From the NCBI GenBank assembly GCA_951406725.2, contig OX597818.1, forward strand, positions 37,634,001-37,698,000: DNA of 64,000 nucleotides. The letters run 5' to 3'. The position numbers and the translations under genes are program-made. Below, piece by piece: positions 1 to 64,000 of the stretch (the first letter of the stretch is position 1; each line of letters starts with the position of its first letter). Under the pieces are notes generated by a model that was not told the DNA's origin, did no database searches, and saw nothing but the letters and a program-made list of their open reading frames with translations. This DNA is from Octopus vulgaris. Taxonomy: Eukaryota.

Positions 1-46
1 GCTCGGCAAAACTTTAATTTTATCGTTGCTACTCCTCCTTGCCTAC

Positions 47-49
47 ATC

Positions 50-81
<32 letters not shown>

Positions 82-89
82 CCACAACA

Positions 90-130
<41 letters not shown>

Positions 131-180
131 CATCACCACCACAAAAACCACCACCACCACCACCACCACCACCACTACTA

Positions 181-244
<64 letters not shown>

Positions 245-283
245 TACCACTACTACTACTGCTGCTGAAGATGATGATGATGA

Positions 284-324
<41 letters not shown>

Positions 325-503
325 ACACTGTTGTTACTGCAAACAATAACATAACTCTTTTGCAGTGAGCAACATCACCATCGTCATCATCATCATCATC
401 ATCATCACCACCACCACTTTCCCTACTCCATCGATTTCTGGTTGTTATTTTTTTTTTACCAAAAAGGGCCACCACCACGACGACGACGACGACCACCACC
501 ACC
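47..503. repeat. compound trinucleotide microsatellite (CAC/AAC/TAC/GAT/CAT/GAC)
   Basis: Directly visible runs; explains the poly-T/V/Y/H ORFs. Confidence 0.95.
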
Positions 504-844
504 ACCCTCTACTCCCAAAACTAACGGTAACCCCAAATCCATCGCTAGTACCTCCACTATGCCAATTTCATCATCACCGTGAGCAGCACTACGATTTCTA
601 GCGTTATCTTCGCCCTGACTAATTGTACCGGCTGTTAATGCCATTAACTTTACCAATATTCGCTTCTTATATTACATCTCTCCCACGATAACAATTTCCT
701 GCAGGTTTATGGCCCACACCCAACAATCCACAACTTTAGCAATCCTTTATTCCATTAGCTTCACCACCATTACCGCCTCCGCTGCTACATTTTATCTAGC
801 TGTTAGTGCCACTAATAATTAGCAATGCCCTAACCTCTCAATCC

Positions 845-917
845 ATGCATACATACATACATACATACATACATACATACATACATACATACATACATAC
901 ATACATACATACATACA

Positions 918-950
<33 letters not shown>
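845..950. repeat. (CATA)n microsatellite
   Basis: Direct. Confidence 0.95.
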
Positions 951-951
<1 letters not shown>

Positions 952-1158
952 GTTAATCCAATAGTGAAAACACAAAGAGAAAACACAACAACGCGAGGAC
1001 GTGGAGCAAGAATAGTGTTATTGAACGCTCAGGAAAGGAAAGAAAGTAGGAGGATTTAACGTTTCGAGCGGAGCTCTTCGTCAGAAACTTAGAAAAAGGA
1101 AAGGTCCAAGGAAGGGAAGACGGAGGAAGAAAATCGCCAACGATACACACGCAGTCAC
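951..1158 (-). mobile_element. HHR family A module (Penelope pLTR-like, non-autonomous)
   Basis: Related copies at about 7400-7590 (+), 7591-7748 (-) and 51501-51680 (-); 3' end abuts (TA)n/(CATA)n; contains an HHR. Confidence 0.75.
1054..1088 (-). ncRNA. minimal type I hammerhead ribozyme, family A
   Basis: Minus strand gttt-CTGACGA-a-gagc(tcc)gctc-GAAA-cgtt-aaat; palindromic ACGU stem III; GUU cleavage triplet. Confidence 0.8.
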
Positions 1159-1278
1159 ATACATATATACAGAGTACATACATACATGCATACATACATA
1201 GTACATACATACATACATGCATACATACATACATACATACATACATACATACATACATACATACATACATACATAAAT

Positions 1279-1404
1279 CGGCGTAGGAGTGGCTGTGTGG
1301 TAAGAAACTTGCGCGGCACCTTGGGCAAGTGTCTTCTACTATAGCCTCGGGCTGACCAAAGCCTTGTGAATGGATTTGATAGACGAAAACTGAAAGAAGC
1401 CCGT

Positions 1405-1406
<2 letters not shown>
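1279..1406 (+). mobile_element. SINE family S2 (tRNA head, CORE-like), partial
   Basis: ggagtggctgtgtggtaag...gcaccttgggcaagtgtcttc shared with many copies in the window. Confidence 0.8.
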
Positions 1407-1469
<63 letters not shown>

Positions 1470-1487
1470 GTGGGGTATTTGTGTGTC

Positions 1488-1583
1488 TGTGCACCGTTTC
1501 TCTTCTTTATCCCAAATCATTATATCAGGTCTGTTGTGTTTACATTTTATTGAGGCTTTCACTGGGACATTCCACCAATAGTA
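1488..1583 (-). mobile_element. R4/Dong-like non-LTR retrotransposon fragment (restriction-like endonuclease domain)
   Basis: Translates [32 protein letters not shown]; the HNRPD motif is typical of RLE domains; embedded in microsatellites. Confidence 0.7.
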
Positions 1584-2129
1584 TGTATGCATGTATGTAT
1601 GTATGTATGTATGTATGTATGGATGGATGGATGGATGGATGGATGGATGGATGGATGGATGGATGGATGGATGGATGGATGGATGGATGGACGGACGGAC
1701 GGACGGACGGACGGATGTTCTTTTCTGTTATTAATTATTTGAAATCTTGTAAGAGAGGAATTGGTTTCGAACAGAGATTTCAAAGCGCCATCTTTGGAAT
1801 ATAGATAACAAGAACAATGTCACATTTTGCATATTTTTGCTGTTCTACCGAAAGATAATGCTTGTAATGTTAGGTGTGGGGGGAGGGGTTGCTTGGGTTT
1901 TTTTTTTTGTCTTTTCTCTCCTCTAAAAAATCCACAATTTTCCAAATTGTCATTTGGGGATTTACTCACAAAACCAAATGCGCTGTTATTGATATAAACG
2001 TGCGTTTTTAACCTGGGTTTAGAACCTGGAAATTGCGGTGCAGTTGTCCATTGTTATCCTTTTACTCTTTTGCCGAAATGCTAAGTTACGGGGACGTAAA
2101 CACACGAACATCGGTTGTCAAGCGACGGT

Positions 2130-3020
2130 GGGCTAAGAACAATAGCGTGCAGTTTAATGCTGAAATGTTTCAAGTACTGCTATCAGAATGCAAAACTAAA
2201 TGCAATACAAATTAAATACACTGGATCTGGAGTGATTGCAATCCCAGAGACAGTCAGTGTGAGACCTGAGTATTTACATGAGTAATGAAGCATCATTCCA
2301 TGTGCATGTTGCTAAATTAGCAATGAAATGCAGGAGGCTGACCGGATGGATTCTTTTAAAACGAGAGATGGTCCTCTGGAGGTCATTTGTCCTAAGCTGC
2401 TTTGACTATTGTTCCCAGCTATGGTCACCAACCACGGTAAATTAATTGCAGAACTTGAGATAATCTAACGAAGCTACACGAAGAAAACAGCCTCTATGCA
2501 GCATATAAGCTACCAGGAAAGACTCAAGAGATGGAGACTCTATCCCCTGGAGTGTAAGCGGGCAAGATATGCTGTAATATACATCTGGATTTTTCTGGAG
2601 AGATTTGTTCCAAATTTTGGCATTGAGAGTTACACTAACGCTATAACAGGGCGCCACTACATAGTATCAAAGATTCCAACTTTGCCATCAAAATATAGGA
2701 CAAGATATTGTAATAGCCTGGGCTTTATAGGCCCACATCTCTTCAATATCTTCCCGAAAGACCTGAGAGACCTACATGGGGTGGATGTAGATGTCTTCAA
2801 ACAAAACTAGATCTCTTACTTGTCAAGAGTCTCAGATGAACCAACTTCACAGCAGAAAGTGCAAATGAGGACAGCAGCGTCAAACTACCTCATCCACCAA
2901 ATGTCAAGTTCTAAAAAGAATTACTGCAGTAAAATGTGTGTAGCAACACCAAATAGCAGTGCTCCGGCATGGCCACAGCTCGTGAGCTGAAGCTATTTCA
3001 ATTCAACTCAATTCAATTCA
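2130..3020 (+). mobile_element. CR1/L2-group LINE 3' fragment, degenerate
   Basis: ORF 2496-2810 reads YQERLKRWRLYPLECKRARYAVIYIW...GPHLFNIFPKDLR (post-RT C-terminus); 3' hairpin and (ATTCA)n tail at about 2995-3020. Confidence 0.8.
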
Positions 3021-4049
3021 TATATATATAATTGAAAAAATTGGAGTCTACAAGAAGGGGTACAATTGCTACAATTGCTTCCATGCAACGTAGTTCTCCA
3101 GGTCTGTAGGTACTTGATTATGCAACTGTTTCCATGCATTTTAAGATCTAGTCGTGTTTCTTCAGGCGATATGTAAATATTGTCTCCGTAAATTTAAAAT
3201 CCCCGGCTTCAAGAACATCCTATCTGTCTGTCGATGCCTGAATTTAGTTGTAGTCTCTGAGCTTACCAGGGTGTGTAATTGCTGAAGGGCCGTTGGCAAA
3301 CTGCTTTGAATGTGTAGTTGTAGTGGGATGGTGATTCTGGTACTGTTAAAGTGGTTGTCGTTTTAAAGGAATTGGCATTTAATTTCTTTGTACGTCATAG
3401 CTGGTTACACATGTGATTGTCCTTAGCTGGCCTTTAAGATTCAATGCTCGGATGCATACACGCATACACACACACACAAACACACTCACACATCCACATA
3501 CACATACATATATACATATGTATATATTATATATATATGCATATACATACGTATATGTTCACACATGCTCACATATACGGATGCGTACGCGCTCTCACAT
3601 ACATACACACGTAGAAACAGACCTACACTCGTACGCATATGCACACACACGCACACATTCACACCCATACATATAAATATATATTTTTTCACACATACAC
3701 ATATACGAATATATATTTTTTTTTTCATGCACATATACACACACATATACAAACATATGCGAGCTAAAACATTTTTAAGGATTTAAGGATGTATGTATAT
3801 ATTATATATATATATGGTCCGCAGGTACCGTTTAAGGCTGAATGAAGACATTAGCTACCTTGTTCGAGGTATAAGGACGCAGTTGTGTATCGGTAGCCAG
3901 CTGGAAATGATGTTTTCTTGAGGCTTAAAAAGGTAGTAATATCGTCCTAATCAGGACTGCCACTTTACGTTGGCAACCACATTTTACTCTGTAGTACTAT
4001 TACTTCTTACTTCTCGCTTCTGCCACAATCAGGTGGCAAATATACTTCA

Positions 4050-4105
<56 letters not shown>

Positions 4106-4158
4106 CTCGCTAGCCACTACACATTCTTTATTTTCTCTCCTTGTTTCTTTCTGTATCC

Positions 4159-4194
4159 CTTTCTGTGGAAGAGCGTAGGTGCGAAACGTTAAAT
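4159..4194 (+). ncRNA. degenerate family A-like hammerhead
   Basis: ttt-CTGTGGA-agagcgtaggtgc-GAAA-cgtt-aaat; core and stem II mutated; lies just after (TA)n. Confidence 0.45.
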
Positions 4195-5270
4195 ACTTTT
4201 TCCCTTTCCGAGCGTTATACTCTGTTTGTTGTCTACACCACCTGTTTTCGTCTTTTGTTTTTCTTTTTTTTTTTGTGAATTCTCCCAACAAACATACACA
4301 CACATACATATATGGATTTGCTACATATATATATGAACATGAAGAGCATAGTGATAAAGAAGTAAACAAAAAAGAATAATGAAAACAAAGTGCTTCTTGC
4401 CAATCGAAAAGGGGTGGGAAAAAGAGAGAATTTTAATAACCTTTATAGATTTCAGGAACAAAAAAACCTTCCTCGGTGATCGAGTAAGGTTCATAAGGTC
4501 AAAAGAAGGGCATTCAATAAATACGGAAAATGGAAAATATAATTTTATATCACAATCTTATGAACCTATTAAACAGAGTACTTTGCTCAGTTCATACGAT
4601 CATAATATAATATATATAATGATATGTGTAAGTGTGTTTGTGCGTGTGTATTCCAGAAGTAATTCATGAACTATAGCAGTGTATGAAATTGCTCGTTAAG
4701 TTCCCTTGTTTTGTCTATGGTTTGTTACTGACCTCTTTTCCTTTTATCAAGTTGGATACAAATTCTTGATTTACCATGGATTTCATACTTTATATCCCAA
4801 CACCTTGTAGAAGGGAGTGTGCCTGTATGTGCGCGCGCGTGTGAGCGCCGCGGTTGTTGTTTTAGTTCCAGTGTGGTCGATATTCACCAGACATCACGGC
4901 GCCCGACTATAAATCTAAACCCTTTACCAGCCATCGTATCATCTGTCTTTTTTTTATATATATATTTTATCTCTGTCGAAATCTCATTTCTTTCTGTCCT
5001 TTTAGTGCCATTTATTATTTATTCGTTCTTGTGTTTATTTTATTGTTGCAAACCAGTTTCCTCTCTCTCCCCTTCTACCTCCATTTACACACGAAGCTGT
5101 CTTAGACAAACATTGAGATCTTTGGAAGAGAAAAAGGGATGGAATCCGTCACGCCTTTAAAACCCTCCGCTCTCCCATAGGCACAACCACTACACGAACC
5201 ATCGAGGAAACTTCTACAAGGTTTTTCGAGGTGTAGCCAAACTTCTTCAAATCACACCCCATCATTTTGT

Positions 5271-5789
5271 GGTACTATTTAAGAAGAGTGGTCTCGGTGC
5301 GCGCACTCGCGTACTCGCGCATCCGCGCTAGCTAGTCATGACTTGTCGATCCTTACTTTGTGTTTTTGTTTTATTTTGTTTTAAAAAAATTATTTACTTT
5401 GTGGTTTTTTTTTATTTACCTTGTTTTAAAAAATTATTTACTTGCGTAAAAAAATAATTTATATTTATTTCCTTACTACCCACAAGGGGTTAAACAGAGG
5501 GGACAAACAAAGACAGACAAACGGATTAAGTCGATTATATCGATCTCAGTTCGTAACTGGTACTTATTTAATCGACCCCGAAAGGATGAAAGGCAAAGTC
5601 GACCTCGGCGGGATTTGAACTCAGAACGTAACGGCAGACGAAATACGGCTACACATAATTTATATTGTGATTTTGTGTTTTATTTACTTTGCTAGGTAGT
5701 CGTTGTAGGATCGAATTGTCACGACTAGCTAGCGCGGATACGCGAGTACGTGAGTGCGCGCACCGGGACCACTCTTCTTAAATAGTACC
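5271..5789. mobile_element. Mutator-like MITE with about 85-bp TIRs
   Basis: TIRs ggtactatttaagaagagtggt.../...accactcttcttaaatagtacc; 9-bp TSD tcattttgt/tcgttttgt (1 mismatch). Confidence 0.8.
5462..5655 (-). mobile_element. SINE family S1 nested in the MITE
   Basis: cgaccccgaaaggatgaaaggcaaagtcgacctcggc core shared with other S1 copies. Confidence 0.8.
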
Positions 5790-6002
5790 TCGTTTTGTAT
5801 AACGAAGGACACGTTAAACTTTTCATTACCATCTCATGTGAGACCGTGCCTCATTTCCCAATTCTACCGAAATTTCAAGTTCAATTATTTTCGAAACATC
5901 ACCGTAATAATATTGACAAAGTTATGCTATTAAATTCTTCATTATTTCTTCAAAATTAATTGAAACAAAGGTAGTGCGTTTCTACTGAAATATTGTAGCG
6001 AA

Positions 6003-6375
6003 GGCTGTATGGTTAAGAAGCCCGCTTTGCAACCACGTGGTTTTGAGTTCAGCCCCAATGCGCTGTACGTTGGGTAAATAAATACCTCCTACTGCAGCTC
6101 AGGGTCAACCAATGCATGAAGAATTAATTTGGTAGTCGGAAACTGTGAGGAAACCCACCGTATATGTGTGTGTGTGTGTGTATTTGTACGTCACCACTGC
6201 TTGACAACCGATATCGGTTTGTTTACGCCTCCGCAACTAAGCGATTCGACAAAAGAGACTCGATACTATAACGTATCAAACTTTAAAATGCTAGGGTCGA
6301 TTTGTTCGACTAAAACCCTTCAAGGCGGTGCTCCAGCATGGCTGCAGTCCAGTGACTAAAACAAGTAAAAGATAA
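6003..6375 (+). mobile_element. SINE family S2, diverged full-length copy
   Basis: Head, internal (TG)n and tail gcggtgctccagcatggctgcagtc. Confidence 0.75.
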
Positions 6376-6672
6376 AGGTGAATGATAAGAAAAGTGTAAA
6401 ATAATGTTTTCCTTCATCCTCCTCCGAAAAACAGACGGGATGGTCATGGTTGAAATGCCTTTGATTATACATTTGATCTATTACGGTCGATAAGGTGATA
6501 AATAAAAAAACGACAACAACCGATCATTCTACTCGACCTAGCTCCTATACGACAGGCAAATGTATAGCAACAGTAACAATCAATCGCGTAATATCTGGTT
6601 AGTAACTTAATCATGTGTTTTTAGATCCATCAGTAGGTTGATCTCTCTGCCATATTAACTGCTCATATAATT

Positions 6673-6673
<1 letters not shown>

Positions 6674-6742
<69 letters not shown>

Positions 6743-6761
6743 GTCTGTCTGTCTGTCTGTG

Positions 6762-6834
<73 letters not shown>
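6674..6834. repeat. (TATC)n-(TGTC)n-(TC)n compound microsatellite
   Basis: Direct. Confidence 0.95.
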
Positions 6835-6836
<2 letters not shown>

Positions 6837-7446
6837 GTCGTTGGGTTTTCCCACGCCCGTCTCCGCGGGACCACTCTTCCATCTTCCCCTCAGCTGGAGT
6901 CCTTTTTCCTTAACCGCCCCCTTTTTCGTTACACACACGCGCCCACATATACACACATTGCTTAAATATATACATTACGTGGTAGTATTACTCGCCATTA
7001 ATACTACCACGACACTGGACACACACACACACTACTACTCAACACACGCTGGCACGCTACATACGCCCCACCCCTTCCCCTCCCTCCCTTCCTCCTTCCT
7101 TCTTTTTCTTACTACTGACCTTTGTCTGCTAAGCTGACCACTGTCTCGCCCTACCTCACACGCCTACACACAGACGCACACACTAACACATACATATATT
7201 TTTTGTTTTTTTATCTCGCCTCACACACACACATACACACACGCACACGCACACACTCACACATACACACACATCTGTTGCGTTACCAACCTTGTCTCCA
7301 CTCTTTTGCCTTTAAAAACCTACTTTGCTCTTGTTATCGTAAACATCCGCCTTTCACCATGTGCAACTCGTAAATACCAGTCGTTTTTTTTCTCTATCCC
7401 TGTTGCCCGCTCTGGGATCTTTCTTTCCTCTCTCTTCCTTCTTTAT

Positions 7447-7481
7447 GTTTCCGACGAAGAGCTCCGCTCGAAACGTCATAC
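7447..7481 (+). ncRNA. minimal hammerhead ribozyme, family A (CCGACGA core variant)
   Basis: gttt-CCGACGA-a-gagc(tcc)gctc-GAAA-cGTC-atac. Confidence 0.7.
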
Positions 7482-7641
7482 CTCCCTGCTTCCATTTCCT
7501 GAGCGCCTATTAATAATAATACTGTATTTGTTCCATTGTTGTTGTTTTTTGGGGGTTTTTTTCCCGTTTGGATTAAAATTATATATATATAGGACGTGGA
7601 ACAATAGTGTTATTGGACGCTCAGGAAAGGAAAGAAAGAGC

Positions 7642-7676
7642 ATCTAACGTTTCGAGCGGAGCTCTTCGTCAGAAAC
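7642..7676 (-). ncRNA. minimal hammerhead ribozyme, family A
   Basis: Minus strand gttt-CTGACGA-a-gagc(tcc)gctc-GAAA-cgtt-agat. Confidence 0.75.
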
Positions 7677-8121
7677 ATAGGAAAGGGAAAGATCCAAGGA
7701 AGGAAAAACGGAGGAAAAGCATCGCCAACGATACACATGCGGTCACATAGATAGATAGATATTATTGATGTAGTCGTTTTCATGCTCGCATGTGTACAAA
7801 GAGGATCAAAAGAATATTTTATTCAATAAAAAACAAATGTTCTGAATAGTAATAGCACACACTCACACAGACGTATGTACAGCGAATGTTCAAAAATAGT
7901 GGTTACGTTATTAAACACTCGATACTTTATTGACAAAAGAAGGGACATTTACTATTGTTATATATATATATATATTACACTGGTGAATCAATAAGTTAGC
8001 TTCTATACTGGTAGTTTTTAATCTAGGCAGTAATGTTCCAACTGATGCATTTTGAGCAAAGGTGTAGCCAGGTTCTAAAGTTAAGGGGCGCGAGCGCATG
8101 AAAAAGGCGCCTTGATACATA

Positions 8122-8639
8122 CCGTAAATCTTCGAGAATAGTCTGCCCTTGAGTATAATACGCAGGGGATTTTTAGGGGGCTGTACCTCTGAAAAACCTA
8201 AACCTTGTGTATAATACGCACCCCTTCTCTAACTTGAGCCGTGCGTAATTAAGCCAGCAGCACCTAGCCGAACAAACACTTCCGCACATGCGTAATACAA
8301 TAATGGTGATGTTCTTAACTGTTATATGGGAATGTAAATATGTTTACAAATTGTTTTACATGTTATTCTGTGTTCTGAATACTTTTATTTTAATAAATGT
8401 TGCTTACTGCAAGTTATGGATGATTCTTTTATGACTTCATTGCTTTCAGGCTTAGCTTAAGGTATTTTCGCGCCCGACATCACAAAATGCGTCTGAATAA
8501 ATGTTGCCGGACAGCAAATAGAGACTCGGACATTGCTTAGAAAATATTTTTCATTTTTAACCTCATATATAGTACGCACTAGGGATTTTGACCTTTAAAT
8601 TTTGGGAAAAAAGTGCGGATTATACTCGAGGATTTACGG
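8122..8639. mobile_element. Tc1/mariner-pogo-type MITE
   Basis: TIRs ccgtaaatcttcgagaata/tatactcgaggatttacgg with TA on both sides; second copy at 41013-41525. Confidence 0.85.
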
Positions 8640-9274
8640 TACTAAATAATTTTTAATTCATCTCTCTTATATTACGTGAAATATTTCATTGTACATGATT
8701 GTATTCTATATTCATTAATTTCATGTTTCAGTAGCAATGTCATTACATATGAAACTTACAAGTACTGATATAGGTAACTAAAGAGTTTAAAAAATGTGAA
8801 AAGGCGCCAATTTTGAATATTGTGTTCAATGGGGTGGTCACTCCTCTTGCTCCCGTATCAGCTACGCCACTGGTTAGGAGGTCACAGAATGACAGCAAGT
8901 ATGAAGGAAACGCTGGGAATGCAGGGGGTTACGAGTTTTCTAAGAAATAAAATCTTTTATCCAGGTGCAATACTTACATTTTAAACCACATTAAAAAATA
9001 TGCTATTCGAGATAAAAAAAAAAAAAACATCGTTGTGTTATCAGTGAACATAAACATATCTGATAATACATCAAGTTCCAATATAATTTTTTCATATAAA
9101 CCCCTCACCTACTTTAATAATTTTCATAATAATTTAACATAAGAGGCGTTAGTAAATGTAAATATTGAAAAACAAGGCACACACCATGTGGGATAGTAAA
9201 TGAAAACAGAGTTAAAACCCTTATTTACATTATTTACATTCGACGGATATTTGTCCTCATCTTGTTTGTTGTTA

Positions 9275-9318
9275 ACACAACGTTTCGGCTGATATATCCT
9301 TCAGCATTCTTCAGGTGT
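9275..9318 (-). ncRNA. minimal hammerhead ribozyme, family B
   Basis: acac-CTGAAGA-atgctga(aggatata)tcagcc-GAAA-cgtt-gtgt. Confidence 0.75.
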
Positions 9319-9425
9319 CTTGGGGAAATTTCGAACCTGGGTTCTCATTCCTAAAGTATTTTTCGATGTTGTTATTATTATTATTTACCTTAGGAATGAG
9401 AACCCAGGTTCGAAATTTCCCCAAG

Positions 9426-9469
9426 ACACCTGACGAAGGTTGGAGGGTATATCAGCCGAAAAGTTGTGT
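9426..9469 (+). ncRNA. minimal hammerhead ribozyme, family B (stem III C>A change)
   Basis: acac-CTGACGA-aggttgg(agggtata)tcagcc-GAAA-agtt-gtgt. Confidence 0.65.
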
Positions 9470-10682
9470 TAGCAACAAACAAGATGAGGACAAATATCCG
9501 TCTAATGTAAATAATATACATAAATCCTCATCTCTTAAATATAGAACAGAGTTAAAACCACCGTGCAGAATTAACATCTGTTGAATAAAATTATATACCG
9601 TTTTTTTTTCTCAAAGCAAGGGTAGGAGGCTTTTGTAAAACGCCATTCTGTGAAATGGACGCTGGGTTACAAATAGTTGAAAATCATTGCTTTACTGCGC
9701 AACGGTGGTAGTCTGGTTTTCTTTCCTAGTCAGGACTACTTTCTTCCTCAAGGAAGAATCTGAAAGTGGAAACACAGTTTTCACAAAGGTATTTTTTTGC
9801 TGACGTATGTCTTTGCCTATAAGTGTAATTATGTATACGTTTGTTTCAGTGAGTACTCTTTTATGTCTGTAACTATCTGTTCGTGTCTGGACTCAAGTCC
9901 TGTATTTTGGTATATCTAGAACTACATTGTCCAATGTGTTCCTCAAATCACCAAATGTACATTAAATCACGCGGTAGGGTGTAACTGGAAAGCAGATTTA
10001 ACTTGCTACAAGTAGGTCGAGCGCCGACTAAAGGCTTCCTCGTTGGCTCGCAGCCACCTGTGAATCTGAGTATGTGTATGAATGTATGTGTGTATATGCA
10101 TATCATACTTTTTCTCATGAAAAACATCACAATATAGGCTGAGTAGTTAAGTGGATGGTGAAGTGAGGAGGTCGGACATCCTCTTAAGTTCTTAACTACA
10201 TTATTCTTTTATGAAGTTTATTCGCTATAATTGTATCACTAATGCAAGTGAAAAAGACATTGATATCGTATACTAGCATTCATTTTTCCGAATACATAGC
10301 TATTCCTGTACCTCAATTGTAAGGCAGCACCGGATGCCGTAGAAGATGATGTAAACCAAGTTAATTAATTTAGAGAATAAATTACTCAGAGTTGGTCCCA
10401 ATGCATTAATATGTTACCTTTTAGTTAGCTCAAGGTTTAGTCCAGTTATACCGTTAAAACCTCAGATGAAAGGTATGAACATTACAGTATCGCATTTCTT
10501 TTTCTTCTATAAAAAATACAGACATTGTTTTAAGTGAAAACAAAACCATTATAGCAAAATAAAGGAGAGCTCCCTCCGAACCATGTCTATAATAATGCTT
10601 TTAGCTTTGATTGAAACTTATTTATTTCATTTATATGGTTAATACACTCGAGTAACTTATTAACATAATATTCTCATTCTCC

Positions 10683-11264
10683 AGGGCGGCGAGCCGGCGG
10701 AAACGTTAGCACGCCGGGCGAAATGCTTAGCGATATTTCGTCTGTCTTTACATTCTGAGTTCAAATTCCGCCGAGGTCACCTTTGCCTTTCCTCCTTTCG
10801 GGGTAGATAAATTAAGTACCAGTTACGCACTGGTGTCGATGTAATCGACTTAATCCCTTTGTTTATCCTTGTTTGTCCCCTCGATGTTTAGCTCTTTGTG
10901 GGCAATAAAGAAATAGGAAACGTTAACACGCCAGGCGAAATGCTTAGCAGTATTTCGTCTGCCGCTACGTTCTGAGTTCAAATTCCGCCGAGGTCGACTT
11001 CGCCTTTCATCCTTTCGGGGTCGATTAAATAAGTACCAGTTACGTATTGGGGTCGATCTAATCGACTTAATCCGTTTGTCTATCCTTGTAAAGAAATAGA
11101 AATAGGTATTTCGTCTGTCTTTACGTTCTGGGTTCAAATTCCGCCTAGGCCGACTTTGCCTTTCATTCTTTCGGGGTCGATAAATTAGTACCAGTTGCGT
11201 TCTGGGGTCGACTGGCTCCCTCCCCCCAAATTTCGGACCTTGTGCCTAGAGTAGAAAAGAAAAG
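10683..11264 (+). mobile_element. trimeric/nested SINE S1 composite
   Basis: Three S1 cores; 16-bp TSD aatattctcattctcc at 10667-10682 and 11265-11280. Confidence 0.85.
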
Positions 11265-13167
11265 AATATTCTCATTCTCCCTACAAGACCTTCATCTTAA
11301 TAGTATATGGATGCCAAAGCGATCACTCTGAATTGTGGTAGGTTCACTGCAGTCCCAGTCCACCGATGGATTTTATTTCCATTTGTAGCCATCTCAAATA
11401 TACTAGTAATGTTTTGAGAAATCTACGCATCCCACAGTGTAATTTCGTCCCTCGTATATGTAAAAAGAACTGCAAATGGCCGTTATATATATTAGCTTTT
11501 GACAAGTATTATTTTTGCAATAGTTTATGCGTGTTAAGATAGTGCATATAGGGCACTGTGTCGATGTTACATTATCAGTAAGCTGGTGGGTATATTTCCT
11601 TTCTTAATTCTCTGCTGTAGGGGCTTGTCATATGTATTCGCTTTGAAATCTTGAGCGCCATCATAATGATTTCTGACATCAACACAAATCCACAGATACT
11701 GGGGAAGGGAATAGTTGAATAGACTCTTATACTTGACAAATACTTATATATGGACCCCAGAGAATGAAAGGCAAAGCCAACCCCGGTGGGATTTGAACTT
11801 ATAATGTAAAAGGACGTAACTAAATACCGCTCGGCAGTTTGTTCGACGCTCCACCGAGTCTGGTATTCAACCGTGCTAAAATGTCTTTATACAGAAGTGT
11901 AAATAAGGTCTTTAGTAGATGACTGCTGAGTTGGGGAAAACTGAAATCCCGGAGGAAGAAAAAGTTTTTAAAATAACGCCTCTTTACAATATGAAATGTT
12001 TCGTTTTTCGTCACTGAAGAACACTTGACTCCTATTTTTTATTTTGCTTTCTTCTTTGCTGTTTGCTTTATCGTAGACGTCGTTGTGGGATTGAGCTCGT
12101 AGTGGTTCTGTCAATTTTAGGAGATATTCGGGTGGAGTGATACATAGAGATGTTTTGCTATTACTTCAGATACATAAGAGGACCGAAACCTATTTCTAAG
12201 ATGACAGTTAGTTTACGCTATAGTGTTCCCATTATTTATATACAGTAAAACTGATGAGCCAGCGCGAATTAAGATCTTTAAAAAATATGGACACAATGAA
12301 CAGATTACCGTTCAGTCGGCTGTCTACATCTTTTTAGGACAGCCAGTTTCAACATTCTAACATACAGAAGTTGTTCTTTTGCTCCTTTTGGGCAAATCTA
12401 TAATTAAAAACATTCCGGTCATGACCATCCCGTCTTGTGGTAGTATGTAGAACTATAGTCTCTTATGTATCCTTTTCTTATTAAAGATGTCAAAGAGTAA
12501 TGTGGGGAAAATTTGGCTGCTTTGTCTACCAGGCCGAATGCTCCCTTCTTGGTTAGTTTTACTATATTTATGGTGTAAATTGTAGATAATCAATTTATAT
12601 GCTTAATCGTGAAGTTGGAATCAAATAAGTATTAATATGTTCACCTGTTCACCAGTGAGGTCAGTAAAACAACAAAGAACCTGAAATATATTGATCTAAT
12701 TCATACGCAATTCTAGCATAAAAAACCGCACCTAGTGAAAAGATATTTTCAAATAGCCGTTATGAGCAAAATAGTGTCTGTATGATTAAATAACTGCAGC
12801 TGCTGTACCTATAACTGCTGCTAAAGTAGAATTATTAATCATAGAATAAGAGTGTAAAGGGCCCTCTTAACATTTTAGCATTTACAAATGTTAAAATAGT
12901 GCATGCACTTAAGACGATGATATATTAAAAAAGTTAAGATAGTGGAATATATCCATTCTTAGCTCTCAGTGGTTGGTGCTTGCCATGTGTTCAGTTTAAG
13001 TCTTGAATGATAATATTATATCTAATATCGCCACAAGGTCGCACATATATGGGAAGCAAACAGTCGATTAGTAAAATGTCGTCCATATGAAACAGGTCTA
13101 AATGATTATCAGTTTCAACCATAGCATAGCATTACATAAGTACTTACAAAGTAGATTCTCTAACTAT

Positions 13168-13560
13168 ACTCTTTTACTCTTTTACTTGTTTCAGTCATTT
13201 GACTGTGGCCATGCTGGAGCATCGCCTTTAGTCGAGTAAATCGATCCCAGGACTTATTCTTTGTAAGCCTAGTACTTACTCTATCGGTTCTCTTTTGCTG
13301 AATCGCTAAGTTACGGGGACGTAAACACACCAGCATCGGTCGTCAAACGATATTGGAGAGACAAACACAGACACACAAACATATACACACACATGCATAT
13401 ATATATATATATATATACATATATACGACGGGCTTCTTTCAGTTTCCGCCTACCAAATCCACTCACAAGGCTTTGGTCGGCCCGAGGCTATAGTAGGAGA
13501 CACATGCCCAAGGCGCCACGCAGTGGGACTGAACTCGGAACCATGTGGTTCGTAAGCAAG
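13168..13560 (-). mobile_element. SINE family S2
   Basis: Matches 61106-61512 in reverse. Confidence 0.85.
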
Positions 13561-14579
13561 CTAAATCATATTAAAGGGGTGCAGTCGTTCGGTAGTTTCT
13601 TTAGAGCATTGTAGCAAGAATCTTACGAAAATGTCGGTAGCTCTGTGTTCTGAATTCAAAACTCACAGAGAGCAATCTCGCTGTTCATGCCACCGACGCA
13701 TCTATATCTAAAGCTGCCTGTTAAACTGATATGAACCTACTCGAACATGACGGTGATAGAATGGTCTGGAACATGATCTTTTACGAGAAGGTCCTCAAGG
13801 GGACTTGAACTTAGAACTGCAGGTTAAAGAAAATAGTCATTGATTATATTCTACTTCCTAGTTTAGCGAGTTTCGCGATTTAAAGTTTACCTATGGGACC
13901 ATTTTACTGCTTGATGGACTATGCCAGTGAAAAGTGACTTGGTCACAGACATAGCACAAGATTGGTGGAAGAAATGATACAAATCACCGCCATTTTACCT
14001 GTTGACAGACTGGGTTTGCTCTGACTTCGTATTCTGTAATATTGCATTATAAATAAAGATAATCAAATTTAGAAGATACTTTGAAGTATAACACGAGTGC
14101 AGAATGAAAATACAAAAAATACATTTTCTAGATATTGCTATAACCTACGTAACGAGATAGTAAGAGCAATAGTGGTTTATATTAAATTTATCTGATAAAA
14201 CTCTTCTGTACTTCCTGTCCGTACACTCGTTATCAAGTAAATTAAGCTGTGCACAGTGAAAAATGGAGGTTAAATTAACGAGAAACTAAATTTGATGCTA
14301 TCTCCGGTACGTTATTATGTAGTGGTATTATCTTGATGAGGCAATTAGTAAAAAATAGATCTTACAAACGTTTCCTAGATCTCCGATAACTCCTAGTTAG
14401 ATTATAGAGAAATTAATGGCATGGAAATTTAGATTTCATTCTATATTAAATTCGATTGCAACACGAAATTGATATGTGAAAATCGTAGACATCTAAAACT
14501 CTAAAAATTGTAGAAATCTAAAAACGACAATCTACTTTGAAATTAATTCCTGCTCAATTGATGTGTGCGCGCGCGTACA

Positions 14580-14610
<31 letters not shown>

Positions 14611-14787
14611 GTGTGTGTGTGTGTGTGCGCGCGTGCGTGCCTGTGTTCGTTTGCTTCTGATTGACTTCGTGAGCATTTTCGTATACATGTTTGTACTAGC
14701 AGATGTATCGCCTGAATAGATTTTGACAGCTTCTGCAAATATTATGTAAGTCTTATACGCTCTCGCCTGGGATTTGCATGTGGAAGG

Positions 14788-14837
<50 letters not shown>

Positions 14838-15099
14838 TTGTTTAAATGTAAATGAAATTTTATGATATATAAAAGATGATGGGATGGGAAAGAGAACGGG
14901 ATAAACATTAGGTTTCGCTGGTTTGTTTTAGTCAATCATCCAGATTAACAAACTAATTATTGATCGTATACATCATTCATATACTGCAAGTTTTAAAATT
15001 TATAACATTTAACAAAATAAAAATCTTCAGTAAATAGAAATTTAAAGATGAGATTAAAAGAGAAATAGCTACAGGAAATATATAGCACAGCAAATAAAT

Positions 15100-16300
15100 C
15101 AATATTTCAGACCGCCACGTTCAACAACCACACTGAATGAGCACAAACAATACATGAAGGTTTCAACAACAACAAAAGCCTCCCACACGCGTCTTCCTAA
15201 CAACCATGCATATCAACAAAGCTTTTGACTCCATTTCTCGCTTTTATACACAAACTAGCCAACACTATTTAAAAAGAAACAAAAACAACACACAGCACTG
15301 GTAAGCACACTACCTGCCAAACCCAAGCGGTATACAAAAACGTTAAGGCGGCGAGCTGGCAGAATTGTTAGCACGCCGGGCGAAATGCGTAGCCGTATTT
15401 CGTCTACCGTTACGTTCTGAGTTCAAATTCCGCCGAGGTCGACTTTGCTTTTCATCCTTTCGGGGGCGATTAAATAAGTACCAGTTACGCACTGGGGTCG
15501 ATATAATCGACTTAATCCATTTGTCTGTCCTTGTTTGTCCCCTCTGTGTTTAGCCCCTTGTGGGCAGTAAAGAAATAGGTATACAAAAACGTTTCCATAT
15601 GGATTTCACTCCCTCTTTTTCATATATGTTACAATTCCCACATTTCATCATATCTCACAACCACTTATGATTCTTCAGACATGGTTGAACAACTAACTAT
15701 TCTAATTCTACAACTACCTAAAAACTGGTTCTAAAACAAAAGGTTTAAAGTGGCATCCACAAAAATCTATTGACTCCTTTCATACCAGAAACACTGCAGA
15801 ACAGAAAAAAACAACAACAAAAACAAACAAAAAACAACCATTTATCCTTCTATCCATCACACTTAACGTAAACGTATATCACACATTAACAGAAGATAAA
15901 AATGCCTAGTAGGTACTTAGAATACACCTTACCTACAACAGTCAAAATACACTTAAAAGGCATAATAAAGGGAACAACCAAATGACCATACTTAAAGTAT
16001 TCGTTGGAATCACACTTGACCAACGGAAAGAAATAATTATACTGTAAAAACAATATGTTAGCGCCATCATAGGTTGCGCCGGACCAACTTCGCTCTCATC
16101 AAACTCCAATAGACAACAAATACACAAAACAGCATACACAAAACAGCATATAAGGCATCATCGTAGGCTGTACACAAATCACCTATATAATGAAACCAAA
16201 AAAAAATGAAAGATTATCATCTGGACATGCAAGAAGCACAGTTTGTTATCGAGGCAGTGACCTTTGGTTGTTCTACAGCCTAAATCACCTCAAACACTCA
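15100..16300 (+). mobile_element. highly degraded LINE RT remnant (I/Nimb-like)
   Basis: INKAFDSI near 15212; later remnants such as LKVFVGITLDQRKEIIIL and IIVGCTQIT; many stops. Confidence 0.45.
15345..15577 (+). mobile_element. SINE family S1, full length
   Basis: 16-bp TSD ggtatacaaaaacgtt at 15329-15344 and 15578-15593. Confidence 0.9.
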
Positions 16301-16313
16301 TGCTTATATTCAA

Positions 16314-16611
16314 CTAGCAGTATCGCCCGGCGTTGCTCGGGTTTGTAAGGGAAACAACTATATAAGCATTTTTAGAGAGTTACTTCCCTTATATAATAGC
16401 AAAAAATGCATTAAAAATTGGAAAAATTTATGGTAATTTTTTTTAAAAATCGTAGACTCATCGTAGACGCGCGCTAATACCCAGAAGGGCTCGATATGAA
16501 TCACAACTATAAGATACCCGGTTTTGGTTAAACTGCACCGCAAAATGTGGGAGTAGTTAGGAATCTAAATCGTAGGAGACAGACACACAACTTCACTTTT
16601 ATATATAAAGA
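16314..16611 (-). mobile_element. non-autonomous Helitron
   Basis: Minus strand starts TCTTTATATATAAAAG and ends with hairpin cccgagcaacgccggg plus CTAG; inserted between A and T. Confidence 0.85.
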
Positions 16612-19600
16612 TGTCCTGGAACGCTGCTACAACAGCATCCTAAAAACGCTAATCTGTCCCAGCCTACCTCCTCTTTTCCTAAAATACGCAGGCAACACAG
16701 AAATAGGTACAGCATCAAGAATATCACAAATCCTAATCGCTATTGCAATAAATGAAAGGGAATAGCAATTACCGCGCTCTGATCAAGTTTACTTCATCTT
16801 CCTCTTTTGTGACCACCACTAAGAATCGACAGGCGTACAAAAGTAAACTGAACAGTAGAGAGAATGCAACATGTCCAGATTATTACGCTGTAATCATAAA
16901 ATTGACCATTGCGTGTAATAGAGTGCATTATAGTTCTTAAGCAGAGGCGTTGGATAAGTGAAAATTCAAAAAAAGAGTCGTACCGACTATTTGGTTGCAT
17001 ACTTGCTTCCATAGGCCTACCTGACAGAGGCCTACATAATAGCATGTATAAACATTTTGCTGCAAAAGAATGTTATGATTAGCTAATATCTGCTTACTGA
17101 ATACGTACTCTCACTCGACTTCTTTCTCCGAGATTCTTTATCACAACAAATATGTTTTCAAACTATAAAATTTGTTAATTCCTTTGTTGTATTGAATCTC
17201 AAGTAAATAATTTTCCTTCGTTATTCTATAAAAATTCCATAAAGTTTTCTGTAAATGATATCGGCAACAGTGAATTTAAAGACATTCAAATTAGCGTCAA
17301 AATCGCGATCGTCATGCAACTAAAGAACTCCGATTCCGGCTCTAATTTTCGGTTTTAACGAAAAGAATTCAAACCAAAAATTATTAAAATATTTTCGATA
17401 TATGCATTAAGACTTCTTCACGTTCTGACATCGAATCCCGCCAATGCTAAAGTTAATTTTTCAACCTAAGGGGGAGTCAATAAAAATTAGCATTAGTCCA
17501 CAATTAACGTCGATCTTAATTGACAAAATCCATTCCCAAAATTTGAAGCCTTGCGTCTATGTTAGAAATCAATTTCAACCCTGAACGCCTACAATTTCTC
17601 ATCAAAGCTGTAAATGTCACTGCTGTTATTAATAATTTTGCTGAGTCTCCACCAGGTGAAGGAGAGCAACTGAAATCATTACTCACGTACCTCTTCCTTC
17701 TTACACAGCATATCAAACTTTCCCATCTAATATTTTCGAATGACTCATACTCGTACAATTATTAATTTCTTCGGAATCTAAAGAATAATTTCGATTATAA
17801 AAGTTTTTGTTAGGTTCTTCTTGCCAACTTAACATATAGTGTTTATCTGAAATAATTTTATCCAATATCGGTCAAACAGTTGGTGCTATTATTCTTTGCT
17901 ACATGTCAGTTTCTCTGCCTCGAGGGAAAGTATAAATTAGGCGAAATATTTAGTCTTTGGCACTTCCTTTGGGAGGCTGATATATGCAGAAAGTGAACTA
18001 CTGGCTCTTCTGGTTTGTCTCTGAATCGATACACCTTTTTTAATACTTCCATGACTGTCAAGATGTTCATTTTACCCGTTAGCCAAAGAACCAGAACATC
18101 AATAAACCTATCAATTTAGATGGAAATATTGATTTACATATCTACCGCCTCAGGCGATATTTTCATCCATTGAATTCATATAATGAAATCTTTTGTTAGG
18201 GTTGCCAATCACAAAGTCTTCTCACATTTCATTCATCTAGCTAAATACTACCTTTACTGAGACCGACCATGAGTATTTACATTACAGATTATTCATTGGT
18301 TTATTCCTTATTTCGTTCAACTTTCCAAACTTACTTTTACTCTGGGCCAATCTAGTTTCCTACCCTATACAGTTGTGGCTATTCCCAATAGAAGGTTCTT
18401 AACTACCAACTTGTCAAATATTTTAGTGGTTGTGCTATTTAGGCTTGCGTCTGATAAGCTTGACTACCAAATGTTGGAAATATCCTCCGTCTCCAGGAGA
18501 AAGGCCTTGGCCAGGCTTTTAATAGACGACTAGCAGTTGCCCAAACAGCAAGTGTCTCATCTCAACGTCCCTGATGTTGTCCAGTAGACAGTCAAGGACT
18601 GATATAGCTTGGTAACAGTGTAGTAGCTAGTGAACTTAGAACGTAAAAAGACTTTTCAAATATCACACGTCATTTTGTACAACGTTCTAGCGTTTCTATC
18701 AATCTACCACCATTGACTTGCACCTTATTTAATCGACCACGGAAGGAGAAAAGACAAATTAGACCTCGATGAGATAGGAACCTAGAACAGAAATAGCCGG
18801 ATAACACAGGACATTTTGTTCAACGCTCTCACGATTCTACCAACACACACCTCTTATTTTACTAGTAAAGTTTCCAGAACAGGTGTAAGGTTCGAAATTT
18901 GGAGAAGAATGTTATTCGATAGTCTTTTATACCAATATTTCTAATAAATCTCAAGGAACAGAAACTATTGTTGATAGAACTAAAATGAAGTATCAATTTA
19001 GTCGGTACTTAACTGGTACTTTAATTTGGCAACTCTAAAGGATGAAAAGTAAAATTGAACTCAGAATGTAAAAAAAACTGTAACAAGATATTCAAAGCTG
19101 TTTATTCGACGCGCTAACGATTCTGCTAATCTGCCACCCTTATTGCTTATGTGTGCCAGAATGACGAGAGAACTCTACCATTTATAGAGTTTTTTTAGTA
19201 AGTCGATACTAAGACGATTACATCCGACACATTTCCTAAAGACTTATAATGACAATGCTACTGGGAGTGTGAGATAATAATGTGTTAGTCTGCGGAAAAT
19301 CAGTGCAGACATCCTACTGCGTCATGTGCCGACCTGTAGGCATGTGTCTGTGTGTTTGTTCGTGAAAAAATAATTAAATAATTGTCATGGGGATTATTTT
19401 ACGAAATGTCATTTTTTCCTCATTTTTTTTTTCTTTCTTTAAAACACTGCTCGTTGAAATTGATTAAATCTCGTTGGATTTGGATTTGTCTTTCTGGATT
19501 GATGAAATAAATACATGATGTGATTTGACCATATGATGGAAAGCAAAGTTGACAACGGCGGAATTTGAACTCAAAACGTAAAGATAGACGAAATGCGGCT

Positions 19601-19740
19601 AAACATTTTGCGTGGCGTAGCTAACGATTCTGCCGGCTCGCCGCCTTTCCGTTGTACTAATATTAGAGTAGCGAACAAGGTGGTGACCTGGCAGATATCG
19701 ACTTTGCCTTCCAACCTTTCGGGCTCAATAAAATATTACC

Positions 19741-19898
19741 AGGCTGTGTGGTAAGTAGCGTGCTTACCAACCACATGGTTCCCAGTTCAGTCCCACTGCG
19801 TGCACCTTGGGTAAATCCACTCACAAGGCTTTGGTCGGCCCGAGGCTATAGTAGAAGACACTTGCCCAAGGTGCCACGCAGTGGGACAGAACCCGGAC
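19741..19898. mobile_element. rearranged (fold-back) SINE S2
   Basis: Plus-strand head joined to a minus-strand body. Confidence 0.7.
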
Positions 19899-20271
19899 AA
19901 ATATGCGTGGTGTTATATAGCTGCGTCTTTTTAAAATCTGAGTTCTAATTTCACCTATGTCTGCTCACTTAACTTTCAGTCCTTCCGAGATCGATAAAAT
20001 AAAAGAAACACCCGCAAGTGTGATGAGCTCTTCTAGCTTATACCAGGAAGATGTTGTAGTTGTTTAACAATAGTGACCTTCGTGTTAGCATTAAGGGATG
20101 AGGCTGTTGTTTTCAATTATCCTGCAATCTTGAAGATTAATAAATGCCACGCACAATCTACCAGGTGATCCGGAAGTCCTGTTAGCATTTAAATGATATA
20201 GAACATTTGAATCTATTTTGTTACAATTTTGTTCTTTTATACTTTTACAATTATCTTTGCTATTTTGTTAT

Positions 20272-20314
<43 letters not shown>

Positions 20315-20333
20315 CACATATAAATACTGAGAA

Positions 20334-20373
<40 letters not shown>

Positions 20374-20829
20374 GGATAATACTATCAAGTCTGCTTGATG
20401 AGCAGGGTGGTTATTTGGCCACCTTGGAGAATGAAAAACAAGAGCCGTCAAAGGACAGGTGTATTCAGTAGAGTCAACAGTTATCCAATTACGTGATATA
20501 TAAGTATGTGCGAGGGCTTAGCACCATCTGGTATGATGCCGAAGTACTCGATTAGCTTGTTACGGTAGGTTGGACTCTTAAGCCGTGAAGCAGTCTCCTA
20601 ACCCAGGAGACATAATTCTAATAGAGAAGCCTGAGACATATTGTGGTAAACAATTGCCCCAACATTTTGCTTTCTGCATTTCCAAGAAGTGTAGCTGGCC
20701 CATCACACGACTTATCACTACCGAAGACAAATAATCTTAACGATGTTGCTCTAGCATGGACGCAGCTCTCAAGCTGAAGCTAGAGAAAAGAGTTAATGGC
20801 CCTTGTACACCGAAGCCGACTGGAGAATC

Positions 20830-21183
<354 letters not shown>

Positions 21184-21418
21184 ATCCAAGAATCGAGGTG
21201 TAGGAAGAAGGTGAATTTCAAGCAATCCATAGAAAATACAACAAACAACTTTCAGGAACAATAGTGATTTACTGAAGCGGAAGGTTGTGGATTTTTCCCG
21301 TATGTAACTCTAATAGACCATAAACAAAACTTTACTTTAAAAGGATTTAGATAATCCTATGAGGTAGTGCTATTAAGTTGGACATGGTCTGGACCAATCT
21401 TTGATCGAAACATATCTA

Positions 21419-21449
<31 letters not shown>

Positions 21450-21570
21450 CACAATCAAGGAACGGCCATAATAGGCCATTCACCCACTAGAAATAACAGC
21501 CAAAAGCTTCAACCGCAAAATAACATCAATTCCGTAAACTAGGAGAAAATTAAAAAACATTTACCCTGTA

Positions 21571-21677
21571 ATTTCTTATACGATGCACCGTTTCATCTAC
21601 TGTTTAATGGTAAACTAACCTGATTAAATTAAATCAAGCCAATCTACCATAGGCCCTTAGATTCATCAGTAAGAAAT
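21571..21677 (-). ncRNA. type I hammerhead ribozyme, family D, long stem II
   Basis: atttctta-CTGATGA-atcta[58 nt]tagat-GAAA-cggtgcatcg-TA-taagaaat; perfect 8-bp stem I; GUA site; module lies between two (TA)n tracts. Confidence 0.8.
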
Positions 21678-21777
21678 AGCCAAGTCGGAACAGATATTTT
21701 TCACGAGGCAATCCCGTTCCTGCCTCGTCAATATCTGACCTAAAATTTTCAAATCGTCGCACTCGCGCCTATATTGA

Positions 21778-21818
<41 letters not shown>

Positions 21819-21841
21819 TATATATATATATATATATGATA

Positions 21842-22120
21842 TCAATTCTCAAGGACGACCGTATTCATTGTCCTAAAAATGGCATAGTATAACAGTAATC
21901 CAGTTCAATTGTCTGGGCGTATATATTCAACGGACCAGGATGGCCTGGGCAGCAGTGAGTAGGAACGGCGAAGTAGTTGTCTAGCCATCCTTGAATTGCT
22001 GAGCCGTGGTAGTCAAGGGGAGGCAGTCAACGAAGGGTGGCGTGGAAGTTAATGACCGTAGCGAGAAGATAAGTGAAGGCTGTGTTGTAGAGGTGGGGGG
22101 CGTAAATAGAGAGGCAGAGA
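21842..22120 (+). pseudogene. possible degraded GIY-YIG endonuclease (Penelope-like)
   Basis: LKDDRIHCPKNGIV*, then after a frameshift NCLGVYIQRTR, later GVNRE; resembles the GIY-YIG...NR motif order. Confidence 0.4.
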
Positions 22121-22438
22121 CGAAATGTACATTAAAAAGCTCATCTTACCTCGGTTGTTTGACGGTTTATATTAATATAACGAGACGTTTGAATAACCCT
22201 GTTATATTATGTGTATAAGAGAAGAAAAAAAAAAGCATCTGAAAGGTGTATTTGTCCGGCAAGTGATTAAATTGTAAACCCTGTGTTGAAATTAAAACAG
22301 TTGCAGCGTCGAAAAAAACATATTGTGTATTCAAAAATGCACAGAAGCTGTTAACTTCACTTAAACATTTATTATTTTGTGCCAAAATTTTCGTCGCTCC
22401 AGCCATGATTTTTTTTTTTCTTCTTTTTTCCGTTGTCA

Positions 22439-22822
22439 GGTGGCGAGCTGGCAGAAACGTTAGCATGCCGGGCGAAATGCTCAGCAATATTTCGTCTGTC
22501 GCTACGTTCTGAGTTCAAATTCCGCCGAGGTCGACTTTGCCTTTCATCCTTTCAGGGTCGATAAATTAAGTACCAGTCACGCACTGGGTCGATGTAATCG
22601 ACTTAATCCAGTTGTCTGTCCTTGTTTGTCCTCTCTGTGTTTAGCCCTTGTGTGTAGTAAAGAAATAGGTATTTCGTCTGCCGTTACGTTCTGAGTTCAA
22701 ATTCCGCCGAGGTCGACTTGCCTTTCATCCTTTTGGGGGTCGATAAATTAAGTACCAGTTGCGTACTGGGGAAGGTCTAATTGACTGGCTCCCTCACCCC
22801 AAATTTCGGGCCTTGTAGAAAA
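22439..22822 (+). mobile_element. dimeric SINE S1
   Basis: Two S1 cores joined at gaaataggtatttcgtc. Confidence 0.8.
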
Positions 22823-23591
22823 GAGCCGTTGTAACACCGGACAAAATGCTTCACAGTATTTCATCCTTCTTTAAGTTCTGAGTTCAAATTTCGCCATGAT
22901 CGACTTTGCCTTTCATCTCCACCCCCCCCTTTTTTTTTTAGTTCCACTTGAGCACTGGGGTTGGTGTAATCGTCTTACTCCGTTCCCTGAAACTGTTGGC
23001 CTTATGCCAAAATTTCAAACAAATATTTTAAACTCATGTCAACACTAATCGAACAGACCTGCAATCAAGGCAGCCGTGACCATCTCATTTTTACTGATAT
23101 GATACATAGTTCTACATTGTTCAAGGTATTTTGCCTTCTTTCTTTTAGATAGTTGTGTGCAATTAAGATGCTATTTCCATTAAGTTACGCCACTCCTCAG
23201 AGGTTAACTCATGTTTGCCAGTGGTTATTGTTGTTTAGCCACAGGTCATCTCTGATCAAGCTGAACTATGATCAAAGATAGGCCAGCCTTGATCATTCTT
23301 CTTTATTACGTTACGTTACGTTACCCAAGGCGAGGTATTTGTGCCCCTTTTCTTTGTAAGTCGGTATGGTGTGATATGAGGGAGCTTTCCTGTTTCTAAA
23401 AAACCGAACTAATGACTACAAATAGTCATTTTCTTTCAGTGATCATCTAGTGCAGTGAGTGCCAACTAAACTTATTCTTGCACAGGACCTTTATTCAATA
23501 TTTTAAAAATCGCAGACCCCTTAGGACAACCTCTGCAACCTTAATTTTAAAAAAAGTCCTTTGCGAGAAAAATTATTCATATTTTCTTTAT

Positions 23592-23952
23592 TCTTATTTC
23601 AGTCGTTGGACTGTAGCTATTCTAGAGCACTACCTTGAGGAGTTTAGTCAAGCAAATCAATCCTAGTTCTTATTTTTTTTTTACGTCTCGTACTTTTTCT
23701 TGATCCTCTTTTACTGAACTGCTAAATTACGAGTAACAAAACGAACCAAACCGGTTGTCAAGCAGTGATGGGCAAATACAAAGACACGCGTGCACACATA
23801 TACATACATATGGTGGACCTCCGCACAGTTTCCGCCTACCATATTCACTCATAAGACATTGGTCGTCCCAGGGCTTTAGTAGAAGACACTTGCCCAAGAT
23901 GTCGCGCAGTGAGACTGAACCTGAAACCAAGTGGTTAGAAAATGATCTTCTT
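23592..23952 (-). mobile_element. SINE family S2, diverged
   Basis: agtagaagacacttgcccaag...cgcagtgagactgaacc. Confidence 0.7.
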
Positions 23953-26199
23953 AATTACGCAATCATTATTCTGAAATTGCCGAATATGTTTAATGTAACA
24001 AATTTTTTATCACATTTTATTAATTGATATCTTACATCACAGAACCCAAGAAATTTGGTCGTAGGACCCTGGGATCCCACAGAACTCACTTGAGGAAACA
24101 CTGGACTAGTAATTAAGACCCCATGTTGTGTATATGCCTTGGGGTTCAACAGGATGCTGGAAGTAACATTTGGGATAATAAGCTTAATGACCTTGAGGAA
24201 GTTGTAGAAAATGATGGAGGAGGTGTCAGTTGAAATAGAAGTGACAGCGAAAAAGCAAAATAAGGAAATGAAAATAAGAAAGGAGATGAAATAGAAGTGG
24301 AAGGATGGGGTGCTCTACTAATTTTTATTTTTTCTCACATACCGATAATTACTTTGGTGCTTTCATTCATGCTTCGCTTGTAATTACTATTTCATTTTAC
24401 CGGTCTGACTTTTCTCTCTCTGCATAGTTCGCGCGCGTACACACACACACACACAGAAAGAGAGACTACTCCTAGCTAAATCAACCCATCAAATAATTAT
24501 CTTTTGCTAACGTCCTACACTTATGTATAAGTTCGAATCGATATTGTTGGCAAAACAACAATACAATATCAGGAGAAATAGCAGACACCATATACAATTA
24601 ATAATTTACCGAATTCTCAAAATATTATATTTTATTGGAAATAATAGAAAAAAATGGTTTAGCATTCGAGAATTTGTTGTAACGAAAATCAAACAACAAA
24701 AGAGAGGAGAAGGGTAAAATTAATGAATCACTAAAAAAGAGGAGGAAGCAGGCGCTAGAGTAAATATAGAGAGAAAAAGGGAAAGTGTGAGAGAGAGAGA
24801 ATTTAGTGTTAAATGAACATTCTATAGACGATGCCAATATACTCTCATTCAAGCTACACTGGATACCTATAAAAACAAAAACAAAATTAAATAAAATGAG
24901 CTAAAACAAGAGAGAGAATTTGGATAAGTAGTTAAAGTGCTGTATACAGAATGCCAGATACAAAATACTCTTGATTAATTGAAATTTTCCACTGAATTGG
25001 AGAAGAGAAAACAAAATGTAGCAGCAATTATTTGGGGCTGTCAAAGGAAAAAGATAATTACTAGAAATTAAGAATTAATCTCTCAAAGTTATTTGCATGC
25101 TTTGGGGAAGAAAAATATGATCTTTCTCTACAATGCTCCGTTAAGCATTAAGTTGACTTTGAGGAATTGATTGTTCATTTTTTAAAGGAAAGTATGATCA
25201 TGGGTGGCAAAGATCATACTTTGCTTCTTCCAAGCATGTAAATCAACTTTGAGAAATTAATTTTTAATTTTTTAAAAGTTCTCTCCCCCTTTTCTTTCAG
25301 AATTGCTAACAAATGCCGCTAGATATTTGCTTTCTTTCTCTAACTAAGAGGTAAATTTCGTTTAATTATAATTTTCTTTTTCTTTTTTTTTTGTGTGCAT
25401 ATGATGATATACTCTAAATCACCTTTTTGCTTATTCAGACTGGTTAACACTTGGGTGACAGCCGTAAACTTATACTTAAATTGTAACGTGAATCGTATCA
25501 AAATAGAACACAAAGAAGTCGATACTTTGCACTCAGCTGGCGAGGAATTCACCAATTTATTAATGATAGTAGACATAAAATACAACCTTACAGTCTTACA
25601 AGTCTTTCCTTTCCCTTCTGAATATGAAACCGGGCCATTTAAGAAGAAATCATTTGGTGTAATGCTGTTGTGTAGTCATTTTACTAAACAAATAATTTTG
25701 TGAAGAGCATTTACGCACCATCTAAGCAAACCTTAAGCTAAAAGCATATAAAAGAAATATATGTTGCATTTTAGCAACTACTGGAAAGTTAAACTCTCAA
25801 GTTTGATTTCTGTTACCAATAGGAAGCAAATCAGTTCACTTATGTCAATAATGCACTTAAAGACACTATTGGCGTTTTGATTTCCTCTTTCCTGAATCCC
25901 GCGAAACTCGAGAATTCTTATGTAAAGAAAAAATATTTCTGGTTTACGGAATGAAATATTACGATTTTTCACAAAAAATGTTCTCTCTTCAGTCAAACCT
26001 TCCTCAAACTTTGCGAGCCAATGAGCTCTACGTTAGGGATGGGCAGTTCCTCGCCTCTGACATAATTTTACCCACATTTAAATTTAAAACTGCCTGCTGA
26101 TGCACTTCTCAAAAGATCTATTAAAAAGAAAACTGTTTAAGACAGAGCAAATCTGTAATATGTCTTTGTAATTTTAGCACAAGGCTAGCCCTTTTGAGG

Positions 26200-26605
26200 G
26201 ATGGGTTAGGTCAATTACATCGACAACAGTACTTGACGGGTATGTATATATATATCATCGACACCGAAAGGATGACAGACAGTCGACTTCGGTGGAATTT
26301 GAGCTCAGTACGTAAAGACCTGAAAGTAATGCCTATTTCTTTACTACCCACAAGGGGCTAAACACAGAGAGGACAAACAAGGACAGGCAAACGGATTAAG
26401 TAGATTACATCAACTCCAGTGCGTAACTGGTACTTAATTTATCGACCCCGAAAGGATGAAAGGCAAAGTCGACCCCGGCGGAATTTGAACCCAGAACGTA
26501 ACGGCGGACGAAATACGGCTACGCATTTCGCCCGGCGTGCTAACGTTTCTGCCAGCTCATACCGCTAAGCATTTTGTCTGACATGCTAGCGAGTCCTCTA
26601 AGCTC
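26200..26605 (-). mobile_element. SINE S1 nested in an older S1
   Basis: Young copy about 26331-26560 inside a diverged copy. Confidence 0.75.
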
Positions 26606-27297
26606 GCAGGCTTCAAATCTTCAAGTTGCTTTTAACACCCTATAAGACATACGCAGGTGTAATGCTTATTTTGTAACATCAGTCATGTGTTGCAATACGT
26701 ACGATGATAGCCAGATCATATTACAGCCAATTAATTAGCCTTCATTTGTTTACCAATAAAACCTCTTTTGCGAATATTCATTCTATCCTAATTGACATTG
26801 TTATCCTTATCGTATCAAGTCGGGCCGTTGACATCGCATTTCTGCCATTAGAGCACTTGAATTCGTTTAAATTCTCTTTTTTTTTTCTTTTTATTTCACG
26901 TATCGATTCCACCGTTCTCGATCTTATGCATTCTGATGTTATCTCAGTCAGCGACTCAACAATTAATATTGAACCAGTCTTTTCTTCTTCATTCTCTTCT
27001 TTTTCCAAGAATGATTATATTTGCAAATCATCCTTTCTTTCTACTGAGCTGACCGCTTCGCCTTGATATTTCTGTGAGTCTTTCTTTCTTCCTAACCAAA
27101 CCATGAAGTTGTTTTAAGACTCATTGGTCGTTAGTCCGCTAATCCTCCCTCATAATACCACAAATTCTACAAAAGCATCTCATTTCGAATGTCGACAATT
27201 CCATTTCGGTATTTCTTGAGTAATGTCTCTGTGTACTATGTTTGAGGATGGTTTCCGTACAAATTTAGTTCATAAATTATGAATACTTGCAAAATTT

Positions 27298-27605
27298 GGT
27301 GGAGGCGCAATGGCCCAGTGGTCAGGGCAGCGGACTCGGGGGATCGCGGTTGCGTTTCCCAGACCGGGCGTTGTGTATGTTTATTGAGCGAAAACACCTA
27401 AAAGCTCCACGAGGCTCCGGCAGGGGGTGGTGGCGACCCCTGTTGTACTCTTTCGCCCCAACTTTCTCTCACTCTTTCTTCCTGTTTCTTGAGTAACGCT
27501 GCGATGGACTGGCGTTCCGTCCAGTTGGGGAGAACACATACGCCACAGAAACCAGGAAACCGGGCCCATGAGCCTGGCTAGGCTTGAAAAGGGCGACAAA
27601 AAAAA
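27298..27605 (+). mobile_element. SINE family S3 (tRNA-derived)
   Basis: tRNA-like A/B-box head, A tail, 13-bp TSD acttgcaaaattt at 27285-27297 and 27606-27618. Confidence 0.9.
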
Positions 27606-28954
27606 ACTTGCAAAATTTACGATTCAGTTTCCTGTTTTGGTGGTGGTGGTGGGTTTAAGATATCAAATCAACATTGTAGAGTGGTCAAAACCAACCCCTT
27701 TTGCAATGGCTAATACTAATTCAATGACAGTTTATATTAAGTACAATCTTTGGTGTTTCGGTATTTAATTCATTATAACAATGTTGTTAATGATTTGTAA
27801 CATTTTAATTAATGCTGCCTAGCCTGACTCAAATGCAATTTTAAAAATTTATTATCATTTTTTTTCTCACGTTACCTGAATGTTAACACTTGCAATGAAC
27901 GTTTGATATCTGAAAGGTTCTCCAGCCCTACTAGGTTCTCAACCTGCTGGGTAAAGCAGCCAAATCGCCTTCGAACCGCACATTGTCGTCACAAAAAGAA
28001 AAGACAAACTTAAAAAAAAACAAAAAAAATGGTTACCTTAGATAAGGTGATACTAGATGCATTACATCTAAGAAAAAAAAAAAACGAATGGAGTGGTGCC
28101 GGACAGAAACCCTGTCTTTGAGTACAGATCTTCCAGCTGAGTAGGACCTGGTCTAATTAACAACACATAGTGTAATACTTGATGCCTTACATCACTTCTA
28201 GTACTCCACACCAATCATACCTACAACGAAATCCGATTCATATAAAATATAAGGAGTTTTAGTTTCTCTACGCATGACAATCTGTCGACGTTTATCGACA
28301 CCAAAGTGCAAGCAGTTTTTAGTGTGCGGCAGCTTCTTGTTGACACTGGACTGGAATAAATGGTGACAATATGGTGTTTAATGAAATGGCACAGTAAATT
28401 TATCAGATGAAATAGCTAATGAGAATTGATTGGATTAGTATTGGTTAGCTCCGGATATTTAATGTATACACAAGTACACACATTGTTTGGTTGACAGGTT
28501 GAGATGATTAGTTTGGCAGATATGGAGGTTTATCTGAAATGTGTAGTTCAAACCTCTTTGCGAGTAAGAAGTGATGACCAGTAACTGGTGGGTCATAACT
28601 GGTGGTGATAATAATGATACAATTACTTATTTTTATAATCTAGATGTTAGTTTTACACCTATGTACAGCTTCATAAAAAAAGGGTGAGTATTTGTGTGTG
28701 TGTATTTTTATATATATATGTATGTGTGTGTGTGTGTGTGTATGGCGCGGTATTATATATATATATATATATAATAATAAATATTAGGGAATAAATCCAA
28801 ATTTACAGGGAAAAAAAATCAGATTTAGGATTAAATCCAATTTTATAGTAAAATATTATATAATATTAATTAGAGACAAAACCACTATTTTGCAAAACAA
28901 ACAAGGAAAGACTTAATCAATACATAAGATTTTAATAAAAAGTCAAAAAAACCG

Positions 28955-28997
28955 CCACTACAATTGTTTCTTGTCCTGATCGACAATCTTCAGGTGG
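28955..28997 (-). ncRNA. minimal type I hammerhead ribozyme, family C
   Basis: Reverse complement of 29192-29234. Confidence 0.85.
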
Positions 28998-29032
28998 ACT
29001 TCCAATTTTCAAGTCAGTTTCAAATTATAATT

Positions 29033-29159
29033 TGATTGCCAAGGGTTACTTGAGACTAGTCTCAGCAACACAGTATTTGTACTGATTCCATTTCCTCTTG
29101 TAATTTCTTTGAATAAGAAAATCTGTCAAAGTTTATCGAACCAAAAAGCACAAATACTT
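29033..29159 (+). repeat. 127-bp exact duplicate of 31119-31245 at the palindrome axis
   Basis: Base-by-base identity, same orientation. Confidence 0.9.
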
Positions 29160-29191
29160 CATAATTTGAAACTGACTTGAAAATTGGAAGT

Positions 29192-29234
29192 CCACCTGAA
29201 GATTGTCGATCAGGACAAGAAACAATTGTAGTGG
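29192..29234 (+). ncRNA. minimal type I hammerhead ribozyme, family C
   Basis: ccac-CTGAAGA-ttgtc(gatcag)gacaa-GAAA-caattg-TA-gtgg; palindromic ACAAUUGU stem III; GUA site after 29230. Confidence 0.85.
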
Positions 29235-29317
29235 CGGTTTTTTGACTTTTTATTAAAATCTTATGTATTGATTAAGTCTTTCTTGTTTGTTTTGCAAAAT
29301 AGTGGTTTTGTCTCTAA

Positions 29318-29357
<40 letters not shown>

Positions 29358-29494
29358 CAAGAATGTTATCGGACTGAACATAAAATCAAGCTTTAATATA
29401 TATTACAGTTCTATATTTGAGAGACGAGGAATTATGTACATTATTTACATTATTTACATTTGACGGATATTTGTCCTCATTTTGTTTGTTGTTA

Positions 29495-29535
29495 ACACGT
29501 TTCGGCTGATGTATTCTCCAGCCTTCATCAGGTGT
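29495..29535 (-). ncRNA. hammerhead family B, small deletion at the cleavage site
   Basis: acac-CTGATGA-aggctgg(agaataca)tcagcc-GAAA-cgtgtt. Confidence 0.6.
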
Positions 29536-29601
29536 CCTGGGGAAATTTCGAACCTGAGTTCTCATTCCTAAGGTATTTTTCCGATGTTATTATCATTATT
29601 A

Positions 29602-29668
<67 letters not shown>

Positions 29669-29759
29669 TCACTATCCGAGTTCGATTCCAGGCAGTGACC
29701 TGAATAATAATAATAATAATACCTTAGGTATGGGAATCCGGGTTCGAAATTCCCCCAGG

Positions 29760-29799
29760 ACACCTGATGAAGACTGGAGAGTACATCAGCCGAAACGTT
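29760..29799 (+). ncRNA. hammerhead family B, 3' strand of stem I deleted
   Basis: acac-CTGATGA-agactgg(agagtaca)tcagcc-GAAA-cgtt-aac. Confidence 0.55.
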
Positions 29800-30208
29800 A
29801 ACAATAAACAAGATGAGGATAATTATTCGTTAAATGTAAATAATGTAAATAATAAATATATGTATATAAGGGTTTTGCATTAAAATTGTTTATGTGTGTG
29901 TGTGTGCCTTTTAGTATGTGTGTATTTTTAAAGACTGATATTAAGCTACTCAGAAGTAGTTTGAACTAGATGAACAAAACTGAAGAAATTATATTCTAAA
30001 TGTTTTTTTACGTGACAAAAAAATCCACGCTGTCAAAAACGTTCTTATTCAAAGAACTGTGTCTTGATTGAAATAATCACGATAATAATGAGATTTTCTG
30101 GACTTATTATGGCAATTCCGTATTGGATTTTATTGCTTCAAGTGTTATATTTTAAAAGTCGGAGTACGTTCTCCAGTCCGTAACAGAAGTCTGTAGTGTG
30201 CGTTTGTG

Positions 30209-30264
<56 letters not shown>

Positions 30265-32327
30265 TGTGTTTGTGCGCGCGTGCGCGCGTGTGTTTAAGTG
30301 TGAATAAAAATCACCGTACCAAACTTACATTTATGACTAGCTTTTGAATTATTCATACACACTGAATAACTTCCGTTTCTAATCCTAGAAGTCTAATATA
30401 CTTTAGGAACAATAGTGTCGTTGGATGTAAGATTATAATGAGTTATTAAGTTCTCAGGAACCTACAACAAATATTACACGAAATTCTTTATTGTATGAAT
30501 AATTGTCTCTTGTGCCAAACCTACCCTGGTTTTTCCCAGTCCATTTCGTCAGGATTCATACTGATCGCACTAATCACGCTCATTCTTTCCTTGTTATGAT
30601 CCCAGATTACTTCTTTCGATCTCATCAGACATAAAGATGAATAAAAAAAAAAAGGAACCTAAAAGCTGAATTGAATAGACGTTACTTATCAATTATTTCT
30701 TGTATATCGACATACGTACGGTTTCTCAGTTACACTCGGTACACTCCAAAAGTTCTCCATTAACACTCATATTGCGCCTTTTACCGTGGAAACTAATTTT
30801 AACTTCGTAGCCAACTTTCCTTGAATAATTTTGTTTCACAAACTTTTAAAATCTTAGTTTTTACGAAATTGCAATATGTGTGAGTATATCTCTCCTACAT
30901 ATTTTTTCCACATTTTTTCTTCTATTTACTTATTCAAGCATCGTCAGTCCAATATATTATTTTTAACATCACGACTTCCTAAATAACCATCCTCTATTGC
31001 AATGAAAAGATTTGAAATTTGAAACACAACTTCCATTGGTTTAAATTGGTTGTTTTTAATAGAAATCATTCACCATATATTTTATGTAACTAGGTTCTCA
31101 GTCTGCGTTGACAGTCCGTGATTGCCAAGGGTTACTTGAGACTAGTCTCAGCAACACAGTATTTGTACTGATTCCATTTCCTCTTGTAATTTCTTTGAAT
31201 AAGAAAATCTGTCAAAGTTTATCGAACCAAAAAGCACAAATACTTTTAGTGTATGGCTGCAATACGTTAACAATGGACGGGTACGTATATAAAAGCTGAT
31301 GTCATGTCTTACTTAATTTATTAGAACGTAGAATAGTTCACGAGAATTGATTGGACAGCATTGATCAGCTCCGGATATTTAATGTCCAAGTAAAGTTTGG
31401 TATCTTATGTCCATTGTATTCTACAAAGAATATCATTATTCTGCTCTTCGAAAAAGTTCGAAAAGAATTAACTACTGCAAGCTTCGTGTTCATTGACTAA
31501 CGAGCATTCTTTCGATCTCTAGATCGCGTATGAACGGTTCCAGTTACTGAAATATAGTGCAAATATATCTTACTCATGTTAGCGTTACCATATTAAATAC
31601 AGTGAATATTAAAAAGCTAATCAAAAATAATTATACTGTGATGAAAATGCAGAATAAATTACTATTATCTTAATGATCTCGCAAGTACGGGAGACAATTC
31701 CGGGCATGTTTCCGTCTTATTAGACCTCCTATAAAGACTTCACTGTACAAACTGAACCAGTGATGACATAATCATTAAACTGCTTTAAAATATTGGGCAC
31801 GAGTAGGGGGCCATAATTTAGCATAGTTTAAAGCAAAGGCTTCCATAAGTTTTCGTTCAATTTTCCCTGGTAACTTTTTGAAATTAATTTTACCCCCACA
31901 TTCTGTTTTATTCGGTAATTTGAGTTTGTGCTTCTACCACAATAAAACAACCGACAAAAAGGAAATTTAAAATACTGTCTCTAAACTTTATTATTTTAAG
32001 TTCAAATAACAATAAAACTAACACGTAACATCGTTATTTCACTCAGACGCAGACTTCTGAATGAGACTATTCTTTTAGAAGAATAATTAAAAAGTATGCA
32101 ATATAAAGAAGTAGACAGAAAAAAAAAGTATATATTTTCACAAACGAGCTCTTCTTCAAGCTTTCTACTCAACTTCAGATTTTTAAAAAAAGTTTATAAT
32201 TGAAAAAACATGCACACATCTAGAAACAACAAATTTACCCCCTGGGAGTAAATTCACCCCAATTTTGGCACTCCTGGTTCAGAAAACAAATTGATCAGAG
32301 AAAATTACATACTAATTTATTACCGTG

Positions 32328-32411
<84 letters not shown>

Positions 32412-32557
32412 TTGTTCTAGTTAAGTTTTTTTCCTTTGCAGAATTCAAACCGGTCACTAGTAAAGTGGCAAGGCTCTTTGGTGTATGTAGATATGTAAAT
32501 TGTTAAATGTGTGAATATGTGAGAGAGAGAGTGTGTGCTAGTATGTGCACTTGTGTG

Positions 32558-32592
<35 letters not shown>

Positions 32593-33644
32593 ATGTATAT
32601 ATACATATATATGTATGTGTGTGTTCTATATATACATGTGATTGCGTGTGTTCAGTCCAGGAACATCAAATAGAGAATCCCTGGAATGTTTTACAAAGGC
32701 GGTATGATTATGACTAAAAAGTCTTTGATCAGAGAGCTTTCCGGTCAAGAATAAATCGAGGTTAAGTCATAACAACAACCTCTGCTACTTATGGTCTCGC
32801 ACATACTTAAAATGGTGAACATTGCAACATTTTGTTAAAACTTTCGCTAATAAACACTCGAACTTACAAGAATCATATCAATTCAGAACAGTTTATGTAC
32901 TTTAATAACATCTCAGATAATGCCATATTTCATAAGAGCACCAACAGTTGCTTATCAAATGCTACTAGTTCCACTGTATTTATTCTCTACCAGGGAGAAT
33001 GCCAGTCTGTCATTTTCCAACATTTTCCAAGCCTTCAAAATTTGAAGAATATTTTGACATGGAACTAGGTTTCGACTCTTTTTAGAAGAGTACATGTTTA
33101 TGAAACTTTTACAAGGAAAAGTTTGATAGTGACTACGAAATTCCGGATTGCTCGCCATTGTCAGTTTGACAAAGGCGAGGAAACCGAAACTTCGAAATCA
33201 CTGCCAACTGTTCCCCCTGTAGAAGTTTCATAAACATGCATGAAGACGTACTTTTTTTTCCCGATATATGTATTTCTCGGTTTCGTGTATTTAGCTTTTC
33301 AAAAGACAAATTGTTTGAAAAGTTCATATCTCATTTTTGACTTTACAGCTTAAAACCTTGTCTTGCTTCTTCTATATTTTTCATTGTTGTTGATACTTGA
33401 TTTTTACTCGGTTTGTCTTCTGAATATTTACAACGCTGATGTAAAATAATCTTGTATTAAAGCAATTACTAGACCTCTTATCAATAATAGGTTCTGGTTT
33501 AGGCATAAGGCCATCAATTTTGAAGGGAATAGTCAATATTATGGACCTAAGTACTTGATTGGTATTCTTATTCTGTTGAGGAATGAAAGACAAAGTTAGC
33601 CTCGCCAGTATTTGAACTCAGCCTGTAAAGAAATGGAGGAAATA

Positions 33645-33880
33645 CCTATTTCGGTACTACCCACAAGGGGCTAAACGCAGAGAGGACAAACAAGGACAGA
33701 CAAACGGATTAAGTCGATTATATCGACCCCAGTGCGTAACTGGTACTTATTTAAACGACCCCGAAAGGATGAAAGGCAAAGCCGACCTCGGCGGAATTTG
33801 AACTCAGAATGTGAAGACAGACGAAATACCGCTAAGCATTCCGTCCGGCGTGCTAACGATTCTGCCAGCTCGCCGCCTTC
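33645..33880 (-). mobile_element. SINE S1 inserted in an older S1
   Basis: Full S1 flanked by diverged S1 pieces. Confidence 0.8.
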
Positions 33881-34333
33881 AATGGACGCCCACCGACGCT
33901 CTAATGAGTCTGCTCTACCGCATTATAGTCTAATATATAATTGCTTCAAATGTTGACATAGAGCGAGTAGTTTTTAGGGAAGTGGGTTAGTCGGTTACGT
34001 CGACCCCATTTCTGGAGTGTTAGTTTATTTTATCGACCCTGAAAAAAATAAACGATCAAGTTGACATCAGAGATATTTGAACTCAGAACATAAAGAGCTG
34101 GGAGAAATGCAGATAAGTATTTTTTGTCCGACACGCCGACGATTCTTCCAGTTCACCACATTAATGATATCAAATTTTGACACAAGGTCAGCAAGTCTTA
34201 TTAGGAAGAAGATAATCGATTACATCGGCCCCAGTGTTCATTTATTTTATCAACCCTTAAGGAATGAAAGGCGAAGTTGACCTGAATATAATTTGAAATC
34301 AGAACACAAAGAGACAAAACAAATAGAGTTTTT

Positions 34334-34748
34334 GGATCTTTTCGGTTTGAACGGCAGTTTTTTCTAGCGGTGTCATATGAAATTGTCACCCATAATTATG
34401 ACCCTAGTATCGATCTATTGCATTTCAATCTCTTTTAGGGTTAGGGTTAGGGGTGAGGGAAGGGTATTTTTTCTTCACAAATGTAAATAAACCCAATCTG
34501 TTTCTTAAACGAGGGACATATTCATACGGCACAGAATGTTTTTTACCTCAATAGGCGTCACTGATTGGTTGAAATTGCAGAAATTGAAGAAAAAAGAAAC
34601 AACAAATATCTTACAAACTATAGAATTCTGTCAATAAAGCCAAGAGAAATAGATGTTTTATAAACACATTCTACCAGTATACGAAGTTCAAAATGTTTTA
34701 GTTACCTAGAAATTATGTTAAAAACTGCCGTTCAAACCGAAAAGATCC
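34334..34748. mobile_element. MITE with about 29-bp TIRs and internal (TTAGGG)3
   Basis: ggatcttttcggtttgaacggcagttttt/aaaaactgccgttcaaaccgaaaagatcc; flanks gagttttt/aagttttt. Confidence 0.8.
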
Positions 34749-34928
34749 AAGTTTTTTTTTTTCAATGTTTCAACGATGTTGCCAGCTCCACGCCCTTTAC
34801 AATTTCTTTTTAGATAATAAAATCTATTCAACATTTTAATATTTGCTAATTGTAAAATAATAGAGCGGACAAATCGATGGACTTGCCAGTGTTTTTTTTT
34901 ATTTCAAATAATAGTATCTGTAGGCAAT

Positions 34929-35000
34929 AAGATTTGTGGAGACTGGCTGATATTTTAACTTTAAAAAGTTTTAAAATATCAGCCAGTCTCCACAAATCTT
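34929..35000. repeat. perfect 30-bp inverted repeat with 12-nt spacer
   Basis: aagatttgtggagactggctgatattttaa/ttaaaatatcagccagtctccacaaatctt. Confidence 0.9.
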
Positions 35001-36305
35001 TAAAGTTTTAAAGTTAAGTCAACACAATTAACTTTTAAACTATCAGCTGTACAGTGAGAATAGATTTGTTACACAGGCAGTTACGACGGTAGCTATAACA
35101 GCGTTGTAAGAGATCCTGAGATGATTATTAAATGCTCATCATAAAACAAAATTATTAATGATGAACTTCGTGAGAGCAGAAATATCTGGAGGATGTCATC
35201 AAGTTTATGTTTCTCGCTGTACTTATTCACCTACTTATACACAGCAGGAAGAAATAATTAAAAGAGCCTGTATGCAAATCACCTTAATGTTAATATCCTC
35301 TTTATTTTCTCTTTTTTTCACGACATCCAGTTGACTGACCTACATTTCTTAATCAACTTCTTCCTTGGGGGTAACTCAGATTAGTGTGTTTGTGTGTGCG
35401 TGTGTGCATGCGTTTCATGCTTCTGACTTTGTGTAAGACGCATCTTTAATTTTTCGATCGGCCATTTTGAAAAGATTTAATCTTAATGAACAATACAACG
35501 CGTTCTTTATCTCTTATTAACAACCAACAGATAATGTATTTGCATTTTATCGGCCAGTGTGTCTGACTTACAGTGACAACGCAATGCTTTCTTCTTTGAA
35601 CTGCAATTTACTGCTATAAAAAGCGAATGGTTGGTTTGTAATAGTTGTAGTTATACCAATATTTATTCGCAGTTCTTCGTCTCAGGAGAGATGCTAATGA
35701 TTATCATTGGCAGAATCGCTAGGGCGTCGGGAAAAAAGTCTCTTACGCTATTTCATCTGGCTCTTTATGTTCTGAGTTCAAATCCCACCGCGGTCAACTT
35801 TCCCTTTAATCCTTTCAGGGTCAATAAAGTACCAGTCATGTACTGGAGTGGGTGGCATTGACTAACCCCCTCCTCTAAAAACTTTGGATTTTGTGTCTAA
35901 ATTAGAAACGTTGGTCGTTGTTGTTATTATTATTGAGTGACAGAGCAACTCATGCTATCAAAGTGGCACCGGGGTACAAATATCCGCAACCCAATATACC
36001 CATCATGATTACCCGATAAAGATACACCAGGCACATGCAGCACAACTATATGTGCGCAACATGGTAACCTCGTATCACGATAAACAGCCCATGACATTGC
36101 AGGTCACTGAGGGACGTGCTCAACTGGTTAAGGTCAAGCACCTGATAAGTAAATCTGCGTTATTGAGCTGCATATTTATTGTAACGCATCTTTTGCACCA
36201 AGATAAATCGTACATGATAACACTTCCAATCAGTTGAGATCGGCAGCTATGAGAGACACTGCATTAGGGCATTCATCATCCTCCTTATCATCATCATCAT
36301 CATCA

Positions 36306-36338
<33 letters not shown>

Positions 36339-37258
36339 TCATCATCATCATCATGCAAGCCTTGTGCCAGAAATTAGAAAGGTTTATAGTTATTTCTAAC
36401 ATAAGGCAGTGAGCTGGCAGGTTCGTTAGCGTGTCGAACAAAATGTTTAGTAACTTTTCTTCGGTTCTTTACGTTCTGAGTTCAAATCCCGCCGAGGGGT
36501 CGGCTTTGTCTTTCATCTTTTCAGTGCCAATAAAATAACGACCACTTGGGTAACGAGGCCAATTTAATCGACTTACTTCCTCTCCTAATATCGTTGAAAC
36601 CATTATTATTTTTAACATAGGCACAGGGCTGTATATTTTTGGGGAGAAGCATAGTCAATTGCATCAATTCCAGTACATGACTGATATTTATTTCACAAAC
36701 TATGGAAGGACTGAAAGTAAATTCAGACCCAATGAAATTAGAACTGAAAATGTAAATGAAAGTAAAGCCCTTTCATCGCTTCTCTATCTAGTCTACTATC
36801 CCTCGCACTGACAGTGTTGCAAGGTCACAGACCTGTAAGGGAGAGGGATAAAAGCGATTGAATCCATCGTAGGGGTACTTGGCTGCTACCTATTTTATCG
36901 GAAATAGCGTGGAGATGAAGTGAAAGGTAAAATCACTGATGTCTCTGGAGACATTTTAATATGAATTGTGGAATAATGGCGTTTTTTAGTGTTAAATGTG
37001 ATGCCTTATTGCTTACCACTCTTTCATTTCTTGAAGGACAGTGTCGTTTAATAATAATGATTAGTGCCTCCTATTTAGAGAATTTGAGGAGAAGCCGATA
37101 TCACGACTCCAGTATGACTGCGATTTAAATTTATCGGCTCTGTAGTGTACTGATGAAAGGACAAGTTGATCTGTGTGATTTGAACTAAGGACATAAAGAA
37201 CCGGAAGAAATATTACAAGGCACTTTTTCCGACGATCTAACGATTCTGCAAATCCACC

Positions 37259-37327
<69 letters not shown>

Positions 37328-37357
37328 TGATAATAAAAATATTACTAAACGTAAACA

Positions 37358-37923
37358 TTGGGTTGTCCGGAAAGTTCGTACCGATTTTTAAAGGAAAGAA
37401 AAAGGTCAATAAATACTTGCCATTACATTTTTAATCAACCAAATATGAACCATTTTGTCGCACAATGCGTCTCCATCTTTCCTTTAACTTGAAAATACCC
37501 TCTTCCCAGAATTGAGATGGTTTCATGGCAAAAAATTCATCAAGGTATCTTTTTACGTCATCCAAGGAATTGAAATTTTTACCATTAAGACTATTCTGCA
37601 GAGACCTGAATAAGTGGAAATCCGAAGGAGCAATATCTGGTGAATATGGTGGGTGGGGTAACACATCCCAGCCGAGCTGCAGCAATTTTTGTCTGGTTCC
37701 CAAAGCATCAAATGCCGAAAATGAACTTTCTTATCTTCCATTTTAAAGGGTTATAGAATTAACACAGGTTATAGGAGCATAAACCTTTTTCCACGAAAAG
37801 ATAGCTTAAACTGTGCTCTAAATGGAGGTGTAGTCAAATCCTATTTTATGAACTCAACCATGTTCTAAAATAAGTCGAAAGGTAAGCTACTATAAATCGG
37901 CATGAACTTTCCGGACAACCCAA
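37358..37923 (-). mobile_element. internally deleted mariner transposon
   Basis: About 30-bp TIRs ttgggttgtccggaaagttc; N-terminus MEDKKVHFRHLMLWE fused to a C-terminus with HPPYSPDIAPSDFHLFRSLQ. Confidence 0.92.
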
Positions 37924-38051
37924 TACTATGCAGCAACTAACAAACTAGACAGAAAGAGCAAATTAATTGGACATCATTGTAAGTGGAGATCTTGTACACT
38001 AATACGTAATACAATATTTTAAAGCGTAACACAATAAAGACATTAAAAATT

Positions 38052-38122
38052 AAGACGTTAGAAGCCATCACCCAAAGGTATTTGAAGACGTTAGAAGCCA
38101 TCACCCAAAGGTATTTGAAGAC
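38052..38122. repeat. 33-bp tandem duplication
   Basis: aagacgttagaagccatcacccaaaggtatttg x2. Confidence 0.9.
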
Positions 38123-38739
38123 ATCCCTATGACTCTAACCACACTTCAGCTCACTTCAGAACGCTAATTTTTATTTCATTTCATGTAATCTTTCATGTTA
38201 CACTAACTAAAATTTTATATTCAATATTTTAATCTCGGAAAAGAAAGACTATTGTACTTTACTGAATTTATTTCTTTTAAAATTATCAAGTTACTTTAAG
38301 TGCTCAATCTTCGATGTACTTTAGATTTTTTTGAACTGGCAAAGTTGTTTCCGATCATTTTTTTTGTAATATTTATATAATTAGTTACTTTTATGTCTTT
38401 TTTACTTCATTGGACTTTTGGTTATAAACAGTCCCTTTCTAAAATTTCGCAAGTTTTGTATTATATTTAATCGTAATTGCTTTAATAAGTAATATATAAA
38501 ATAAGTTACAACGGCAAAGCTATAGATGTGAAATACGAACTTTTAACGAGTGATTCACTTTATCCGTGCATGCCATGTAATTTCCATCAAGATAACAAAT
38601 ATATGATTCTTGTTACAAATAGAGGTGTCGGAGTCGGTGCAACTATATAAAGAGGAAGCGGGGTTTAAGATTTTGCATATCCACTCTACAGCCTTGATCA
38701 CGCGTGCAGTAACTAAGCCTTCTACTATGCACCACCATC

Positions 38740-39040
38740 AATCTAACTGACTTTCTCTCTGCTCTCTCTGGGAAGTTTAACTTCGGAATAACCCTGTGAC
38801 CTTCGAGTGTTACGGGTCACTTCAATACTCACCAACTGTTTGTACTGAATTATAAAGGTCGATGTCAGTACCTGTATCTCTGGCTCTGACTTTTGGCCAC
38901 AATTTTCCAAGTAGTGCGCCAGCAGGGTATGGATCTGCTGTTTGCAACAAAGGCGCAAATATTATCCGCCTCGCCCTTTCTTGAATAAATTCTAGTGCAA
39001 GAAGATATTTTCTATCTCGACACACAAATTCCTCACTTCT
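38740..39040 (-). mobile_element. degraded CR1/L2-like LINE C-terminal fragment
   Basis: KYLLALEFIQERARRII and TRRSQGYS resemble the LE.IQRRA and TRGH motifs. Confidence 0.4.
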
Positions 39041-41012
39041 TTTTCCTAGAGTAAGCTCATATCAAGGAACACGTGACGACCCAATACACTTACAAAAGAC
39101 GACATCTTGTTGTCAGTGGTGGTGTTGGTGGTGGAAATGATGTCGTTGCCATTTATACTGTCATCCATTTAAATTAACGTTTCCAACACTACGCTTATTC
39201 ATGTTTTCCATTGCACAACAGCAAGTGATTATGCTTGAAGCCGAGTCAGTTTGTTTAATTTTCATGCTATCATTTTTTTTTAAAGTCAGCTCTTGTTTTT
39301 GAAAACGAAGTGGACGCTCAAATGATTTTCCAATTAACAAGGAAGTTATCCTTATATCTTCCTGACTGGAATACATCATCATTTTCACCTTTTCATTTTC
39401 GAGCGAAATGTTTACAAATGTACATCGAGATTGCTTACGCAATATAGTTCATGGCAGTCAGTTGTGTGTGTGTGTGTGTGTGCGTATGTTTGAATATATG
39501 GTTTTGAGGACGATATAGCCCAGTGTAATTATGATCAATTACGAAACATCTGTGCATACGCATGAACTGTTTTCAGAAAAATTTATTCATTATGAGTGAG
39601 AAGTCTACGCTGCGCTTAAGTGTGTAAGGTGTGTGTGTATATATTCATAATGTATATATTACATATATTCTTACATATGTATATATATATATATGTACAT
39701 GTATGAAGTATGTATGTATGTATGTATGTATGTATGTATGTATGTATGTATGTATGTATGTATGTATATTATAGTTATGTGTATATGTATATGTATGTAT
39801 GCGGTCTCTGTGTGCGAGAATGTGTATGTTTGTTACTTGCGTAACGTTTTAGGGATTTGTATAGAGGTACATATATAGGAATTACAAATCTTGCCAGGAA
39901 TGCAGCAATGTGCTGAGATGTGGAGGGAGGAGGGAATACGCGTGCGCGTGAGTGTGTGTGTGTGTGTGTATGTGTGTGAGTGCGTGTGCGTGCTTGTGTG
40001 TGCATTTCTGTGTGTTTGTGTGTCTAAAAGATTAGCAATATATACTTTAAGATGGCGGAAGTAATGAAAAACTGCTTCTTCTTTTAACGTGGTTTCCGGC
40101 AATGTTTCGCTACTTTAAATTTCATTTAAGCGTATAAAAAATTATTCCCCACCCTGCACTTACATAGACATCAAAATTATATTTCATTTACTTCAGGCAG
40201 AAACATTATAGCTGGTTTGCTGCGAATTCTATTATGAAATTTGCAAAATAGGCTTAAAATCGGGATGGGTTACTGACATACTATTCCATTATTTCTGCTG
40301 GTATCAACGTGGGAGTCTCAACGTGGTTTGTAGATATGCTGGATATAGCAGCCAAATATTCCTTCAATCCCATCCTGACATCTTAGGAAAGAGGGACTCA
40401 TTGGATAATATTATCTTAGTGTGTTGTGTGTTGTGCCTGGTGTGGTTACAGTTAGGATGCGTTTGATCGTAGCTCTGCATGATTAGAACTAACTTGAAAT
40501 TAAACAACAACAACAGGAACATCAGCCGCAATTTCTATTTGATATTTTGGCCATTATGTATAGATGTTATAAATATATACAAGGAATCTTTCTCCGTGTT
40601 GTAAGAGGCTTTATAAAACATTTAGGAATAATTCCTTGGATTTCTTTTGAAGTAAATATCTGGAATAAATCCGATAGAGTACAGGTCATGAAAAACGACC
40701 TAATTCATTATAGACTAGTGTTTCTAGAAACGTTCTTCTCCCAAGATTCCTTTTTAACAGACGAATATTCTCAAGAGCCTCTTTCAGTGTAATTAAGTTC
40801 AATACATAATAAAATAGCATAAAACGTGATTGATTATTTTAAACAAACGAAAAAATTATTGCCAATAACAATTCAAAACTTAGAACATTTTTAACGATAT
40901 ACATACAAGATCACACAAAATTTTACTATTAGCCTTTCCACTATAGGCACAAAGCCTGAAATTTTGTGGGAAGAGATAACTTGATTACATCGACTCCAGT
41001 GCTCAACTGGTA

Positions 41013-41525
41013 CCGTAAATCCTCGAGTATAGTCTCCCCTTGAGTATAATACGCAGGGGATTTTTTAGGGGGATGTACCTTTGAAAAACCTAAACCTTGT
41101 GTATAATACGCACCCCTTCTCTAACTTGAGTCAAGGAGGTCTATATAACGTCCTTGGTTTGTAAAAATGTATACGGTAACGTCCTTTATTATTATTGTAT
41201 ATATAACATAATGCAAATGTGTAGCTTTTTTCGTGCATTTTGTTTGCAGAAAATAAAGAAATAACAGAAATAACGTTTAATAAATGTTGCTTACTGCAAG
41301 TTATGGATGATTCTTTTATGACTTCATTGCTTTCAGGCTTAGCTTGAGGTATTTTCGCGCCCGACATCGCAAAATGCGTCTGAATACACATAGCCAGACA
41401 GCAAATAGAGACTCGGATTTTTCTTAGAAAATAATTTTCATTCTTAACCTCGTATATAGTACGCACTAGGGATTTTGACCTTTAAATTTTGGGAAAAAAT
41501 GCGGATTATACTCGAGGATTTACGG
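41013..41525. mobile_element. Tc1/mariner-pogo-type MITE, second copy
   Basis: Same TIRs, TA TSD, inserted in an S1-like remnant. Confidence 0.85.
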
Positions 41526-42918
41526 TACTTATTTCATCGACAATTACAAAAAGTGTCTTGTATGAATGTCTCCAGTGGGAAGTTGCTGTGCCGAAGCGCA
41601 TCACATTCACTTTGTCAGTGATGTTCTTAAGGAAAAACCCCATGTTCTTAATAGCTGAACCGTATTATATTCACCACCGCCGTTTAAAATTTCACAGAAA
41701 TAAGTGTAACAGAAATTGTTGAAAAGCTACCATTGCTAATTCAGATTGTATTGAAAATGGTGTATTCACATTTACCCAAAATATATTCAATTTATATATT
41801 TAATTATTCATTTCTTCCAAAAATTTCAGTTTGAATCGCATGACAACTCTGCAAACCCTACTTGAGCCTTCAAAGAAAGATGTTTAACCAGTTTCATTGT
41901 TATAATAAACAGGCTTGAATCCAATCTAATTTTTAGCATTGTCTATGTCGGGTCAAAAATATCTGCAAGATTGTTTTCCCATCCACACTGAAAGCTTGAT
42001 AATGATATGCTTCATAGATTTAAGAGACAAATTAGTCTTACAGACAAAACCATAAGTCTAAGGAAACATTTCTTGCCTGTAAACAAGCAAGAAATGTTTC
42101 CTTTAAATTTACCTTTCAAAATGATAATTTTGGTGTTGTGTTCTCTTCTCGTAGAGAACAATTAAGTTAACTGAACTTCTCAGTTATATACCCTAAATAG
42201 TATAATTATCAAAGCCAATTTTCATCACGAAAGAATTCTTGAAATTTTAGTCATTTTTTCTCTGAAAAGCACAAAATCCTGTATTTTTTCCCCCTTGTAT
42301 TTTAAAGCCTTATTAGTTTTTCTTTTTTCCTAGGCCTTATCAATTTCTTTTTTTTCCCCTCGCTTTTTATATGAGGGAAAAATAAAGTTTGCTAAACTCG
42401 GATCCAATATCCTATCAGAGATTCGCGAATAGGTGGCTATCCGATGCGTGACATTTAATGAAGTCGATCATTTTAACGGCATCTCGTATTACCTACCACA
42501 CTTCAGATATGAAACTTTTTTTTTTCCTTTTTTGGCTGCTCCTGATTCTTCACGAATCATGTCAGAAGTGAAAGAAATAAGTATGTAAATATAGTTTAGT
42601 GTTAGAACCTGATATGACATACTCTACCGATGCTTTTCATGGTTTCTCCCCTCATACTTTAGCCTGTGTAGGCTGAAAGACCCTGAGTTGTAATGCAGTC
42701 AATTATCAGCTTCGAAAGAATTGGATCTACTATACGCATTGGGTATTTTCTCTTGCTTTTGTTTTCTTTTTTTTTTGTTTCACACACACACGTATCAAGT
42801 CTTTGTTTTTATGTCATGTTATATATGGAAACAATTTAACATTAATCGTTTTAGTAGAGTACATATTTGTACTCTAGCAAGCTCAAACTTCAAAGTTACT
42901 GTCACCCCCTGTTACAGT

Positions 42919-42976
<58 letters not shown>

Positions 42977-43359
42977 CGTCAACAAATGGGATCTTGAGAT
43001 GCTCAATATAAAAAACACTTTACCAAGGACTAAGTCCGCAGAGTAAAGATTATACAGTAGTGTTCAAAATTAGAGAATGAAAATAAAATTTAAAGATATT
43101 TACATTTCTACTTCATTTTCCCAAACAGGATTTTTACTGTATATACTTTAAAACATGTTCATTCTTTACAATAAATTTTGTAGGAAGTGATTAACTAAAC
43201 AATTTGTAATAGACAAAAATGAATGTCTATTTGAAATATATAAGATGCACAAAATTAAAATTTTCTCCGTCCATTTGAGGCTATGATCGAGGAAATCTAT
43301 TTAAAGTGATTCCCAATTTGCTGGAACTTACAGCCACGTGATTGCAAAGCCATACTTTA

Positions 43360-43457
<98 letters not shown>

Positions 43458-44572
43458 GTAGGTAAATTAATCCCCCAAAATTACAACCCTCGATAATTGA
43501 AAGATAAAAACATTGAATTTTTAAAAGAATTATTGATGGATATAATATTTTTAGACTGAAGTGTGGAACTACTCTCGTGAATAAAGCTGTTTAAGTAACT
43601 CATGGGAAATCCATGTTCTTGTGACATTGGACTCGTTTCATTCTGCGGGTGGGAATAGATAGTAAAATAGACTGGTGACTTTTCGAAGTGAAAATACTTC
43701 TTGCATGTTGAACCTTCAGCTGAAGCGCCATTATGGACGGGTTCTGTACATCGTAGGTTGATGTATAACTGTGACCTATTTTTTATGATTTTACCAAATA
43801 ATCTTGTAACCAAGCAATGGTTGTTCTTAGTGCTTAAACCCAGCTTAGACCGGCTCAATCAGATTTATGATAAAGTGTGGCCCACCTGTGACTATTCCAC
43901 CTTTTCAGACGTGCTGCATCTACAAATACATTATTCTGTGTGTTCCCCTATTTTTAAAGACGGTTAGGATTTGATTTGAGGGCTGTTTGTGAACTATTTC
44001 TAGCCGATCGAGTATTAGTATTAGTATTGTTCAACCAATAGTTATGAGTACACTCGCTCGGCCAGCTAAATCGAAATAAAACTACTCCTTTTCCCATTAT
44101 TATGGCTGAGAATATTAATTACCTTTTTATTTTCTTCAAGTCTATTCGTAAATTGATGAATAAATGAAAAAATGTACAACGAGAGAAAAAAAGAACGAGA
44201 GAGAGTGAGTGTGTGTGGACGTTCTTAATTCTCAAGAATTTCATTGGAAACGCTGGGCTCTGAATTATAAACGGCTCAGTTCACCCAATCACCAATGTAG
44301 AACACGCTAACTGGAAAGTTTAGATTTAATGGCTTGGAAAAGTTAAGTTATTTTAGCAGTAACTCATCTAAGGAATTCGGATACGTAGCTTTTTTAAACC
44401 GTTAATGACTGGAGTTTGTGGAGAGGGATATGAGGCTGGGGAAGATCTTCCAACGGGATTTCGTTATATTAAACACTGGCAGGGGGAAAGCATTTAAAAT
44501 GATGTCTTACGTTGTAGGACAGTGATTGAGCTGTGGGAGCAGTGGGGTTGTTTAAATTAATGGTTGTTGTTG

Positions 44573-44604
<32 letters not shown>

Positions 44605-46904
44605 GGTGGTGGTGGTGGTGGTGGTGGTGGTGACAGTGGTGACAGTGGTGATCATAGCGATGGTATATAATCAGTAAGTTCAGAGAGACAAAAACTATTT
44701 ATCCAAAGTCGCTTTGGATGAGCAGTAGCAGATTATACAGCGTCATTGTTAACCAATGATTGTAAAAAGGAATCTCCGCGAGGTAGAGTAGTTTATAGAA
44801 CTACATATATAACTAAAGAACTAACTCGGAAGAAAAAGTTAACTTTGAGTTTATTAGTTTTCGTAGTCTACTGAGAACTTGAATGGTTAATCATTTCTTA
44901 TTTTTATTCAAAGATATGAAATTCAGTTTTTACGACACGAATAATTTATTGCGTTTTAATGGTTTTTAAAGTACAAGCGTTTCTAGTTTTCTATTTGTGA
45001 TAACCTTGGACTTAAATCCATTCTTTAGTTTACTATCATTTCAGCTGTGTTAATACGCCTTTCTACTACTAAAATCTTCAACGATATCAGCTACTGTATA
45101 TAAACAGGAGAGTAACAAATATGCCTAAATAATTGACAGTAATGAGCTTCGTAGACAAAGGACAATAAAAACGTTACTCCACATAATAGGAAGTTGTTTT
45201 GAATCGTTTAAATAAATGCTTGCTATGAAAGAGAACATGTGTTAGTAGCTTTAAAGATCAAAGCAAAGGCCTACAGCGAATAATTGCATTAAATGTTATG
45301 GTTGGAAAGGCTAAAAAGACAATCTGGACGTGCCCTGCGGGATGCAATCGAGTTGAAGCTACTTTGGTTTTAGAAACGAAACTATATTAGTGTGGTTGAG
45401 TGGTTTGGCAATTAAAATACTAATTAGTTATCGTTTATATTTGGCGGTGTCACAAGAAAGGCGTTGATAAAACATCAGTTTTTACCGGTCGAGTTTCGTA
45501 AATTTGTTCTGCAGAGATGTACTTCAACAGAAGCAGATGAAAGAGGAACGGAAATCTGCAGCTGTTTGGGTGGATCGTTAGAATGAGTTACCCAGAATTT
45601 TGGACAATAATTCGATTCATGTCGTTTCACTTATTACTTATTAAATTCATTTTTAATTTGAAATCCATGAAACTGAAATACACTCAAACAAAAATCAGAG
45701 AGTTGGGTGTAACATAAGTTTCGAATTGAATTTCAATTGGGAATTGATATCCAATGAAATATTGAATTAATCTATATACCTACTCGAGTTCGACTTTCAA
45801 TTTCAATGTAAAAATTTTCCTTTTCTTTAAAAAAAAAATAATTTTAAATTTCGATTCGTGATGGTATCTCAATTATATGGAATTGAAAATTGCAAGCGAA
45901 ACCATTAATATTTTGAAATTACATGTTGATAAAACTCAGATGCTTCTTAATTATGCGGGAGTGGGCAGCTTCCATGACTTTTATCAGGGTCTGCCCCTCT
46001 GAAGGGAGAAGGGAGAAAGTTACTTTCAGACCAAGGACCCAACCCTAATGTTTTCAACAAAATTATTACTACTCTCCTAACAGCACCCATGTCGGGATGT
46101 TAAACTAAGCGACGGGTTAAGTCTACTACCCAGAAGAGGAACATTGCATTCGACGGGCTTTCTCACATTTTCCGTCTCCTAAGTGTTTTTCACAAGGCTT
46201 TAGTCAAACCAAGGTTATAGTTCACGGCACTTATTTAACGTATCTTGAGACTGAATCCGAAATGAACATTTAATTGTTAAAGGCACTTCTTAATTAGACA
46301 GCAATGACAACACCAATTAAGCTACGTTTTAAAACTATCACACACACACACACAAACACAAGATGTACTCGCAAGCAGTACGTTGATTTTGAAGTGAATT
46401 TTCTACGGATTTAAGTGTAGAAAATTTCGATTCAATTCTAATTTTTCCGATTCAAAATTCGGTTCAGGAAATCTCTGTTTCTAAAGCAGTATAAAATTAA
46501 TTTAAAGATGAACTTAGCGCAGAGTGAAAACACCTCTATGCGTAAATGTCTGAGTGTGTGTGTGTGTGTGTGTTTGATGGGAATTTCATAACTACACATG
46601 AAAGCTTGCTCAAGTAGTATGAAATTTATGATTTTAAAAGATCATATAGCGAGCGTCAGCTTCAATCTATGTACAACTACCAACTGGAACAAAATCTTGC
46701 TTCACAAATGTGTGTGCATGCGAGTATATGTAGATGCTTATACTTACGTATGTATAACTGTATATTTTATATATGTATATGTATACACACACATACATAT
46801 ATATAGAGAGAGAGAGGGAGAGATAGATTGATAAAAAGATAGATAGATAAATAGATAGATATACAGATAGATAGATAGATAGATAAATAGATAGACATAC
46901 AGAC

Positions 46905-46984
<80 letters not shown>

Positions 46985-47331
46985 GATCATAAGCAGATGT
47001 AAATAAAGTTTTCGTTTGTTGAAACCAGATGATTATAAAGGGAGGAGAAAGGTGCGGAGAGTATCTTTTCATTATGCGGTCGGGGGCTTACTGAGTAGGG
47101 AGGATTATTTAAGAGTTTTTGTGTTTTCTTAGATAAGATACATGAAATAAGGGTCCCATAACACGAAACTCAAAATACTGTATATACTTTCAAGAAAAGT
47201 TCACAGCCCGACATCGTGAATCAAACGTATCGTATGATACGCAGAAAGAAATGGCTGCATCAGCGCGCGCACACGCACACGCACATCACGCGTACGCACA
47301 TATCTAAAATACAACAGACACACTCATATAC

Positions 47332-47368
<37 letters not shown>

Positions 47369-47479
47369 CGTGCGAAGGTATATGCTTATTATATACTTAT
47401 TTACAGATTTAATGATAATGCCTGACGTTTCAAGGCAACAATGGGGACACTCACTGAAAGAAGGCTTATATTTTTGTGT

Positions 47480-47872
<393 letters not shown>

Positions 47873-48122
47873 GCTTACTTACAGTAAACATATACACATA
47901 TTAAGAAACAGGCACGCACATGTATGTATATATACATGCATGTATGTACATGTACGTGTGTGTGTGTGTGTTTGGGTGTGTATAAAATAAAGAGCCTTTC
48001 CTGCAAAGTTTATCTGCAGGCATGAAAACGATGAGAATATAAAAGTTCGCACGCGTGCGTATGTTACTCGAAATATTTATACTTATACAAAGAACAAGTA
48101 GCTATATTTGAGTTTTATGCGT

Positions 48123-48224
<102 letters not shown>

Positions 48225-48866
48225 ATATTATAAGAAGTTGAAGTTGAAATTTCTGAAAACGTTATTCTGAGCTTCACGGCTCATGTACATACAAACATAC
48301 GTATATGCTATAATATAATTTAGATAGTTATTCAAACGAAGGAAAAGAACTCTCAGTGTGTGTTGCGGAAGTTATTAATTTTAATTAACAGTTTGTAACT
48401 TAACTCAGCATTGTTTAAAGTTTGACACAAAAGTAGGTCTGATCGATCTTTCGTAGGGAGTTGATTTGTAGCGACGACGCATCCAAAAATTCTTAAGATA
48501 TTTGTTTGTCATTAGATAATGTATAAAGTTAATTCCTTTTATTTAGCTCGAGTCAAGGAGCGAGGAACTGCCTGACGACAAACAATTGCTAGGCGTTGCA
48601 GCGATTGCTGAGTGGAAGATAATTCTGATAAAATACATGAAAGTGATCACCCATGCTTACAGTTCATTAGAATTTCAGTAAAATTATGAAATGGTATTAT
48701 AAACTAATGGCTTAAAATTCGCAACTAGAGGGTTCCATTGATGGCAGCAGTTTTTATTCAGAGATACAGCAGGTTGTTTCAAAATATGTAGTTTCCTCCT
48801 GAGACAAAGTTGACAGTTACGAGCTCCAGGAGAATAAAGAGAAGCCATGTCAGGTATGATCTACAG

Positions 48867-51325
48867 CAGTGGTTCTGAACCTGTTCGCTACCACGCCTCT
48901 CCTAGGAATTTGTCCTTCTCTCCACTTGCATCAATGAATAAAATTCCCTCCTAGATTTTAAAATAAAATCTAAAATATGTTTTTTAAAATAAAATCTAAA
49001 ATATGTTTTTAGTCACATCATACAAAATATGTATAATTTTATATATAATCTATTTTACAAAAAGTGAGATACTTGACACTGCTTCTTAGCAAAAAATAAC
49101 ATTTTTTTTATTGAATACGAATTAGTCACATTATTAGTGAGATACTTGATACTGCTTCTTAGCGACAAGATATTGAATGCGTGGCTGAATGCCAGAGAGT
49201 GCACAACGTAAGCCCCTTTCAACGTTTAGCCTGCTTCTGTCCTTGGTCTAGACATCAGCAAGCGTGGAAAGTGCAGCTTCACAAAGATACGTGGATCCAA
49301 ACATAGTTAAAACCCTAAGAGCCTGATGTGAAATCAGAGGGTAAACAGGAAGGTACTTGATCCAGAACGTTTCAAGTCCAGTTGTTTGAAGTCTCCCTTA
49401 GCTGGGAAGTTGAACTTCAGCTCAAGAAACTCTGTTTCCACTTCACCCAAAACATCAGTCACTTCACACTGAAATGCGTTCCTGATGAATTTCCAAGCTT
49501 CATGCTTTTCATCTACATTTGGGAAGTATCTGATGAATTCTGTTTTCAAGTCAGTTAAATGAGTGATTATTTGTTTCTTTAACTCAGAATCAAGGTTACC
49601 GTGAATGAGAACAGAATCCAAATAACTAAAACTGGTTATATTTCCCTGCTGAATTCGACATTTCCAAAGGTCGAGTTTGGCCATGAAGGTTCGAATGGTG
49701 TCGTGGTGTGTGAGAATGTTGATATTTTCCCCTTGTAGTTTAAAGTCGAGAGCATTCAATGCTTCGACGATGTCCACCAGGTAAGCTAGAGACAGATGAA
49801 AGCCTTCAGACTGGAACTTGTCATGGAGATCTGCCTTCTGCTGCAAATCTAGAAATATTGCTACTTCCTCTCATAGTTCATAAAGCTGTCCAAACATGTT
49901 CCCCTTTGATAGTCATCGTGCGTTTGTGTGAAAAAGCAATGTTTCATGTTCAGATTCCATATCTTTACAAAACAGTTTGAAAAGACGACTGTTTAAGGGT
50001 CCACCTTTAACAAAGTTGACAACCTTGAAAGCCACGTTCAAGACTTTTCTCATTTCAGGAGGTAAGGTTCTGATTGCTAAGGCTTCACGATGAAGTATGC
50101 AGTGTGTACTTACAACAGATGGATTTGTTTCTTTCACCCTAGTAATGAATGCAGACTGCAGACCAAGTATGGCTGGAGCTCCCTCAGTGCACATCCCTAC
50201 CAGCAAATCCCATGAAAGTTGGTCTTCCTGAAAGAAGTTTGATACATCACGAATAATAGCTGCTGCTGTTGTAAAACTATCCATAAAGTGACAGAACAAT
50301 ATTTCCTCTTTTACACAATTGCCTGACACAAAACGAGCATATACCAGCAGCTGAGAACACTGGGCGGTGTCAGTCGTTTCGTCACACTGAATGGCAAAAA
50401 CAGGAGAATCTCTTGGTCGAGAATTTGATCTTTGATGTCTTGGGACAAGCCGTCGATATCGTTTGACAGTGAAATCTGGGAAAGCTTGTTTGCATTATCC
50501 TTTCCCAGAACGAGTTCTGCTGCACGGAGTAGACTTAGTTTTATGAGAGACTCTCCGATGTTATGGCTCTTCTTGCTCTTTGCAATCAACATGGCGATCT
50601 CATAGGAAGCTTCAACAACCATTGGAGTTTGTTGCCGAAATTCCCCGCTACCGTCCACCTTAGCTTGCTTCAAGGAATGTTTTTTTTTTTGTTTCAAAGA
50701 ATGCCTTGTGTTTGTATGCAAGAGCAGGATGTGTTGTCTTCAAGTGCTGCTCCAAGCGTGAGGGTCGCACTCCATCATTTCTCAAAGTTTTGTAACATAT
50801 CACGCACTGGGGGAGTTCTGTGTCACCCTTATGGAGGGACACGAATCCAAATCGAATATATTCGTCAAGATACTTCCATTTCTTTGCACTCATTGCAAAT
50901 TATTTGATATGCAGTGGACAGCACACAATTGTAAACAAGGGATAAGACACGTGTAAGGTAAGGTCAAGGCCCGAGTTCTGAAAAAAAAATTAAAACAAAA
51001 AAATGTGGAATAAAAGTTAAATTAAAAGAAAAGTTATACGAAAAATTTGTACAATAAAATATCGCATTAATTTGTATGAAAATATAAAAAAAGTTTCTTT
51101 AAAAAGACAAGAATAGGTTTGAATAAGATTGTTTAGCGCCATTTCAGAGTGAAGTGATAATATTAGCGTATTATTGCCGGACTTTTGTAGCCAGCAGCAA
51201 GCGATAATGAAAGTAATGTAGCAATTTATAAAATTATCTCCACTGAATTTAAAATTAACTTTTAATTACATGTTGCTTTCATAGCTTATTCCACAGCTAC
51301 TTGCTCGTTGATTTGGGACTATAAC
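48867..51325 (-). mobile_element. hAT (Buster/Charlie-type) DNA transposon
   Basis: Terminus cagtggttctgaac at 48867 preceded by atctacag (NNNTANNN target pattern); the other end was not found, so the right boundary is approximate. Confidence 0.75.
49134..50893 (-). pseudogene. frameshifted hAT/Buster (ZBED5/SCAND3-like) transposase
   Basis: BED finger PQCVIC..HLKTTH, SLSND, CDETTD, CTEGAPA, THCILHREAL, LAYLVDI, GSTYLCEAA, ending QYQVSH*; split over at least 5 frame segments. Confidence 0.9.
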
Positions 51326-51395
<70 letters not shown>

Positions 51396-51601
51396 GAGAG
51401 AGAGAGAGAGTGTGTAAATAACATAAATCCAAAAGAAGAAGCACACTCTAATATGTACTGTAAAAAACATTAAAATTATATATATATATATATATATATA
51501 AAGTTAATCCAAACCTGAAAACACAGAGAAAACACAACAACGCGAGGACGTGGAACAAATATAGTATTATTTGACGCTCAGGAAAGAAGGAAAGAAGGAG
51601 G

Positions 51602-51636
51602 GTTTAACGTTTCGAGCGGAGGTCTTCGTCGGAAAC
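51602..51636 (-). ncRNA. minimal hammerhead ribozyme, family A (CCGACGA; stem II mismatch)
   Basis: gttt-CCGACGA-a-gacc(tcc)gctc-GAAA-cgtt-aaac. Confidence 0.65.
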
Positions 51637-51671
51637 ATAGAAGGAAAGATCCAGAGAAGGGAAGACAGAGG

Positions 51672-51709
<38 letters not shown>

Positions 51710-52198
51710 CTCGCGCATTTTTGTCTGTCTCCTCTCCCATTTTTTTCTCCTGTCAAAGCTTGTTCCTCCAGCGTTCGTCACCTCACCTCGTTATGGCTTA
51801 GTAGCCCTTACTGTTTATACTGATTGCGTTGACTGTCCTGTTTTTGTTACCAGCTTTGACCCTCTGCAATTCCCAAATTTTATTTTGCTTTGCGGGAACA
51901 ATTGTCTTCTCGAAGACACGTCTTGTCGTAATTGCTCAAAATGTGGAGTAGATAAACAGCCGACAACTGATGAAGGGTCGTTCTTTATGTTACTTGACTT
52001 GTTTTCCATTTGTTTCTGTCGTTGTTCGCAAAATAGTTCGTGTTTCATGTTGTTTACGTTTTATGACGTCCTGTGCCAATATATGCATATGTGTATACAT
52101 ATATATGCAAGTATGTACATATATGTATGTACATATGCATATATATATTATTCATATTATTATATGATTGAACTCCACGCATCCATTTCCAAATAAGT

Positions 52199-53040
<842 letters not shown>

Positions 53041-53057
53041 TATATATATATTCAAAT

Positions 53058-53107
<50 letters not shown>

Positions 53108-53136
53108 TATATATATTTATGTATGTGTATGTATGT

Positions 53137-53194
<58 letters not shown>

Positions 53195-53261
53195 TATAAT
53201 GTGTATATATATATATATATGTATGTATATACATGTGTATATAGACATATATGTATGTATG

Positions 53262-53294
<33 letters not shown>

Positions 53295-54422
53295 GGAAAA
53301 AACAGAAAGAGGGAGGCACTGTTTTAAATACACACACATATATGTATAAACACACAGACACACAGACACACAAACATACACGCAAGCATTCGCGTATGTG
53401 CGTGTCAGTGTATTTGTGGTGTAAGCACACAGCTAAACATTAGTTCGCTTTATTATAGTACGACTAGTTTATGACCTTATAGCTTCAACTCTTTTCTTTC
53501 TTTATACATTACCCCTTAAATGCACAATACTTATGTTTAGACGGTAGTAACAGCATGTCTCATGGGAATATCTATATGTCGGCACGTAAGTAACTGTGAA
53601 TTTGCTAAGTGTGTATATATGTGTTGTGTATGAAATTTTCTGAACGTTTTCAGTGATTTCTTTGCTAAACTTAAAAAGCAAGAATCTAAATAAAGGAAGA
53701 AAGTACTTCTAAACTTGACCAAGTATTCATATTAGAAATGCATTTATACATACGGAGTGTAAATTTTTTTAGGGTTATAGGTCAGTAACGTCACTGAATT
53801 TTAATGCAAAGTATCGTACTTCGTTGTTTTGTTATTTTTCGTAATTCTTTCATTTATGGTTCTATTTTAAGAAATCTTTTGAATTGTCTCACAAATCTTT
53901 CTTCTGTCAATAGACAAAGATCTGTGAGATCTCAGTGATTTTTCTTTGTTTTTTTTTTATTCAGTTTTTGTTGAATAATTTTAGGTTTTCTTCAATACTG
54001 TATTGACTATTCATAAAATGAATCCCGATATTGTCTGAAGAAAATCGTGCTGTTGTGAATGAATATCTCATCTAAACATGAAGTGAACCACTTCTAGTGA
54101 AACTTCGTACATCTGACTGAAATTCACAGTTGCTGTTGAAACATCTCTTGCACAGAATAAAAATTTGTGACACGCTCTCGATAAGTTTCTTATAAGAGTT
54201 TTCGATGAATTCGCCATCAGCTTCGATGACTGCTTCAGTGCAGGGCGGGAGTCATTGGCATACCTGCACTAAATGATCCTTATACATTTTGGATCGCCTG
54301 GACATAAACCAGTGAAGACCGTCTTCACTGAAGCTATGGTATTTTGATGCTGTCGATTGATTTGCTTTTCAACAACGATCCAAAGGGAAGCTCATGGGGT
54401 TTTAATCTAGCAAGTTTGGAGG

Positions 54423-54815
54423 TACTTGTACTTGTGGCGACATTCACCCTGGGCGGGTTGAGTCGGCTTCTTCTACCACCCTCGAGGCATCTCGAACCAT
54501 AGCAGCCCACGTACGACGGTCCCGCGCCAGTTCACTGGAGATAGCGAGCCAGTCACGGTTCCATCGGCGCAGGCCGACCACCTGCGGTCCCGTGAGAACA
54601 GAGAGGTCCTCCTTGATCGTCGTAACCCACGTCTTCAGCTGCCCGCCCGCGCGTTTCCGCCAGTTGGGAGAAGGATATCACGGCTCAGTTCACCCACCGG
54701 ACGCCTACATGCATGGCCAAATCACCGCAAGCGCCGTTACAGAAGGACAGATGGAAGGCGCCGCAGAGACAGGCGAAGTCGGAGATTGGAGGCCTACAAC
54801 TTTGATCTTACATGG
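54423..54815 (-). mobile_element. RTE-clade LINE 3' end
   Basis: WRKRAGGQLKTWVTTIKEDL...RRWNRDWLAISSELARDRRTWAAMVRD...STRPG* (stop 54444-54446) followed by a (CAAGTA)2 tail. Confidence 0.85.
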
Positions 54816-55091
54816 TCGGAAATGTTGTTTGACATCCATTATTAGGTTACGTGAAACTTGTGAGAAGGCGCTGAGTCTTGTTGAAACTCGTATGGGTTTT
54901 CACTGCATACTTCATCCATCCAGAGCTTTAGAACCCCGTGGTAAGATGTGAGATGGTATGACATGACCTTCATTACTCATCAATCCTAAAACCATCACAG
55001 TTGCTGGAAACTTACTATGCATCATTCTGGTGAAGTATCTACACATATCCATCTATCAGTTCTCTTGAGAAGCTTTTGATCTTGGTCGAAG

Positions 55092-55230
55092 TTTTTTCTT
55101 ATCAGAGAAGAACCGAAATATGCCATGTACATGACAGTTTTTTCTTATCAGAGAAGAACCGAAATATGCCATATATGTGACGGTTTTTCTTAGAGAAGAA
55201 CCAAAACATGCCGTGTACATGACGGTTTTT
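55092..55230. repeat. about 47-bp minisatellite x3
   Basis: ttttcttatcagagaagaaccgaaatatgccatgtacatgac. Confidence 0.85.
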
Positions 55231-55268
55231 AACCTTGTTAAATAACCGCTTAGCACAGATCAAACAGT

Positions 55269-55441
55269 TTTCCTGCGTCATTGTAGTCAAATATTGGCCT
55301 CTCTTCAGAACACATGATTTTTATCGAATGTCCTCAAGATACACATTTCTGAAGGTCCACTCCTACCCCTGCATGTCTTGTCACTTTTTGCGTTAGCATC
55401 TTAACTGTGATGAGGGATCTGCAAGAAATAATAACAATAAC

Positions 55442-55496
<55 letters not shown>

Positions 55497-55680
55497 GTAA
55501 TAATAATAATAATATATTTCCTGCGTCATTGTAGTCATGTATTGGCCTTTTTTCAGAACACATGATTTTTATAGAATGTCCTGAAGCAACACGTTTTTTA
55601 AGGTCCACTCCTACACCTGTATGTCTTTTCCTTTTTTTCCTCTAGCACCTTTATCTGTCATGAGGGAGCTGTAAGAAATA
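55269..55680. repeat. diverged tandem duplication of an about 160-bp unit, each followed by (AAT)n
   Basis: 55269-55430 versus 55517-55680. Confidence 0.85.
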
Positions 55681-57456
55681 ATAATAATAACCCCCCAAAA
55701 AAACTTGTAATTATTTAAAAGAAATTATCGTGTGTGTAGGTGTGTTTGTGCGCGCGCATATATCATATCACATTATATCATATAGTTTATATCATATCAC
55801 ATGCGTATTACATAGCATCGCAATTACACGCGCGCGATCGTTGATTTTTACAAAGAAACAGCAGTTCAGATTGTGGAAGTTGAGAGTTTATAAAAGTGAG
55901 AGAAATACTTGTGAAGAAAAAAATTGCAAGGTATTATATATGTATTTAAAAAAAATAAATAATAAGAGCAGGAAAGAAAACAGAGAACACAGGACAGAAA
56001 AGTTTGATAAATTAAATCTTGGCAATTAATACTCGAAGCTGTTTTCCAACATTGGTTAGTATGTTGGATATCCTGTAGTTGCATCATTCATAAACTTTTG
56101 CCTTTATTTCTATTGATTAAACTTCAAAAATTCTACCAATATGATGAATTACATTATATGACTTTAAAAAGATTAAAAATTATATTAAAAATGATGTCAA
56201 AGTAACTTAAATGAAATAAAGAATATTTATGAAGGAACAAACAGATATAACTAAAGCCAATATGAAAATAGATTTAGAAATATATACAATATAAAAATAT
56301 AACGGAATACTATGAAAGTTAGGGAGCTAATGTACATGTTATCTTTCCCCAACACTTTCCCCTGATTACATTAATACAGTGACTTATTTTTTCACCCCCT
56401 TCTGCTAATATTTCACATATTCAGATACATTCAAGGAGGCTGTCTTCTTTTCTTACGCGCATGTCAAGTACAATATATCGCATCTAATCTTTAAACTATA
56501 ACATTTAATTCATTCCGCACCCAGCATTGACTCATTTTCATGGTTTGTTGTCCGCTTTGATCTTTGAATATATATTTAACATAAAACCGCATTACGCTCC
56601 TCTAGTTGAATGCCTTAAACCATTGCAACAAAAATTATTAAAGCAACCGAATGACTCAGTGACAACACCCTCAAAAATTCCGACACCGAACCACTGCAAC
56701 CTCTTGATAATCAGGATAATAATACGAATGACATTAACTTCGAATTTAAATCTTATAAATGTTCGCCTACCAACATATTATTACAACCATTGAGAAAGAT
56801 TTATGTCTATTGATTAAAAATATGAAATACCAAAAAAATTGGTAGCTTCTTTGAAAAGAAACTGAATAACAAGCTACGAGGAACAGAAAAATTAAACAAT
56901 ATTTTCATCTAATTAAACAATAAAAAAAAAAATTAATCATAACGGCCATCAACGACAAATCTCAGAAATTCAATTATCGATACAGAAACAGACGAGAATA
57001 TTGTAAATCAAATTGATAATCAAGGAAAGGAATAACAATTAAATGTTGATGAGAGAACAGACCTCCTATTGCCACTGACATTATATTTCAAGTTTAAAAC
57101 CGTAAAGACAATTTTCAAAGAAAAAAAATAAAGATACATACAGACATACTTATACACATACATATACACACACAGGCATCTTAAAAGTAAAGAGACATTT
57201 CCCTTAAGACCGTTTTCTCTGTGTGAACATTACTCGTTAGTACGATGTCTAAACAGGTTAACCCATTAAAAACTGCACAAGATAATGTCTACTAAGTAAT
57301 AGATTTGCTTAAATGATACATCAAATGTCATTATCTTGTTTCTAGATATGAATCTTTCAAAAATGATGGTGTCTATTTACTTTTGAAATGTTTGTATAGG
57401 TGGGTGTACACACAGTCGCGCGCGCGCAAGTATATATGTATATTTATGTGTGTGTG

Positions 57457-57492
<36 letters not shown>

Positions 57493-57569
57493 AAAGCAAG
57501 ACGATTATCTCAAGTCGTTTAGAATATTTAATTAGAGTAAGGTGAATTTGAAGTAATTAAAACGGTGGT

Positions 57570-57826
57570 GCATCAGCATCGGTTGTCAAGCGATGTTGGG
57601 GGAGACAAACACAGATACACAACATTTACACACACATACACGCACACACATATATACATATATACGACATGCTTCTTTCAGTTTCCGTTTACCAAATCCA
57701 CTCACAAGGCTTTGGTTGACCTGAGGCTATATCAGAAGACACTTGCCCAAGGTGCCACGCAGTGAGGCTGAACCCGGAACTATGTGGTTGGTAAGCAAAC
57801 TACTTACCTCACAGCCACTCTTGCGC

Positions 57827-57882
<56 letters not shown>

Positions 57883-58030
57883 ACACACACACAAATACAC
57901 ACACACACACACACACAACCAGCTTCTTTCCGTTTCCGTCTGCTAAATTCACTCATAAGGCTTTGGTCGGTCTGAGGCTATAGAAGAAATCTGATTCTAG
58001 AGTCATGTGGCTGAAAAGCAAGCTTCTTGT
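57570..58030 (-). mobile_element. two SINE S2 copies
   Basis: S2 body repeated around (CA)n. Confidence 0.75.
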
Positions 58031-58719
58031 TACACAGCCATGCCTGTGCCTATATAAAAAAAATATCCGTCTTTACAAAATCATCAATAAACTCCGTCCG
58101 ACTCACGCAAGCATCATTTGAACGACGACGACCACTAGGAGGAGGAGGAGGAGGAGATGGTGGTGGTGGAGGAGGAGGAGGAAGTAGTTGATTTGTGTTT
58201 GTCACCTGTGTCAGTTCGTCATGCCTGCACATGCCCGTGATAACACAAAATCAATGTATCGAATAAGCAGGCAAAAGAACGCGTAATCTGTTTTACCAAC
58301 GAAAATTATCGCTGAAGCAATCAATAATTAAATAAATTTGTCGAACAATTTAAAATTCGGCTGAACTATAACAATCAATCAAGTCAACCAGCCAATCAAT
58401 CGATTCAAGACAAAAACAACAAACATAAAAGAGAGGAAGTATATCGATTTGATATCAATAAATGTTATTTTACATTTGAAAATTTTAAATTAATCTAAAT
58501 CTACTGAATGCTATTGATCTGTCTATTAAACTAAGTTTCTCTTTTTTAAAATTTTTTTAAAATTTTTTCCCAGTAGGTTGTTCTTGATTCGACCAATGCA
58601 AGCAAACATGCAGGATGTGGGGTCAGAAACTCTGGCTGTTACCCATTATTGTCTTTATTGCGGCACCCGTCTTCTTTCTCATAACGTAAGTATATTACTA
58701 CTAAGTATGTTATTATTAA

Positions 58720-59460
58720 CCTGTGCCGGTGCCACGTAAAAAAAGCGCCCGTGCCGGCGTCACGTAAAAGAGTACTTGTGCCGGCGTCACGTACAATAAT
58801 AACCCATGCCATCGTCACATAAAAAAGCGCCCTTGCCGGCGTCACGTTAAAAAGTACCCTTGCCGGCACCACGTAAAAGATGCATCTGTGCCGGCGTCAC
58901 ATATGAAAGCCCACGTGCAGGTGTCAAATAAGTGAGCACCCATGCAGGCTCCATGTAAGAAAGCGCTTGTGCCGGCCAAACGTAACAGAGCACTCGTGCC
59001 TGCTCCACGTTAAAGAGCACCCATGTCGACGCCTCGTAAGAAACCATTTGTGCCGGCCAAACGGAACAAAGCACACGTGCCTGCGTTACGTCAAAGAGCA
59101 CCCGTGCCGGCGCCAGGTAAGAAAGCACCTGTGCCGGCGAAACGAAAAAGATGCATCCGTGCCGACGCCAGATAAGAAAGCATAAGAAAGCACACGTGCT
59201 GGCGTCCGTTCAAAAGCATCCGTGCGGGGGCCCTACATAAAAAAGAACACCCGTGTCGGTTCCATATAAAAGTCACCCAGTACAATCTGTAAACTGGTTG
59301 ACGGTATGAAGAAGGGTATCCAACCGTAGAAACCCATACAAAATTGACGGCTGAAACATGGTGCAGCCCTCCGGCTTGCCAGCTACTATCAAACTGTCCA
59401 ACGCATGCCAGCATGAAAAACGGACGTTAAATGATGATTGATGATGATGATGATGATGAA
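58720..59460 (+). mobile_element. SINE-like element with an internal 26-28-bp minisatellite and RTE-type tail
   Basis: About 20 units of gtgccggcgtcacgtaaaa(ag)agcaccc, then tail catgccagcatgaaaaacggacgttaaa(tga)n. Confidence 0.7.
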
Positions 59461-59803
59461 TAGATATTGTACGTAAACAACCCGGGTGATGACGTAAGCG
59501 ATGTAATTGGATTTACATAGGATCTATATTGTTTGTTTATACTTGTCACCTGGTCGGATGGACGACTGGATGGAGTATGAAGGGAGGAAAAAAAAAGCGA
59601 AAGAAACAAACGAAAAAGGAAAAGTTTCTTCTGTTATTCTTCTCCAAAGCTGCTTAAAGAAATGGCTTCACTTCAGAATACACACAAACTTCCGCATCTA
59701 TATTTCTATCTATCCATCTTTTCCCAATATACATACTTATCTATCATCCTGAATACATTACCGAAACGTGGTTGAGTGAGTGTATGTATGTAGGCATGTA
59801 TGC

Positions 59804-59857
<54 letters not shown>

Positions 59858-60005
59858 TTGGATATATACATATATGTATATATATACATATATATATATG
59901 TATATATACATATATATATGTATATATACATATATATATATGTATGTATATATACATTTATGTACATATATACATATATATACATTTATGTATATATATA
60001 TATAC

Positions 60006-60072
<67 letters not shown>

Positions 60073-60468
60073 CATACACACACATATACATACACAAACA
60101 TACATATACACACACATATATATTTATATGTATATATACATACACACACACACAGGAATTGCCAATCGTGCAAAATATTTCATAAGCTCTCTGTTGGCCC
60201 ACCAGGCTAACAATATTACTCAGATTAGTGAAGACCTGCAAGTAATCTTTTGGTAGAGCCGCAAGTTATGGTTCATCACAATTCTATAGTGTAAATCCGT
60301 GGATGGAGTTTAGACAAACTTTGAATAAACTTATCAGTAAAGTACCTATAATGACTACTGGAATCAGCTGTAAGCCAAATTTGCTCTAATAACGGAATTA
60401 TATGTAATGACCATTATTTGTAAATTGTTTCTCACACACACGTGCGTTCATGTGTGTGCGTGTGTTTA

Positions 60469-60710
60469 TCTATTATATAAAATCCGTTGTCTGTTTGTGT
60501 GTGTGTGTCTTCTAGGATCTCAGGCATCCTCCATCCGATTGTGCTCAAATTTGATCTGTTGATACCGACGGTATCAGGGCGTGTATAAATCTTGAAAAAT
60601 TTACAAAAATCGATTCCAGGTGAGAATGTGATCGATAAAGCCGTGGGAACGTGCATTTGTACGCGCAAGTACATCAGTCGAAATTCGTCTATTTTCTGGT
60701 GTCTCAAATT
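60469..60710 (+). mobile_element. Helitron-like 5' fragment
   Basis: A|TCTATTATATAAAA start followed by a (TG)-rich segment; no 3' CTAG end seen. Confidence 0.5.
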
Positions 60711-60934
60711 TAGGTTAAATCAGTGTTTCTCAATGGGGTGGCCTATGGGACGGTCGGACAATGTTTGAGAACTCAGCACAGTCCATTGGACGTGGGGGGG
60801 ATTTTGCTCGTATATATATATATATATATATATATATCGAATAGCTACATAATGTAGGTTTACGTTTTCGTCTGAATATGTGTGCGTATTTATATATATG
60901 TATATATGTATATGTATGTGTGTGTATGTATTTA

Positions 60935-60968
<34 letters not shown>

Positions 60969-61105
60969 AGTCTATCCGTATTTGTATGCATGCACGTGTG
61001 CGTGTGTCTGTATATATGTTTAGATGTCGATAATTATCGATGCGGATATTGTTAGTCTGCAAGGTCAAGTTAAAAAAATACATATGGAAGATACATGCAG
61101 ATAAA

Positions 61106-61512
61106 AGCAGGAGTGGCTGTGTGGGAAGTAGCTTGCTTAACAACCACATGGTTGCGGGTTCATTCCCACTGCGTGGTACCTTGGGCAAGTGTCTTCTACT
61201 ATAACCTCGGGCCAACCAAAACCTTGTGAGTGGATTTGGTAGACGGAAACTGAAAGAAGCCCGTCGTATATATGTATATATATATATATGTGTGTTTGTG
61301 TGTCTGTGTTTGTCTCCCCCCCCCCCCCAACATCGCTTGACAACCGATGCTGGTGTGTTTACGCCCCCGTAACTTAGCGGTTCGGCAAAAGGGACCGATA
61401 GAATAAGTACTAGGCTTCCAACGAATAAATCCTGGGGTCGATTTGCTCGACTAAAAGCGGTGCTCCAGCATGGCTGCAGTCAAATGACTGAAACAAGTTA
61501 AAGAGAAAAGAG
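61106..61512 (+). mobile_element. SINE family S2, full length
   Basis: tRNA-like head, CORE-like segment, LINE-like tail. Confidence 0.85.
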
Positions 61513-62101
61513 ACAAAAGGTTGAAGTGAAAATAAACAAATAAATAAATAACTATATAAATAAATAAATAAAAACAATTGCTAGATTCGATGCGTTTATA
61601 TCAATTTGGAAAATACGTTTGTATCTGTGTCTCTGTGTGAGACAGCTTGTCTAACGAAGTACGAGTGTAATTCTGTATTCATGAATAAGGCGTGAACATC
61701 AAGCACAGGTGGAAATGAGGTGAGGAAACAATGATGTCAAATGGTGCATGCTCGCAATAAATTGACTTAATGAAACAAGCTTGAGCATGTTTGTGTAAAC
61801 TGAGGTGTTAAGAAGGAAGCTTAAGCAATACAATCTGTTGATAAGGACCACCAAGCTTTCACACACACATACGCACAAATATGCTCATACATATACGGAC
61901 ATACTTGCGCACACACATTTTTATGACTTAAAGGAGCAAGCACCGAAGTCAGCTCTAAGGGCCTTTGACTTGGAGGTGAAATGAAAGGAAGAAATTACTT
62001 TAAGACCAGGGACTTAGACCGAAAGTTTAAGACAGAGTGGGCTCTATTAAGAGTACACACGGACCAAGTAGAGATTTTAAACTGAGTTATGGTTAATCCT
62101 A

Positions 62102-62429
62102 GTGGAGGCGCAACGGCCCAGTGGTTAGGGCAGCGGACTCGCGGTCGGAGGATCGCGGTTTCAATTCCCAGACCGGGCCTTGTGTGTGCTTATTGAGCGG
62201 CGAAAGAACCTAAAGCTCCATGAGGCTCCAACAAGGGGTGGTGGTGACCCCATTTTGTACTCTTTCGCCCCAACTTTCTCTCACTCTTTCTTCCCGTTTC
62301 TTGAGTAACGCTGCGATGGACTGGCGTCCCGTCCAGGTGGGGGGAACACATACGCCACAGAAACCGGGAAACCGGGCCCATGAGCCTGGCTACGCTTGAA
62401 AAGTGCGCATAAATAAATAAATAAATAAA
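62102..62429 (+). mobile_element. SINE family S3
   Basis: 13-bp TSD atggttaatccta at 62089-62101 and 62430-62442; (AAAT)n tail. Confidence 0.9.
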
Positions 62430-63585
62430 ATGGTTAATCCTAAGACCCAAGAGTGGAAACAGATCCTCTGGCGGATTTCCACAGTTCCCGTTAACGAAAT
62501 TTTGCCCTTTAGACTTTGATCAACACATGAGTATCGTATGATTTGCCCAAATTGCCGAGTAGTGAAATTGAACCAGAACCATGCAATAACGAAGCGAACT
62601 TCTTAACCACACAGCCATACCTGCACCCATTTGGCTATCTTTACTCATCAATTGTGCTACTTTCTTTCATCGGTTCAGCAAGTACATTCATATCGATTAC
62701 ATATTGATGGTTCACAATCGTTGGATTTAGATAAAAAAAAAAAAAACAATTGTAAGAAACAAATAATAGAAATTGTTGGATTTTGATGGATCACTCAAGT
62801 GCTGATTGGCAAAGAGTGCAATACGAGTGCTTTTGTCATGGCTTAAGTTCATATCGAGTGCAGGGATGGCCAAACGGTTAGGAAGCTTGATTCATAACCA
62901 CGTGGATTCGGGCCCGATCTCGTTGCGCGGCATCTTAGCCTCGATTGGTTAAAAATTACGTGGAAACACACCAAAGGAATCGTTCCTGTTCTTGGATGGT
63001 AAGCTTAATCTATCACTTGGCCTTTGGATGTCCTTAGCGTTCGAAAAGCTTTCCAGTCTGAGGATATCTTCTTCCTACTAGATTCCAGAGGCCCTGCAAA
63101 TTCATAGGGATGATTCCCTTCTGTTCTGATTAAATCTTTTTTTTTATCAAGATATGGCATAAGTACTTAAAGAAAGCATGAGACTGGGTCTTATACATAA
63201 ATTCATCGAAAACTAATCCAAATCAGCAGTTTTCTACTATCCAGGTAGTATCAAGCGATATCGCAGGTTTCCTGAACTAATCACTTGGTTAAAACACTTC
63301 AATATGACTTGTGTGATCATATGCAACACACCAATGCAAGAGGCTATCTCATGGCCCATTGTACCAAACCAAACATTTGTGACACAAATTTACGTGTTAA
63401 TATATTTCTTTTGATCAAAGCACTCCCGTTAAATCTTTCCATGTGATCATCAATGATTCGTGTTCGTATTCCTTCGCCAGCACTGCTTTCTGTTCATAGC
63501 TTACATCTCTGTTCTGACTTGTTTAGCACGTTAGGCGTAAGTCAACTAAGTAGTTACAAAGTCACACGCTTTCTTTAAGTTCTTA

Positions 63586-63947
63586 CTATTTTACTTGTTT
63601 CAGTCATTTGACTGTGGCCATGCTGGAGCACCACCTTTAGTCGAGCAAATCGACCCCAGGACTTATTCTGTGAATGCCTAGTACTTATTCCATCGGTCTC
63701 TTTGGTCGAACCGCTAAGTTACGGGGACGTAAACACACCAGCATCGGTTGTCAAGCGATGTATGGACAAACACACACACACACATATATATGCATATATA
63801 CGAAGGGCTTCTTTCAGTTTCCGTCTACCAAATCCACTCACAAGGTTTTGGTCGGCACGAGGCTATAGTAGAAGACACTCGCTCAAGGTGCCACGCAGTG
63901 GGACTGAACTCGGAACCATGTGGTTCGTAAGCAAGCTACTTACCACT
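63586..63947 (-). mobile_element. SINE family S2
   Basis: Matches other S2 copies. Confidence 0.85.
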
Positions 63948-64000
63948 TCTTGTGATATCTTGAAAATAAAAAAAAAGATTTAATCAGAACAGAAGGAGAG

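Follow-up and report, generated by a model that had tools for sequence, protein, structure and literature searches.

Penelope-like elements (PLEs) leave insertions of a recognisable kind. Excerpts of two studies (PMC3846280, PMC8557442) describe inverted 5'-truncated copies, one-sided tails and palindromes at the junctions, and treat the origin of these inverted structures as still open. A purified PLE protein cuts and extends both strands, and two start sites define the tail (PMC11167929). For L1, nearby genomic DNA can be copied into the insertion (22 cases; Zumalave et al., 10.1101/2024.08.27.596794), and another study reported three templated cases as well as inverted reverse-transcription products that were joined end to end (Mendez-Dorantes et al., PMC11702581). 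So templated insertion within a retrotransposon is known for L1, and capture of host sequence is known for rotifer PLEs.

We analysed a 64-kb stretch of Octopus vulgaris DNA ("the window"), in which two inverted arms of an abundant repeat enclose a copy of nearby DNA. We propose that this is probably a young insertion into a (TA)n run, made up of two head-to-head terminal fragments that are likely from a PLE, and that the intervening 127 bp was copied from 1.8 kb away, likely while the cDNA ends were being joined.

Layout of the locus and the family of its arms

As originally predicted, the axis of the palindrome carries an exact 127-bp copy of nearby DNA, on the same strand and at an offset of 2086 bp (Table 1). 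No other non-simple block in the window is repeated exactly over such a length (the next are an 83-bp stretch of the arms and then 70 bp), and in a self-BLAST of the window, this pair was the only 100% direct repeat of at least 30 bp that was reported. The inverted arms (28857-29028 and 29161-29330) are indeed near-identical: they are 98.8% alike over 172 bp, with two single-base indels and zero substitutions. A variant at 28976 is common to both arms and is lacking from 77-99% of the family's depth, so both arms came from one source copy.

The details of the axis needed some adjustment. The palindrome, previously given as 29021-29034, is present but slightly longer, and the repeated start of the right arm, which had been reported as 8 nt, extends over 9 nt (29027-29035 and 29161-29169). 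The TGA microhomology at the left junction is where it was expected (29033-29035). At the right junction, there is a TT overlap (29158-29159), and a single C at 29160 lies between this overlap and the right arm. This overlap, the single C and the tail were all missing from the original account. The tail is on the shorter arm only, and the longer arm is tail-less, so neither arm is a simple fold-back copy of the other.

Table 1. Features of the insertion and its donor, in window coordinates
Feature	Positions	Strand	Remark
(TA)n run, left end	28754..28773	.	likely remnant of the target microsatellite
One-sided 3' extension (tail), ~80 bp, left arm only	28775..28856	-	outer edge grades into the TA run
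Left arm: 3'-terminal repeat fragment; its family is very abundant, bears hammerheads and is likely Penelope-like	28857..29028	-	
Type I hammerhead motif, palindromic helix III, predicted cut at 28959	28955..28997	-	
Perfect 16-bp palindrome	29020..29035	.	includes a 7-nt extension (29029-29035) templated by the complement of the arm itself
127-bp exact copy of 31119-31245	29033..29159	+	overlaps TGA at left, TT at right
Right arm, tail-less	29158..29330	+	begins with TTC, the start point of the long arm in other family copies
Type I hammerhead motif, palindromic helix III, predicted cut after 29230	29192..29234	+	
(TA)n run, right end	29325..29354	.	likely remnant of the target microsatellite
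Insert donor, single-copy	31119..31245	+	3' half overlaps an old dispersed repeat; diverged copy at 28257-28491

The family of the arms is very common (it likely has thousands of copies in the genome) and is likely Penelope-like. This label rests on non-coding hallmarks. There is a hammerhead motif within the terminal repeat, and there is a head-to-head inverted, 5'-truncated copy with a junction palindrome, which is a type of joint that other family copies share. The target is AT-rich, with (TA)n flanking both sides, and the summed depth of the family drops from the 3' end toward the axis, as with 5' truncation. There is a one-sided extension both here and in a sister element (52373-53045), but at ~80 bp it is longer than the usual PLE tail of 30-40 bp. 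The left tail aligns to the extension of the sister element, and other family copies reach (TA)n at 28857 without a tail (as loose contig ends). A target-site duplication is unreadable within (TA)n. We did not find an autonomous partner in the window: none of the 29 open reading frames of at least 120 amino acids looked like a reverse transcriptase by eye, and the six of them that were scanned against Pfam gave zero matches. Metagenome scans with two motifs from the family gave 0 and 0 matches.

The donor and its alleles in four public runs

We compared four public sequencing runs (X1-X4) as assembled contigs, with coverage from 28780 and with 29315-29430 left out as repeat; over this range, the empty site was not recovered. 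Each of the four runs has a single low-depth contig that covers the 127-mer (at 88% likeness), and this contig is the donor locus. Its depth was 60.8, 16.5, 39.4, and 48.3 in X1 to X4, while the summed depth over most of the arms ranged from thousands to over a million. The ends of the donor contig coincide with the GT repeats that flank the donor (30252-30254 and 32350-32351). Thus, the donor is single-copy in all four runs, and the family consensus does not include the 127-mer. There were no further dispersed copies of the 127-mer in these runs, so the captured piece shows no sign of having spread.

These results remove two of the readings that the original prediction had named as its refutation, namely that the 127-mer belongs to the family consensus or that it is an identical repeat present in many copies (so that the nearby match would be a coincidence). 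The 3' half of the 127-mer does overlap an old dispersed repeat (159 identities and 53 mismatches against 28257-28491), but given the single donor contig in every run, we give these readings almost no credence. With that many mismatches in the aligned stretch, we also rejected the old copy at 28257-28491 as the donor.

Alleles without the insert, another suggestion of the original prediction, were found in X2 and X4, where the donor contig continues unbroken. In X1 and X3, contigs stop exactly at 31245 and their successors begin 30 bases earlier, which is what a branch to 29160 predicts. These right-end breaks are indirect support for a polymorphic insert allele. The allele in the window also predicts a branch at the left end of the 127-mer, and this was seen in none of the four runs; nor did any of the contig pieces listed for the four runs span either junction.

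The lack of spanning pieces and of a left-junction break would be expected if the structure, or just its left junction, were an assembly or read artefact. Also, the two differences between the arms are single-base indels in short runs, which resemble long-read errors, and assemblers struggle with inverted PLE structures (according to excerpts of PMC8557442). However, X1 and X3 are different samples from different studies, and both break at the exact base of the right junction. The asymmetry of the tail matches that of the sister element, and the C at 29160 fits the start of the family (see below), which is not expected from a chimera. We consider an artefact to be very unlikely.

Proposed order of events at the joint

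In other family copies, the long arm begins with TTC at 29158; judging by these alignments, the extra C at 29160 is therefore element-derived. Eleven of the listed joint rows lie near the axis; in eight of these, the family copy resumes at 29160 or before it, and six of the eight (with 5 distinct left ends) resume at 29158. This makes capture at integration a better fit than repair of a perfect palindrome at a later time. This timing argument is based on one base and on 24 joint rows among those listed (there are 41 more beyond). The chance probability of a C at 29160 is 0.175; for TGA it is 0.019 and for TT it is 0.11, and the 2-3-nt microhomologies are weak as evidence. Other family copies commonly carry a short filler at the axis.

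That nearby DNA was inserted by templated copying, as originally predicted, is supported by the exact, single-copy donor, which is 1789 bp from the right target junction. Two routes had been offered. Capture during PLE-type integration fits with the element-derived C, while theta-like repair of an unstable palindrome does not fit well with a perfect tract of 124 nt from 1.8 kb away.

Starting from what we observe (the arms, the one-sided tail, the motifs, the exact donor, and a short overlap at each switch), we suggest the following order of events. An element-encoded endonuclease/reverse transcriptase, acting in trans, would cut both strands of the TA run. One cDNA would be primed at each end, with one of them starting in the tail and the other at the tail-less start site. 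The 3' ends of the cDNAs would then pair by AT, and the 7-nt extension would follow. Next, the nascent end would slip by TGA onto the nearby duplex and copy 124 nt; re-pairing through TT with the end of the other cDNA would then complete the join. On the bottom strand, the mirror-image order would fit equally well. The long tract would have been made not by polymerase theta but by a host strand-invasion polymerase or by the reverse transcriptase of the element. We also considered folding back of a single cDNA, with the insert as the loop, but this would leave C29160 unsupplied. Ribozyme cleavage is not a plausible origin for the junction either, as the cut sites are ~70 nt from the axis.

Alternatively, the spacer-less palindrome might have formed first, and a stalled fork or a break at the hairpin might have led to insertion of the 127-mer by host repair (template switching or theta-type joining), with duplication of the 9 nt at which the right arm begins. 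The 9-nt repeat that flanks the insert is the expected trace of such a jump out and back, the TT overlap would also exist in a perfect palindrome, and the whole element as DNA is predicted to form a very stable hairpin (-199.9 kcal/mol). But C29160 would then be an untemplated base that matches the family's TTC start by luck. Also, excerpts of two studies indicate that polymerase theta inserts 3-30 bp, with first tracts that are rarely over 10 bp (PMC7165422), and is error-prone (PMC5068794), which does not suit a long and perfect tract. Overall, we think that later repair is unlikely.

Another scenario has two steps. In the first, insertion of the right arm, with its 5' end joined at 31245, produced a target-site duplication of 1.9 kb. 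In the second, insertion of the tailed left arm removed most of the first duplicate, so that the 127 bp would be a residue and not a templated patch. For Dualen LINEs, target duplications have been described with a median of 900 bp (PMC9977147), and X1 and X3 break at the right end only, as the intermediate allele predicts. However, this scenario needs two insertions from one source copy into one TA run, with ends within 3 nt of the same point. The successor contigs are deeper than the donor contigs (81.5 vs. 60.8 in X1 and 64.3 vs. 39.4 in X3), which also argues against it. And since the donor contig in X3 is not above the listed junction contigs of other copies (29-88), no duplication is evident in X3. 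The two-step scenario seems quite unlikely to us.

Capture while two cDNAs were being joined remains our preferred explanation, and the junction is unusually readable in this regard: the longer arm is tail-less, the shorter arm is tailed, and each template switch can be placed by means of an exact local donor. These features favour two cDNAs joined end to end and argue against a self-priming fold-back. The original prediction suggested mapping the spacers of palindromes to their own flanks to look for a general mechanism. Across the other seven inverted pairs in the window, none of the spacers had a local unique donor; what they matched were family relatives, simple repeats, a nested hairpin and, for one spacer, a SINE-like repeat that lies within it. 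This is a weak test, as the seven pairs are mostly older (arm identity of 75-92%, and one perfect pair of 31 bp).

More speculatively, PLEs might routinely integrate as two separately primed cDNAs, with the joint being a repair hotspot that copies 0.1-2 kb from 1-3 kb away. We lean somewhat against this generalization. If it is true, PLEs would give rise to short-range duplications across animals in a way specific to them, with a reach that differs from the 15 bp of L1, and the inverted structure of the terminal repeats (pLTRs) would be explained. Taken alone, the locus amounts to a single small duplication of non-coding DNA, and L1 was already known to have templated inserts at its junctions. 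We view it as the footprint of a broadly known kind of event, in which the captured piece likely served as a patch during the sealing of the insertion.

The hammerhead motifs and comparison with known systems

Both hammerhead motifs have the type I core (CUGANGA, GAAA, and UH) with three helices, and they lie on opposite strands and face outward. The original prediction described them as intact. This holds for the core bases, but helix II is closed by U-A in both arms, so the conserved G10.1-C11.1 pair is absent, and a search of the whole window with Rfam at gathering scores gave 0 matches. (With E up to 10, the region 28700-29900 gave hairpin-shaped matches only; these were far below the thresholds, none was a hammerhead, and we treat them as chance.) The sister families 9221, 29433, and 7420 differ. 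Two copies of the motif are predicted to co-fold as a double hammerhead (-24.2 kcal/mol), with a short, palindromic helix III.

We find no support for the ribozymes as a route for sequence capture or transduction. They are on opposite strands, facing outward is the ordinary layout of such palindromes in the window, read-through RNA is predicted to bury both motifs in a hairpin, and the 127-mer has no extra dispersed copies in the four runs. Most likely, the product is an inert hairpin, and the ribozyme motifs had no part in the capture. In animals, non-LTR retrozymes are made up of head-to-tail tandem units with a hammerhead in each; this locus has two inverted arms and no tandem unit. The motifs are closer to the hammerheads of metazoan PLEs (Cervera and De la Pena 2014, PMC4209133), which have the same type I core, a 4-bp helix I, and a short palindromic helix III that suits dimer folding. 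Unlike those, the motifs here have U-A in place of G10.1-C11.1, and being on opposite strands, they have no tandem partner within the element.

Among described insertions, those of endonuclease-bearing (EN+) PLEs combine an inverted, 5'-truncated pLTR with a one-sided tail (Arkhipova et al. 2013, PMC3846280; Craig et al. 2021, PMC8557442; Frangieh et al. 2024, PMC11167929). Judging from these accounts, the octopus locus shares the head-to-head arms, the palindrome at the inverted junction, the one-sided extension, the hammerhead within the repeat, and the AT-rich microsatellite target. It differs in lacking an ORF, in the length of its tail, and in having a host segment with a local donor at the inverted junction. 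In the literature that we searched, we did not find a PLE inverted junction with a donor 1.8 kb away. The Penelope pLTRs of Adineta vaga likewise enclose non-element DNA (Pen1 spacers, an NRPS gene, and sequences between solo pLTRs; PMC3846280). In the excerpts of that study, these captures are kb-sized spacers or a relocated gene, mostly between direct pLTRs, and no local donor is named; in contrast, the octopus copy stayed 2 kb from its source and did not spread.

The inserts made by polymerase theta, as described in excerpts of PMC7165422 and PMC5068794, arise by aborted synthesis from 1-3-nt microhomologies and re-priming. The AT, TGA, and TT at the priming steps have such lengths, although they are weak against chance, and the 7-nt extension fits well. 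Theta inserts are typically copied from the immediate flank, however, and by size and flank only this extension qualifies; the main tract is too long and too distant.

Compared to the templated insertions of L1, the octopus locus involves another class of element, both of its arms are 3' ends of the element, and its template is 1.8 kb away instead of typically within 15 bp. As in the L1 cases, a non-element genomic segment of less than ~250 bp was duplicated during what we believe was the integration itself, with both ends extended by reverse transcription and then joined by microhomology.

The exact copy and its host element

The 127-bp insert between the arms of the focal element is identical to its donor, which lies on the same strand at an offset of 2086 bp (see table). 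No longer non-simple block is exactly repeated in the window, and a self-BLAST of the window showed no other direct repeat of at least 30 bp at 100% identity. Two single-base indels, without any substitutions, separate the arms, and a perfect 16-bp palindrome forms the axis. The original prediction described the sequence correctly, and we have little doubt that the structure is real. There were no substitutions across 297 compared sites, which bounds divergence at under about 1%, so the insertion event is young.

Features of the window
Feature	Position	Strand	Remarks
Left arm	28857-29028	-	
Right arm	29161-29330	+	
Tail	28775-28856		extends left arm
Axis palindrome	29020-29035		
Insert	29033-29159		
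Donor	31119-31245		3' half lies within old repeat copy 31184-31401
Predicted hammerhead, left arm	cut at 28959	-	descriptor scan; faces outward
Predicted hammerhead, right arm	cut after 29230	+	descriptor scan; faces outward
Sister element	52373-53045		same family; arms 82% alike; AT-rich spacer of 232 bp; hammerhead core lost
Second-family palindromes	9221-9523; 29433-29860		the latter begins 100 bp from the focal element
Nested hairpin	29646-29721		28-bp arms, in (ATT)n of the 29433 copy
Third hammerhead-bearing pair	7420-7706		75% arms; intact core on - strand of right arm
Relatives of third pair	~952-1142; 51503-51678		
Old dispersed repeat	28257-28491; 31184-31401		diverged copies, one either side of the element
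Youngest other direct pair	8120-8643; 41011-41529		~95% alike over ~370 aligned bases; 33 kb apart
419-bp element	34332-34750		perfect terminal inverted repeats of 31 bp; resembles a young DNA transposon of MITE type
Broken frames	49334-50739	-	motifs resemble those of a hAT-type transposase; no Pfam match for 3 scanned frames
Common repeat	61121-63946		two inverted copies, 2.1-2.5 kb apart, ~91% alike

The focal element is likely of Penelope-like element (PLE) origin. Its left arm carries a tail of about 80 bp that the right arm lacks, and an older sister element shares this one-sided extension. (TA)n is present at both ends, and many family copies in public sequencing runs stop in (TA)n at 28857, without the tail. 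An inverted 5'-truncated copy with a junction palindrome and a one-sided tail is a PLE pattern (PMC3846280, PMC8557442; partial texts). A purified PLE protein cuts and extends both target strands, and its reverse transcription begins at two sites, which mark the limits of the tail (PMC11167929, partial text). A SINE in the window suggests octopus DNA; if that is the source, PLEs have been reported to be recently active in it (PMC13282606, partial text).

Junctions of the insert

A single base, C29160, stands between the end of the insert (TT, 29158-29159) and the right arm. For comparison, we used the arm-to-arm junctions of family copies in the public runs: 27 were listed, and 24 were kept after removing two duplicates and one that fell short of the right arm (a further 41 stand outside this count). 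Among those listed, 11 of the 24 resume within 29150-29165, of which 8 resume at or before 29160, including 6 at 29158 (with 5 distinct left ends). Other family copies therefore read TTC ahead of 29161. On this comparison, C29160 is derived from the element, and TT is a 2-nt overlap with the end of the donor. If a perfect palindrome had formed first and been repaired later, it would not contain C29160. A plain fold-back copy of one arm from the other is ruled out: at its 5' end the right arm reaches 3 nt further, and it has no tail, while the shorter left arm is tailed. This argument, like the path below, consists of one base and very short overlaps, with chance probabilities of 0.175 for C29160, 0.019 for TGA (29033-29035) and 0.11 for TT.

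The simplest path for the junction involves two cDNAs, one primed from each target end. The cDNA ends would first pair by AT, and after 7 nt of extension, synthesis would switch via TGA onto DNA 1.8 kb away, copy 124 nt from this distant template, and return via TT to close the join. On balance, we favor the view that the insert was patched in from a template in the course of PLE-type integration.

Contigs of other family copies often carry fillers of 1-17 nt at the axis, which thus has the character of a scar left by end joining. In one run (X3), the nearly full arms of a further copy are linked (29026 to 29161) by 9 nt of filler similar to parts of the 5' end of the arm itself, which suggests that the axis undergoes repeated self-templated filling.

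Donor and insert in public sequencing runs

Six of 24 public runs share at least half of the sequence words. We compared four of these (X1-X4, from four samples and four studies) by placing their contigs on 28780-29430; one run may be the window's own source. Summed depth on the arms ranges from thousands to over a million (which is not a copy number), versus 16-61 for single contigs, and this points to thousands of family copies. The middle of the 127-mer matches one contig per run, with about 866 unrelated bases ahead of the match. By length, these contigs start at 30252-30254, and those of X2 and X4 end at 32350-32351; these positions coincide exactly with the GT repeats on either side of the donor, which is therefore real and present in a single copy. 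The concern that the 127-mer might be a high-copy repeat or part of the family consensus is thus removed, as the one low-depth contig in each run is the donor locus. (The X4 copy differs by one letter.)

The X2 and X4 contigs pass through unbroken, so these runs are without the insert allele. In X1 and X3, the contigs stop exactly at 31245, and successor contigs begin 30 bases earlier, with summed depths of 81.5 and 64.3 versus 60.8 and 39.4 for the donor contigs. This is consistent with carriers of the insert having a branch to 29160, with junction:donor ratios of 0.39 (X1) and 0.76 (X3) on the assumption that both successors were counted. However, the left-end branch that the window's allele also predicts was seen in none of the four runs, and no listed contig piece in them spans either insert junction; the break might instead come from some other allele or from a branch that has nothing to do with the insert. 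The left path leaves the family's deep trunk, so graph cleaning by the assembler could delete it. Indirectly, the runs suggest that the insert is polymorphic.

Ribozyme motifs and known systems

Scanning the window with a descriptor yielded three hits in which helices I and II have at least 4 bp; two of these hits are the focal arms. Their helix III has 1 or 2 pairs round a palindromic loop, and two copies are predicted to co-fold into a double hammerhead (-24.2 kcal/mol), as in the described PLE hammerhead design (PMC4209133, partial text). However, the closing pair of helix II is U-A instead of the conserved G-C. Rfam gave no hammerhead match. The whole-element RNA is predicted to fold into a single long hairpin (-315.7 kcal/mol, z -37) in which the motif is fully paired. 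In vitro, the purified PLE protein did not require ribozyme cleavage (PMC11167929, partial text). Two palindromes of a second hammerhead-bearing family have outward-facing minimal cores on both arms, so this layout is ordinary in the window; the third pair, unlike the others, apparently has an inward, tail-to-tail orientation. We found no support here for the proposal that outward-facing ribozymes enable transduction.

Mapping the spacers of other palindromes to their own flanks had been proposed as a check for a general mechanism. None of the seven other inverted pairs in the window has a local unique donor for its spacer, but most of these pairs are older, so this test is weak. We consider it somewhat less likely than not that kilobase-range capture is a regular PLE trait. 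Among the titles and abstract openings of a largely open-access literature, we found no mention of a PLE whose inverted junction has a local donor. Polymerase theta makes error-prone inserts of 3-30 bp (PMC7165422, PMC5068794; partial texts), and Dualen LINEs show large target duplications (PMC9977147, partial text). L1 copies genomic DNA from nearby into its insertions, with 22 cases that are typically shorter than 250 bp (10.1101/2024.08.27.596794, partial text), and another report has three templated cases and reverse transcription products joined end-to-end (PMC11702581, partial text). L1 templates are typically within 15 bp, whereas the focal donor is 1.8 kb away. Rotifer PLEs enclose host DNA between their terminal repeats (pLTRs; PMC3846280, partial text). 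Templated insertion is thus already known from L1, and the enclosure of host DNA from rotifer PLEs; the focal insert, with its donor close by, is a variant of these.
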